Assembly: GCF_022045235.1 (NCBI RefSeq)
Contig: NW_027266266.1
Location: 35,340,001-35,404,000, forward strand
Origin: Haliotis cracherodii
Lineage: Eukaryota
Length of the DNA: 64,000 nt
Reading direction: 5' to 3'
In this document: positions 1 through 64,000 of the stretch, piece by piece
Position numbering within the stretch: position 1 is the first letter of the stretch
Layout of the letters: every line of letters starts with the position of its first letter
The notes under the pieces: model-generated
Told to the model about the DNA's origin: nothing
The model's input: the letters and a program-made list of their open reading frames with translations, nothing else
Databases searched by the model: none
Position numbers and translations under genes: made by a program

Positions 1-114
1 AATTGTGCCTCACTGCATCTATTTGGGGTTGACACCTCTAAATGTAGTATGACCAGAGAACACATGACTCCTTACTGGACTACTTGAGAAGCATCAGTTG
101 ATGTGTTGTTGCAG

Positions 115-231
115 GTGAAGCTGGAGGATGACCTGCACAGCTTGAAAGGAAAGGTCCAGTCTCTGCAGGTCGACCTAGACAACAGTGAAGCAGTGCAGAG
201 AGACTTTGTCAAACTCTCACAGTCTTTGCAG
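115..231 (+). CDS. RABEP1: Rabaptin-5-like gene, internal exon (C-terminal coiled coil / Rab5-binding region); gene starts upstream of window
   Basis: tgcag|GTG...CAG|gtctgt, 117 nt, phase 0-0. Translates VKLEDDLHSLKGKVQSLQVDLDNSEAVQRDFVKLSQSLQ, matching the Rabaptin-5 motif 'LD.SE.VQRDFVKLSQ.LQ'. Confidence 0.88.
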
Positions 232-1085
232 GTCTGTGTTATCCATCATTTGTCAAAAGTCACATACTAGACACTTGTAACTTAGGTCCTTGGTAACTGG
301 TGACGTTTCTTTACACAAAGTGATCCAGTAATCCAGCAGTTTCTTTGAACAGGCAAAATGACTATGGATATGTACTGGTAAGCCAGGATAAGTTGAGTTG
401 TGGCCTGACAATTAACCCTGGATGACTGAATGAGGTCCGCCCACTGACGTGTACCATTGTGAAGAAAGGGGTAGCTGTTGGTCTGCCACAAGTACTATGA
501 TACATATGTGCATGTCTCAGCTAAGAATCCTGGTATCGACTTGTCACATTGACTTCTTAATAGTCTTATGAGCAACACGTGTGTCCATGGGAGGGTAGTC
601 AATTTCATCGCCATGACTTGCACATGCTCAACATGTGTACACCCTCTCTACCTGTAACAAACCAAATATGTTAGCCCAACTTCTGTGCAGTGCCTACTTG
701 TCTCAAACGCGTTTTGTGATTTGGTTCAACTTATCCTGGATTACTAGTAGTTGATATAGATCTATTTAGGAAAGTCATCATGTAGCTTGGTAACAAAAGC
801 ACTAAATGTTTGACAACAATTAACAGAGTGTTCATCATTTTGATTGGATTCTGTTTGAAAAAATATAAATGAAGTTTTCTTTTCTATTTGTTTATTTGAA
901 TGGCACATTTCGGGTGAGTCATCGACACACATTAATTTCCTGATTTGCTGTATATTTGACATGATCTTCTTCTGTGCACCATAGAACTTGTCTGAGTTGC
1001 TTGCAGCTCCAGCAACACATCAGTACAGCTGCAGTATGTTTCATCCTTTGTGAGCCCGGATCAATTTTAGTACATATGTCCTCAG

Positions 1086-1196
1086 ATTCAGCTGGAGAAG
1101 ATTCGGCAGGCAGAGAATGAAGTGAGGTGGCAACATGAAGAAGATGTTGAAGATTGCAATAACTGTAAACAAAATTTCAGTGTCACTCGCAGGAAG
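1086..1196 (+). CDS. RABEP1: Rabaptin-5-like, penultimate exon (end of coiled coil, start of FYVE)
   Basis: ctcag|ATT...AAG|gtaaac, 111 nt. IQLEKIRQAENEVRWQHEEDVEDCNNCKQNFSVTRRK continues 'QLE.IRQA' of rabaptin into a FYVE start. Confidence 0.88.
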
Positions 1197-1259
1197 GTAA
1201 ACACCTTTACGTTTGGAGTCATTGAAAAATATATTAATAAGCATTTTCTCAATAGAGGC

Positions 1260-1450
1260 TTTTGTGGGGAGACATGCACCTTTGTCATAGACCTAAACCT
1301 CTTGATAGGCATTATGAAGTTAGTAGTTTATGGAGATAAATGTTTTATTGACATCACTTTCCTTGACATTTAGCTGACATTATAACTGAAATGTTCTATT
1401 GTTCAAAGCACTGTTCATTCAACTCACTCAAGCACTCACTCATTCACTCC
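1260..1450 (+). mobile_element. Degenerate SINE-C copy filling the last RABEP1 intron
   Basis: 'acatttagctgacattataactgaaatg..ttgttcaaagca..caactcactca' matches the 3' part of the copies at 11078 and 51991. The 5' boundary is approximate. Confidence 0.55.
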
Positions 1451-1467
1451 TGTCCCTTCTGTTGCAG

Positions 1468-1635
1468 CATCACTGTCGGCACTGTGGAAAGATATTTTGT
1501 AACGAGTGTACATCCAAGACAGTGCACAGCGGGCCCAACTTCAAACCTTCCAAAGTATGTGATGTCTGTCATACAATACTGGTGAAAGATGCCACGCCCT
1601 ACTTCAGCACAGAACCCCCGGCGACACCCGACTAG
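1468..1635 (+). CDS. RABEP1: Rabaptin-5-like, last coding exon (FYVE zinc finger)
   Basis: ttgcag|CAT; HHCRHCGKIFCNECTSKTVHSGPNFKPSKVCDVCHTILVKDATPYFSTEPPATPD*. The splice joins RRK+HHCR, the FYVE signature; TAG at 1633-1635. Confidence 0.9.
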   Translation, partial: HHCRHCGKIFCNECTSKTVHSGPNFKPSKVCDVCHTILVKDATPYFSTEPPATPD

Positions 1636-1732
1636 GGACATGTTTTAGCCTGTCTTACTTGATGTGGAGAAGTCCATTGCTCTATCAGAGTCCCAACTGT
1701 ACCATTACATTGTCTTACAGGATAGGGGCCAC

Positions 1733-1978
1733 TGGTGGCCCAGTCGCCTAAGGCACCACATTGGCCATGCAGAGTTGCCTCCCTTAGCCATGCTAGAATG
1801 TGATCATTGTGGGTTTGAATCACAGATTTGCCCAGATTATGATTCTTGTCAGCACTATGCCTGTGCAGGTGGGTTTCTCCAAAGTGATAAACTTCTAAGA
1901 TTTGAATCACTTTGGCCTTGCCTACCACATCAAGCTGTTACTCAGAGCAGTCTTATACCAAACTCATGCACTCACTCC
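1733..1978 (+). mobile_element. SINE-C (tRNA-like head, V-domain-like body, ACTC tail) in putative 3' UTR
   Basis: Head ggtggcccagtcgcctaaggc, agagttgcctccctt, B-box-like gggtttgaatc, gtgggtttctccaaagtg, ccacatcaagctg, tail cactcactc. Confidence 0.7.
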
Positions 1979-2015
1979 TACGGGATAGGATGAACAGGGA
2001 TACACAGAGATATAC

Positions 2016-3022
2016 CTTCTAAAAATCTAGCAGACTTTGGGGTCCGCTGCTGACATGGATACCCTTACCCCAATAATCTAGCAGACTTTGGGGTCCGCTG
2101 CTGAGACAGGGATAGACCTTACCTCAAGAATAGAGCAGACTTTGGGGTAAGCGGCTGAGCCAGGGATAGACCTTACCCCAATAATCTAGCAGACTTTGGG
2201 GTCGGAGGCTGAGACTTGGATAGACCTTACCCCAATAATCTAGTTCACTTTGGGGCCAGTGGCTGAGACAGGGATAGACCTTACCCCAATAATCTAGTTC
2301 ACTTTGGGGTCAGCGGCTGAGACAGGGATAGACCTTACCTCAAGAATAGAGCAGACTTTGGGGTAAGCGGCTGAGCCAGGGATAGACCTTACCCCAATAA
2401 TCTAGCAGACTTTGGGGTCGGAGGCTGAGACTTGGATAGACCTTACCCCAATAATCTAGTTCACTTTGGGGCCAGTGGCTGAGACAGGGATAGACCTTAC
2501 CCCAATAATCTAGCAGACTTTGGGGTCGGAGGCTGAGACTGGGATAGACCTTACCCCAATAATCTAGCAGACTTTGGGGTCGGGGGCTGAGACTTGGATA
2601 GACCTTACCCCAATAATCTAGTTCACTTTGGGGTCAGCGGCTGAGACAGGGATAGACCTTACCTCAAGAATAGAGCAGACTTTGGGGTAAGCGGCTGAGC
2701 CAGGGATAGACCTTACCCCAATAATCTAGCAGACTTTGGGGTCGGAGGCTGAGACTTGGATAGACCTTACCCCAATAATCTAGTTCACTTTGGGGCCAGT
2801 GGCTGAGACAGGGATAGACCTTACCCCAATAATCTAGCAGACTTTGGGGTCGGAGGCTGAGACTGGGATAGACCTTACGCCAATAATCTAGCAGACTTTG
2901 GGGTCGGGGGCTGAGACTTGGATAGACCTTACCCCAATAATCTAGTTCACTTTGGGGTCGGAGGCTGAGACTGGGATAGACCTTACCCCAATAATCTAGC
3001 AGACTTTGGGGTCGGGGGCTGA
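2016..3022. repeat. 54-bp minisatellite, ~18 copies
   Basis: Unit GGGATAGACCTTACCCCAATAATCTAGCAGACTTTGGGGTCGGAGGCTGAGACT; ggataga recurs at 2164, 2218, 2272 and onward. Confidence 0.95.
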
Positions 3023-5547
3023 GGGGCATTAACAGGAGAAGTCTCAGTGTAATAGACATCTTTGGCGAGAATGTCTTTTTTGAATATTTTGACATGTTTC
3101 CACTGTTTGAGCATGTGGTTATCCATTGGAGTTTTTGTTACTTTTGAGTGTAGGACACTGGTACATCTTGCCAAAGATCCAAGTTCTATTCTTTGAGTAC
3201 TTATGCTTGAAGACTGTTGACTGCAGTTCCATCTTAGTAAGTAAAGCCTCTAATAATGAAAGATATAATCTGACATAACAGAAGTCGAATGTCTGTAAGC
3301 TGTGTGTCTAGCAGACCTACCCTGAATATGGTGACCAGACCCCCTCCTGTGTCTGCAACAAGCTTCAGATCAGACATTGTGAACCTGGTGCCTCCTTGTA
3401 GCAGTGTGTGTATGAATATGTGTTTACAGGCAGGCTGTACAATATGTGAAGCATTCTCAAGGGTGAAATCTTGCTGGCCAAGATGGTAGGACCTTAAATG
3501 GCAAATAACATTTTCATGATTTGTCTATAACTGACATTTGCTTAACAAGTTATGAAGAACAGTTATGCCAGCTCTGTGCAAGTGGGTCCCCAGTACCCCC
3601 CTTGTCCTGTGATCTGACAACATGGCAAGCACTGACTGGATTGTGCTCATGCTATCAACTGCTGGTTAGTCTGGTCCAGACTTGATGACAAAGTCCAAGG
3701 TGATAAAGCTGTAATACTTCACATGCATCAACACTGGTGGACTCTCTACCAGCTCCTACAGTAATGGCTCTCAACTTTGTCCAGTCTCAGAACCAGCTGT
3801 CTGTGTTGGTCAGTCCAAGAAAATGTTATACTGACCCTGATATGACCTTGTACTCTCCACCTACTGTGATCTGTTATTTGTGTATATTTGTGTAAATAGC
3901 CCTCGCTCCTGTACATGCTCTGTGCACTTTTGTATATGGTCAGCTGTTGTTGTGATCGAGAACCATACTTGCCGTTCAGTCAATGTAACCATCTAGTCAT
4001 TGTGGGTACTTCATGGGTTTGTGCAATCCTCCATCACCCTTGAACATGTTCCACCAATAAACCAAGCCACCGCCTTCTTCCAGCAACATGGAGATCAGCT
4101 AAGATACCAAGACCAGAGTACTCTTCAATATCAAGCAATGGTAGGCTTCACGCAAAATTCCATGAGGGCTCATTTGACTTCCTGGTGAGTTGTACATTGA
4201 CCTGAAGTAGAAATGCATCACTAGGACACTGCGCATCTGTATTCAGTTGTGATGGAGGACTGTGATGTTTGTAAACCTGTATTGACAATGCATCCAAGAC
4301 AGAGGAAATGTTTCTTAGATATCACACTTTTAGTCCATAATGGCACATAGCGTCTTCATCTGTCAAACATTTCAGTGATTATTTGTCCTTCAAATATTAA
4401 AGTTGTTTGATCAGATTTTGAAAATGTGATACACGTGTTAAGTTGTATCTGAGTGAAGACAGTAAGTCATAATGTAGACTTGTAACGTAGAGTTTCTTGT
4501 AGAGTAGTAGAGGTCACTCATTCATCGTAGTTTGAGCGGTTTTCATAACTTGATTTATGGATTGGTTTCTGATCTAAAATACGAAATAGATACCTAGTGA
4601 GTTGCCTCCCTTGCTATGTCACGATTTTGAAGTTTATTCACTTACTAAAGTTTGTTATCAGAGTAGGAAGAAAAATATCTGTTCATAAATCTTTATTCCA
4701 CATATGTGAAACTGTGAGGTCAACAGATCCACAAACCAAGCAACTAGAAAACCTGCCATAGTTACATTGGTGCAATTTGATTTTGTTGATTTTGAAAGTT
4801 TGGTGCTTAACATACCCTTCTGTGACCAGATGCTGTAAGTATTGTCTACTATCTCATCAGTGGCTAATCACATTGTGCTCTGTATACATTTGGTGATATT
4901 CTGGAATATTGTATCAGAGTTTAGTAAATTAGACAGCACATGCTCATCAACACAATGTTCATCTTAGTTCAGAAGTGATTCTTTATTACATGTCCAAACA
5001 GAAAGGAAGGTTTGTGTGAGGTTGTGGCTGTCTGCCTGTCGACTGTCAACAGTCATTTTAAACATTTTGACATCCATGAAGAATACAGAAGGGATCAAAC
5101 TGTGATTGGAAAATAATTGATCAAAGAAATGGTGTGATGAAAGTTTATATTACAAGTTTCACTTTAATCCTGATCGATGTAGCGGCCATATTGAAAATGC
5201 TATGATTTACTTTGATCACTGATGTGTTGATTGATTATTCATTGGTTGAAGTTTGATTTTTTTTCCTTTTATATGTGTTCAGTATTATTAGAGAGAATTC
5301 CCCCAATTACTTGTTCATAACTTCATAACTTTTTTCTAAGCCAAGGATTTTGTAGCCTTAATATGTAATGACATCAATGTAGAACTTCACAAAATCTTGT
5401 GTGACTGGATTTATGCTTTGTAGATTGTGTTCCCCTAGCCATACCAGGAGCCACTAAAGATGGTTTAGTTTAATCGTGAATGTGAACCTTCGACTTCCAC
5501 TTGCGTCAGTGTCCATGATTGTGGTTTTCACCAGCAATGCATAACAT

Positions 5548-5754
5548 TTGAAAATCCCGGTTACAAATAGTCTTCAGCAACCCATGCTTGCCGTAAAAGG
5601 CAACAATCTGGATCAGGTGGTCAGACACACTGACCTGGTTGATGCATGTCATCGTATCCCAGTTGAGTAGATTGATGCTCATGATGTCAATCACTGGAAT
5701 GTCTGGTCCACACTTAATTATTTACAGACCGCCGTCAACAAACACACAAACAAA
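5548..5754 (+). mobile_element. SINE-B copy
   Basis: tcttcagcaacccatgcttgccgtaaaaggc...gatgcatgtcatcgtatccc...atgatgtcaatcactgg...tatttacagac, AAAC-rich tail. Confidence 0.8.
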
Positions 5755-7006
5755 AGCCTATCATTTGACTTTCTTTCCTCACTAAGCTGAGATGTAATAC
5801 AACTTTTGAAGCACTGTTAGGCCAAACACACTCTCTCCTTCACTCCCTCCCACCTATTATGTCCTTTGAATAAAGGCTTTTCTGCAGCTAGTTTAACCCT
5901 ATTTGTTATGATAAGATGAATCTGAAGTCAACAAGTTATGATGTAATGTCTTGTTTCAAAGGTAGCATTATGTGTTACAACTGATGCAGGTTTTTCACAG
6001 TTTCTGATTAAAGTAGTTAGTTTCTTCATCATTTATTTCTTTTTAATATTTTACAAATATTTGTTAACAGAAAAAATGAAACGTGAAAACATGGTCAGGG
6101 TTGATTTGGGGTAAATTTCCTGAATAAATTAATGAAACAGTGAATTTATTAAAGAAGATTATTTTGCAGTGAAACAGTATTTGTAAATGTATTTGGTGGT
6201 ACATTGCTCATTTTTACAGGGGTAGGGGTTCCAGAGGATTTTGATGCACTAATGTACTGAAAATAATGACCCGCCCCTAATGCTTGTCATATTTTCTATT
6301 TTTGGAAGCCCTTCCCATGTCATTGTGCATTTTATTTCATGACCTTCCCTGAATAGAAAAAATGCAAAGTACTTAAATTACAACATGTTTTATTTATGCA
6401 ATGTTCATTTTTTGATGACCCTCCACAAATATGTGTACTATATTTGGTGACCCTCCCCAGATTCCCTCTGACCCACCAACCCCAGTAGTAAATGGCCCTC
6501 AGTAGAGAAAAGAACACTTTTTTATCTGGCTCAAACATATTGACCCATCTCTTTTCCATTTGTAATGACTGTAGTTGGTAGTGTGTTAAACAGAATAAGT
6601 GTCAGCAATGTGTTTACAGGTGCACAAACCATCAAATATTCTTCAAGGTACAGGCATTTTTATGTCATATTTTCTTTCAAGAACTTTATGGTTCATGCGT
6701 GGCAGGGCTGTAGGGTGGTGAAGTTAAAACGAATGTTATGAGAACAATAATGTGTTTTACATCTATGTATATTTTGGGTTCGTGAGTGTTTTCAGTTCTG
6801 TTTTTGCCAACTACTCAATCAGGTTGTAAATGTCTGAAGTGGGTCGGCAGTGAATGGGGGATGTATGAGTAGCTTCAGTATTATTTATTTCTGTACATAC
6901 TAGATAGACTTCAACCTTCTCATGGATGTATACAAGAATATGCTACGTTTGTACAATACTTTGGACAGAATTTGATATATGTATGGGAACTACGTAACTA
7001 TGCTTA

Positions 7007-7432
7007 TACACCTGGCATGTGGATGTCTTCACACCTGGCCTGTGCATGTCTTCACACCTGGCAAGCAGATGTCTTTACACCTGGCCTGTGGATGTCTTCA
7101 CACCTGGCCTGTGGATGTCTTCACACCTGGCATGGGGATGTCTTCACACCTGGCCTGTGCACGTCTTCACACCTGGCCTGTGGATGTCTTCACACCTGAC
7201 CTGTGCATGTCTTCACACCTGGCAAGCAGATGTCTTCACACCTGGCCTGTGGATATCTTCACACCTGGCAAGCAGATGTCTTCAAACCTGGCATGTGGAT
7301 GTCTTCACACCTGGCCTGTGCATGTCTTCACACCTGGCCTGTGGATGTCTTCACACCTGGCAAGCAGATGTCTTCACACCTGGCAAGCAGATGTCTTCAC
7401 ACCTGGCATGGGGATGTCTTCACACCTGGCAT
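7007..7432. repeat. 23-bp minisatellite, ~18 copies
   Basis: Unit TGTCTTCACACCTGGCCTGTGGA with variants (..GGCAAGCAGA..). Confidence 0.95.
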
Positions 7433-7894
7433 GCCGATGGTGTATTGTATTGTTGATGCATAATGCTTTTGATAAGTTAGTGTTCCATCATTCGTTTATT
7501 GTTTCAAGTAACTATTTGTTATCCTCAACAATATAACTCCTTAAGTCTGCTTTCTGTCGTGTTCAGTTCCAGGATGTGACACTCTACTAAAGCACTACAT
7601 GGTGTAGAAAGCTTCAATGAAACACAAGCATTCATTCCATTAACTGTAACTATGGTAACATGCATTCTAAATCCAAAACTTTTTTTTTTCAAATTGTTTT
7701 TGTTTAAAGAAACAAAACAGAACCAAGATTTTATTTGACCTACCTGTCAGGTAAACAGATTTGAATGTGTTTATTGCTGCAGTTTGAATACTACACCTAC
7801 AATGAGGCCCTGCCCAGGGCCCGGCAGGAATCAGGGGACTTCTGCCAAGGTTAGGACAAGGACTGGTTCACTTTCATTCTTCATTCAGATTGGG

Positions 7895-8068
7895 GGGCAG
7901 TCGGGTAGCCTAGTGATTAAAGCGTTCACTCATCACGACGAAGACCCGGGTTCGATTCCCAACATGGATACAATGTGTGAAGCCCATATCTGGTGTCCCC
8001 CCGCCGTGATATTGCTGGAATATTGCTAAAAGCGGCGTAAAACCATACTCACTCACTCACTCACTCAC
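7895..8068 (+). mobile_element. SINE-A (tRNA-derived head, (ACTC)n tail), young copy with TSD
   Basis: A box TAGCCTAGTG, B box GGTTCGATTCC, tail gctggaatattgctaaaagcggcgtaaaaccat(actc)n. 14-bp TSD tcattcagattggg at 7881-7894 and 8069-8082. Confidence 0.9.
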
Positions 8069-8079
8069 TCATTCAGATT

Positions 8080-8232
8080 GGGCGGTGGGGTAGCCTTCGC
8101 TCGTCATGCTGAAAACCTGGGTTCGATTCCCTGCATGGTTACACTGTGTGAAGCCCATTTCTGGTGTCCCAAGCCGTGATATTGCTGGAATATTGCTAAA
8201 AGCGGTGTAAAACCATGCCGACTCACTCATTC
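8080..8232 (+). mobile_element. SINE-A, second tandem copy with deleted A-box region
   Basis: gggttcgattccc...gtgtgaagcccatttctggtgtccc...gatattgctggaatattgctaaaagcgg. Confidence 0.85.
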
Positions 8233-8707
8233 ACTTCAAACAGAGGAGTTTCACCAACATCTAAGATCTGTACAACATTGACCTTTTCCTATACTGATAT
8301 GCTATGACTAGTCTTCACTCCATCTGTCTAGAACTGATAAAACGGATAAATGCTTTCTTACTTTGCAAAGAGTTCTGATAATTAACCACAAAATTGCATT
8401 CCCAATACGGAAGAGAGTATGTTTTTTTGTTTAGCACTGCAGGAAGAGCTGAACTCCTGTACAGTTTCACATATTCCCTATACATCGGCTTACTTCCTCA
8501 TCACTCATGCTTCTAAAAGGTATTGGATCAATGGCTATAGTTGAATACTATTAGGTGGTTGAAAGGGTTTTACTTGATGGTCTTTACAGGAAATAAACAC
8601 TCTTCCCTTGTCAGTTGAGGGGTCCTGGTGTATCAGAATGTTCGCATCAAGTTCAAAATGAGCATTGTGAATAATATTTCATTTTGATGTATTTGTTAGA
8701 AGAGGAT

Positions 8708-8941
8708 ATGTGTCACCAAATTGTATAAGGCGATGCATTTTGCTATGCAGAGTTGCATCCCTTTGCTACGTCAGAAACCTATGATCATGGTTTCAAATCC
8801 CAGACTGGACTGGAGCTTTTCTAGGTTTCTGTCAGTCCTATACCTTTGATTTCAGCTCAGTGCATCACCTTCCTCCCACATGAAGCTGACATGCCATGAT
8901 AAAACTGAAATCCTGTTCAGGTCAAACTTGCTCACTCACTC
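8708..8941 (+). mobile_element. SINE-C copy
   Basis: gcagagttgcatccctt, ggtttcaaatccc, ttcctcccacatgaagctgacatgccatgataaaactg, ctcactcactc tail. Confidence 0.65.
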
Positions 8942-10494
8942 TTAGTAAATTATTGATTTGAAGTGAGGTCTGAGTGTTAAGTGGTGGTGGTAACCTACCT
9001 GGTAAATTCGCTGCACTGTGGTCTTGCCATGAGTTGGCTGATGGATCTGTCTGTTATTGGTTGGATTCCATCATGATCCTTGGTTTGCCAGCACCACACC
9101 CATGACCAAGTGGTAAACGTCTCTGACCTGTGTCTGTTTGGACCTTATGCCCACATTAATCTGACAGCGATATAACTATTCACAACATTTGTGTCAAACC
9201 AGTCTTACTCACATAGGGTGCAATTTTAACAAGAAAAATTTGCTTTTGCCAAACTATTTTATCTTATGTCATTCCTATCAACATTACTGACTTAATTGCA
9301 AAAATAAGCATCTCTGCTTTGACTGAAATATGATGTGATCATTACTATCTAATGTCTGTCTACAACACTAGCCGCCTGGAAGGCCCACATCCCGTTTCAG
9401 CTTCTGCTCCAGTTCACCTATTGTACAACCAGGGTTATGTTTCACATGTGCCTTAACCTCTATGAAGAGTTAGGGGTAATCTTGTAAGAACATGTGACCT
9501 CCAAAGAGAAGAAGTGCAAAACAGATCTTACCTATTTGCTGTGTGTGGTACACTTGCCCCACTGAGGAGAGAAATGGACATGGTGATGTCACTGATGCCA
9601 CTGGGTCCAGGGCATTTATCACGGCAGAATGGAGATATGATACACTCCAAAATCAAGGATTTTCTCAAAGTGATGTCAAACCTCACTGACTGAACAAAGT
9701 GACATGTTGAACATAGCCCTGGTAGCCATGCTGTGGGGTGTGATCATGGCCCCTTTCTAGTAGTGATGTTATCATTGATGTTAGATATACATGTACTGCA
9801 TTTATTTATAATTTATTTCTTCATGGACAATTGTTGTTTTAGCCACCTTGCTTTCTGAAGTCTTTCAATTCAACATGCAATGTTGATTTTATGAACTTGT
9901 TGACAATAACATATTGCAGTGACTGTGTTTGCCACACAAAGTTCACTTTTACTAGTTGTCCCTATCATCCCTATGTTGAGGAAATAGCAAGATTGTCATG
10001 TACAGGTACAAATGTAGTCTCTCAATTCTGTGGACAAATAGCAGTTGTAGAGAAAGTAATGATTTGAGTAGCTCTCTGTTCTGCTACGTGTTCTTGACAC
10101 TGTTAGTGTGACCATCAACCTGTGTTTGAATATCACACCATGGTCTGTGAATAAAACTATTACAATCTCTATGTGTTTGCCAGCTTCTTTGTTAGAGACC
10201 AGTCAATGATTGGAAACAGATGAAATTGAGTTTGGTGACCTACACACTGTAACCTGTGATTGGTCAGTAACTTTTGTATGTACAAATTATCTTCTGCAAT
10301 CTTTATGAGACCCCAGTATCTGTCTGAAGAGAAATATTCACCAACTTCTAACTTTGGAAACCGTTTAGGTATATGTTGTTGAAATAATCTTCAAAAAAAG
10401 TATTATCAGCACAAACTTGTTTTAAAACAATATGAGAAATGTTGGTTTAAATTTATTCGCAGTTTTACATATTAAACCATCTTCACCAACAGCA

Positions 10495-10900
10495 ACACCT
10501 TCTGGTGGCTGAAAGAATCAACACCTGTTGGGTGATAATGTCAACATCTCCCATGTGATAACATCAACACCTACTGGTGGCTGAAAACATCAACACCTGT
10601 TGGGTGACAATGTCAACACCTCCCATGTGATAACATCAACACCTAATGCTCGGTGATAACATCGACACCTGCTGGGTGATAATATAAACACATGTTGGGT
10701 AAAAATGCCAACTGCTGTCAGGTGATAACATCAACACCAATTTTCATATGATAACACTGACACCTGCAGATAACCTTTAACATCAACTGTCATGATCACA
10801 TAGACACCTTCAGCTAACATTGACACTGTCATATGATCACATAGACACCTTCAGCTAACATTGACACTGTCATATGACATCAACACCTGCAGATAACAAC
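10495..10900. repeat. Degenerate tandem repeat (ACATCAACACCT-based) plus a ~43-bp direct duplication
   Basis: Recurring 'taacatcaacacct' and 'gggtgataa'; atgatcacatagacaccttcagctaacattgacactgtcat occurs twice (10792-10873). Confidence 0.75.
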
Positions 10901-11077
10901 AACACTAAATGTCATTGCAGGACATCAACTCAAATACTTTTGAAGGTCTCTCATGACCTCTCGTGGGGAATGGAAAAATGGGTCTTAGCCTTACGAAGCG
11001 AACACTTTAACCACTTAGCTACTCCACACTGTCAAAGGACATCGAAGTACCAATGCAGCTAACAGATGGTAGAGCAT

Positions 11078-11345
11078 GGGTGGCCCAGTTATCTGAGGCA
11101 CTGCAATTCACTGTGCAGAGTTGCATCCCTTGGTCATACCAGAAACCTTTGGTCCTGGGTTCGAATCTCGTTTGGCCCGATTATGTTTCTAGGTTTGTCA
11201 GTACAATACTGGTGCTCGTGGGTTTCACCAAAGTGGTAAACGTATGAGACCTGCGTCACTTTGGGCTTTTCTTCCACATTAAGCTGACAGGTCGTTATAT
11301 AACTGGAATACTGTTCAAAGCAGCCATAAAACCCAATTCAATCTC
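11078..11345 (+). mobile_element. SINE-C, near full-length
   Basis: gggtggcccagttatctgaggc...agagttgcatccctt...GGGTTCGAATC...tgctcgtgggtttcacc...cttccacattaagctgac...ggaatactgttcaaagc. Confidence 0.75.
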
Positions 11346-12099
11346 TGACTGATGGTGCAACTATGCTGTTCAAGGCTACTCTCATCATCTGACTCAAGAC
11401 TTGTCAGGGTTGGGATTGTTTATCTCCCACCATCGCGCTTGTGGGTTTTACCAATCAGATCAACCAGGTACATTGCCCTGGGCTTTGCTCACGTAGGTCA
11501 GACCCCACAAAAATGCAAAGGCTTTAACCCAAACTCACTCACCAATCAGTTTAGGGCACAGGCACTGGGTGAACATTGTGACTAGCACTAGCAACCATGC
11601 ATGGGACTTTATCTTTCTCACAATGCGCGTGGTTATGAAATGAATTAATCATCATCAACATTTACAGCAGAGTGTATGAAAGGGACTGGTCATGTATCAT
11701 CAGGAGAGGAGAAAAATTAAAGTGTGTGCGTGCGTAAGTGCATGCATGCGGGTCGTCCACTCAAAGATTCCTGCTTTTCACATGGTGTGCCATGGCGTGA
11801 GATGGGTAGGGATTCGGGAATTAAGGCCGTAAGTGCAGCAGACGCAACGACAATTCAGCTGTCCTATTGTCATTACGTGAAGCGTTCAGTACACCTCACA
11901 TGTCTTTGTTAGTCCCATAGATGTGCGCTGATGTAACCCCTTCAGGGAGACTCGAGACACGTGCACATGAATTAGGTACTGTGTTGAAACTTGTTATTGT
12001 TTTCTGGCACCATCGAATATCCAGGATCTCCTTTCTATTGTGACATATATTCTATAGCCATTCGCTACGATTGCTTCTTTTTGAGCACACGATTCGAAT

Positions 12100-12347
12100 G
12101 ACCCGCGAAGATCCGGGTTAGAACAGATCTTCAGCAACCCATGCTTGTCGAAATAGGCGGCTATGCTTGTCGATGCGGGATAGGGTGGTCGGGTTCGCTG
12201 ACCTGGTTGATGCATGTCATCGTTCCCAATTGCGTGGATCAATCTCATGATGTCAATCACTGGATTGTCTGGTCCAGACTCGATTAGTTACATACCGCTG
12301 TCATATAGCTGGAATACTGCTCAGTGTGGCGTTAAACAACAAACAAA
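12100..12347 (+). mobile_element. SINE-B, full-length
   Basis: Starts gacccgcgaagatccgggttagaacagatcttcagcaaccc; ends gctggaatactgctcagtgtggcgttaaacaacaaac. Confidence 0.85.
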
Positions 12348-12412
12348 GCAGTGTTAAACCCATCTCACTCACTCACGCACTCATTGCAAGTTCACCCCGC
12401 TGGTCTTTATTC

Positions 12413-12578
12413 CGGTGGGGTAGTCTAGTGGTTAAAGCGTTCACTCATCACGCCGAAGACCAGGGTTAGATTCCCCACATGGGTACCATGCGTGAAGCCG
12501 ATTTGTAGTGTCCCCCCACCGTGATATTGCTGGCATATTTCTAAAAGCAGCATAAAACTATACTCACTCACTCACTCA
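12413..12578 (+). mobile_element. SINE-A copy
   Basis: ggggtagtctagtggttaaagcgttcactcatcacgccgaagacc...(actc)n. Confidence 0.85.
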
Positions 12579-13064
12579 TTATTCATATCTCAACCATCAT
12601 AGTTGGCCTGTTCGCATACACCCAAAATATCATTCTGAACGAATACATACATATAATGTTGAGATGTGTTTGTGTGCAATATTTCCAGCCTGTGTTTGGT
12701 AGACAAGGCTGGGAACACATGATAGCATATCATTTTACTGTGTCTAAAACTAAGTGATCCCTTATTTATTTCCATCAATATATTTCTTATATACATATAT
12801 ATTTATACACTTGTATACTGACTTCAGATGTCATTAAATTACCAGCAAATCTGCAGACATACGAAGGTATATTTAATTGATTTAATTGACAAATATGCAC
12901 GCATGTGTAGTTAGTTATATGTGCACTCATGCGTAATATGAAAGTTAATGGGTTACGGAGTTAGTTAATGTTGTTTTATGCCACGGTCAGTAATATAACA
13001 ACTATAAGACAGCGACCAACTGAGCCACACGAACTTGTAGGGACTAGTTCCACATAGTGGTGAC

Positions 13065-13748
13065 CTGTCCCACTCAACCAAGGTATAGACAGGCCTGTTT
13101 GTCACTGTCCCACTCAACCAAGGTATAGACAGGCTTGTCTGTCACTGTCCCACTCAACCAAGGTATAGACAGGCCTGTTTGCCACTGTCCCACTCAACCA
13201 AGGTATAGACAGGTCTGTTTGTCACTGTCCCACTCAACCAAGGTATAGACAGGCCTGTCTGTCACTGTCCTACTCAACCAAGGTATAGACAGGTCTGTTT
13301 GTCACTGTCCCACTCAACCAAGGTATAGACAGGCCTGTTTGCCACTGTCCCACTCAACCAAGGTATAGACAGGCCTGTTTGTCACTGTCCCACTCAACCA
13401 AGGTATAGACAGGTCTGTTTGTCACTGTCCTACTCAACCAAGGTATAGACAGGCCTGTCTGTCACTGTCCTACTCAACCAAGGTATAGACAGGTCTGTTT
13501 GTCACTGTCCCACTCAACCAAGGTATAGACAGGCCTGTTTGCCACTGTCCCACTCAACCAAGGTATAGACAGGCCTGTTTGTCACTGTCCCACTCAACCA
13601 AGGTATAGACAGGCCTGTCTGCCACTGTCCCACTCAACCAAGGTATAGACAGGCCTGTTTGCCACTGTCCCACTCAACCAAGGTATAGACAGGCCTGTTT
13701 GTCACTGTCCCACTCAACCAAGGTATAGACAGGCCTGTCTGTCACTGT
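13065..13748. repeat. 40-bp minisatellite, ~17 copies
   Basis: Unit CTGTCCCACTCAACCAAGGTATAGACAGGCCTGTTTGTCA; contains the (near-)palindrome AGACAGGCCTGTCT. Confidence 0.95.
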
Positions 13749-14124
13749 GACAACCATTCATCTAAACATATTGTCAGAACGCAGGAAACACGAGTCCGGC
13801 TGACAATCTGGGCGTGACTGTTCGAGATGTTGAAATTCATTCCTATTCAGTCTATACAAGACATACATACCACTGCGTTGTTCATTACAGACGCCAGTCT
13901 TGACTGTAGCCGGAACACCAACCACAACACCCCCGTTCATTCTGTTTTACTATAGGCATTGTTAATTGTTCACTCACTTTGTTCAGTTATTGATCATCTT
14001 GTTCCTTCTTCCTGTTTAGTCACAGACAAGCTGTTTTTCATTTATTTATTTAGATATCAATCATGCAATTAGTTAACATATTTACCTTCTACGGAACGAT
14101 TCATTTATCTATCCGCAGTATTGT

Positions 14125-14263
14125 GTGTGTGTTTGTTTGTTGTTTAACGCCAATAATCCAGCTGCGAGTTTATGACGGATGATACGATGACATGCATCAA
14201 CCAAGTCGGCGAGTCCGATCACCCGATCCCATTAGTCGCCTCTTATGACACGCATAGTCGCCC
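14125..14263 (-). mobile_element. SINE-B, internally deleted, minus strand
   Basis: gtttgtttgttgtttaacgcc tail; atgacatgcatcaaccaagtc, ccgatccc, agtcgcctcttatgac are reverse complements of SINE-B segments. Confidence 0.75.
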
Positions 14264-15094
14264 GTAGTCTTTGAAAACGGGTTTTTAAAAAATAATTTTA
14301 TTTATTCAAAAGAACCTTTTCTCTTCTCAGGGAAACTAGAATTGCTTTAGTTTGATCTCAACTTGTCTAGGCTTTTAGTATGGCGCAGGACTAAGTCGAC
14401 CGCAGCATGTACCAGTGCGAACATTTATTCATTCACTCCATGCATCCTGGTTTGTCATAATCTGGAGATAACATGCATATTGCCGAGAGGTTCATTTCTT
14501 ATATATACAAATATGTATAATTGTTTCATTTTTTCCAATGCTCTTGTCCCATTGGAGTACATCTTCACATTAACACAATTAGTATAATCTAATTTGTTAT
14601 GCATAAAACGTCTTATTTTCCATTGCTACCACGACCGACAAAAACGAAGTATTTGCCTAGCTGGACGTTCAATCAAATATACGGGTTACCTTAGGCTAAA
14701 ACAGGAAATGTTTCTCACACATCGACGCGTCACTTTATCAACACATTTTTATTACCGATAAAAAAATATAGATATATTTAAGAGTTCCCGCGTCATAAAA
14801 AGCATTCTCTGTTATCCATAAAATAAAATGCCTGACAATACAAATGTATTGGAGGTTATTCAGTGTGTGCCCAAATGTGTTGGTTTGTATTCTTAGTGGA
14901 GAAATATAAAACTGTTCCTTCCACACTTTTGTTTTCATAACTTTAAAAAAAATAAAAATAGGTCATACCCTCTTTCTCACTATTAAGAAAATGTGCCCGA
15001 GAAACAGTTATTTTTATGCAGCCCAGAGACCGTCGGTATAAGGTCTCTGTGTAGCCTTATAAACATATACCGACATGAGAAATATGCGCTTAAG

Positions 15095-15722
15095 TAAGTA
15101 GCGAGCATGCGCTCTACCGCCCGACACTCGGCGTAGCGCCAGTCACGATGCCCGCGGCCGAAGCGAGAACATTTACCTTTGAGGCGGAAGATGGGGGTCT
15201 CACATTTGACCTATTTAGCATTTCAGAGTTGACGCGAAAACAACCCTTCCGTCATGGCGATGATAAGTCCCAATGATGAAACGTGGATTTGTTGGAGACA
15301 GAAGTTAGCCATGGACGGTGGATGTCGGCGTGTTAATATTCTATGAGCGTTTCTGTTTTGCGCACTTCGCGACAACACACCTGAATTATAGTTTACAAGC
15401 CTTCTTCATTACGAGAACCAAGAAGCTAGGAATAGTCTTATGTGAAAATATATGTCGACAAAAACATACATGTAAACGCGATTGCCTCTATTTTCTTACG
15501 TTGTTGACATTCATCTATTTATAACGTGATAGCGGAAGGCGCGTCACAACAGAGCGCGGCGAGCGAGTACAACTTTTATGAGTAGTTGTTTCTTTAGTAG
15601 CATCTGTGTGTGCCGAGTGAGTGTAGACGTGATTAGATGATCTTCGCCGTAAAAACACGACAATCAGAAGCAGTTGTGTCCCTGCCGGTGACCACGCCAG
15701 CCATGGAGGGGATGAGGTAGAG
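15095..15722 (+). promoter_or_regulatory. CpG-rich promoter / 5' UTR region of SH2B
   Basis: Local CpG enrichment compared with the CpG-poor gene bodies. NRF1-like gagcatgcgc (15103-15112), ETS core cggaag (15185-15190), E2F-like cgcgaaaa (15233-15240). TSS not determinable. Confidence 0.55.
15703..15720 (+). promoter_or_regulatory. Upstream ORF (MEGMR*)
   Basis: gccagccATGG strong Kozak context; TAG ends at 15720, 2 nt before the main ATG at 15723, in a different frame. Confidence 0.6.
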
Positions 15723-16382
15723 ATGGCGACAGTGAATGGAGACGAAGGGGTTGAGTCCCCACCACCTCATCTACCATGGGGTTTATTTTGTGAACAGCAT
15801 GCGAAGGCCGCAGCTCAGGAGTTTGTGCGATCCTTCCTCTTATATCAAAGGAGTTCCAGTTTAACGGACTCTCGGGACCCCTGTGATTATTCCCGAAAAT
15901 TTGTGGAATGTTTTCAACGTCAATTCGCCCTTGAAATTCGTAGATCGTCTTTTGTGTTAGATCAGAGTGCTGAAGCCAAACTGATTGTACCCGAGGAAAC
16001 CCCCCCTCATGAAAATGGCTCGGCTGATTATACTGACCAGGACATACATCTCGAAGAGGCTAGCCCTTCCAAAAAAACACACAAAAGTCTACTACGCAGA
16101 TTATCATTTAAAAACATTCGAAGAGGGAGATTATTTAAGCAATCTTCAGACGAGCTTGATGTATCTGACAATAATCACAGAAAACACAAGCACAAACATG
16201 AGAAATCGAAACAAGGAAAATTGACGAGCAAATCCGAGGGACAAATCGAATTGAAAAAAGAGGGGGTTGTCAATGTTCTCAGCGGCGAGGATTCTAAAGG
16301 AAAATCCAAATGGGAGCGGACACGTTTAGTACTTCTCAAAACCACAGGAGGATATTTGCTGGAATTTTATTCACCCCCTAAG
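15723..16382 (+). CDS. SH2B: SH2B adaptor protein (Lnk/SH2B1-like) exon 1: Phe-zipper dimerisation domain, basic region, start of PH domain
   Basis: WGLFCEQHAKAAAQEFVRSF..YSRKFVECFQRQF (Phe zipper); KWERTRLVL..GYLLEFYSPPK|gtaggc (PH); 660 nt, phase 0. Confidence 0.93.
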
Positions 16383-17163
16383 GTAGGCAGCGTATTGTGA
16401 TGTAACCGGCTGTGTTTACCAGCGAGACCCGCATTCCTGGGGATATCGCGGCTGTTTACCCAACCGAGGTCGAGATGTCACAAATCGGGTTAGGTTTATA
16501 ACTGACAACGGTTCAAGACTGGGGTTTATTTTAAGGGCTGTTTATGTGTGCAAGCCTCCCGAATATTTGGAGGACCGCTTTTCCGTACACATCCCACATA
16601 AGTCAAGTCAATCTTGTCACTGCATGGGAGTTCTCCCGGATAGGTCGATATTGGCATTCATGGCAGCGGGGCTTCGTCATTCACAACTCTGCCATTGTCC
16701 AATAATCAAATTTACTCGAGTACAACCGACTTTGACCGTGGTCCCTGTTTACAGTGTTAATCCGAATGGGAACGATATTGTCTGGCTAAACACCACAATT
16801 GATAACACATTCCTATAGGCTGATGGGTGCGCCCCACGGGGCATAGATCAGCTGTTTTTCAGCAGGAATGTTGTCAAATATCGCGGCCTGGGCTGTTTGT
16901 CATCCCATCAAGACAAAATTATTATGTCAATTTTCAACAGCTTGAAACATTGGTTTCATTCTTCAATGCTAATGCATGTAATGGCAGGATTTGATGTGGT
17001 CCAGGGTGGTTTATGGGAGCTTTGCTACATAGTAAATGATTATACTGTTCACATTGTTATGTGAAACAATGTTGTAAATGTCACAACATTAACATTATGC
17101 AAACTATTTTTATTGTACAACAATGCTCTCTTTGGTTCAATATTTTTATCATCAACTATTAGT

Positions 17164-17166
<3 letters not shown>

Positions 17167-17209
<43 letters not shown>
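17167..17209. repeat. (TA)n microsatellite
   Basis: About 21 TA units. Confidence 0.95.
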
Positions 17210-17210
<1 letters not shown>

Positions 17211-18494
17211 TGGTAATGCTTTGTTGCAGTGTTTTTCATGGTTGTAAATATGTGCATATTTTGAAATAGGCAAAACAGTACTGTTTATTCATCTTATGCT
17301 ACCATCAAGCATTATTATGCCCTTAGTTATAAGTCGCTTTTCAGAATATGTCTGATAAGGTGATTCTGAAACATTCTGCTTAGTGGTGTTAATTGAACCC
17401 AATTATGCCTTACACTATTGGTCTGTTCTTATTTATTTACATGCTTCTGAAACTCTTTTAGTTGTTGTTTCAGCCGCTAAGTGTTAATCACTGGTAGTTG
17501 TTACATACTATTGTCTATTTGGCTTTTTAACACTTGCTTCGAAAGGCTGCATCAAATCTTATAGTAAAAATTAAAGATTTTCTTATTCTGCAAGATTTTA
17601 TTATCTATAATTAATGTTGTAGTTTTGCAAATGTTACTTGTATTTCATTATGACAGGACCAATAAAAAGGAAGGAGCTTTGAGGCTTGATTGCTTCACTG
17701 AATGTGATAGAAATATCCTCTGAATAGATGAAAAAAGAAAATCCCAAAATAATTCTTAACCTTATTTGCCTGCCAGGGACACTTTAAACTCCAAGATACA
17801 TCCGTGACTTGTTATATTTGAGTTGTTACAGGGTTTGTATTGGGAATAATTTTGTATATTTGGGGAAGGATACCATTAAAGGGACCACATGGTCAATCAC
17901 CATTTAGGAGATATTGTTAACTGGATGATTAATGTTTGTGTGCTGTATGAGTGAAACAATGATTAATTGACAGGGCACTACATCGTCAGTTTTAAAGCTG
18001 TTCAGTTCAGTTTTTGGTTATTTTGGAGGGATGACATAGTGGATTATGAATCCACTCTTCTAATTAATACGGCCATGTGGCCCCATTGCTGGTAGCCTCC
18101 CCATTTATTTAAACATCTACTGAACAAAAACATTAGGGATCATGAATGATTTTGGGGATATTATGAAATTGTGTGCTAAGTCTTCGGTGCAAAAACATAT
18201 CCCCAGAAATATTCCTGACCCTGAATGTTTCTGTTCAGCCTATATGTTATTGACTGATCCCAAAAGATTGGATAATATGCTTGCTCACTCCACTCCTTAA
18301 ACATTTATAAGATAACAAAGCACAGTTTGACTGAATGTCATGACTTGGGGACAGGACAAAGTAAAATATACATGGAAATGTTTCTCATATTTTTATTGTC
18401 TCGGTCATGTGATATTCTAGGAATTTTATTACCAATACTATACTCCTAATACTTGAGTAGTTTGTAATTTTCGTTTATGTGTGAAAATGAAAAA

Positions 18495-18657
18495 TCTTTC
18501 AGCTGTCTGACATTTGGCTGTAAATAGTCGAGTCTGGACCAGGCACCCAGTGATTGATATTATGGGATATTATCAACAACATTGGGTACAATGACATGGT
18601 GTCAACCAAGTCACTGAGCATGACCACCCCATCTGTTTAGTTGTCTTTCACGACAAG
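18495..18657 (-). mobile_element. SINE-B, degenerate, minus strand
   Basis: ctgtaaatagtcgagtctggacc..ccagtgattga..atgacatg..caaccaagtca..gaccacccc are reverse complements of the SINE-B body. Confidence 0.7.
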
Positions 18658-19589
18658 CCTATGAAATAATTTAAAAAAACAAGACAGATGGGCAGGTGAC
18701 CCTTAAGTGTGGCCCGCTTTAAGACATTATGAATATTTAAAAATCTTTAAAAAAAGAAGACACAATTCATGTCTTGATTCAGTTGAAATAATGAAAACAA
18801 TTACTCGATAATCTACAACATGTACAGGGAGTTATGATAAAATTGAATATGTAAGTAGTCTTAAAATGTTCTGCCAGATAGTCAGGCAGGTGGAGGGAAG
18901 CGTCATGCAGCCTGACAAATGTTTCCAGACATGGGCAGGGAGGCAGTTATTTTGGACACTGTTGAGGACCAATATTCTTATCTGGGATCCACACAATGCA
19001 GGATATATTATTCTATTGAGCTTTGTCGTAGCACTTGGACATGTTGGAGCCAGAAAGAGTGTAGTGAATGCTGCTTTAGCAGAGATTAATCTGGGATTCC
19101 AAACAAATTGCCCTTGGCATTCAAACTGGGAAAAACTGATTATTATTGTCATATTAGGAGGTATTTTAACACTGCATTCAATGCAATAGTGTAAAACTAA
19201 GCACTAAAGCCTTTTAGATCCTCTTTATTGCCTATGCATGCATTGCCTCTACAAGGCCTTAACATTGGTTATCATTGGTTTGAACTCTATGAATTGGGAA
19301 AATTTGTAATTCCAAATTGGGAAGTTGTACTGACTTGGGGTCGATAGTCGGCCTCAGAGCAGATCTAGACAAATCCGTGTTTGGTGCAAGGTATTTCATG
19401 CAGTCGTCAGTATTGATGCTGGAGCAGTATCATTGCAGCCTGAAGATAATGAATTCTGTACCAGATAAACCAGTGGTTGATAGCATAAGTAAGCAGTTCC
19501 TGCAGTCAGGATATGATGTTACAAACAAGATGGTTTGTACTAAAGAGCTATTCTCTCTTGTGACACACATGGCATACTGAAGACTATTC

Positions 19590-21482
19590 TGTTTTGTAAC
19601 AGTCATGGAGAGTTATTGTGTCTTGTGACAGTCATGGAGAGGTATTGTGTCTTGTGACAGTCATGTAGAGTTATTGTGTCTTGTAACAGTCATGGAGAGG
19701 TGTTGTGTCTTGTAACAGTCATGGAGAGTTATTGTGTCTTGTGACTCATGTAGAGTTATTGTGTCTTGTGACAGTCATGTAGAGTTATTGTGTCTTGTGA
19801 CAGTCATGTAGAGTTATTGTGTCTTGTAACAGTCATGGAGAGGTGTTGTGTCTTGTAACAGTTATGGAGAGTTATTGTGTCTTGTAACAGTCATGGAGAG
19901 TTATTGTGTCTTGTAACAGTCATGGAGAGTTATTCTGTCTTGTGACAGTCATTGAGAGGTGTTGTGTCTTGTGACAGTCATGGAGAGGTGTTGTGTCTTG
20001 TAACAGTCATGGTGAGTTATTGTGTCTTGTGACAGTCATGGAGAGGTATTGTGTCTTGTAACAGTCATGGAGAGTTATTCTGTCTTGTGACAGTCATGGA
20101 GAGTTATTGTGTCTTGTGACAGTCATGGAGAGGTGTTGTGTCTTGTGACAGTCATGTAGAGTTATTGTGTCTTGTAACAGTCATGGAGAGTTATTGTGTC
20201 TTGTGACAGTCATGTAGAGTTATTGTGTCTTGTAACAGTCATGGAGAGGTGTTGTGTCTTGTAACAGTCATGGAGAGTTATTGTGTCTTGTAACAGTCAT
20301 GGAGAGTTATTGTGTCTTGTAACAGTCATGGAGAGTTATTGTGTCTTGTGACAGTCATGGAGAGGTGTTGTGTCTTGTGACAGTCATGGAGAGGTGTTGT
20401 GTCTTGTGACAGTCATGGAGAGGTGTTGTGTCTTGTAACAGTCATGGTGAGTTATTGTGTCTTGTGACAGTCATGGAGAGGTATTGTGTCTTGTAACAGT
20501 CATGGAGAGTTATTGTGTCTTGTAACAGTCATGGAGAGGTGTTGTGTCTTGTAACAGTCATGGAGAGGTGTTGTGTCTTGTAACAGTCATGGAGAGTTAT
20601 TGTGTCTTGTAACAGTCATGGAGAGTTATTGTGTCTTGTAACAGTCATGGAGAGTTATTCTGTCTTGTGACAGTCATGGAGAGCTATTGTGTCTTGTGAC
20701 AGTCATGGAGAGGTGTTGTGTCTTGTGACAGTCATGGAGAGCTATTGTGTCTTGTAACCGTCATGGAGAGTTATTGTGTCTTGTAACAGTCATGGAGAGG
20801 TGTTGTGTCTTGTAACAGTCATGGAGAGTTATTGTGTCTTGTAACAGTCATGGAGAGCTATTTTGTCTTGTGACAGTCACGGAGAGTTATTGTGTCTTGT
20901 AACAGTCATGGAGAGCTGTTGTGTCTTGTGACAGTCATGGAGAGGTGTTGTGTCTTGTAACAGTCATGGAGAGGTGTTGTGTCTTGTAACAGTCATGGAG
21001 AGTTATTGTGTCTTGTAACAGTCATGGAGAGGTGTTGTGTCTTGTAACAGTCATGGAGAGTTATTGTGTCTTGTGACAGTCATGGAGAGGTGTTGTGTCT
21101 TGTGACAGTCACGGAGAGTTATTGTGTCTTGTGACAGTCATGGAGAGCTATTTTGTCTTGTGACAGTCATGTAGAGTTATTGTGTCTTGTAACAGTCATG
21201 GAGAGTTATTGTGTCTTGTAACAGTCATGGAGAGGTGTTGTGTCTTGTAACAGTCATGGAGAGTTATTGTGTCTTGTGACATCATGGAGAGGTGTTGTGT
21301 CTTGTAACAGTCATGGAGAGTTATTGTGTCTTGTAACAGTCATGGAGAGCTATTTTGTCTTGTGACAGTCATGGAGAGGTGTTGTGTCTTGTAACAGTCA
21401 TGGAGAGGTGTTGTGTCTTGTGACAGTCATGGAGAGTTATTGTGTCTTGTGACAGTCATGGAGAGGTGTTGTGTCTTGTAAC
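19590..21482. repeat. 29-bp minisatellite, ~65 copies
   Basis: Unit ACAGTCATGGAGAGTTATTGTGTCTTGTA with variants. Confidence 0.95.
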
Positions 21483-21941
21483 ATTATACAGGGTGAGAAC
21501 TATGGGAGACTGTTATGATTATATGTTATATAGCAGCATATATACATTATACAAGGTGAGAACTATAGGAAACTGTTGTGATTATATGTTCTATAGCAGT
21601 ATATACACTTTATACAGGGTGAGAACTATGGTATACTGTTATGATTATATGTTGTATAGCAGTATATACACTTTATACAGGGTGAGAACTATGGTATACT
21701 GTTGTGATTATATGTTGTATAGCAGTATATATAATTTATTCAGGGTGAGAACTATGGTATACTGTTGTGATTATATGTTGTATAGCAGTATATATACTTT
21801 ATTCAGGGTGAGAACTATGGTTTACTGTTGTAATTATATGTTGTATAGCAGTATATATACTTTATTCAGGGTGAGAACTATGGTTTACTGTTGTCAGGTT
21901 GTGATTATATGTTGTATAGCAGTATAGATATACGATACAGG
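21483..21941. repeat. 63-bp minisatellite, ~7 copies, abutting the 29-bp array
   Basis: Unit TATACAGGGTGAGAACTATGGTATACTGTTGTGATTATATGTTGTATAGCAGTATATACACTT. Confidence 0.9.
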
Positions 21942-22054
21942 CTACTCAGTGTGTTCACACCGTTGTTTGTTTGTGCTGTGATAAGACACCTTGTGTCAGC
22001 AGGATGTAGATGAATCTCAGATACAGGATGTGTGATGCAGGCTATCTGTACGAG

Positions 22055-22260
22055 TCCGTTGTTGCTGCTGCAGCAGGTTGATGCGGATATACCTAAAAAG
22101 GATTAGGTGGTCAGGCTCAGTGGTTGATTGCATGTCATTGAGCCCCGATGGAGTGGGATGGTGCTCATAATATCAGTCACTGGTTTGTCCTGTCCGGATG
22201 GGATCCTTTACAGGGTGTTGTAGCTGTATTATTGCTGACTGTGGTGTAACAAACAAACCA
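22055..22260 (+). mobile_element. Old degenerate SINE-B
   Basis: gggattaggtggtcaggctc..ggttgattgcatgtcat..tgctcataatatcagtcactgg..attgctgactgtggtgtaacaaacaaac. Similar decayed copies at about 23470-23650, 27320-27515, 29290-29470 and 50110-50215. Confidence 0.6.
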
Positions 22261-23911
22261 GTAAAACTGTGTAGCTACCAGACAGGTCCCTGTTAGAATG
22301 GCTGCTTCATTGGTGTTAACAGTGTAGTTTTATACATTACTAAACTAGTCCCCCTTAAACATGTTAAAGACTTTTTTTTTGTATTTTCAGAATATATTAA
22401 ATATCAAGTGTAGTTATATATTTATGACTCACTTATCATGCTTATACTTTTTCTAATGTTATCTAAATTCAACCTAGAGACAATGATGTTGCTGGTAAAT
22501 GTGCTGTATCAGTACAGTAGTAATTATTTATCTCAGGGATATCTGTTCCATGTGATATCCAATCAGAGTGATATCTATTTCTACTTTGGTGATAATGTTC
22601 AGTGCGATATCAGTTCACTTCAGTGATCTGTGTTCAGTGTTCCTCTGGGGGAATGGTGCAGCCCTGATTGTATGATCTTGACTTTGCTGAGCATTTGCCC
22701 TGAAAGTTCTGGTACAATATGTATAATGCAATACTTTTAAAATAATATCATGAGTCAAATATTGCGAATATATCCTAATTTTGATATAACCGAGAAAAGT
22801 GAAAGTGGGTTCTATTTTAGAATCATTTGTTAATATCAGATGTTATTTTTCTAAACACAAATATGATTAATTGAATACTAGAAATATGATATTGCTTAAT
22901 ATCAATCAATGCCAGTTTGTAGATAATTTTGATAAAGGCTTGTATTGATACTGTATGAAATTTGATGTTCATATAAAACATTTGATAATACAGTGGTGCA
23001 TTGTTGCATTGTTACAGTCTCGAGAGCTTTGATGCAGATGCCCCTCCATCGATTTCTATAGCTATATCATGGATGATTGTTTATCAGATCAAGTGACAAA
23101 TGTCAAACATTATTTCAACCAAATATTGTTGTACATACAAATTGTTTTGTAAGTTTTACCTGTAAACAATTTTTTTCTGCCCATCAATATGAATGGTCTT
23201 CACCTTCCCTTGTTGCGAGATCGGCTGTGATGTAGGATATTTTTACGTCTCCTGCTTACATGGCAGTTAGGTTAGCTTGATTCACCTTTCTTGTGTTACG
23301 AGATCGGCTGTGATGTAGGATACTTTTAGGTAATAGCTTGAAAGGTTTTTTTTTTTTTTATAAAGGTGTTGTTTTACTGGTTCAGATTCTTTTATCAATC
23401 TTGATTTTCTTCCTGGTTAGTGTGCATGCATTGTTTGGAATACTAGTTGGAGTAGATCCACGGTGGTACAGGGGCACCAGGTGGTCCAGCTCTGTCAATG
23501 ATTGTGTGTCATCATAACAAGTAACGCTAGTCTTGTATCATGCTCTCATCCACTGGTTTTGTTGGCCCAGACTTGACTGTTTACAGATTGCTGTTATATA
23601 CATGGAATGCTGCCGGCTCACACTGGCCTTAAACAGCAAACACAACAAAAACAATATGGCATCAGATACAATGGTGGAATCTGTGTTTGTGGACTGTCCA
23701 AATGACCTTTATTATTATGGGTAATAAATATGTACAATGTGACCCTATGATGTATGCCACAGTGATGCATGTTTGTACACCATGTCATGCACATTGTGGA
23801 ATAGTCCAGTGATGTGACATTGAACACATTTTTGAGTTTTGAAAGGACATTTTTCTGCATCATACCGAGTTTGAAAATAATCATGCAGAAGACATGGGTA
23901 CAATGTATGAA

Positions 23912-24123
23912 TTCCTGCGATGATCCGGACTAGAATTAGTCTTCAGCAACTCAAGCTTGTTGTAAAGAGGCGCTGGTGGGATCGGGTGGTCAGACTCACT
24001 AACTTGGTTGATGCATGTCATCGTAACCCAGTTGCATAAATTGATGCTTATGATGTCAATCACTGGATTGTCTGGTCCTGACCCGATTATTTACAGACGT
24101 TAAGCAACAAGCAAACAAACAAA
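23912..24123 (+). mobile_element. SINE-B nested inside a SINE-A remnant
   Basis: TSD acaatgt(a/g)tgaa at 23900-23911 and 24124-24135; the flanks rejoin to SINE-A 'gacatgggtacaatgtgtgaagcccat'. Confidence 0.8.
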
Positions 24124-25618
24124 ACAATGTGTGAAGCCCATTTGTGGTGAGTTAAACCATACTCACTCACTCTGAACATTTATACTGGTCATTTTCTCAG
24201 AATCTGTACCAATCTGACGAAAGCTGTAAATGACCTGTGACAGCAGCTATTGCAAACTCTGTTATTGAGGGATTCTGTCAGTCAACAATTGTGGAGACAA
24301 ATTGCAGAATTTGCCCATTTTGTGTGATCAATACTCTATTACAGCACATTGTGGTGGAATGTTATCAGACAGACAATCTGGATGAGGGCATTATAGATAT
24401 GCAAATTTATATCTGAAATGAAATTATACAATGATTTTTAGGTCATTTTTAAAGTTAATCTGCATGGTTTTGGTAAGATGGAAATGAAGTTTCTGTAAGG
24501 CATTTAGTCACAAAAATATATACAACTTGTACCACGTTAAGTTTGGGCATTTTTCATATTTACACAGTGTCTAGCAGAATTTCATTCAGAATTAAGAAAA
24601 AATATAATAAAATTTACAGAATGTTACAAAGAAATACTTCAATACATGAATAAGTCACTTCACTTATTTTGTGGCAGTGATTCTGTAGCTGACATGGGTG
24701 AAGATTGTGATATGTGATGTATGTACTATGGTTACATTTCACTTCCTTGTACACAGTACATCAAGTCTAAGCCTGCTACTTCAAGTTACAACCAACCTGG
24801 GTCATACAGGCTGTTGACTGAGTGCTTCTTGGTTACAACAGTTCTCACAAGTTATGTGATGAGCATTCCCCGCGTGTTGTAACACAGGAGGTGTAGAGTG
24901 ACTGGTGAGTCAGCCCAGGTATACATACACCTGATACCAGCCTGGCTGCCACCGCCATGCACTGGAGCACCATGATGAATGGCCTGTTGTGATCACTTAG
25001 ATTGATGAATAATATGTCCTGGGTATTTGTCATATTTGGCTCCCCGGGGATTCTGACACACCATCAGTGGCATGCTGTGTCCAAAAAGTCAGAATTCAGT
25101 GCCCCCCAAAATAGTTGTTAAATTTGTGTCTGAGCAGCATGAGCAGAACTTAATTATTTGTTTTGAAATGTAAAGAGCATGACACTTTTAGGAGCATGAG
25201 AAACAAGAGAGTTACTTTAACAAACCTTAATGAGATCACCAAATGAGTATTATAGCACCCTTAAATATTTAAAAGCATGTTCAAACTGACAAGTAGCTCA
25301 TTGAATTTTGTGCTCAATAGAATAATGTAAAAAGACAATCAATTATGATTGCTGCATGTGGAGCAATTGGCTAGTTATGTATGTAATTTTGAGTGGCTTC
25401 TAGCTGTGTTGGCAAAGTCCACATGATCTGGTGCCTGCTTCAGTTACAACATACCTAGAAAAGCTCAGCTACTTCACCAGAAACATGTTACTCCACATTT
25501 GTCCACACACCTACAGCAAAAAGTATCATGAGGGACCATCACAATCTGTCTTTATCATATATTTATATCTAAGGAAAGGAGTGATTGTTTCAATATTAAA
25601 CACTACGTCATGCACATA

Positions 25619-25759
25619 CAGTGTTTGAAATTAAGAAGGAACGTCAGGGGAGGCTCCCTTGTCATAGCCCTATTCTTGATAAGGGTCCCTGGTTTGAGGT
25701 AAGGTAGGAGCAAACATCAGAGACCCAGGACCTAGGAGCATCCTCATCTTCAAACACTG
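25619..25759. mobile_element. Small MITE-like element (possibly hAT-like)
   Basis: Perfect 11-bp TIR CAGTGTTTGAA ... TTCAAACACTG; no clean TSD. Confidence 0.45.
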
Positions 25760-26269
25760 GCATGTCTTCATACCTAACTCCCACCCAGAGATGTTGACAT
25801 TGCCATTCTAACAACTCAGTGATGTATGTCAATCTGGAAGTTAATTATTCCCCTGATTACGTCTGCCATTACATGTGAGTTTGTTGCCTGGAACAGTAAA
25901 CACCATTCACTTGTTCAGTACACACTGTGGTTGCTTGGTCATGTTCCTGGTGTTTGTAAAGGGCTTGATATTGTCTTCAAATAGAAAGGCGGGTGTGGAT
26001 ATTATAATTTAAGCTTAAGTCCAACCAGGAAGTAAAAGTCCTTTTCATGTTATGTTTGAGGTAAATGTTTTATCACACTGTCAAAACTTGGTGACCCAAA
26101 TGATAAAGGTAGTAAACCACAGATCACATTCACCAACATGTGACTTGAAAGCTATTACATTGAGACATGACTGGTGTTTGACACTGTGTGAACTGTTGAA
26201 CATTGTGATGTGTGTGAAGTACACCACAGTCAGTACCCTTAAAAAAATCCATGTTTGGACCAGGCCAAC

Positions 26270-27222
26270 CATTGGGTAACTGCAAGAGACACCATCTGTC
26301 TATCCGTGTATGTTGGCACACAATCAGCTAGGCCATACATTGGATAACTGCAAGAGACACCATCCATCCACCTACCTGTCCGTGTACATTGACACACAAT
26401 CAGCTAGGCCATACAATGGATAACTGCAAGAGACACCATCCATCCACCTACCTGTCCGTGTACATTGACACACAATCAGCTAGGCCATACATTGGGTAAC
26501 TGCAAGAGACACCATCCATCCATCCAATTGTCCGTGTACATTAACACACAATCAGCTTGGTCATACATTGGTGTAACTGCAAGAGACACCATCCATCCAT
26601 CCAACTGTCTGTGTACATTAACACACAATCAGCTTGGTCATACATTGGTGTAACTGCAAGAGACACCATCCATCCATCCAACTGTCCGTGTACATTAACA
26701 CACAATCAGCTTGGTCATACATTGGTGTAACTGCAAGAGACACCATCCATCCATCCAATTGTCCGTGTACATTAACACACAATCAGCTTGGTCATACATT
26801 GGTGTAACTGCAAGAGACACCATCCATCCATCCAATTGTCCGTGTACATTAACACACAATCAGCTTGGTCATACATTGGTGTAACTGCAAGAGACACCAT
26901 CCATCCATCCAACTGTCTGTGTACATTAACACACAATCAGCTTGGTCATACATTGGAGTAACTGCAAGAGACACCATCCATCCATCCAACTGTCCGTGTA
27001 CATTAACACACAATCAGCTTGGTCATACATTGGTGTAACTGCAAGAGACACCATCCATCCATCCAACTGTCCGTGTACATTAACACACAATCAGCTTGGT
27101 CATACATTGGTGTAACTGCAAGAGACACCATCCATCCATCCAACTGTCCGTGTACATTAACACACAATCAGCTTGGTCATACATTGGAGTAACTGCAAGA
27201 GACACCATCCATCCATCCATCC
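26270..27222. repeat. 77-bp minisatellite with internal (CCAT)n, ~12 copies
   Basis: Unit TAACTGCAAGAGACACCATCCATCCATCCAACTGTCCGTGTACATTAACACACAATCAGCTTGGTCATACATTGGTG. Confidence 0.95.
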
Positions 27223-27613
27223 ACCCATGCATATAGCACACGTGTGCGTATTATACGCGAAAAAATAAGTCTTGTGTACATTGATCAATCGGAAGGGGTG
27301 CCAATTGGGATTGTTCACTAGCCAATATATCAGCAAATATGGCTTATTAAAGCGGGGTGCTTATTATGTCAAATACGGTAAGTGGTCAGACATGTTGATT
27401 GTGCATGAATTGCAGTGTATCCTCATAATAATATTAATCATTGGTTTGTCTGATCAAGATTTGATTGATGTGATATACCTAAATATTGCTGACTGGCGAT
27501 AAAACCAGTAGCAAATAAATTGTGCCCGAAACCTTCACAGGATCATCACGATCATGTGTGTGTTTATCCAAGAATAAAAGCTCCAATAAATCACAAGTTA
27601 AATATATATACTA

Positions 27614-27772
27614 CAGTTATAACAAACTCAAAGGGACTGCTAATTTTAGTTTGTTATAACCAAAGTTTGTTATAAGCATATGTGTAGCATATGTACAGCA
27701 AATGTACGGGACATGAAGAACACTTATATCCATCAGATCGTTATAAGCGCGTTTGTTGTAAACATATTACTG
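27614..27772. mobile_element. Tc1/pogo-type MITE, degenerate, related to 57781-57925 in the opposite orientation
   Basis: TA|cagttataacaaactcaaagggac...cagcaaatgtacgggac...ttactg|TA shares segments with the reverse complement of the 57781 element. Confidence 0.6.
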
Positions 27773-28510
27773 TATATTATAATATATGCTACATCTTGTA
27801 CACTTTGTTTCACACCTTAAGGGGTGGTTGTGTAGCTGCTGTAGGTAAGGTGTTCACTTGGCACAAGGAAGACCCTGGTTCCATTCACTACATTAGTACA
27901 ATATGTGATATTGCTGAGTAAAACCCTACTCACTCACCCACACTTTTAATGAGCAGCTTATTTGATTAATCTGTACATCTTACTCACGTTTCAGGTAAGA
28001 AAAATTTTCTCACGAGATTTTTTCCTGAGGTCTTTTCTTTTTTAAACTCTTTTCTGTCATTACTCGTAAAGTGAACAGTTACAGTGTTTTTGGTTGATTT
28101 TCGATTAAATATGCGAAGTGGGATCAGTTATTTTCAGACTGTCTCAAAACCAATCCTAGTTTTGATCGCCTAGTTACGAGAGTTCAACATTGAACACACT
28201 ATTTTAGAGGTTTCTGGACAACAGTAAAGTGTGAAATACAGTGGCACACATTGTAAGGTCAGGTTTCCATGGTAACAGGATTAAAAAAACAGTGGTGCTC
28301 ATAAGGACATTATTCCACCTTGATTAAAGCCTATGAATATTGAAATTTTGAATCAAGTTATTTACAGGCAGCTAAGCTGGAACTACTAGTGTATTGAAAA
28401 ATAGTCCTGTTATATTTGGAAGAAAAAGTGAAGTGATTTGTATTGAAGCAATGATCATGACATGCTTGTTCGCTTGAGATTTTCATGGATGTAGTTTTGT
28501 CGGCCTTTTA

Positions 28511-28817
28511 GGTATCACATGGGCACCCTGTTGTATAGGACCCACAGTGGTATCACATGGGCAGCCTGTTGTATAGGGCCCACAATGGTATCACATGGGC
28601 ACCCTGTTGTATAGGGTCCACAGTGGTATCACATGGGCAGAATGTTGTATAGGGCCCACAGTGGTATCACATGGGTACCCTGTTCTATAGGGTCCACAGT
28701 GGTATCACCTGGGCACCCTGTTGTATAGGACCCACAGTGGTATCACATTGGCGCCCTGTTGTAAAGGACCCACAGTGGTATCACATGGGCACCCTGTTGT
28801 AAAGGGCCCACAGTGGT
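28511..28817. repeat. 38-bp minisatellite, ~8 copies
   Basis: Unit GGTATCACATGGGCACCCTGTTGTATAGGGCCCACAGT. Confidence 0.9.
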
Positions 28818-28988
28818 TAACAATCTGTTGTTAAAGGAAAGAAAAGAAAGAGTCAAGACAAGACAATGAGTCCAGGAAGGGAAATATATGTGGCGTTGTC
28901 ATAAATCACATTGTATTTAGTTAAAAGGGTTATGAGGTGTTTTCAGGCAGGGAAGAAATGTTATAATATGTTTGTCACTATAGGGTTA

Positions 28989-29255
28989 AACCCATGAAGA
29001 TCTGGGTAGAGAATAAGAGACTAGGCCTTCAGCAAACCAATCTTGTCGTAAGAGGGGACTATGTTTGTTTTAGGAGACTAACGGGATACGGAGGTGAGGC
29101 TTGCTGACTTCATTAATGCATATCATCGTATCCCAATGGCGTAGATCGCTACTCATGATGTCAATCACTGGATTGTCTGGCCCAGACTTGATTATTTACA
29201 GGCTGCCATCATATACCTGGAATATTGCTGAGTGAGGCGTTAACCAAGAAACCAA
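28989..29255 (+). mobile_element. SINE-B, full-length with TSD
   Basis: TSD cact(a/g)tagggtta at 28976-28988 and 29256-29268; contains ttgtcgtaagagg. Confidence 0.85.
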
Positions 29256-29529
29256 CACTGTAGGGTTATGGGGTGGTTATAAGGTGTTTCCTCCATCAAC
29301 CAGGTTAGAACTGGTTTACAGCAACTTATGCCTGTTATATGGGGCAATTATGTGGATTGGGTGGTCAGGCCTGGTGCCATAGTACCCTGACAGTGTTGGA
29401 CAGTGTATTTATAGGTTGCTGTCATACCGTAGGTATATTGCTGAGTGTGGTGTGTGGACAATACACATACAAACTATGTGTAATCGTGGCAGAATATGTG
29501 GTCAATGCCAAAAAACAAAGGGAAATACT

Positions 29530-31512
29530 GGGGTTTGAATGTTGAGGCCCCAAGCCTTGTTTACTGTTACCAGAGGGTTATGGTAAGGATCAGGGTTTGA
29601 ATGTTTGGGCCCCCAAGCCTTGTTTACTGTTACCAGAGGGTTATGGTAAGGATCAGGGTTTGAATGTTTGGGCCCCCAAGCCTTGTTTACTGTTACCAGA
29701 GGGTTATGGTAAGGATCAGGGTTTGAATGTTGAGGCTCCAAGCCCTGTTTACTGTTACCAGAGGGTTATGGTAAGGATCAGGGTTTGAATGTTGGGCCCC
29801 CAAGCCTTGTTTACTGTTACCAGAGGGTTATGGTAAGGATCAGGGTTTGAATGTTTGGGCCCCCAAGCCTTGTTTACTGTTACTAGAGGGTTATGGAAGG
29901 ATCAGGGTTTGAATGTTGGGCCCCCAAGCCTTGTTTACTGTTACCAGAGGGTTATGGTAAGGATCAGGGTTTGAATGCTGGGCCCCCAAGCCTTGTTTAC
30001 TGTTACCAGAGGGTTATGGTAAGGATCAGGGTTTGAATGTTAGGGCTCCAAGCCTTGTTTACTGTTACCAGAGGGTTATGGTAAGGATCAGGGTTTGAAT
30101 GTTGGGGCTCCAAGCCCTGTTTACTGTTACCAGAGGGTTATTGTAAGGATCAGGGTTTGAATGTTGGGCCCCGAAGCCTTGTTTACTGTTACCAGAGGGT
30201 TATGGTAAGGATCAGGGTTTGAATGTTGGGCCTCCAAGCCTTGTTTACTGTTACCAGAGGGTTATTGTAAGGATCAGGGTTTGAATGTTGGGCCCCCAAG
30301 CCTTGTTTACTGTTACCAGAGGGTTATGGTAAGGATCAGGTTTTGAATGTTTGGGCTCCAAGCCTTGTTTACTGTTACCAGAGGGTTATGGTAAGGATCA
30401 GGGTTTGAATGTTGGGCCCCCAAGCCCTGTTTACTGTTACCAGAGGGTTATTGTAAGGATCAGGGTTTGAATGTTGAGGCTCCAAGCCCTGTTTACTGTT
30501 ACCAGAGGGTTATGGTAAGGATCAGGGTTTGAATGTTGGGCCCCCAAGCCCTGTTTACTGTTACCAGAGGGTTATTGTAAGGATCAGGGTTTGAATGTTG
30601 AGGCTCCAAGCCCTGTTTACTGTTACCAGAGGGTTATGGTAAGGATCAGGGTTTGAATGTTGGGCCTCCAAGCCTTGTTTACTGTTACCAGAGGGTTATG
30701 GTAAGGATCAGGGTTTGAATGTTGGGCCCCCAAGCCTTGTTTACTGTTACCAGAGGGTTATGGTAAGGATCAGGGTTTGAATGTTGGGCCTCCAAGCCTT
30801 GTTTACTGTTACCAGAGGGTTATGGTAAGGATCAGGGTTTGAATGTTGGGCCCCCAAGCCTTGTTTACTGTTACCAGAGGGTTATGGTAAGGATCAGGGT
30901 TTGAATGTTTGGGCCCCCAAGCCTTGTTTACTGTTACCAGAGGGTTATGGTAAGGATCAGGGTTTGAATGTTGGGCCTCCAAGCCTTGTTTACTGTTACC
31001 AGAGGGTTATGGTAAGGATCAGGGTTTGAATGTTGGGCCCCCAAGCCTTGTTTACTGTTACCAGAGGGTTATGGTAAGGATCAGGGTTTGAATGTTGAGG
31101 CTCCAAGCCCTGTTTACTGTTACCAGAGGGTTATGGTAAGGATCAGGGTTTGAATGTTAGGGCTCCAAGCCTTGTTTACTGTTACCAGAGGGTTATGGTA
31201 AGGATCAGGGTTTGAATGTTTGGGCTCCAAGCCTTGTTTACTGTTACCAGAGGGTTATGGTAAGGATCAGGGTTTGAATGTTGAGGCCCCCAAGCCCTGT
31301 TTACTGTTACCAGAGGGTTATGGTAAGGATCAGGGTTTGAATGTTTGGGCCCCCAAGCCTTGTTTACTGTTACCAGAGGGTTATGGTAAGGATCAGGGTT
31401 TGAATGTTGAGGCCCCCAAGCCTTGTTTACTGTTACCAGAGGGTTATGGTAAGGATCAGGGTTTGAATGTTGGGCCTCCAAGCCTTGTTTACTGTTACCA
31501 GAGGGTTATGGC
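29530..31512. repeat. 62/63-bp minisatellite, ~32 copies
   Basis: Unit GGGTTTGAATGTTGGGCCCCCAAGCCTTGTTTACTGTTACCAGAGGGTTATGGTAAGGATCA. Confidence 0.95.
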
Positions 31513-34500
31513 AAGGTCATAATCCCTTCATGCTTCGGGGCTTATGGAGTGTTATGGAGCAGGAAACAGATACAATACCATGTAGGCTGCCAATGTGGCA
31601 AGATAAGATATTTGATTCTGTTACCGGAAAGTAAGGGTCATTGTGTGTTATCATTAATCAGATGTTATCTGAATGGATAGGAAAATATGTGTGATTTTTT
31701 TTGTAATGAAAAGAAAAAGATATGAGCACGTAACAACGTATTGTTTTACATTGACGTAAACGTTTTTGTACTTTTATAAAAGCTATGATAGTACTAGATG
31801 AATTTGTCTGCAAATTTTGCAAAACCATAATCAACACTACAGTGACACCTGCCTCTTTGGCAAGGTCATTGACAAAATGATTTTGTTCATAACATTCAAT
31901 GATGCTCCGATGAGGATGTTTAATATCACTTTGGGCTTCCTCCCACATTAGGCTGGCACTCTGTGATGTGGTTCAAATACTTGTGAACTGATGAAGATGA
32001 AATTGTGACTGCAGGTATGAGGGGCACATGTCATCTGGTGAGGAAATTATATCAAGTGTTACACATCTGCAGAAGCACCTGCCTACACTATAATGTGTTC
32101 CTCGGCACATTGGAAAATGAAGCAAAATTCATAACAAAATCAGTTATACATGTTTAGACCAATACATGTTTTCACATAATAACCCCAAGCCATCCATAAG
32201 TCTCTATGAAATTCTTCAAATGTACAGTTAAATTAACAAATAGATTATGTTTACAAAAGGGGGGCAACTAATGTTGCTCCTAGACTACCTTACTCAGTGT
32301 ACTGTCTGCTTGTTTAGACTTGCTAATTACCAAGACGCAACAACCAGAATGACACAGGTTCTTCCATTTGTACAGCCTTTGTTTTTGTACGATGTTTCTG
32401 ATAATATTACAAGTGAATTCGAGCATTTTCTCATGTACATCAGCCCTAGGGCCAGAATTGCAGTTTGCTTGGCCATCACTCCAGGAGGCTTGTCAATCCA
32501 TTAGGTTTTGAGCAGTTGGACACCTGTGCACGAAACTAGGTTCAGTTAAGGTCCACCCACAACTGTTATTGATCAGAATTAGTTCTGCAGAAAGCAGTCT
32601 CGTGTGTAGGCCTCAATGGGAGCGGGGGTTTTCATGTTATTCAGAATAAATTTTGAACTTCTAATGCCATGTAGGCTTTTTTCATTTTGAAAGGTTTTCT
32701 TCAGGACATTGATTTCTTTTGAGAATGAATGAAGACAAGTTTGGGTTTTGAAATTTGTTATTTTGTTCAGCAGCTGTTGACTATCTCACACCCTCAAATA
32801 ATCATTATAATCATGATAATGGTGTAGACATATATTAGTAGAATGGTAGGCGGGGTAGTTTTCAGTCCTGAGTGTATAAGAAATGGGTATCCTAAATAGG
32901 TTTTATTTATTTATTTTTTAAATTGAGCAGGATTTGACAGTGCAGCAGAGAACTGGCTCAGTAGAGAATTAGCTAAACAGTTGTCTCAAAACATAAACAA
33001 TTAAAGCCTTTGTATTGAATATATTCCCCCAAGTTGTGTTTTCATTCTGATAAGGAGACACAAAACAAGCAAAATAATGAGACTGATTTTTTCATATTTT
33101 CTACTTGAAAGTTGGATGAGGTCAGTTTGAACACTTCTAAATACATGCCAAGCTAGTACTCACATCAACTGATCCCTTACCTGATCGATAGGGGATTTGT
33201 ATGGAATTTAGAGGAATTTGGCGGAACAAGATAAGACTATTCATGATAGTTTAGAGTTGCATTTTTCAAAGCCATGTTATAGGATTAATTTCAATTTCAA
33301 TTTTGGTGAATGTTTTGGTGAATGTTATCATGTTTATTGAAAACATTCGCATGTTTTTATGATTCCTTATATATTTGTAGGAAAACATTTTTTAAGTGAA
33401 ATGTTGCCTGGAATGTTATCAATTGATTAGTTTTGTTAATAATCATAGAACTGGAGAGACTCTCTGTTTGAATATTCTATTTGTTTATGATGATACTTAC
33501 ATTTTGTAATATTGCAGCTACTATTGTATCTAATGGAAAACGCCCATACAGGTATCCATGCTTGTTGTTAAAATAACTTGTGCGATGGAACTGTAAAAAC
33601 ACCTGGCTTAAAACATGTGTTGATTGTTGTGATGGGTCATGTATGGCATTCATTATTGTCACCAATTATGGAGTGATTGATTAAGACATCTGTTCACATT
33701 AGAGAATGAAAAAGTGGTTATGGATGTTTAATAAGTGTAATATTTTGTTACCATTGCTTACTGGTTGACACAGATGGTATCTTCGCTCCAGAAACTTTGA
33801 TGACGAAGATGAGAGGGGTGTGTGTGTGTGGGGGTTGTCCCTAACTTTTGACATGTAGATGTTTTTGTAGACTTAAAATTAAGGATATTAACTTCTACTG
33901 TGAGTGGCATTCAGAGTGGCATTAATGTCCTGATATTAATGTGATAGAAAACTTACAATATCCATTCCAAGTTAAACTAACTGCTGATCGGCTCAATTAT
34001 ATTCTGCATCCAATCACAGCATCCAAGAAGACAGGCTTTGACTTGAATTGTGTGACTGTAACTGAATTTTATGATGCAAGTCTGTTGAATTCCTGTATGG
34101 GGCTTTGTCCAGACTTAGAACTTTTTAACTGGACTTGCAATCTACTGGACTTGTCAGTCTGGCTGTCGGGCTTTATATGATGTGTCATTTAAAGCTAATG
34201 TATTAAAGTTTGTATTGTTTCTACAGCAGATCTTTGGGTCTGAGGCCATTGCTCACTCTGTGTTGGGAGTGCTTGATTTCCTCAGTGTTTTGGAGACCAG
34301 TAGTTGGCACAGCTGGCTCTTCCATTCACCTCCCACACAATTCAATTTGTGACTCTCCTGGCCTTGGACTTCCTGATTGAATAACTGCTCTTTGCTTCTG
34401 GATGAATGCTGATGAATAACTGATTGATGATTCTCATTAGCAAGGGGCAACTTTCACAGTTTGGGCTTTAACATAGTGTAAAACTTAGCTCCATATGACT

Positions 34501-37500
34501 AGTGCTGATCTGCTGTCTGTTCAGGGGAATTGATGCAAGAAAAGTATTGATCGTTTTATTTGACAGTTTCAGACACAATGGAGATTATGCCCAGTGATTA
34601 GTCTGGTATATAGATCGGGTATGACAAACACTGGCTCTGACAGTGAGGGAGGACATATTCAGGTGTTCTCGCTGGCTTTTGAAACTGCCAGCCTGGTGCA
34701 CTCACGCATCTCTAAAACTTACCAGTCCACCCAAACTTTCAACAAACAAAAAAACATAGGAAAATCACCAGGTTATAAATCTTTCAATCTCATGATCAAT
34801 GCAATGACATCATCTCTGAAGTAACTTAGTTAGATCTTCCGGTCATTCACACAAAGTTCAGTCAGACTTTTCTCTCTCTTTTCTTTTGAATATTTCAAGA
34901 CTTAGTCACAACAAATATATATTTTACCTCAAAGCATATCAAAATATTATTTCCTTGCACTGAAAATAGACAAGGGGAAACCCTGATGATAACTGACAAG
35001 TTGACTTCGAAAAATCTACTTATATGAATATCACAGATGTTTGCTCAACAACAAAGATTTATAAGGTACTTTATTTGCTGGTCAAATACAAGTCTAATTT
35101 TACTGGTGAAAAACTGGTAATTACCAGTAAACAGGAAAACTGATATTCTCTAATCCCTATGAGTATTGCAGCTATTTGCTGTACTGGCCAGTATACAATA
35201 TTCAAGTCCTTATCTTGGACTCATATGCTGATCCTTTAAACAGATGCCATCACATACCACCACCAATCACTGGTGTGATTGTCCCATTCAGTTGTTTACA
35301 AGGAGCTGTCATATAGCTGCAATATCGATGACTTAGATCCTGATCTGTGTAGGGTGTTCTATTGGCCGTTCTCATGCTTATAAGCCTGATCAAAGACTCT
35401 TTTATTGCTATTATCAAGTTCTGTTGTAACTGCAATGAAATTAATTTTTGAGAGAGTGGTAGATCCTTTAATTGTAGAGATATAGTGAAGTGGAAGGCCA
35501 GCCAAATGCTCAGAGAAGCCTACGATGGCAAGCAATGGAACAAATGTAGGAAATAATGAAATTAGTTATGAGAATCATATCCCTTATAATTTTAGTACAC
35601 ATCAAAACAAATGAAATATTTTTGTTTGTCTCAGACCTCTTTGATGGTGCAATATATTTGAAATGAGTGCTAATTGCAGCCACATGCAATAAACACAGAT
35701 GTCACATTATCGGCTAATGTTATAAGCTTCATTGTTTTCCAAGCTACAAAGGGTAGAGGTAGTTACAGGGATCAGTAGCTGAAGTTTGGTCATAAATGTT
35801 TCTGGTGCTCACATTCCAATAACATGATATTATAATGGTGTGTGTGGGAGTTGGAGAGTGTTATCTTACAAACTGTCTGACATGGGGATGGAATTAGTGG
35901 CAGATGTGTGTCCAGGAGAAACTACTTGTGGTTGTCCTGATGGCCGCCATGGAGACCCACAGACACCAAATACTGCATACACTGGACACCCAGCTATCAC
36001 AGCTTACTTCAATGAAGGGTGTTAGTGTTGTAGTGGGGCCAGATTGGGGAATATCTGGCTGATGATTAAAAGGATGTTATGCTAGAGTTGAATCATGTGG
36101 ATCATGATAAGGAGGTCAAGTGGCCACGCAGTCTAACGTGCCATGACGTGATGAGCATGAGTAGGCTCTGTAAGGAACCTCACTCACTCACTCACTCACT
36201 CACTCACTCATGTACAGGTGGCTGTTTGAAAGCCGATGTGAAATTGCCACCAACCATGACTATGCAGTCTCATTAAGGAAGAATTCTACTGACCACTTGC
36301 TGACCACAACAACTCAAGGTCTGTGGCTGTGAGGCTCCATAGGGGTAGGTCAGCATGGTCAGGGTGTTGATGTCTGGTAATTTCTGGGGAGGGGATGCCC
36401 TGAATGCACACCCCACCCACCCAAGATCCAACTGAGTATGTTCAGGTTTTCCAAACCCTGTTCACATGCAGCCTTGTACCACTGGATAACTTGCCAGATT
36501 CGTTTAAGGAGGTGGAGTATCACTTGATCAAGTTTGTAGGTAATCAATAACTTTCTGTGCTGGAGATATATCCCCCTCATCCCCCTCATTCAATAGTAAT
36601 GTGTGTGACCCCTCTCGACCTTTCTCAATGGCCCCCATCTGACTTGTAAATGCTGTTTACAAACTTCCTCCCTTTTGTGAAGTTTGTAATATATATTAAT
36701 GTAATACTATGCATTGTGTACCCAGTCAGTTTGCAATGTCTTTGACAAAAGTCACTATTAATTACATGAAGACCAGATGGTAGAGTATAGCACCCTCCGC
36801 TTATTTTGAGTAAACATTTAAACTATTCATGCATGTGACCTTGGCTTGGAGGCCAGCCAGGTTCTGATGCTGTTTGAGATGTGAATGAACCTCATTACTT
36901 CATGCTGAGGAAAACATTCTGTGAAGAAACTTGGTGAACAAAGCAGAGGTGCTGCAGAGAAGGACTGTTTTGTAATGGTATGACAAAAGAAATAAGAACT
37001 TTTGGACAGGCTTACAATTTTCCTGCTGATGATCTTGTTTTTCGTAATAGTCGATAGTCCCTCATCAGTAGCCAGTAATAGATAATGCCTGCATGATATT
37101 ACACTGCCTGCATAGTCTGCCGACGAATATGCCAGTTATCCATGACAGTTTAGTGAGTATCGTGCCAATGACAGGGACAGTAAACAGAGATAATTTTCCC
37201 ACTTCATGAGACTCCAAGGCTTCAAATAACTGCAAAATTTGATAACACATGTGTTTTGAAAGTGTAATCATCAAGGTTCCTATATTAAGTAGTATGGACT
37301 TGAGGTGAAACGAAACAGCAAGGTCAAGATACAAAGGTCACGATACAAAACATATCGTGTTATGCATATTTACGTCAAATCTCTTGGAAATGTCTTGACT
37401 ATAAATATTTCAGAGCAGGTTCAAAAGGAATCGGCTCATGTAAACTCACGATGCACCGCTGCACCAGTGTACCTCTAGTATTGACTGCTTTTATATGTTG

Positions 37501-37509
37501 GGTCACAGG

Positions 37510-37700
37510 GTTACCCTGTCATAATTCACTGTGCAGAGTTGTGTCCCTTAGGCAAGACAGGATTGTAAGTTTGAATTCTGATTTGGCCTGATTATGTTTT
37601 TGATATTTGTCAACACCATGCCAGTGCTCATGGGTTTTACCAAAGTGGTATGTGTCTGAGACCTACATAACTTGGGACTTTCTTTCCACATCAAGCTGAC
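37510..37700 (+). mobile_element. SINE-C copy running into a minisatellite
   Basis: aattcactgtgcagagttgtgtccctt..tgctcatgggttttaccaaagtggta..ttccacatcaagctgac. Confidence 0.65.
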
Positions 37701-38330
37701 ATCCTGGAGACACCCGTTCCTGTGCAGGTGTTCCTGGAATCCTGGAGACACCCGTTACTGTGCAGGTGTTCCTGGGATCCTGGAGACACCCGTTACTCTG
37801 CAGGTGTTCCTGGGATCCTGGAGACACCCGTTACTGTGCAGGTGTTCCTGGAATCCTGGAGACACCCGTTACTCTGCAGGTGTTCCTGGGATCCTGGAGA
37901 CACCCGTTACTCTGCAGGTGTTCCTGGGATCCTGGAGACTCTCGTTACTGTGCAGGTTTTCCTGGGATCCTGAAGACACCCAGTACTGTGCAGGTGTTCC
38001 TTTGGATCCTGGAGACTCTCGTTACTGTACAGGTGTTCCTGGGATCCTGGAGACACTCGTTACTGTGCAGGTGTTACTGTGCAGGTGTTCCTGGGATCCT
38101 GGAGTCACCCATTACTGTGCAGGTGTTCCTGGCATCCTGGAGACACCCATTACTGTGCAGGTGTTCCTTGGATCCTGGAGACAGGTGTTACTGTGCAGGT
38201 GTTCCTGGGATCCTGGGGACACGCGATACTATGCAGGTGTTTCTGGGATGCTGGAGACAGGTGTTACTGAGCAGGTGTTCCTGGCATCCTGGAGACAGGT
38301 GTTACTGTGCAGGTGTTCCTGGGATCCTGG
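37701..38330. repeat. 38-bp minisatellite, ~16 copies
   Basis: Unit TCCTGGAGACACCCGTTACTGTGCAGGTGTTCCTGGGA. Confidence 0.92.
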
Positions 38331-38515
38331 GTTTGATTCCTAGGTTCTTTCTGATTACAATTCTAGGTTTATCAGCAATATATCTAGCTCATAGGTGTGA
38401 TCCAATTGGTGTATTGTGTAGTCTGTGTCATTCTGGGATTTCCTCCCACATCAAGCTGAGATGCAGGATATTATTGAAATATTTTTCAAAGGTGTGGGGT
38501 TAATCCCAACTCACT
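38325..38515 (+). mobile_element. SINE-C copy from B box to tail
   Basis: cctgggtttgattcc..ctaggtttatcagc..gggatttcctcccacatcaagctga..cccaactcact. Confidence 0.6.
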
Positions 38516-39334
38516 AACTCTATCAAAAAGTGTCCGGCTGTGAAATGTCATTGTTATAGAAACTGTTGCTATTCTGTTAAAGATGACATCCTCCACATTA
38601 AGCCGACACATTGTGGTATTATTAAGATGCCCCATTTTCTGCTGAATGAAAGGTGGCTTTATAACCAGGTGAGAGTGTACTGTTGAAAGTGGGGTCATGT
38701 GAGTTGGCCCAAGGAATAGACAGCCATCACATGACATGCGTTACACAATGTATTAGTGATGTTGCAGTTATGCCATAACACTGTAGACTAATCACAGACT
38801 GCTGACAGCGACATCAGGGTAATATTGAAAGAGGCTTGTCACAAAACTAAAAGTGTATGTATAACAGACAATAAGATAATCTGTATTAAAACTTCTGTAA
38901 ATATTTCAGAGTAGGCATATTTGTGGACTGTCTTGAGCATAGATAGATGATGACACATTCAAAGTTACTAAAGAAGACAACGTGCACAAGGGGAAGGGGT
39001 TGCTCACTAGATTTCCTAACAGATCTGTAATTCATATAATGTTGAATGTGAGCTCCACCTGTTGAGAGCCCCCGCTACTGACCAGCCAGGAGCCCCACTC
39101 TCACATGGTATTCTCATTCTAACTCTTGGTGGCAGATAGCACTACCTTGTTTATCAACACTCACCAATGAGCATGCAGATCAAGGTCAGAGTTCATGTTT
39201 AGATCAATGTCATGGTCACTGATGCAGAGTGGAGGGGGTGATATTGATTTCAAGCAGTGTGTTGTGGCCTCTCTGCATCTGTTTGGTATTGACTGGGATG
39301 ACACTTGCGGGCTTATAGATACACAAGAGCCTAC

Positions 39335-39822
39335 CTGACTGTCTGGTCAAGGGGTTGACAATTACCTGTCTGTATGGTCAAGGGGTTGACAATTACCTGT
39401 CAGTATGGTCAAGGGGTTGACAATTACCTGTCTGTATGGTCAAGGGGTTGACAATTACCTGTCTGTATGGTCAAGGAGTTGACTCTTACCTGTTTTTTTC
39501 TGGTCAGGGGGGTTGATAACTACCTATCTGCATAGTCATGGTTTTGACTCCAAACCTGACCGCTTGATCAGAGGGTTGACTCCTACTAATGTCTGTATAG
39601 TCAGGGGGTCGAGTCGTACCTGTCTATTCAGAGGGTTGAGTGACCTACCTGTCTGTTCAGGGGGTTGAGTCCTACCTGTCTGTTCAGGGGGGTTGAGTCC
39701 TACCTGTCTGTTCAGGGGGATCAGATCCTACCTGTCTGTTCAGGGGGATCAGATCCTACCTGTCTGTTCAGGGGGTTTGAGTCCTACCTCAGGGGGATCT
39801 GTATCGGTCTGTTCAGGGGGTT
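39335..39822. repeat. Degenerate 28-31-bp tandem repeat
   Basis: TACCTGTCTGTATGGTCAAGGGGTTGACAAT grading into CCTACCTGTCTGTTCAGGGGGGTTGAGT. Confidence 0.85.
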
Positions 39823-40639
39823 TGGTTGAGACCAAGCATAGTTTGTGAAGATGCTGCTTGTGGTCCAGGGTTCCAAGTGATTTCTACCCCTCATTAGTGA
39901 AAATGAAATGCAGAGAACTGCAGCCTTCACTTCATAAAGTTATGTCAGTTGTGGTGGAAAGAAACAAATAAAATATAATAAAAAAAAGTTTTGGGAATGT
40001 CTAGCAAGATCAGCAGCTCTTGCTCAACCTCCATGATGCCATGACACTCAATGCATAACAAGCCAGTGATGAGAAATGATAGTGCTGGATGAGGTGGTGG
40101 TGAACAGATTATAAACAGCCTACCAGGGAATCATTTGTACCAATGCCAAGATCACTTTTGGTGTTGGGAATGATGTTCTCGAATCTCCCCATTCATAAAC
40201 TACGTACATAAAAGAGAAAATGTACTTTGGTAGATGTTATGATACAAGCAATCTGTATGTTAAAACGTAAGTGAATGTTGCATCAGGGCTTCCTGTGCTC
40301 ACTCCACTTTCGTTTGTTTGTTTGTTAGTGGCTGGACTTTGATTTATCCCACTGAAGACCTTAGGATTGACATGTTTGTTAAAGAGAACATCCTTATCAG
40401 GGTTTGAAATTCCTTGACTTTCAGTGACAAAGGCACGGTTAAAATAGCAATAGTATGATTAAAATAGGTTCCCAGTGCCCGAAGGGCTCACTTATTAATA
40501 ATTTGCTTGGATGTCATCACAAAATCTATGACGGATTGCACCTAAGTGGTAAACATCTGCTGGTTGTGTCTGGTGACAGTGGGCTTTCCTCTTACTTTCC
40601 TGATTTGTAAAATAACAACTGATGAAAGCAGGGTGTTAA

Positions 40640-40698
40640 TCTCACTCTCTCTCACTCACTCACTCACTCACTCACTCACTCACTCACTCACTCACTCA
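40640..40698. repeat. (ACTC)n microsatellite
   Basis: About 13 units; a shorter run lies at 36179-36210. Confidence 0.9.
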
Positions 40699-41597
40699 TG
40701 TATAAGTGGCTGTTTGTTTGCTCAGCCGATGAAATTCTTGTGGGGCTGAGTTAAAAGTGAATAACAAGCTTAGAGTACAAATTGTGCCCTAGGTTTTGAC
40801 ATGTTGTTCATATCAGGTCAAAAGTTTTGTTTACAGTAATATTTCATTCCATGCTTGATGTCAACTGATGACATAAGCCTGACTCCCCTGCATTAATCAG
40901 TCCACAGGAGTCAGGATACTCACTGTAGGTCTCATGAGTTGGGTACAAAATGTCCCATTTAGAATAAACAATTTTGATACACGTATAAAACGATCTGGTC
41001 AGGTATACACTGCAGTTTGTATTGAATCTTCACCCAAAACATATAAACATCCGAAGGAATGCGTGTATGGCCAGAAATACATGAGAGCATTATCAACCAT
41101 GTGGGCAGCCATGGAGTTATAGTAGGGATTTTTTCTCAGTATACAATATATCATGATATATCAAGTAACTAAGAATGGGTCCGGGTAGTCCTGTGGGTAC
41201 CCGGGTCCTGGTCAGTACCTACCTGACCCAAGTTACCAGTGCCAGTCCATGTACAAATAAAACAATAAATATAAATGCGTAAATGAGATTTTGATGTGGC
41301 CAGTAAATAATTTTGTGGGAAGTGTTTGGTGGATCAAGTGAACAGCTGGAGGTGGTGTGTGTTCAATGATGGGCGGACTGTAAGGCTGTCAGGGCAGAGT
41401 GCAGCCACACTGCAGGGTATGTGCTTTTTGGATGTGGTCTTCAAGTTGCAGTGTTTCAACATGAGGCTGTAGTGCAGGGTTACAGACAGATATGTTCGTC
41501 AGATGAGCGTGACTTAATTGTCTCCAAGTGTCAGTGTATCACCGGTTATGTTACTTACGTAGGGTAGCTGAAAAGCTCTGAGTTTACAAACTGTTTT

Positions 41598-41757
41598 NNN
41601 NNNNNNNNNNNNNNNNNNNNNNNNNNNNNNNNNNNNNNNNNNNNNNNNNNNNNNNNNNNNNNNNNNNNNNNNNNNNNNNNNNNNNNNNNNNNNNNNNNNN
41701 NNNNNNNNNNNNNNNNNNNNNNNNNNNNNNNNNNNNNNNNNNNNNNNNNNNNNNNNN
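41598..41757. other. Assembly gap (160 N)
   Basis: Run of N. Confidence 1.
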
Positions 41758-41765
41758 TTTTTATA

Positions 41766-43171
41766 CTCAGTAACAAAAGTTTAGCAACACCCAAATCTTG
41801 AGCATTATTTGAAAATGAGAAAATATCAGAAACGGACTAATGCACTGACTTCACGAAGAGAACATATCGCACCAATATACCAAGTTACGCTGATTTTTAG
41901 TGACATCTTCATTTACACGTGCATTTCACGTGATTTTATTCACATAGGGACTCCTGTGAATCTCGTCTCATGAATCGCTATAAAACCTCGATGAAACGTT
42001 AGTGGCACTCATTGTTGAAAGGAAAACGCTGGATACAGCACCATTTCCCGTCTACAGACACATGTTGCACAGACTGGGACCGTGAAAGATCGAGCTCGCA
42101 GCGGTAGACCCCGTAAAACCACAGCAAAGGAAGATCGCTACATTGTGACGTCATCACTCCGTAATTGACTAAACAGTGCACCAGAACTTGCTCAAGCATT
42201 TCATCGCGCAACTGGAACACGTTTACATGCACAGCTTATCCGTTATCGCCTACTTTCAGCAGGTTTGCTGGCTCGACGTCCACTTCGACGCATCCCCTTA
42301 ACGCCACGTCACATCCAAGACCGAGTCGCCTGGACACAGATCCATCAAAGATGGCGCCATGCACAATGGAGACAAGTGTTATTCACAGATGAATCCCGCT
42401 TCTGCCTTTGGTTTGTGGATGGAAGAGCCCGCGTATTGTGATGAGGTAGAGAGAGATTTGACCCTAATAACGTCATTCAACATGATCGATATGGTCGAGG
42501 AAGTGTAACGGTTTGGGGAGGAATACACTGGGGTGGGAAAACAGACCTCATTGTGCTGAACAGCACTCTGACTGCCCAACGGTACTGCGATCAGGTGATA
42601 ACGCCAGTGGTTCTACCGTTCATGAGAGCTCACCCTGGACACATCTTCCAACAAGACAATTTGTGCCCCCACACAGCTCGACTGTCTCAGAATCTGCTGC
42701 AACAACACAACGTTGATGTCCTCCATTGGCCGGCTAGATCTCCAGATCTTGCTCCTATTGAACACGCCTGGGATATCCTTGGGAGACGTTTCAGAAGGAA
42801 CCATCCTAACGTCAACAACATTCGTGACCTTGGCCTTGCCCTCCAACAAGCATGGGCAACCATCACTCTTGGTGAGATCAGGAAGCTCATTAGAGGAATG
42901 CGTAAACGTTGTGTGGTGGTACAACAGGTCGGTGGGCGTCACACTCGTTACTGAGGGATAGTAACAGTCATGTGTGAAAATGGTCAACAAACCCCCTTGT
43001 CCTTTGAGTGACTTTTCCTAATCTCTCCTATTGCTGTCACAACTGTGTCGAACATTCATGAATGTCACATTGAACAACACAATGGTCAAGATATTAAAAA
43101 AAAACATTTCTCTTTTGAGTTTTCTTTTTTTGTGTATTTAAATATGGTGTGGCTAAACTTTTGTTACTGAG
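41766..43171 (+). mobile_element. Tc1/mariner DNA transposon (Tc1, DD34E), inactive
   Basis: 26-bp TIRs CTCAGTAACAAAAGTTTAGC(A/C)ACACC at 41766-41791 and 43146-43171, flanked by TA. Confidence 0.92.
42031..42954 (+). pseudogene. Tc1 transposase pseudogene
   Basis: One frame: STISRL..RSGRPRKT..EDRYIV..WRQVLFTDESRF..VWGGI..FQQDN-(34 aa)-SPDLAPIEHAW..HTRY*. In-frame TGA at 42166, 42439 and 42442; N-terminus and ATG missing. Confidence 0.9.
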
Positions 43172-43260
43172 TATGTTATGTTGATTGTGTTGACATTGCC
43201 AGTGATTAACACTGACCCTCTATTCACCACTATTCACCTCTATTCATCTCTGAATCACCT

Positions 43261-43531
43261 GACCCCTGAAGATAGGGGGTAGAATAGATCTTCAGCAACT
43301 CATGCTTGCCATAACAGGCGACTTAGGATGCTTGTCATATAAGAGGCGACTAACGGGATTGGGTGGTCAGGCTCGCTGACTTTGTTGATGCATGTCATCG
43401 ATCCCAATTGCGAGGATCGATGTTCATGATGTCAAACACTGGATTGTCTGGTCCAGACTCTAATCTACAGACAGCTGCCATATAGCTGGAATATTGCTGA
43501 TTGTGGCGTTAAACAACAAACAACAACACCA
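43261..43531 (+). mobile_element. SINE-B, full-length with TSD
   Basis: TSD ctga(a/c)tcacct at 43250-43260 and 43532-43542; starts GACCCCTGAAGAT. Confidence 0.88.
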
Positions 43532-44044
43532 CTGACTCACCTTGACATTGTCTATATGTAAGCCCTGGTAAGCTCACAGCAAATAAAGGTGACTTATGTA
43601 ACTGTAACTTGGCTATTTGTCTTTTCAAACTGGACCGACACAGAGAGGTTGGTTCCCAGGTCGGGACTGGTTGTGAATAGAAGTGCCATGTCGGCAGTGT
43701 TTTGAAACTTAAATTGAATATGTTATGTTGGCAATATTTGAATGACAAACTTTGTGCTTCAAATAGATTATGATGGATCAGGTGCAATGACAAAATTCAA
43801 TGGATCTGATTGAGACAAGAGAGAATATTTTAACGTGAAGTAAGATTTTTTAATTGTATTCACAGATGTGCTCATGATTGTTGTGTCTTGTGATGTTTGA
43901 TTAGACTGCCAGAATCAAATTGTTTTTAGTTATCTTGTGTGATCTGTATTTGTTGTGTATGGTGACTGTCCAATGGATCCACTTGTAACAAAGGGTGTAC
44001 AGTACACCCTTGATAGTTTGCATCTATAAGTATGTTACTTTCCG

Positions 44045-44280
44045 TGAGACTGCCTCCATGGTCTAGTGGTAGAGCGTCCGCCTGGAGAGCAGAAGGCCCG
44101 GGGTTCGATCCCCTGGCCACAACATACCAAAAGAGGTTAAAAGATGATACTTTTTGTTACCCTGCCTGGAGCTCGGCATTCAGGGGCTAAAACAAGGACT
44201 GGTCGGCTCGGAGTCAGTATGCTGTGTCTGAGTGGGTTATTCATGTTAAACTGCAGCATGGTGTCTGAATGGGCTTGCTT
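44045..44280 (+). mobile_element. SINE-D: tRNA-headed SINE with Meta(MESC)-domain-like body, 3' truncated
   Basis: A box tggtctagtgg, B box ggttcgatcc, then cataccaaaagaggttaaaagatgatac..ccctgcctggagctcggcatt..gactggtcggctcggagtcag, which resembles the MetaSINE central domain as recalled. Confidence 0.65.
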
Positions 44281-44504
44281 GGCTGAGAATTTACATTGTT
44301 TGAAGCAGATCCAGCTGATTTTGTTCAGCGATGTGTAACCCTGGATGTGTCTTGGGTTCACCACTATCAAGAAGAGGCTAAACAGTCAAAGCAGTGGAAA
44401 CATCTAATGGGTCTCAGATTATGTTGAAAAATAATTAGCGACCAACTCAATCAGTGCAGTCCATCAAAGGCTCAGAACTTTTCAGCCGCCCCTTGTAGTT
44501 GCTA

Positions 44505-44942
44505 CATAGAGATTATTATATGAGGATGTGTGTCATACTGATTTTATTAAACAAGTGTCAGAATTCTTGTATTTCCCAAGCGAGAGCAAGGATAAAACAT
44601 AAATTCTTTCACAATATTTTTGAAATCCGTAGGACATACATTTCTTTATTACACATTATTTCTCAATCCTTTTGAGCTCCCCTTTTGGAAAATGCACTGA
44701 TTTCAACCTCTGTCTTAGAAAAACACAATTGTCAAATGATGTCAACATGTAGTCTTCAGCCATGACGTCGTTTCTATGATCATTATGGTATCATTGCGAC
44801 CTTACACATTGAGACTGGAATGATGTCAACCGTGAAGTCTGACTGACGTAAATGATACACTGGTGCGCAAGAAGTGATATTTGCACTAGTGCAAATACGA
44901 TTTTTATGAACTCAATTACTTCCAACCCATGTGTAATAAATA
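44505..44942. mobile_element. Possible degenerate non-autonomous DNA element (Crypton-like appearance)
   Basis: 12-bp inverted repeat tttattacacat (44645-44656) / atgtgtaataaa (44929-44940) and palindrome tttgcactagtgcaaa. The family assignment is only an impression. Confidence 0.3.
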
Positions 44943-45936
44943 AATATATCCAAGTTGAAGTGACTTGAATAAGGGGAGATAGAATCTAGGAGTCATTATA
45001 ACATGCTGCATATTTTGAATCCGAAGCACAATTCAGCATGAAAATAATGAACCAAAAGTGTTCTTATTTTGCCTTGACAATTCTGAAAAGATAAGAAATG
45101 CAAGTCGTCAACATGATGAAAGCTCTTATGATTAGAATGAAAAAGATAAAAAAAAATTCTGTTACAGTCCCTTGGATCTTCTGTGGGAACTTGTGTTGAC
45201 TTATAAATATGTTCCATCAAATATGACTCATCCAAAATATTAAGATAATTTGTTTGAAAATTATGGGAACTCCGCACGCTTCCAGGCTGATGTAGAGCCC
45301 TGCCGCAGACACAACTCACTCCGCCCACACGAAGTGCTCTGCTGCATAGTTTTGCATACACTCAACTTAATGTTTGTGTGACTGACCATGCTGACAAGGT
45401 TTCATAAAACTAGGTCATTCAGATAATAATCTTAAAGACAGTCAGCATGACATGTAATATTGCTGACTCAGATGAAACAATAATTGATCTTTATTGCACT
45501 TTGAACTGATCTTATGACTTTGGAACAAAATGTATCTTCATGTCTCTTATCAACTTGATCCAGTGAAATTGCTTGAGGCAAATCAAAAGTGATTTGTTGG
45601 TTCCTTTGGGTATACTTGTTTCTAATGTAGAACCTATATGTCACCACCACAATACTGTTTTCAGAGCGTTTATGTAATCATGGTGACAAATAATGATAAG
45701 TTTATTTAACCTTGTAGAAAAATAATACTTTGTGATATGATTTTCAATTTAGTTTTATTCTTGAACACATTCCTGTGTAACAAGTATACTCAGGATGTTC
45801 GTATATAATGTGTATAAAAAAGTCTTGATGTAATTGCGGATTTGTGAGTAGCACACCTGATATCTTACTGTGTGTCTACAAGGCGTGTCTCTCATTTTTT
45901 ACCCCCTCAGCGACTGCAGTCTTATTGGGTTTTCTG

Positions 45937-46074
45937 GGGGTCAGTCGGGTAGCCTAGTGGTTAAATCATTCATTTGTCACCCCGAAGACCCGGGTTTGAT
46001 TCCCAACCTGGTGTCCCCCGACGTGATTTTGCTGGAATATTGCTAAAAGTGGCGTAAAACCATACTTACTCACT
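45937..46074 (+). mobile_element. SINE-A, internally deleted
   Basis: tcgggtagcctagtggttaaa..gacccgggtttgattccc..gctggaatattgctaaaagtggcgtaaaaccatac. Confidence 0.8.
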
Positions 46075-46089
46075 CTTATCAGGGCCTTG

Positions 46090-46511
46090 GTGGCTGAGAA
46101 ACCGATGACCATTGGTTTGAATCCTGGTTCACCCTGTTTATGTATATAGATTTATGAGCACCGTACATGTGTTAGTGGGTTTCACCAAGGTGGTAAATGT
46201 CTAAGACCTTAGGTGTACCAGAATCCTTAGATCCTGTGTTGGAATCCCAGATTCTGTCTGATTACAATTCTTGATTTGTCAGCTCCATACACTTGCTCAT
46301 CGCTTAAACTAAAATTGTAATTATCTGTCAAACCGTAGGTTTTCCTTCAACATTATGCTGACATACCATGATGCCATTCATTTGTCTGGTCCAAACTCCA
46401 GAGACCTGTGATAATGTGTGAGGAAAACCAGCGTTCGAACCCACTAACATGACACGCCATGATATAACTGGGGTACTGTTCAAAGCAGCATTAAACCAAC
46501 CCAACTCACTC
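46090..46511 (+). mobile_element. Two fused or partial SINE-C copies
   Basis: ggtttgaatcc..gtgggtttcaccaaggtggtaaatg; ..gccatgatataactggggtactgttcaaagcagcattaaaccaacccaactcactc. Confidence 0.6.
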
Positions 46512-47409
46512 CCTCAACTATTTTACAGGTTGCCCTCATAGTGGAACTCAAACAACAAACAAAATACTGTTGAAACACTTTTAATACCAAAACACTCACT
46601 CTCACATTTTAAAACTTGTGTCACTCATGAAACTCCATCCCCCCTAAAGATGACAGTGGCAATGTTAGTTACTGTATGCTAAATTGTTCAATGATCAAAC
46701 TGTGGGAGTCAGGTCATCCAGACAAACATGTAGTTTGCTCGAAATATTACTTAAATATTGGAGGTATTGTGTTTCCTCTGATCAGGACAGACCAATCCTG
46801 TTCTTGTTTCACAAAAAAACTTACTTAGTATGACACAAACTTAAGAATGTATTTTTATTGAAAATTTACTTATTTAAAGAACATTTTCTTTTTAGTAAAT
46901 TATTAAAACTTGAATTGTGAGGTTTTTTTGAGAAAAGGAAATAATTTTGGACTACTATTTAAAAATGTGTATCTCCTTTGCCTATCCATATTGGACAAGA
47001 AATTCCTAACAACAAACATGAATTGCTATGTCCTAATGCAGTATACTTAGAGAGTTCCCTGTGATCTAGTAGGGAGTAACTGTACCATGACGGTTACTGG
47101 TTTGCGGGATGCTGGCGATGTTATCATGTTCACTGAAACAGGACTGCAGATAATGCTACGTCAACTATCATTGTCCATACTGCCATTATCAAATTTTCTG
47201 GAACAGTTGCCCGCCCACCTCATATTGCTACTGCTTTACTGAACACAATGAACATAGTCATTTAGTAAACACTGAATGTGACAATGTTTGTATCGGTGGC
47301 ACACAACAAGGACTGTGTGGAACACTTGACAGAGCCTGCACAGCTTCTAACCCTGAATGTTATTGTATATGTTGTTGTTGGTGGTGGATATCTAGTGATT
47401 CAGTGATAC

Positions 47410-48840
47410 CTGGATGTGAATAGGTAGACAACACAGGTGTGTAAAGGCCCTTGTAGTGAATAGGTAGACAACACAGGTGTGTAAAGACCCTTGTAGTGAA
47501 TAGGTAGACAACACAGGTGTGTAAAGACCCTTGTAGTGAATAGGCAGGTAACACAGGTGTGTAAAGACCCTTGTAGTGAATAGGTAGACAACACAGGTGT
47601 GTAAAGACCCTTGAAGTGAATAGGCAGGTAACACAGGTGTGTAAAGACCCTTGTAGTGAATAGGTAGACAACACAGGTGTGTAAAGACCCTTGTAGTGAA
47701 TAGGCAGGTAGCACAGGTGTGTAAAGACCCTTGTAGTGAATAGGCAGGTAACACAGATGTGTAAAGACCCTTGTAGTGAATAGGCAGGTAGCACAGGTGT
47801 GTAAGGACCCTTGTAGTAAATAGGCAGGTAACACAGGTGTGTAAAGACCCTTGTAGTGAATATGCAGGTAACACAGGTGTGTAAAGACCCTTGTAGTGAA
47901 TATGCAGGTAACACAGGTGTGTAAAGACCCTTGTAGTGAATAGGCAGGTAACACAGGTGTGTAAAGACCTTTGTAGTGAATATGCAGGTAACACAGGTGT
48001 GTAAAGACCCTTGTAGTGAATAGGCAGGTAACACAGGTGTGTAAAGACCCCTGTAGTGAATATGCAGGTAACACAGGTGTGTAAAGACCCTTGTAGTGAA
48101 TAGGTAGACAACACAGGTGTGTAAAGACCCTTGTAGTGAATAGGTAGACAACACAGGTGTGTAAAGACCCTTGAAGTGAATAGGCAGGTAACACAGGTGT
48201 GTAAAGACCCTTGTAGTGAATAGGTAGACAACACAGGTGTGTAAAGACCCTTGTAGTGAATAGGCAGGTAGCACAGGTGTGTAAAGACCCTTGTAGTGAA
48301 TAGGCAGGTAACACAGGTGTGTAAAGACCCCTGTAGTGAATATGCAGGTAACACAGATGTGTAAAGACCCTTGTAGTGAATAGGCAGGTAACACAGATGT
48401 GTAAAGACCCTTGTAGTGAATAGGCAGGTAGCACAGGTGTGTAAAGACCCTTGTAGTGAATAGGCAGGTAACACAGGTTTGTAAAGACCCTTGTAGTGAA
48501 TAGGTAGACAACACAGGTGTGTAAAGACCCTTGAAGTGAATAGGCAGGTAACACAGGTGTGTAAAGACCCTTGTAGTGAATAGGTAGACAACACAGGTGT
48601 GTAAAGACCCTTGTAGTGAATAGGCAGGTAGCACAGGTGTGTAAAGACCCTTGTAGTGAATAGGCAGGTAACACAGGTGTGTAAAGACCCCTGTAGTGAA
48701 TATGCAGGTAACACAGGTGTGTAAAGACCCTTGTAGTGAATAGGCAGGTAAAACAGGTGTGTAAAGACCCTCGTAGTGAATAGGCAGGTAGCACAGGTGT
48801 GTAAAGACCCTTGCAGTAAATAGGCAGGTAACACACAGGT
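47410..48840. repeat. 40-bp minisatellite, ~36 copies, with a 360-bp higher-order duplication
   Basis: Unit GTAAAGACCCTTGTAGTGAATAGGCAGGTAACACAGGTGT; block 48121-48360 recurs near-identically at 48481-48720. Confidence 0.95.
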
Positions 48841-48870
48841 GTTGAGTGATTGAGGCAGCACAAGTGTGTG

Positions 48871-49112
48871 TTGTTGGTTTGTTGTTTAACGCCACATTCA
48901 GCAATATTCCAGCTGTATGACTGCAGTCTGTAAATAACCGAGTTTGGACCATAAAATCCAGTGATTGACAACATGAGCATCGATCCACGCAATTGGGATA
49001 CGATGACATGCATCAACCACGTCAGCGAGTCTGACCTCCCGATCCTGTTAGTCGCCTTTTATGGCAAGCATGGGTTGCTGAAGACCTATTCTACCCCGGA
49101 TCTTCACGGGTC
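48871..49112 (-). mobile_element. SINE-B, full-length, minus strand
   Basis: Reverse complement starts GACCCGTGAAGATCCGGGGTAGAATAGGTCTTCAGCAACCC; TSD gtgtgtg at 48864-48870 and 49113-49119. Confidence 0.88.
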
Positions 49113-51538
49113 GTGTGTGATGTGATCTCATTAACATGGGTGTAGAGTGATGTTAGGGACACAGGTGTTTATGATGATATTGGTGAGCCAAGAAGAGATA
49201 TCGGGGGTACACTCATCTGCAGTATCATATCACATTGATAAACATCCGTTGGAGTGTTTTAGTGTCACAGGAGATTGACAAGTGGGCTGTACATGAGCAT
49301 ATCTTGTTCATGTTGTCTTTATATGCTAATGAAGTTGTTATCTGATGTTTGCAATTCAAGTCAGTAGCATATCAGACTGTATTGTGGACTGTTACTCCTG
49401 AACAGTATGACAGTGCCCTGATTGTTTGGTGATCTAAATGTTTATGTGCTGTGTTGAGCATGTTGAGTGTATGGAGGCGTAACGGCATTTAGTCACCACC
49501 CAAGACCATGTTCACAAAGGGGCTATTTACATTTCAGGGTTTACAGATTTTTGTGTGAAAATACTGAACTGTAGGGAAGGACAGATTTATTTCTCTCTCA
49601 ATATTTCCTTATATTAGGGTGAAATGAGATAATAAAATCAGTTTTTAAAGGTATCTCACCTTGATTCCCAAATGTATTGGAAGGACACATCTTCCCAAGG
49701 CAAGGGAGTTAACTGATTTGAAAAGTCCAGTTTCCACCCTTGCTAAACTAGGCTGGAATTATGGAGTTACCCGTTTTGTCAAAATATATATCTTGATTGT
49801 CAATCAGATCATCTTGGCTGGGCTGCCATTTTGTTTGAAGCAAATGCAAGTGACATGAGAGGTGGAATCTGACTGGTCAATAGTAGAGGCTACGATAATA
49901 GTAGAGGCTAGAGGTAGTGCTACGAGAGAGACCAGAAATTCCTGTCTGGTTCGACAAGGGTGGAAGTTTTGACTTTGACAGTCAATTATCTCCCTTTACT
50001 TTGGAAGATGGCAAGGCCATTGCTGGTGTTTGTGGGGACAGGCCATGGAGTTGCTTCATGGTTGGGGAGGTGGGTGTGTTAGCCTAGTGGTTAACGCGTT
50101 AGCTCCCAAGCAACCCATGCTCGCTGCTCATACTGTCGACCACCTGTTTGTCTGGTTCGACATTGTTTGCAGGCTGCTTAAGGGTGTAGTTGGAATATTG
50201 CTGACTGCAGCATATAAGAATCCAATTTGGTCAATATATTGGTAACATCTTTAGCCTGCTACTATTGTATGGGTAACAGCTGCAGGATATCTGTAGTGTA
50301 TTGTTTATTTAATGGCGATTATACTGCCGGGATAGGTATTGTGTTTTGACAAAGTGTTTCAAAGCAAAGATCTTTTTTAGTTTTGTAAGTTTATAGATTC
50401 TGCTGTGGTGATGAGGTAAAGTACATAAAGAATTTTGTATCATTTCTTCTGAGGGGGTCGTTCTGTTGCATCTCCTCTGTTCACATTACTTCAGAAAAGC
50501 CCCTGTTTCATTTCGTGAAGCATTTCTTAGCACATGCAGCAGCTTATCAACAGAATATAGTTATTACTGTGCAGGTACGATAACCAGCCAACCACAATTA
50601 AAGGTTGTCATCAACTGTGACAGGCATGTTTCCAGGTGTAATGTATCACATGACATGAATACATCATGTTATATTACAGTGCAGCTACGTATGGGCGGCC
50701 ATTCGGTCAAAAAATACGAAGTTGAAATAAAGGACAAAAGTATGCAATAATAGTCAATTTTTACGAATAAAATATTCAATGTTACTATAAAGGTAAAAAT
50801 ACAAAACAAAAACAAACACACTCCGGTAAAAAAATACAAAGTTAAAATATAGGTCAAAAGTACGCAAGATAATAGATGTTACGAAAAGATGTCATATGTA
50901 AAGAAAGAACAATGTATACTAAAGAATGTCAGTGCACACGAAAGGACTAAACTGCTAAAGGAGGTTGTAAAACATTCTGACTTTAATCAGCTTGTTCCGC
51001 TGTGTATATGACAGCTGCATGCGGAGATGCATAATGTCCACAAACAAATAGAGAAGCCAACTCTCAACATGCTTAAAGATAGGAACATGTGCCTATATTT
51101 TCTAGTGGTTTTAATATTATGCATATTTCATGTATTAAGCAACAATGCAATATGTATGAAAATATGTCATCTGAAATGCAAAAGCTAACGATTTGAATGA
51201 TGGCTTGTTTGTTTTACATCTTACGTGCCATCATCTAAATGCACACATGGCAGAAAATTTAAAAAATTGAACATTCTGTGGTATATGTCTTTCACATGAG
51301 CATGCAACTGAAGTGTTAATAATGAGAAAATACTTTGAAGATTAACAGTCAAGAGTTGCATCCCTTTGCTGAACCTGGCAGGATGAGATGTTTCTGTGTA
51401 AGATTCTACTGATTATCATCCTTGGTTCGTCAGCACTCTACCAATGCTTGTGCTTCTCACCACAGTTAATGATTCCATTTTTCAATGAACTTGACGTGAT
51501 GTGAAACTAGCTCTAGTGCATTCTTGTTCTATTTTCAG

Positions 51539-51640
51539 TCCATGAAGCCCAAGTCAGGGTTGTTCTGTTTACTCATAACTGATGCAAGGGAGACAACTGC
51601 ACTAGAGATGCCGGATCATGAAAATTCTTTTGTGATGAAG
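51539..51640 (+). CDS. SH2B: SH2B exon 2 (PH domain)
   Basis: ttttcag|TCC...AAG|gtaaga; SMKPKSGLFCLLITDARETTALEMPDHENSFVMK ('R.TT.LEMPD.EN.FV.K' is the SH2B PH motif); 102 nt. Confidence 0.93.
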
Positions 51641-51990
51641 GTAAGAATAAGATTAACATTTTTGTCATTCAGTGAGGGCCATGATCTGTATTGATTATCA
51701 TGTGTGTGTTGTAGTTGAATACTTTGATAAACATGATAAAGGAATATTTGATCAGGTGACGGAATTGGGAAAAAAGTATTGTTGATCCTGTCCAAATTAA
51801 TCTAAATGCAGCAAAACCCATGCATTGAATAAAATGATGTCACAAGAGCAGCACAGCAGTATCTGGTTATGGGTATCCATATATTCACCCTGACCGACCT
51901 ACCCTTTACTCATGACTTCCATCACAATGACCTTTTCCTCAACAAGAAGCTTATTTAGAGCTGCATCTCTTTGTTTTGCCAGGGGGATAT

Positions 51991-52261
51991 GGGCAGCCCA
52001 GTCATCTAAGGCGCCCCGTTAGCCTGTGCTAAGTTGCGTCCCTTTAATATGCCTGAAACCTTTGACGGTCGGTTTGAATCCCGATTCCCCTCAATTATAT
52101 TCCAAGGTTGTCCGCATCATACGCATGCTCGTGGGTTCACCAAAGCAGTCAATGTCTGAGACCTGAATCACTGGGCTTTTTCCCATATAGAGCTGACAAG
52201 CTGATATAACTTGAACACTGTTCGAAGTGGCGTCAAACCCTAACTCACACATTCACTCACT
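51991..52261 (+). mobile_element. SINE-C, near full-length
   Basis: gggcagcccagtcatctaaggcgc..agttgcgtccctt..ggtttgaatccc..tgctcgtgggttcacc..ctgttcgaagtggcgtcaaaccctaactcac. Confidence 0.75.
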
Positions 52262-52596
52262 GTTTTACCAGTTAATCCCAAATTTGCCCTGGCTAGAACT
52301 TTGCTCATGTTCACCAAAGACATACAACATTTCGGCTTTCCTCCTGCATTGAGGCCAACATCCTGTGATATTACTGTGACCCTACAGAATAAATTAAAAA
52401 GGGAGTCCAACTCAGGTCTAGAATGGCATGGCAAGTCTAGATTGCCTCAGCTCTTGGAATGAAATGAAGTATATTTCTCCATTTGGATTCTATTTTAATT
52501 TCATTTTGTTGCCATGTATTTGTAAATAAGATAACTTTATTTCTGGGATGAAATGTCGGTCATGTGACATGGTATTGTGAGGTACACACATATGGC

Positions 52597-52678
52597 AAGA
52601 GGTGTCATATGTGAAGAGGTGTCATATGTGAAGAGGTGTCATATGTGAAGAGGTGTCATGTGTGAAGAGGTGTCATGT
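52597..52678. repeat. 17-bp tandem repeat, ~5 copies, abutting the exon 3 acceptor
   Basis: AAGAGGTGTCATATGTG repeated. Confidence 0.9.
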
Positions 52679-52685
52679 ATTTCAG

Positions 52686-52807
52686 GGAGAAGGCACGATA
52701 GAGTATGTGATCGAGGCTTCATCCTATTCTGAGATGAAGAGCTGGCTGGAGGTGGTCCAGGGGGTCATACAGCACAACCGATGTACAGAGGAGGATTCAC
52801 AGGCTAT
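52686..52807 (+). CDS. SH2B: SH2B exon 3 (end of PH domain)
   Basis: tttcag|GGA; GEGTIEYVIEASSYSEMKSWLEVVQGVIQHNRCTEEDSQA+AT|gtacgt; PH C-terminal helix Trp present. Confidence 0.85.
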
Positions 52808-53245
52808 GTACGTATTCACCTCGTCACCAATATTCTTTCAAATGTCCTCAAATCAGTGTTTACGTTGTGTTCTGATCTTGAGTTGTGTGATGGCCAAAGA
52901 GTGAGCTCATCACACTGAAGACCCAGTTTGGATTCCCCACATGGGATAAAGCAAGAATTGTGCAAATCACCTCACTCTCTTTTTTTTGCAGCAGTTCCTG
53001 CTTTATCACAAACTTCTGGTTCTGGAAATTCTGGTTGTGAAGTAATCTAGTGTTAGTCACTTGGCATGTTTAACTGTTCTGTTGTATCTTCATACACTTG
53101 AAGTTTCACTCCTGTAAAATGTCTTTTAACTCAGTAAATGGCAGATGTCATTATAGCAATAGTTTGGGCAGACCTAACAGGGTACTGGAGTACTGTTATT
53201 CTATAATAATAACATACATTCATCTTTATTGTGTTTATCTTTCAG

Positions 53246-53292
53246 GAGACCAAGGCTCCCCACAGCCCCTTCAGGGTCAATAGAGAGAAAAG
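53246..53292 (+). CDS. SH2B: SH2B exon 4 (47-nt linker exon)
   Basis: ctttcag|G AGA CCA..AAA G|gtgaga; (M)RPRLPTAPSGSIERK; phases 2 and 1 reconcile exons 3 and 5. Confidence 0.75.
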
Positions 53293-53712
53293 GTGAGATG
53301 GGAATTTGTTTTAGTTGTGTAAGACTTTCAGAGGTTTTATGCTGTTTTATTGTTAAGTATGAATCTAAGGGGTGACCTACACTACTTGAATCTCTGTGTT
53401 GAGAATGCTATGCTATGATTATTCTCCTGATATTCATAACCAAGGCATGTTTGTCTACATCAATGTAGTACCAGAAACCTTTCGGAAGCCAAGATTGTTG
53501 ATACATATTTATGACTAATTGGGAAGTTAGTGAGCAGCCATTTGATTTTCAGTGGGAAGGAAGGGGACCAGGATTTTGGTTTCAGATCAGCAATGTCTTT
53601 TAATGACTGCTCAAGATTCAACATATCTGTTTGAAAAAAGTCAATAAAGAGTTTTTAGATCAAGTGTTGGCTATGCAGAGGGTCACTGAAGCTGATGTTT
53701 CTATTTTCATAG

Positions 53713-53895
53713 AGTCCCCTCCTATCAGTGCCCACCAGCGGAGTTCCTCTCAGGGTTCTATTGGAGCCAACCCACCCGAGGTGCCCCCGCGCCCCTCACC
53801 ACGGCCGTGGAGCACCCCCCATGCCACTCCTGTGTCCAGTAGAGTATCAAGTGCAGTAGATGTGGCGGGTTCACCCAGATATGACAGTGGCTTTG
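53713..53895 (+). CDS. SH2B: SH2B exon 5 (Pro/Ser-rich linker)
   Basis: ttttcatag|AG TCC; ESPPISAHQRSSSQGSIGANPPEVPPRPSPRPW...YDSGF G|gtttgt; 183 nt, phase 1-1. The donor is inferred from phase. Confidence 0.72.
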
Positions 53896-53937
53896 GTTTG
53901 TTCACTTGCTACAGTTTGACCTGTATGATGACTGAGG

Positions 53938-54801
53938 TTATGTACTCCACTCTGTACCGTTACTGATGTACTCTGCTGTGTACCGTTATTGATGTATTCA
54001 GCGCTGTACCATTACTGATGTACTCTGCGCTGTACCGTTACTGATGTACTCTGCTCTGTACCGTTACTGATGTACTCTGCTGTGTACCGTTACTGATGTA
54101 CTCTGCTGTGTACCGTTATTGATGTATTCAGCGCTGTACCGTTACTGATGTACTCTGCTCTGTACCGTTACTGATGTACTCTGCTCTGTACCGTTACTGA
54201 TGTACTCTGCTCTGTACCGTTACTGATGTACTCTGCTGTGTACCGTTACTGATGTACTCTGCTGTGTACCGTTACTGATGTACTCTGCTGTGTACCGTTA
54301 CTGATGTACTCTGCGCTGTACCGTTACTGATGTACTCTGCTCTGTACCGTTACTGATGTACTCTGCTCTGTACTGTTACTGATGTACTCTGCTGTGTACC
54401 GTTACTGATGTACTCTGCTCTGTACTGTTACTGATGTACTCTGCTCTGTACTGTAACTGATGTACTCTGCTCTGTACCGTTACTGATGTACTCTGCTGTG
54501 TACCGTTACTGATGTACTCTGCTGTGTACCGTTACTGATGTACTCTGCTCTGTACCGTTACTGATGTACTCTGCGCTGTACCGTTACTGATGTACTCTGC
54601 TCTGTACCGTTACTGATGTACTCTGCTCTGTACTGTAACTGATGTACTCTGCTCTGTACTGTTACTGATGTACTCTGCTGTGTACCGTTACTGATGTACT
54701 CTGCTCTGTACTGTTACTGATGTACTCTGCTCTGTACTGTAACTGATGTACTCTGCTCTGTACTGTTACTGATGTACTCTGCTCTGTACTGTAACTGATG
54801 T
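53938..54801. repeat. 26-bp minisatellite, ~33 copies
   Basis: Unit GTACCGTTACTGATGTACTCTGCTCT. Confidence 0.95.
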
Positions 54802-55106
54802 AATTGACACTCTTACCCTTAGTACAGTTTTCAGCCAATATGGATTCTGGGTCAAAATAAGTCCCCAGTGACCTAAGCTTTTAATTGAAGGTGACTTTCT
54901 GGATCTTGTTGTCGGTCTGAGTGGCTGGCTTGACTGTTAGTCAGCATGCAAATGCCATATGTGAAATTATTACTTTTTTCCGTGTAATTAGAGTGATCGT
55001 TAACTCAGTATCAATTTTAAGATATCTGACAAACAACTTACTTATCTGACGTACTGCCAATTGTCTAATTCCATCTTAGTTAGGAAATTTGTTCAATGAT
55101 TTTCAG

Positions 55107-55309
55107 AACATCGGGATATGCTTGGCGAAGGCTCAATTGACACAATGTTGAGGGAATACCCCTGGTTCCATGGGACACTGTCTCGAGCAGAAGCTGCTCA
55201 ACTGGTCCTGCAACAAGGTCCTATAGGACATGGCGTGTTCCTCGTCCGGAAGAGTGAGACACGGACAGGAGAATATGTCCTCACATTCAACTTCCAGGGT
55301 AGAGCCAAG
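55107..55309 (+). CDS. SH2B: SH2B exon 6 (SH2 domain N-half)
   Basis: ttttcag|AA CAT; [45 protein letters not shown]|gtaagg. Confidence 0.96.
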
Positions 55310-56125
55310 GTAAGGATGACTCCTCACCTCGCATGTCCTCCTCCTCAGGACCCTGAGATTTCCGGGTACCTAGTACCCCATATGTGTGAAAGATGTTCAC
55401 CTGAAAGGGTTGGTTGTTGCCTGTACTCAACAAGGCTAATGTAATGGATGTTATTTCCATGGACTCGTTGATACTGAAGTAACAGTCCCTCCCACATGTG
55501 AATAGGTAGTTAATCACGACTTAAGGCACTGTGTAGGTGTGAGAGTGTGTGGGGGTGTGTGGGAGTGAGTGAGTGATTGAGTGAATAAGGTTACCACCGG
55601 TAGTGTGAATAAATGTCATTTATTTTGTCTATTTTCATTCTAAGGAGTAAGACAATAATTGTGTGTGTGCAGAAGTCAAACATTGATCGTCATGTGATGA
55701 ACAAGAGACATTTTCAAAATCCTCACTTAAATTCTGACATTGAATTTAGTGTTTGCAATTGACCTAATTGGTGCTACAACAGGTTGTGTAGAGTTGTAGG
55801 ACGCTAGGTCTGTCATATATTGATGGAAATGAATAAGGGAACATTTAGTTTTAGACACAGTTAAATGATATGCTGTCATGGGTTCTACCAAATACATGCA
55901 ATTCGTTACATTTGATGCTGACAAATGTATGCACGCATTTCAAATATACTGACAATAAAGCTTGTTCACTTTGTATTTATTGTTTCCCTTGTTCGCGTCC
56001 ATCAGTATATCTATAACCATGCAGAATGCTAACATCTACCAATATCTGCATCATGTTGGCCTTTCAACTATAATCTGACACTGTCATGTGAGTGAAATTG
56101 AACCTGGTTAACTCTTGAGTGACAT

Positions 56126-56271
56126 GGGTGGCCCACATGGGAAGCATCACAATTTGCTGTACAGAGTTGTGTCCCTTGTACCACTTTTGTGAATCCACAA
56201 ACATAACATCATTTTGGGCTTGCCTCCACATCATTCTGAAATAAAGCAGCGTTAAACCACACTCACTCACT
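56126..56271 (+). mobile_element. SINE-C, internally deleted, ending just upstream of the last SH2B acceptor
   Basis: gggtggccc..agagttgtgtccctt..gggcttgcctccacat..gcagcgttaaaccacactcactcactc. Confidence 0.65.
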
Positions 56272-56292
56272 CTTTGTGTTTGTATTTTTCAG

Positions 56293-56700
56293 CATTTACG
56301 GATGACAATTAACAATGAAGGACAATGCCGAGTACAACATCTGTGGTTTCAGACAATATTTGACATGTTGGAGCATTTCCGAACACACCCTATCCCATTG
56401 GAATCAGGAGGGTCATCAGATGTTACCTTAACGGACTATATTGTTGCCATGGAAAGGCCACGTACACCTACAACCTTGCCGCGGGGATCACCAAGATCAC
56501 ATGGGAATGCAGGAGGGATCAGAAATTCTTTATCAGCACATCATGGGCATTTTGACAATAATCGTGACATCGTTGTGATAAGTGGTTCTGTGAGGTCAAG
56601 GACATCATCCATTGAGAATGTTGTGCGGGAACAGGCTCAGGGCTCACAGCAACAGTTATCTCATGGCCGAGCGGTGGAGAATCACTACTCGTTTGTGTGA
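56293..56700 (+). CDS. SH2B: SH2B exon 7 (SH2 C-half and C-terminal Tyr motif)
   Basis: tttttcag|CAT; [50 protein letters not shown]. Total CDS 1725 nt = 574 aa. Confidence 0.96.
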
Positions 56701-57614
56701 TTGGGATTCACCACCAAGTTGTTATATGGCACAGTTGGAGTTAACCTTTGGAGTCCTCAAATCCAGATGCTTGGTTCAGCTTCCACAAGTGGTGGTACAA
56801 CTACCATTCTGCCTGGCCTGTGTAATGTGCAGCCGCTAACATATTCATAGCACAAAGCGAACATAGTGTGACAACTTTTGTAGGTCTGAGGTATTTATGG
56901 GACTAAAGCTTAGACGTGGAAGAATATTTAGGTTTTTTAGCTTTGTGGAACTGTCTTCATGACAGTGGCGTTCCAGGACAATACTGAGGATTCCTGTTGT
57001 CTCCAGTACCATGACATACAAGCTGCAGTGAATCTGGAAATAACTGAACAAAGGTGAACCTGTAGCCCTAGCAACTGAGTAGATAGAGAAGTAAAACAAG
57101 GACGTGACATTTTCAGAAACATAAACAGGGTGAGAGAACCTGAAGTGAACCCACTCGATTGTGTATCCCAACTCCTTTGGGCACAATTTGAAGCCCATGT
57201 TCTACTGAGTATATATATATGTTGATGATGTGCACCTGTTTTCATGCATAGCCGGCAATCTTTATCTAATTTATTGAGAAGTCTAAAGGTTACAGTAATC
57301 CCATTTTTATCTGATTGTTTATGTGATATTCATATTGCATTGATAACTCACAGCAAGAATTTTATTTAACTGTGTACAGGTTGAGTTATGTCAATCGTGA
57401 TAAAAACGTTATGAACATAGGCATCTTTAAATCTTTTATATATTTTAAATTATCCAAGTTCCTACCTGTTCAAGGCTTTCAGTATTGCTGTTTAGTTTTA
57501 GCATGTAGTCATAGTCTATTCATCAGATCGTTGTCAATTTAAACAGAAGAACTCATGCAACTTTTTGTGAAGGAAAGTTTGGAAAGGTACTCTATACAGT
57601 GGTTATCATGCTGC

Positions 57615-57960
57615 TAACCCCTGGGCACGCCCGGAAGCTATTATTGTAGGTTCGAATCCCAGTCTCTAGGTTTGTCAGCACTAGAGCCATGCTTGTGGGT
57701 GTTACCAGAGTGGTAAACATCTGCATCACTTTAGGCTTTCCTCCCACATTAAGCTGATGATATAATTAAGTCATGATATACAGTAAACTACGTTTATAAT
57801 GAATTGACAGATATATCACTGTTTTTTGGTCCCGTCCATTTGCTGTATATATGCTTATAACGAACTATGGTTATATGAACTAAAATGAGTGGTCCCCTTG
57901 AGTTTGTTATAACCGTAGTTTACTGTAACTGTTAATGGTGTTGCTTAACCAAACTCACTC
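57615..57960 (+). mobile_element. SINE-C interrupted by a MITE
   Basis: ggttcgaatccc..ctaggtttgtcagcac..ggctttcctcccacattaagctga..catgata[MITE]taactg..aactcactc. Confidence 0.65.
57781..57925. mobile_element. 145-bp Tc1/pogo-type MITE
   Basis: TIR CAGTAAACTACG(T/G)TTATAA at both ends, TA duplication at 57779-57780 and 57926-57927. Confidence 0.85.
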
Positions 57961-58044
57961 AGTGCATGTGTTTTTTCTGGTTGACCTCCAGCAGTGTCTC
58001 CTATTTACAGTATTATGCATGACTCCTCACCTCATAGGGCTTTA

Positions 58045-58210
58045 GGGGGTGGTCGGGTAGCCTAGTGGATAAAGCGTTTGCTCGTCACGCTGAAGACCCG
58101 GGTTCGATTCCCGACATGGGTACCATGTGTGAAGCCCATGTCTGGTGTCCCCCGCCGTGATATTGCTGGAATATTGCTAAAAGCGGCGTAAAACCATACT
58201 CACTCACTCA
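58045..58210 (+). mobile_element. SINE-A, young full-length copy
   Basis: Perfect 14-bp TSD ctcatagggcttta (58031-58044 and 58211-58224); tRNA(Asp)-like head gtcacgctgaagacccgggttcgattcccgac. Confidence 0.92.
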
Positions 58211-61200
58211 CTCATAGGGCTTTAATTTTATGTCATACTATAAAAAGTATTTATTTGCAACAGAAGAAATTAATTTTGCCCCTAAAACAAAGAAATATGA
58301 AGACAATAATAATGGTATCCAAGGTAACTTATACCTCCTGAACATGTTGGGGCAAGGCTGGGCAGCAGGGTTCCTCAGGATTTGCTGTTGATGATGGCCG
58401 ATTCATCCTGACTGTGGTCCTTGGTGTGTCTGCGCCAACCCAAGCTGGTGAGCCCCCAAGACCAACATCACATTTGACTTTCCTCTATTACCGCAATAGT
58501 GTTCAATCTAAAACTAGAACAGAAGGGTGAGTTGGGTTTAAGTTTAGACAGATGCAATATGTATGGCTTGTAGCTCTTGTTATTTAACACGTCCCATGGA
58601 TTTTAATATCAACTTTGCTGCATCTTCTGTTTTCTATCTAAGCTGTGTTAGTTGATTTTTTTGCATATCTGTTTTATATTTGCTTAAACTCAGGTTTTCC
58701 CCATAACATGTAATATGGTTTCCATGGTAACACAAACTGATCTTTGATTGGCTAAGGGAACTTAATGATGGTGGTGAATTTATGCAAAAACTTTGTATGA
58801 CAGATTAAGAGGTTAAGATGATAACTTGTCTGCAGTGTTTCTCTGTATCCATCATATGTATCAGAAAGATCATGCTGTTTTGTTAATAAAAATCTTGATC
58901 ACATTTCATTGAGATATTGCCCTTACTTCAGATGAAAGTCATGAAACTACTTTATTGTTTGGAGCAATGTTTCTGGGCTCGCCCATACCTAATTCAGCTG
59001 ATTATCCTGATGAAGGGGCAAGACGTAGCCCTAGCCATAAAAGGTTACTTGTCTTCTAAATATAAAAAAAACATCTTACTTGTGTAAGAGTTAATTTTTG
59101 TGTCAAATTGAATAACATGGAAGATCCTTCAAGCAGTGTTTATGTACAGATGTCATGAGACAGTTGATGAACCTCGTGTTTACAATATTTTATTTTTATC
59201 TTGATTCTTATGCCTTCTGTTAAATCCAGAACGGCAAATGTGTATTACTGTTTAGTAAGTTTGAATATTTGATCTACAGAGATTTCTCATTTTTATGAGA
59301 TAATGTTATACATATATATAGGATTTAGTTATACTTCTTCATGAATTCCCACTCACATAATGTATTGTTGTCAGACACAGTGGTATCACTAGTTGTTACA
59401 GCACAGCACACGGTTTAGAGAGTGTGAGAAATGAAATTGGAACTTTGATTTTAAGATATTTTTTGCAGTTTCTAAATTGATTGGACAACCAACCTGTTTT
59501 ACATGGGAATTAATCTATTAACCAAGAAGAAAGCAGATACAAAGCTTAGTATGCCATTAAGATGATGTGATTGAGGGGTCGATTATCCGGTGTATTTGCG
59601 ATTGATAGATTCTGACAGAGAAGGTCACTCCCATTACAATCTCTTGGCATTGAAGTTCTCTCACTCTTGAGCTGGAACTGAATAACTTATCAAAGGGACT
59701 TTTCTGAACCAGAGTTTGAAATAGATATAGACACAATTGACTCTTTGGAAAGTATTTGTTAAAGTAATGGAGTTTAATCAGAAGATGTTCTTGAGGGGAG
59801 GGAAGTCCTGCCCCTACCTAAGATGTCTATTTGTAATCAGGATTAATTTCAGTCAATTTCTTCCTGGAGTTTGGATGATCATATACATTTGTTATTGCTG
59901 TGATCAACCTCCATGATGTTTTAACAGTTACACAATGTTTTTTGCTCACTTTGTGATTTAATAATGGAATATGCTCACCTGTGTGGCTTTTAGCTCCAGT
60001 ATTGGTATATTTAAGACTTGCCAGTTTCTTCTGCTAAGTTTTGCTAAAAGGAATCACAGATGATGGAGAAGCTTGGTGTTGAATATTGTGCTCAGAAGAT
60101 ATTTATGATAAAATAATAATTTCTTTATTTTGTGAATCACGTATATTTAGCATTAATTTAAAACATTACAACCTCAAATGATTAAGTATTTTTTCTAATA
60201 TCACCATTTCAGGATATGCCATGTTTCTGACACAAGCCATGCTTTGAGGCACATTAGGAATCTAGTTTTTCATGATCAGTTGTTTCACAATGCCAAAATG
60301 CATAATTTGTCAAGGGCCAATCCTGGATTTTTCAAAAGAGTGTCTGTATTTTGTGATTTCATGACAGATCCTGGATGATTGATAATAATGATTCATGATA
60401 AATATATAGATGTTTCCCTTTATTCAAACTTAATGCAAATATATGGTGAATGAGCTCAGTAAGACAGAATCATTTCCTTAGTGTTCAACTGCATATAAGA
60501 TTAAAGGAGAGCTGAGTGTTGTTGTGCATGTTGATATGTATACTCAACGCTTTACTGAAAGTCCCACATCACCTGCAGGAGCCAATTTGTGATATATTAT
60601 CAAATATCAACATTGTAATATAATGGTGCTTAACTTTTGTTGAGGGGTATATACTGCATGCATATATAACAGACATTTCATGAAGACTCCCAATGTTCAT
60701 GAAGTCAGTATGAGTCTTCCTTTATATCAAAATATGTAATTGTCCCATTATGGTCACCGATATTCATGTTCGCCTATGGTCTGGTGAATACAGTGATGAA
60801 AAACTATGGACACAAACAGGACCAAATTCAATCATCAAATTATGAACAGTATTTTCTGCATATTTGTCAACAAATCACACTGTATTTTGGATTCTCAATC
60901 TTAAATTATTTGTTAATAGTTGAGGACAACAGACTGGTGGTTTGTTTCATGTACAGCTTTGATATCATCAAATTGTAAAACATTTCTGAGCTAATTCTGA
61001 TGTCCCTCTTATTGATTCAAGCATGATCATTAATAAAGTTTAGATGTTCTTTAACTTTTAATAATTATCTCCCTTTACAAGATTTCTTTACAGGGGTTGT
61101 AGAGTTCACCTGGAACTCGTGATACTGCTGGAAACAGCTTTGACTTCAGTTCCACTGTATTTTGCTGGATATCGAGAGAAGTGGAATGTTTTAAATCAAT

Positions 61201-62127
61201 ACATTTCCTGTCATCTGTACGAGGCAGGAAATAAAAGTTTGAAGTGTTCAGAGCAGTCAGTATCTTTTGCAATCATCATCTTATCAAAGGGATGGGTGTG
61301 AAAGTGTCTACACTACAGGATACGCATGTCAGGTTTCAGTGTTGTATTGATTATGTATTCAGAAGAAAGAGGTTCTTGTGAATATGTTGTTTACACTGTC
61401 CAGAATACAAAGAGATCTGCTCTAAAGAATACATCATTATAGAGTCAATGTATTCAATGAAAGAAAAGTGTTTACCAGCATGATGTGGTGGAGCTGGCGT
61501 CACATTTTTGCCATATCTAATGCAATGTTCTGCGTTGTGGGTCCCTGCTTGATGTGTGAAGAGAGAGACTGGCAATAGAGTTGTACATAGAGGTGGTGTG
61601 TCTGGGAGAGCGATAGAAATTCTGAATATTTGTACATAACATGCCTGTCACGTGATGAGTAAATGTTGCTAAAAATCACCTGGTGTCTGTTTTGTCTAAA
61701 CACAGATGTTAGTCCGACCAATGTTGTGTCCTGAACTTGAGTTTTGTTTCTGGTTGGGACATTTGTCTGTGCAGAGTTGCTTCCCTTGGGTGTGTCAGAA
61801 GCCCATAATAACTCCCAGATTCACCAGAGGTTTTTCACCATACGCATGTTCTTGGGTAACTGTGGTGTAAATGTTATTTTATTGATATCATTTGTCAAAT
61901 TTATTGACAAAACCCATACCCAGTAATAGCATATTGAAAACAGCAGATGATTAAAAACAACCTCAGGGAAGTTCCAAATGTCAATCAACGATTACCTCAA
62001 CTGAGCGAGTGTTCTGGCTTTGTTGTAAGCGTCATTCCATCTCATCCAAGACATGTTCAATGGGGGCGAGGTCTGGAGTACCCCTCGACCATGGCAGTAA
62101 CTTTACGCTGCCTTGCAAACTCTGTTA

Positions 62128-64000
62128 TTCATAACACGAACAGGATCTTATACCACCATAACACGAACAAGATCACACACCACCATAACACGAACAGGAT
62201 CCAAAACCACCATAACATGAACAGGATCACACACCACCATAACATAACAGGATCACACACCACCATAACATGAACAGGATCACACATGACCATAATACGA
62301 CCAGGACCACACACTACCATAACATGAACAGGATCAGACCCCACCATCACATGAACAGGATCACACGCCACCATAACACGAAAAGGATCAGACCCCACCA
62401 TAACATGAACAGGATCAGACCCCACCATAACACGAAAAGGATCAGACCCCACCATAACATGAACAGGATCACACACCACCATAACATGAACAGCATCACA
62501 CAGCACCGTAACACGAAACAGGATCACACATGACCATAACATGAACAAGATCACACATCACCATTACACGAACAGCATCACACATCACCATAACAAGACC
62601 AGGACCACATGCTGACATAACATGAACAGGATCACACACCTTCATTACAGAAACAGGATCACACACCACCACAACACAAGCAGGATCTCACACCACCATA
62701 ACATGAACAGGATCACACGCCACCACAACACAAACAGGATCACACGCCACCATAACATGAACAGGATCACACGCCACCATAACATGAACAGGATCACACA
62801 CCACCATAACATGAACAGGATCACACGCCACCATAACATGAACAGGATCACACGCCACCACAACACAAACAGGATCACACGCCACCATAACATGAACAGG
62901 ATCACACGCCACCATAACACAAACAGGATCAAACGCCACCATAACATGAACAGGATCACACGCCACCATAACATGAACAGGATCACACACCACCATAACA
63001 TGAACAGGATCACACGCCACCATAACATGAACAGGATCACACGCCACCATAACATGAACAGGATCACACGCCACCATAACATGAACAGGATCACACACCA
63101 CCACAACACAAACAGGATCACACGCCACCATAACATGAACAGGATCACACGCCACCATAACATGAACAGGATCACACACCACCATAACATGAACAGGATC
63201 ACACGCCACCACAACACAAACAGGATCACACGCCACCACAACACAAACAGGATCACACGCCACCACAACACAAACAGGATCACACGCCATCATAACAGGA
63301 ACAGTATCACACACAACCATAACATGAACAGGATCGCACGCCACCATAACATGAACAGGATCACACGCCATCATAACAGGAACAGGATCACACGCCACCA
63401 TAACAGGAACAGGATCACACGCCACCACAACATGAACAGGATCACACGCCACCATAACATGAACAGGCTCTCACACCACCATAACATGAACAGGATCACA
63501 CGCCACCATAACATGAACAGGATCACACGCCACCATAACACGAACGGGATCACACGCCATCATAACATGTAAAGGATCACACACCACCATAACATGAACA
63601 GGATCACACGCCACCATAACATGAACAGGATCACACATCACCATAACACAAACAGGATCACACGCCACCATAACATGAACAGGATCACACGCCACCATAA
63701 CATGAACAGGATCACACACCACCACAACACAAACAGGATCACACGCCACCATAATATGAACAGGATCACACGCCACCATAACATGAACAGGATCACATAA
63801 CACCATAACACGAAAAGGATCAGACCCCACCATAACATGTACAGGATCAGACCCCACCTTAACATGAACAGGATCACACATGACCATAACACGAACAGGA
63901 TCAGACCCCACCATAACATGAACAGAATCGCACGCCACCATAACACGAACAGGATCAGACCACACCTTAACATGAACAGGATCACACGCCACCATAACAT
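62128..64000. repeat. 27-bp minisatellite, >65 copies, continues past the window end
   Basis: Unit CACCATAACATGAACAGGATCACACGC. Confidence 0.95.

Follow-up and report, generated by a model that had tools for sequence, protein, structure and literature searches.

A structured SINE leader of Haliotis cracherodii shared with LINEs and RNA viruses: a predicted double pseudoknot that may set RNA 5' ends

SINE heads are normally Pol III genes. What, then, defines the 5' end of a SINE that begins with neither a tRNA nor a B box? The question is raised by a 64,000-nucleotide stretch of the Haliotis cracherodii genome (contig NW_027266266.1, positions 35,340,001 to 35,404,000; hereafter the window), in which an earlier note, made from the sequence alone, had described a SINE that starts with a structured leader and had proposed that a structured or catalytic RNA, instead of a Pol III start, releases it from read-through transcripts. 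Our analysis indicates that the observation of the SINE is real and that its structured, non-tRNA head was rightly noticed, was wrongly folded and is probably not catalytic.

The SINE, its 5' end and its published relatives

The copy under study lies on the plus strand between a left TSD of 11 bp at 43250..43260 and its partner, the right TSD at 43532..43542, which differ by one mismatch. It consists of the structured leader, predicted to be a double pseudoknot with a duplicated core hairpin (43261..43357; RNA model R1 matches 43260-43336 with 55.6 bits, and the fold covaries across families), a body that is neither tRNA-like nor alignable to a LINE 5' UTR (43358..43472), a tail homologous to the 3' end of I-group (Nimb-like) LINEs that is common to the tRNA-headed SINE-A (43473..43514), and terminal (CAAA/CAA)n repeats (43515..43531), all on the plus strand. 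BLAST together with the RNA model placed eight leader heads in the window, and SINE copies were present at every position given in the earlier note. The best-preserved copy, with a single core hairpin, is on the minus strand at 48868..49112 (74.3 bits, the score of a copy that belonged to the model's training set). Further copies are on the plus strand at 12100..12346 (found by BLAST and the RNA model), 28989..29255, 23912..24123, where the tail is shortened, and 5542..5755, the last being absent from the earlier list.

TSDs had been said to fix the same 5' end in four copies. They do stand directly before +1 in all four, with one mismatch each and with lengths of 11 bp (43261), 13 bp (28989), 12 bp (23912) and 11 bp (49112, minus strand), although the last is weak because it lies inside a CA-rich run; at the 12100 copy, searched alongside these four, no TSD was found. 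The genome-wide picture was drawn from 464 kb, comprising 40 stretches at or near round coordinates and the window, in which 64 copies were picked by their body alone. Extrapolated to the 1.18-Gb genome, the SINE of ~255 nt would number roughly 1.6e5 copies. Positions 1-8 were reached by 39 of the 64 copies, the remainder being scattered truncations. Genome-wide, a TSD was detected in 34 of 58 tail-bearing copies, compared to 9 of 500 in the control, and 21 of these 34 stop exactly before +1. Heterogeneous 5' ends, which would have told against the proposal, were thus not what the genome presented; the precise 5' end holds. The base at +1 is G in 57 of 71 copies.

The decayed tRNA-like segment that had been read behind the leader was not recovered by ARAGORN, Rfam or a B-box scan on the SINE copies. 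ARAGORN and Rfam were blank, and the best B-box in the SINE has 2 mismatches, the commonest value in shuffles and hence chance level, while three tRNA-headed SINE-A copies in the window, serving as positive control, match the B-box with 0-1 mismatches. An A-box-like string with one mismatch does occur at +17, and 47% of shuffles are equally good over 140 nt. Neither hallmark of a tRNA-derived SINE, an A box near +8 to +19 with a downstream B box or similarity to a tRNA, was found, and with no B box and no tRNA a Pol III start is unlikely, as the earlier note had supposed. The body gave no alignment to the LINE 5' UTR. The tail, examined in copy L012 against the 3' ends of four LINEs, scored 43-52 (shuffle maxima 37-40) and beat all 300 shuffles in each of the four. 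SINE-A, which has a tRNA head with good A and B boxes and the same LINE-type tail, occurs in the window at 7890, 12415, 45935 and 58051. The window also holds minisatellite arrays with units of ~54-80 bp at 2004-3023, 7008-7439, 13065-13748, 19544-21930, 26262-27219 and 29531-31516.

The SINE is very likely the mollusc LP-SINE described in PMC4758252, judging from sequence features, since the Haliotis consensus is given there as a figure. In that description LP-SINEs are 255 bp long, occur in Haliotis, Ostrea, Saccostrea and Littorina, and have in their first ~70 nt a segment common to the 5' ends of Nimb-17_LMi, I-3_DR and RTE-9_CPB. Like the published Hdi_LP/Hmi_LP, Lsa_2 and Sgl_LP, the H. 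cracherodii element is ~255 bp long and has variable TSDs, terminal tandem repeats and a LINE-derived head of ~70 nt that is homologous to Nimb, I and RTE LINE 5' ends; a model built without H. cracherodii LINEs finds the heads of those LINEs at 51-63 bits. Core and AGAA strings like those of the H. cracherodii element appear in the scallop head printed in Fig. S2 of PMC4758252. Both the SINE family and the head that it has in common with LINEs have thus very likely been known since 2016. The describers of the family read the head as a LINE promoter, by their own statement a proposal without a test, and left LP-SINE expression open; the sections of the paper available to us offer that promoter reading and contain no RNA fold, viral occurrence or HDV partner. 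Likewise, the terms 'LP-SINE', 'LINE promoter' and 'ribozyme' are absent from the accessible part of a 2024 bivalve SINE survey (PMC11481361). What appears to be new is therefore the double-pseudoknot fold, its arrangement in tandem behind an HDV-like ribozyme and its presence in viruses, none of which we found described in a search of mainly open-access literature.

A predicted fold of two tandem pseudoknots

For the ~75-nt leader the predicted fold comprises two H-type pseudoknots in tandem and a hairpin whose 19-nt core is nearly invariant. Read from the 5' end, its parts are S1a, a single nucleotide, S2a, S1b, a linker that varies, AGAAU, S2b, S3a, S4a, S3b, the P5 hairpin with its GUAARA loop, GACUAA and S4b. 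On the plus strand of the 43261 copy, the first helix, S1, starts 2 nt after the element start (43263-43266 / 43275-43278), S2 would form the first pseudoknot (43268-43274 / 43287-43293) around the invariant AGAAU (43281-43285), and S3 follows at 43294-43297 / 43303-43306. The loop of S3 is the 5' strand of S4 and is mutated in this copy. The P5 hairpin, GUAARA loop and GACUAA core are present as a tandem duplicate (43307-43325 and 43333-43353), both halves of which have decayed, and the 3' strand of S4, closing the second pseudoknot, is at 43355..43357.

The prediction was supported by covariation across families. A search with an exact 17-nt core pattern returned at least 120 metagenome stretches and 5 viral ones, and the matches sort by eye into more than 10 families with unrelated bodies. 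In an alignment of 23 heads chosen for diversity and aligned without structure information, which are not all independent because some come from related families, S1, S2, S3 and P5 were paired in 88.3% of 411 cells, and 77 cells carried two-sided changes. None of 500 shuffles matched the observed pairing, and slid controls paired at 35-52%. Two-sided changes affected 7 of 7 pairs in S2 and 3 of 4 in S3. When family matching was tested by permutation on 23 heads, a set slightly different from the first and with about 5 heads mis-registered, p was <5e-5 for each of S1, S3 and S4. With the six viral heads alone the corresponding values were 0.025 (S1), 0.057 (S3) and 0.075 (S4), and S4 pairing is poor in two viral heads. 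Because the search was keyed on the core, part of the core's invariance is a product of that choice, and P5 is so nearly invariant that it contributes no covariation. A looser viral pattern matched 92 stretches and added zero true instances in the viral collection. By eye, the scallop head of PMC4758252 Fig. S2 fits the same four helices.

Within the SINE family covariation was not significant, with 5 two-sided changes compared to 2.8 in shuffles and 144 of 1000 shuffles as high, so the earlier argument that the variants of the hairpin stay pairable has little force there, and it is between families that covariation backs a structured leader. Single copies fold no better than shuffles (z of -0.08 to -1.07 for four SINE heads), and only 2 of the 10 sequences submitted to single-strand folding, with a tool that draws no pseudoknots, had a z under -2. 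The elements of the fold first drawn for the leader fared unequally. Its stem GAAGATC/GGTCTTC is real, and so is the core hairpin with its tandem duplication, which is double in 28 and single in 17 of the 45 copies reaching position 20 or nearer the start. The pairing of the loop GGG(G/T)T with ACCC found no support (family-matching permutation p=0.40), nor did the closing of the 5' CCCGT with a distal ACGGG (p=0.89, only 38% of cells paired); the strands of these two long-range pairings pair locally instead, in S1 and S4.

Rfam 15 gave no match to the leader in the window, at 18 motif loci or in one near-intact copy, and its 9 weak matches in the window all lie off the SINE copies. Cross-family covariation and the blank ARAGORN and Rfam results agree with the earlier note that the head is a structured RNA rather than a tRNA head, and we conclude that the leader represents a new family of structured RNAs, one that Rfam 15 does not contain.

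Between the SINE 5' end and the first helix there are 0-2 nt. By eye, metagenome SINE families carry insertions of ~55-130 nt between S1 and AGAAU and still start at the base of that helix, and some look like a leader, a plain linker and a LINE-type tail only. Several unusual arrangements were seen as well. In L089 the whole leader occurs twice in tandem, with stem sequences that differ yet pair; L416 is a satellite array made of the leader's core hairpin unit alone; and in families L148, L081 and L167, from another animal's metagenome, the same head is fused before a tRNA-like segment, resembling the arrangement described for scallop MESC SINEs.

The leader in LINEs and in viral records

HDV-like ribozymes sit at the 5' ends of R2, L1Tc/NARTc (Pr77) and RTE elements. 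To look at LINEs of H. cracherodii, a LINE found behind the motif in the contaminated symbiont scaffold L221 was used as the query for a genome search, which gave 115 matches, and twenty LINE regions were fetched, selected for a full-length second ORF. The one LINE checked has endonuclease, reverse transcriptase and RNase H, the I-group layout; the Nimb label is our assumption, which follows PMC4758252 and general background rather than a tree. The earlier note had suggested looking for the leader at the 5' ends of autonomous LINEs. It was found in 19 of 20 regions, ~350-600 nt before ORF1, internal and behind a predicted ribozyme.

This ribozyme is a 57-nt HDV-like element directly 5' of the leader, with a spacer of 0 nt. 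It fits the HDV descriptor with a 7-bp P2, and Rfam RF02682 scores it at 27.5-29 bits in 4 of 4 loci, below the gathering score of 44. LINE flanks diverge before its G1 in 30 of 30 cases. Its exact end is found upstream in 244 of 289 exact LINE-type motif matches, and the whole ribozyme is kept in all 30 LINE heads fetched regardless of upstream sequence. Among the first 100 of the listed heads, 7 of 8 further ones with a non-exact upstream sequence keep the full ribozyme, L398 being without it, and at most 1 of the 100 starts at the fold. One compensatory S2 variant was noted by eye in the LINE heads. The sequences thus suggest that the HDV-like ribozyme makes the LINE 5' end and that the leader is internal in these LINEs, not their end-maker. 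A variant core pattern, aimed at an autonomous LINE with the SINE's own head and body, led to 20 places, which are SINE copies, older relatives and one satellite, and to no LINE.

The same fold was found behind the last ORF, in coding sense, in five kinds of unrelated RNA-virus record. S1 begins 10 nt after the stop of a tetra-like capsid gene assigned by Pfam (L192 and L194, two samples), 6 nt after the stop in a record with a tombus-like RdRp and a noda-like capsid (L199) and 23 nt after the stop in one with a toti-like RdRp (L198). The distance is about 75 nt behind another tombus-like RdRp (L195) and about 100 nt behind a 1161-aa ORF without a Pfam match (L196), a record taken as an RNA virus from a GDD-like motif only. 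From the core to the record end there are 44-136 nt in the viral records, and L196 has a partial second copy in which S2 is altered but still pairs. Stem sequences differ in each viral copy, which argues that these are not recent SINE insertions. A 212,482-bp AT-rich DNA virus record with an NAD-dependent ligase, presumably iridovirus-like, carries an intact leader between two genes, with no SINE tail.

An occurrence in bacteria was considered and rejected. Seven of 24 matches in bacterial genome records fit the fold, and they look like eukaryotic contamination or chimeric contig ends, with a LINE in L221, simple repeats in L220 and L217, and contig ends in L217 and L223; for this reason none was counted as bacterial. 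The records L221, L213, L217-L220 and L223 are deposited as bacterial but contain animal LINE or SINE sequence, likely through host contamination or chimeric contig ends.

Possible functions of the leader

Any account of the leader has to cover four facts: the SINE starts at the first base pair despite inserts, the fold is retained behind a ribozyme, it is found in viral 3' UTRs, and its core does not vary. The account we lean towards, tentatively and at not quite an even chance, is that the leader may be an exoribonuclease-resistant (xrRNA-like) RNA that sets and protects the SINE 5' end. Host transcripts reading through a SINE copy would be degraded 5' to 3' by Xrn1/Xrn2-type enzymes until the fold halted them, leaving an uncapped RNA that starts at +1. 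The LINE reverse transcriptase would copy this trimmed RNA from its LINE-type tail, and the SINE would need no internal promoter. In RNA viruses the same block would yield a short subgenomic 3' RNA, and in LINEs the fold would be a second barrier behind the HDV-like ribozyme.

Several observations fit a nuclease block. A start at the base of the first helix despite 55-130-nt inserts suits an end defined by RNA, not by fixed promoter spacing; the SINE families that look like head, linker and tail only suggest that the head by itself may suffice; and we count the absence of a B box and a tRNA in its favour. Plant-virus xrRNAs are reported to stop Xrn1 'precisely at the base of P1' (PMC12397905), and coremin to stop it one nucleotide before the first hairpin (PMC10520033); the leader likewise has a pseudoknot at its 5' end, and the SINE end coincides with the base of its first helix. 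Coremin xrRNAs, with a conserved 20-nt sequence, are described as spread over unrelated RNA viruses (PMC10520033), and by analogy the placement of the leader after the last viral stop may be counted on the same side. Like the flavivirus classes 1 and 2, the plant-virus class 3 and coremin, as far as their descriptions were covered, the leader is a pseudoknotted or short conserved RNA in viral 3' UTRs that is sometimes in tandem. Unlike them, it has no 5' three-way junction, coremin string or Rfam match, consists of two tandem H-type pseudoknots and is found at retroelement 5' ends; searches by Rfam or motif gave no match to the known classes 1-3 or coremin. A nuclease block would cover the SINE start and the viral placement well, and retention as redundancy. 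Against it, a tight ring is hard to reconcile with long unstructured inserts of 55-130 nt in the putative encircling strand, and the G at +1 may have been copied from a cap, in which case the transcript would have been capped. In addition, LINEs retain the fold even though the ribozyme already makes their end, which a role in translation explains more directly.

Such a role, as a 3'CITE-like or IRES-like element for cap-independent translation or for binding ribosomes or initiation factors, is the main rival, though rather unlikely. It would permit the translation of viral RNAs that have no cap and of LINE RNA left uncapped by the ribozyme, and would bring SINE RNA near the ribosomes making LINE reverse transcriptase. 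Tombus-, toti- and tetra-like groups, to which the viral hosts belong by Pfam, often do without a cap or poly(A), and 3'CITEs are located immediately behind the final stop codon. The BTE and similar 3' cap-independent translation enhancers resemble the leader in their near-invariant core of ~17-19 nt, their loop rich in purines and their position right behind the final stop in tombus-like viruses; the leader differs from BTE-type elements in sequence and fold, and to our knowledge these have been described from plant viruses, not from retroelements. The invariant 19-nt core of the leader, with its purine-rich loop, would suit a conserved host ligand. In 19 of the 20 LINE regions the leader also follows the ribozyme at a distance of 0 nt and precedes ORF1 by about 350-600 nt, and ribozyme-cut retroelement RNAs are reported to be uncapped and to need such help (PMC6765202). 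However, the same source reports HDV-like ribozymes themselves to be IRES-like (PMC6765202), and SINEs encode nothing. A translation element would cover the retention, the viral placement and the invariant core, but it leaves the coincidence of SINE 5' ends with the first base pair unexplained, and a separate promoter would be needed. The nuclease block and the translation role could both be true together.

The suggestion of the earlier note, a new self-cleaving ribozyme cutting just 5' of S1, we consider improbable. The 5' ends of the SINE are precise, and the double pseudoknot is compact, with an invariant core ending in CUAA, which we take to resemble the HDV J4/2 strand; the 3' half of the leader presumably resembles HDV P1, P2, P4 and J4/2 (CUAA) in strand order. 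The genomic position is also that of HDV-like ribozymes, a true one of which heads the H. cracherodii LINEs, but the leader has no P3/L3, fits no HDV descriptor and lies behind the ribozyme instead of replacing it. The descriptor (G-initiated 7-bp P1, P3/L3, P1.1, C-N-R-A in J4/2, nested P2) was found nowhere in the SINE head; of the 24 windows taken around other heads, L119 alone fitted it, and weakly. Crude patterns for hammerhead, twister and pistol found no core in the one copy searched, and Rfam gave no match to these in the window or at 18 loci; descriptor, patterns and Rfam thus bear out the earlier remark that the head does not match canonical HDV, hammerhead or twister cores. Both retroelements and the UTRs of linear RNA viruses are known to carry ribozymes (PMC8501958, PMC13725137). 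Twister variants at the 5' end of Perere-3 are likewise structured RNAs beside a TSD at a LINE 5' end, but those variants are reported to cleave (PMC8501958), and the leader has no twister core. What self-cleavage fails to cover is the retention behind a ribozyme and the viral 3' UTR placement. An active cut at the fold should strip the upstream HDV-like ribozyme, so its presence ahead of 30 of 30 motif-picked LINE heads and 7 of 8 with differing upstream letters speaks against cutting, and a cut would take the 3' terminus off plus-strand viral genomes. The leader is therefore probably not the cutter: of the proposed release by a structured or catalytic leader, the structured, LINE-shared head stands and the self-cleaving role finds no support.

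The published reading, an internal DNA promoter derived from the LINE, with the RNA structure secondary or doubling as in Pr77, has a slim chance: the head is placed at the 5' extremity of LINEs and SINEs (PMC4758252), Pr77 is described as both promoter and ribozyme (PMC3383444), the +1 G could be a copied cap and the A-box-like string is at +17, but the start stays fixed even with AGAAU and the core moved 55-130 nt off, there is no B box, nearly half of the shuffles give an equal A box, and a DNA promoter fails because it leaves the compensatory pairing and the presence in RNA viruses unexplained.

Returning to the nuclease block, the combined claim of a mobile RNA module that passes between LINEs, SINEs, RNA viruses and a large DNA virus, and of a new nuclease-blocking class that matures promoter-less SINEs, is one we hold with reserve, at somewhat less than an even chance. 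The covarying fold replaces the promoter guess with concrete RNA tests. If the nuclease block is true, SINEs would be made by a new route, and the leader would be a cellular xrRNA carried by retroelements. That one ~75-nt module is found both in unrelated RNA viruses and in the retroelements of several animal hosts suggests a general trick for life as an uncapped RNA, and its sharing points to an exchange of RNA parts between viruses and retroelements. A compact module that protects ends or promotes translation could help to stabilise uncapped template RNAs.

Some further observations concern the RNA and the LINEs. In small-RNA runs bearing the label of a related species, 14 reads fell on the SINE and there was no sense pile-up on the LINE head, in a data set with too few reads. 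Run X22 contained 127 antisense 31-nt reads with a single start and U as first base, piRNA-like, over the first pseudoknot (L345:2167-2197), which may be copies of one molecule. In contigs of run X4, depth over the HDV-like ribozyme and the first pseudoknot (L345:2098-2202) is far above that downstream, and loose ends leave after the S3 loop, possibly reflecting a separate abundant HDV-headed non-autonomous element of another species. The LINEs of L343-L361 (e.g. L345:2104-2160) belong to a very large I-group family that seems to be young and in which many copies have an intact ORF2, and their ribozyme is compact at 57 nt, with almost no P4, and falls under the Rfam gathering threshold. Lastly, a conserved multi-helix segment, in which differences between subfamilies look compensatory, lies ~230-330 nt behind the ORF2 stop in the 3' UTR of the LINEs in L343-L362.
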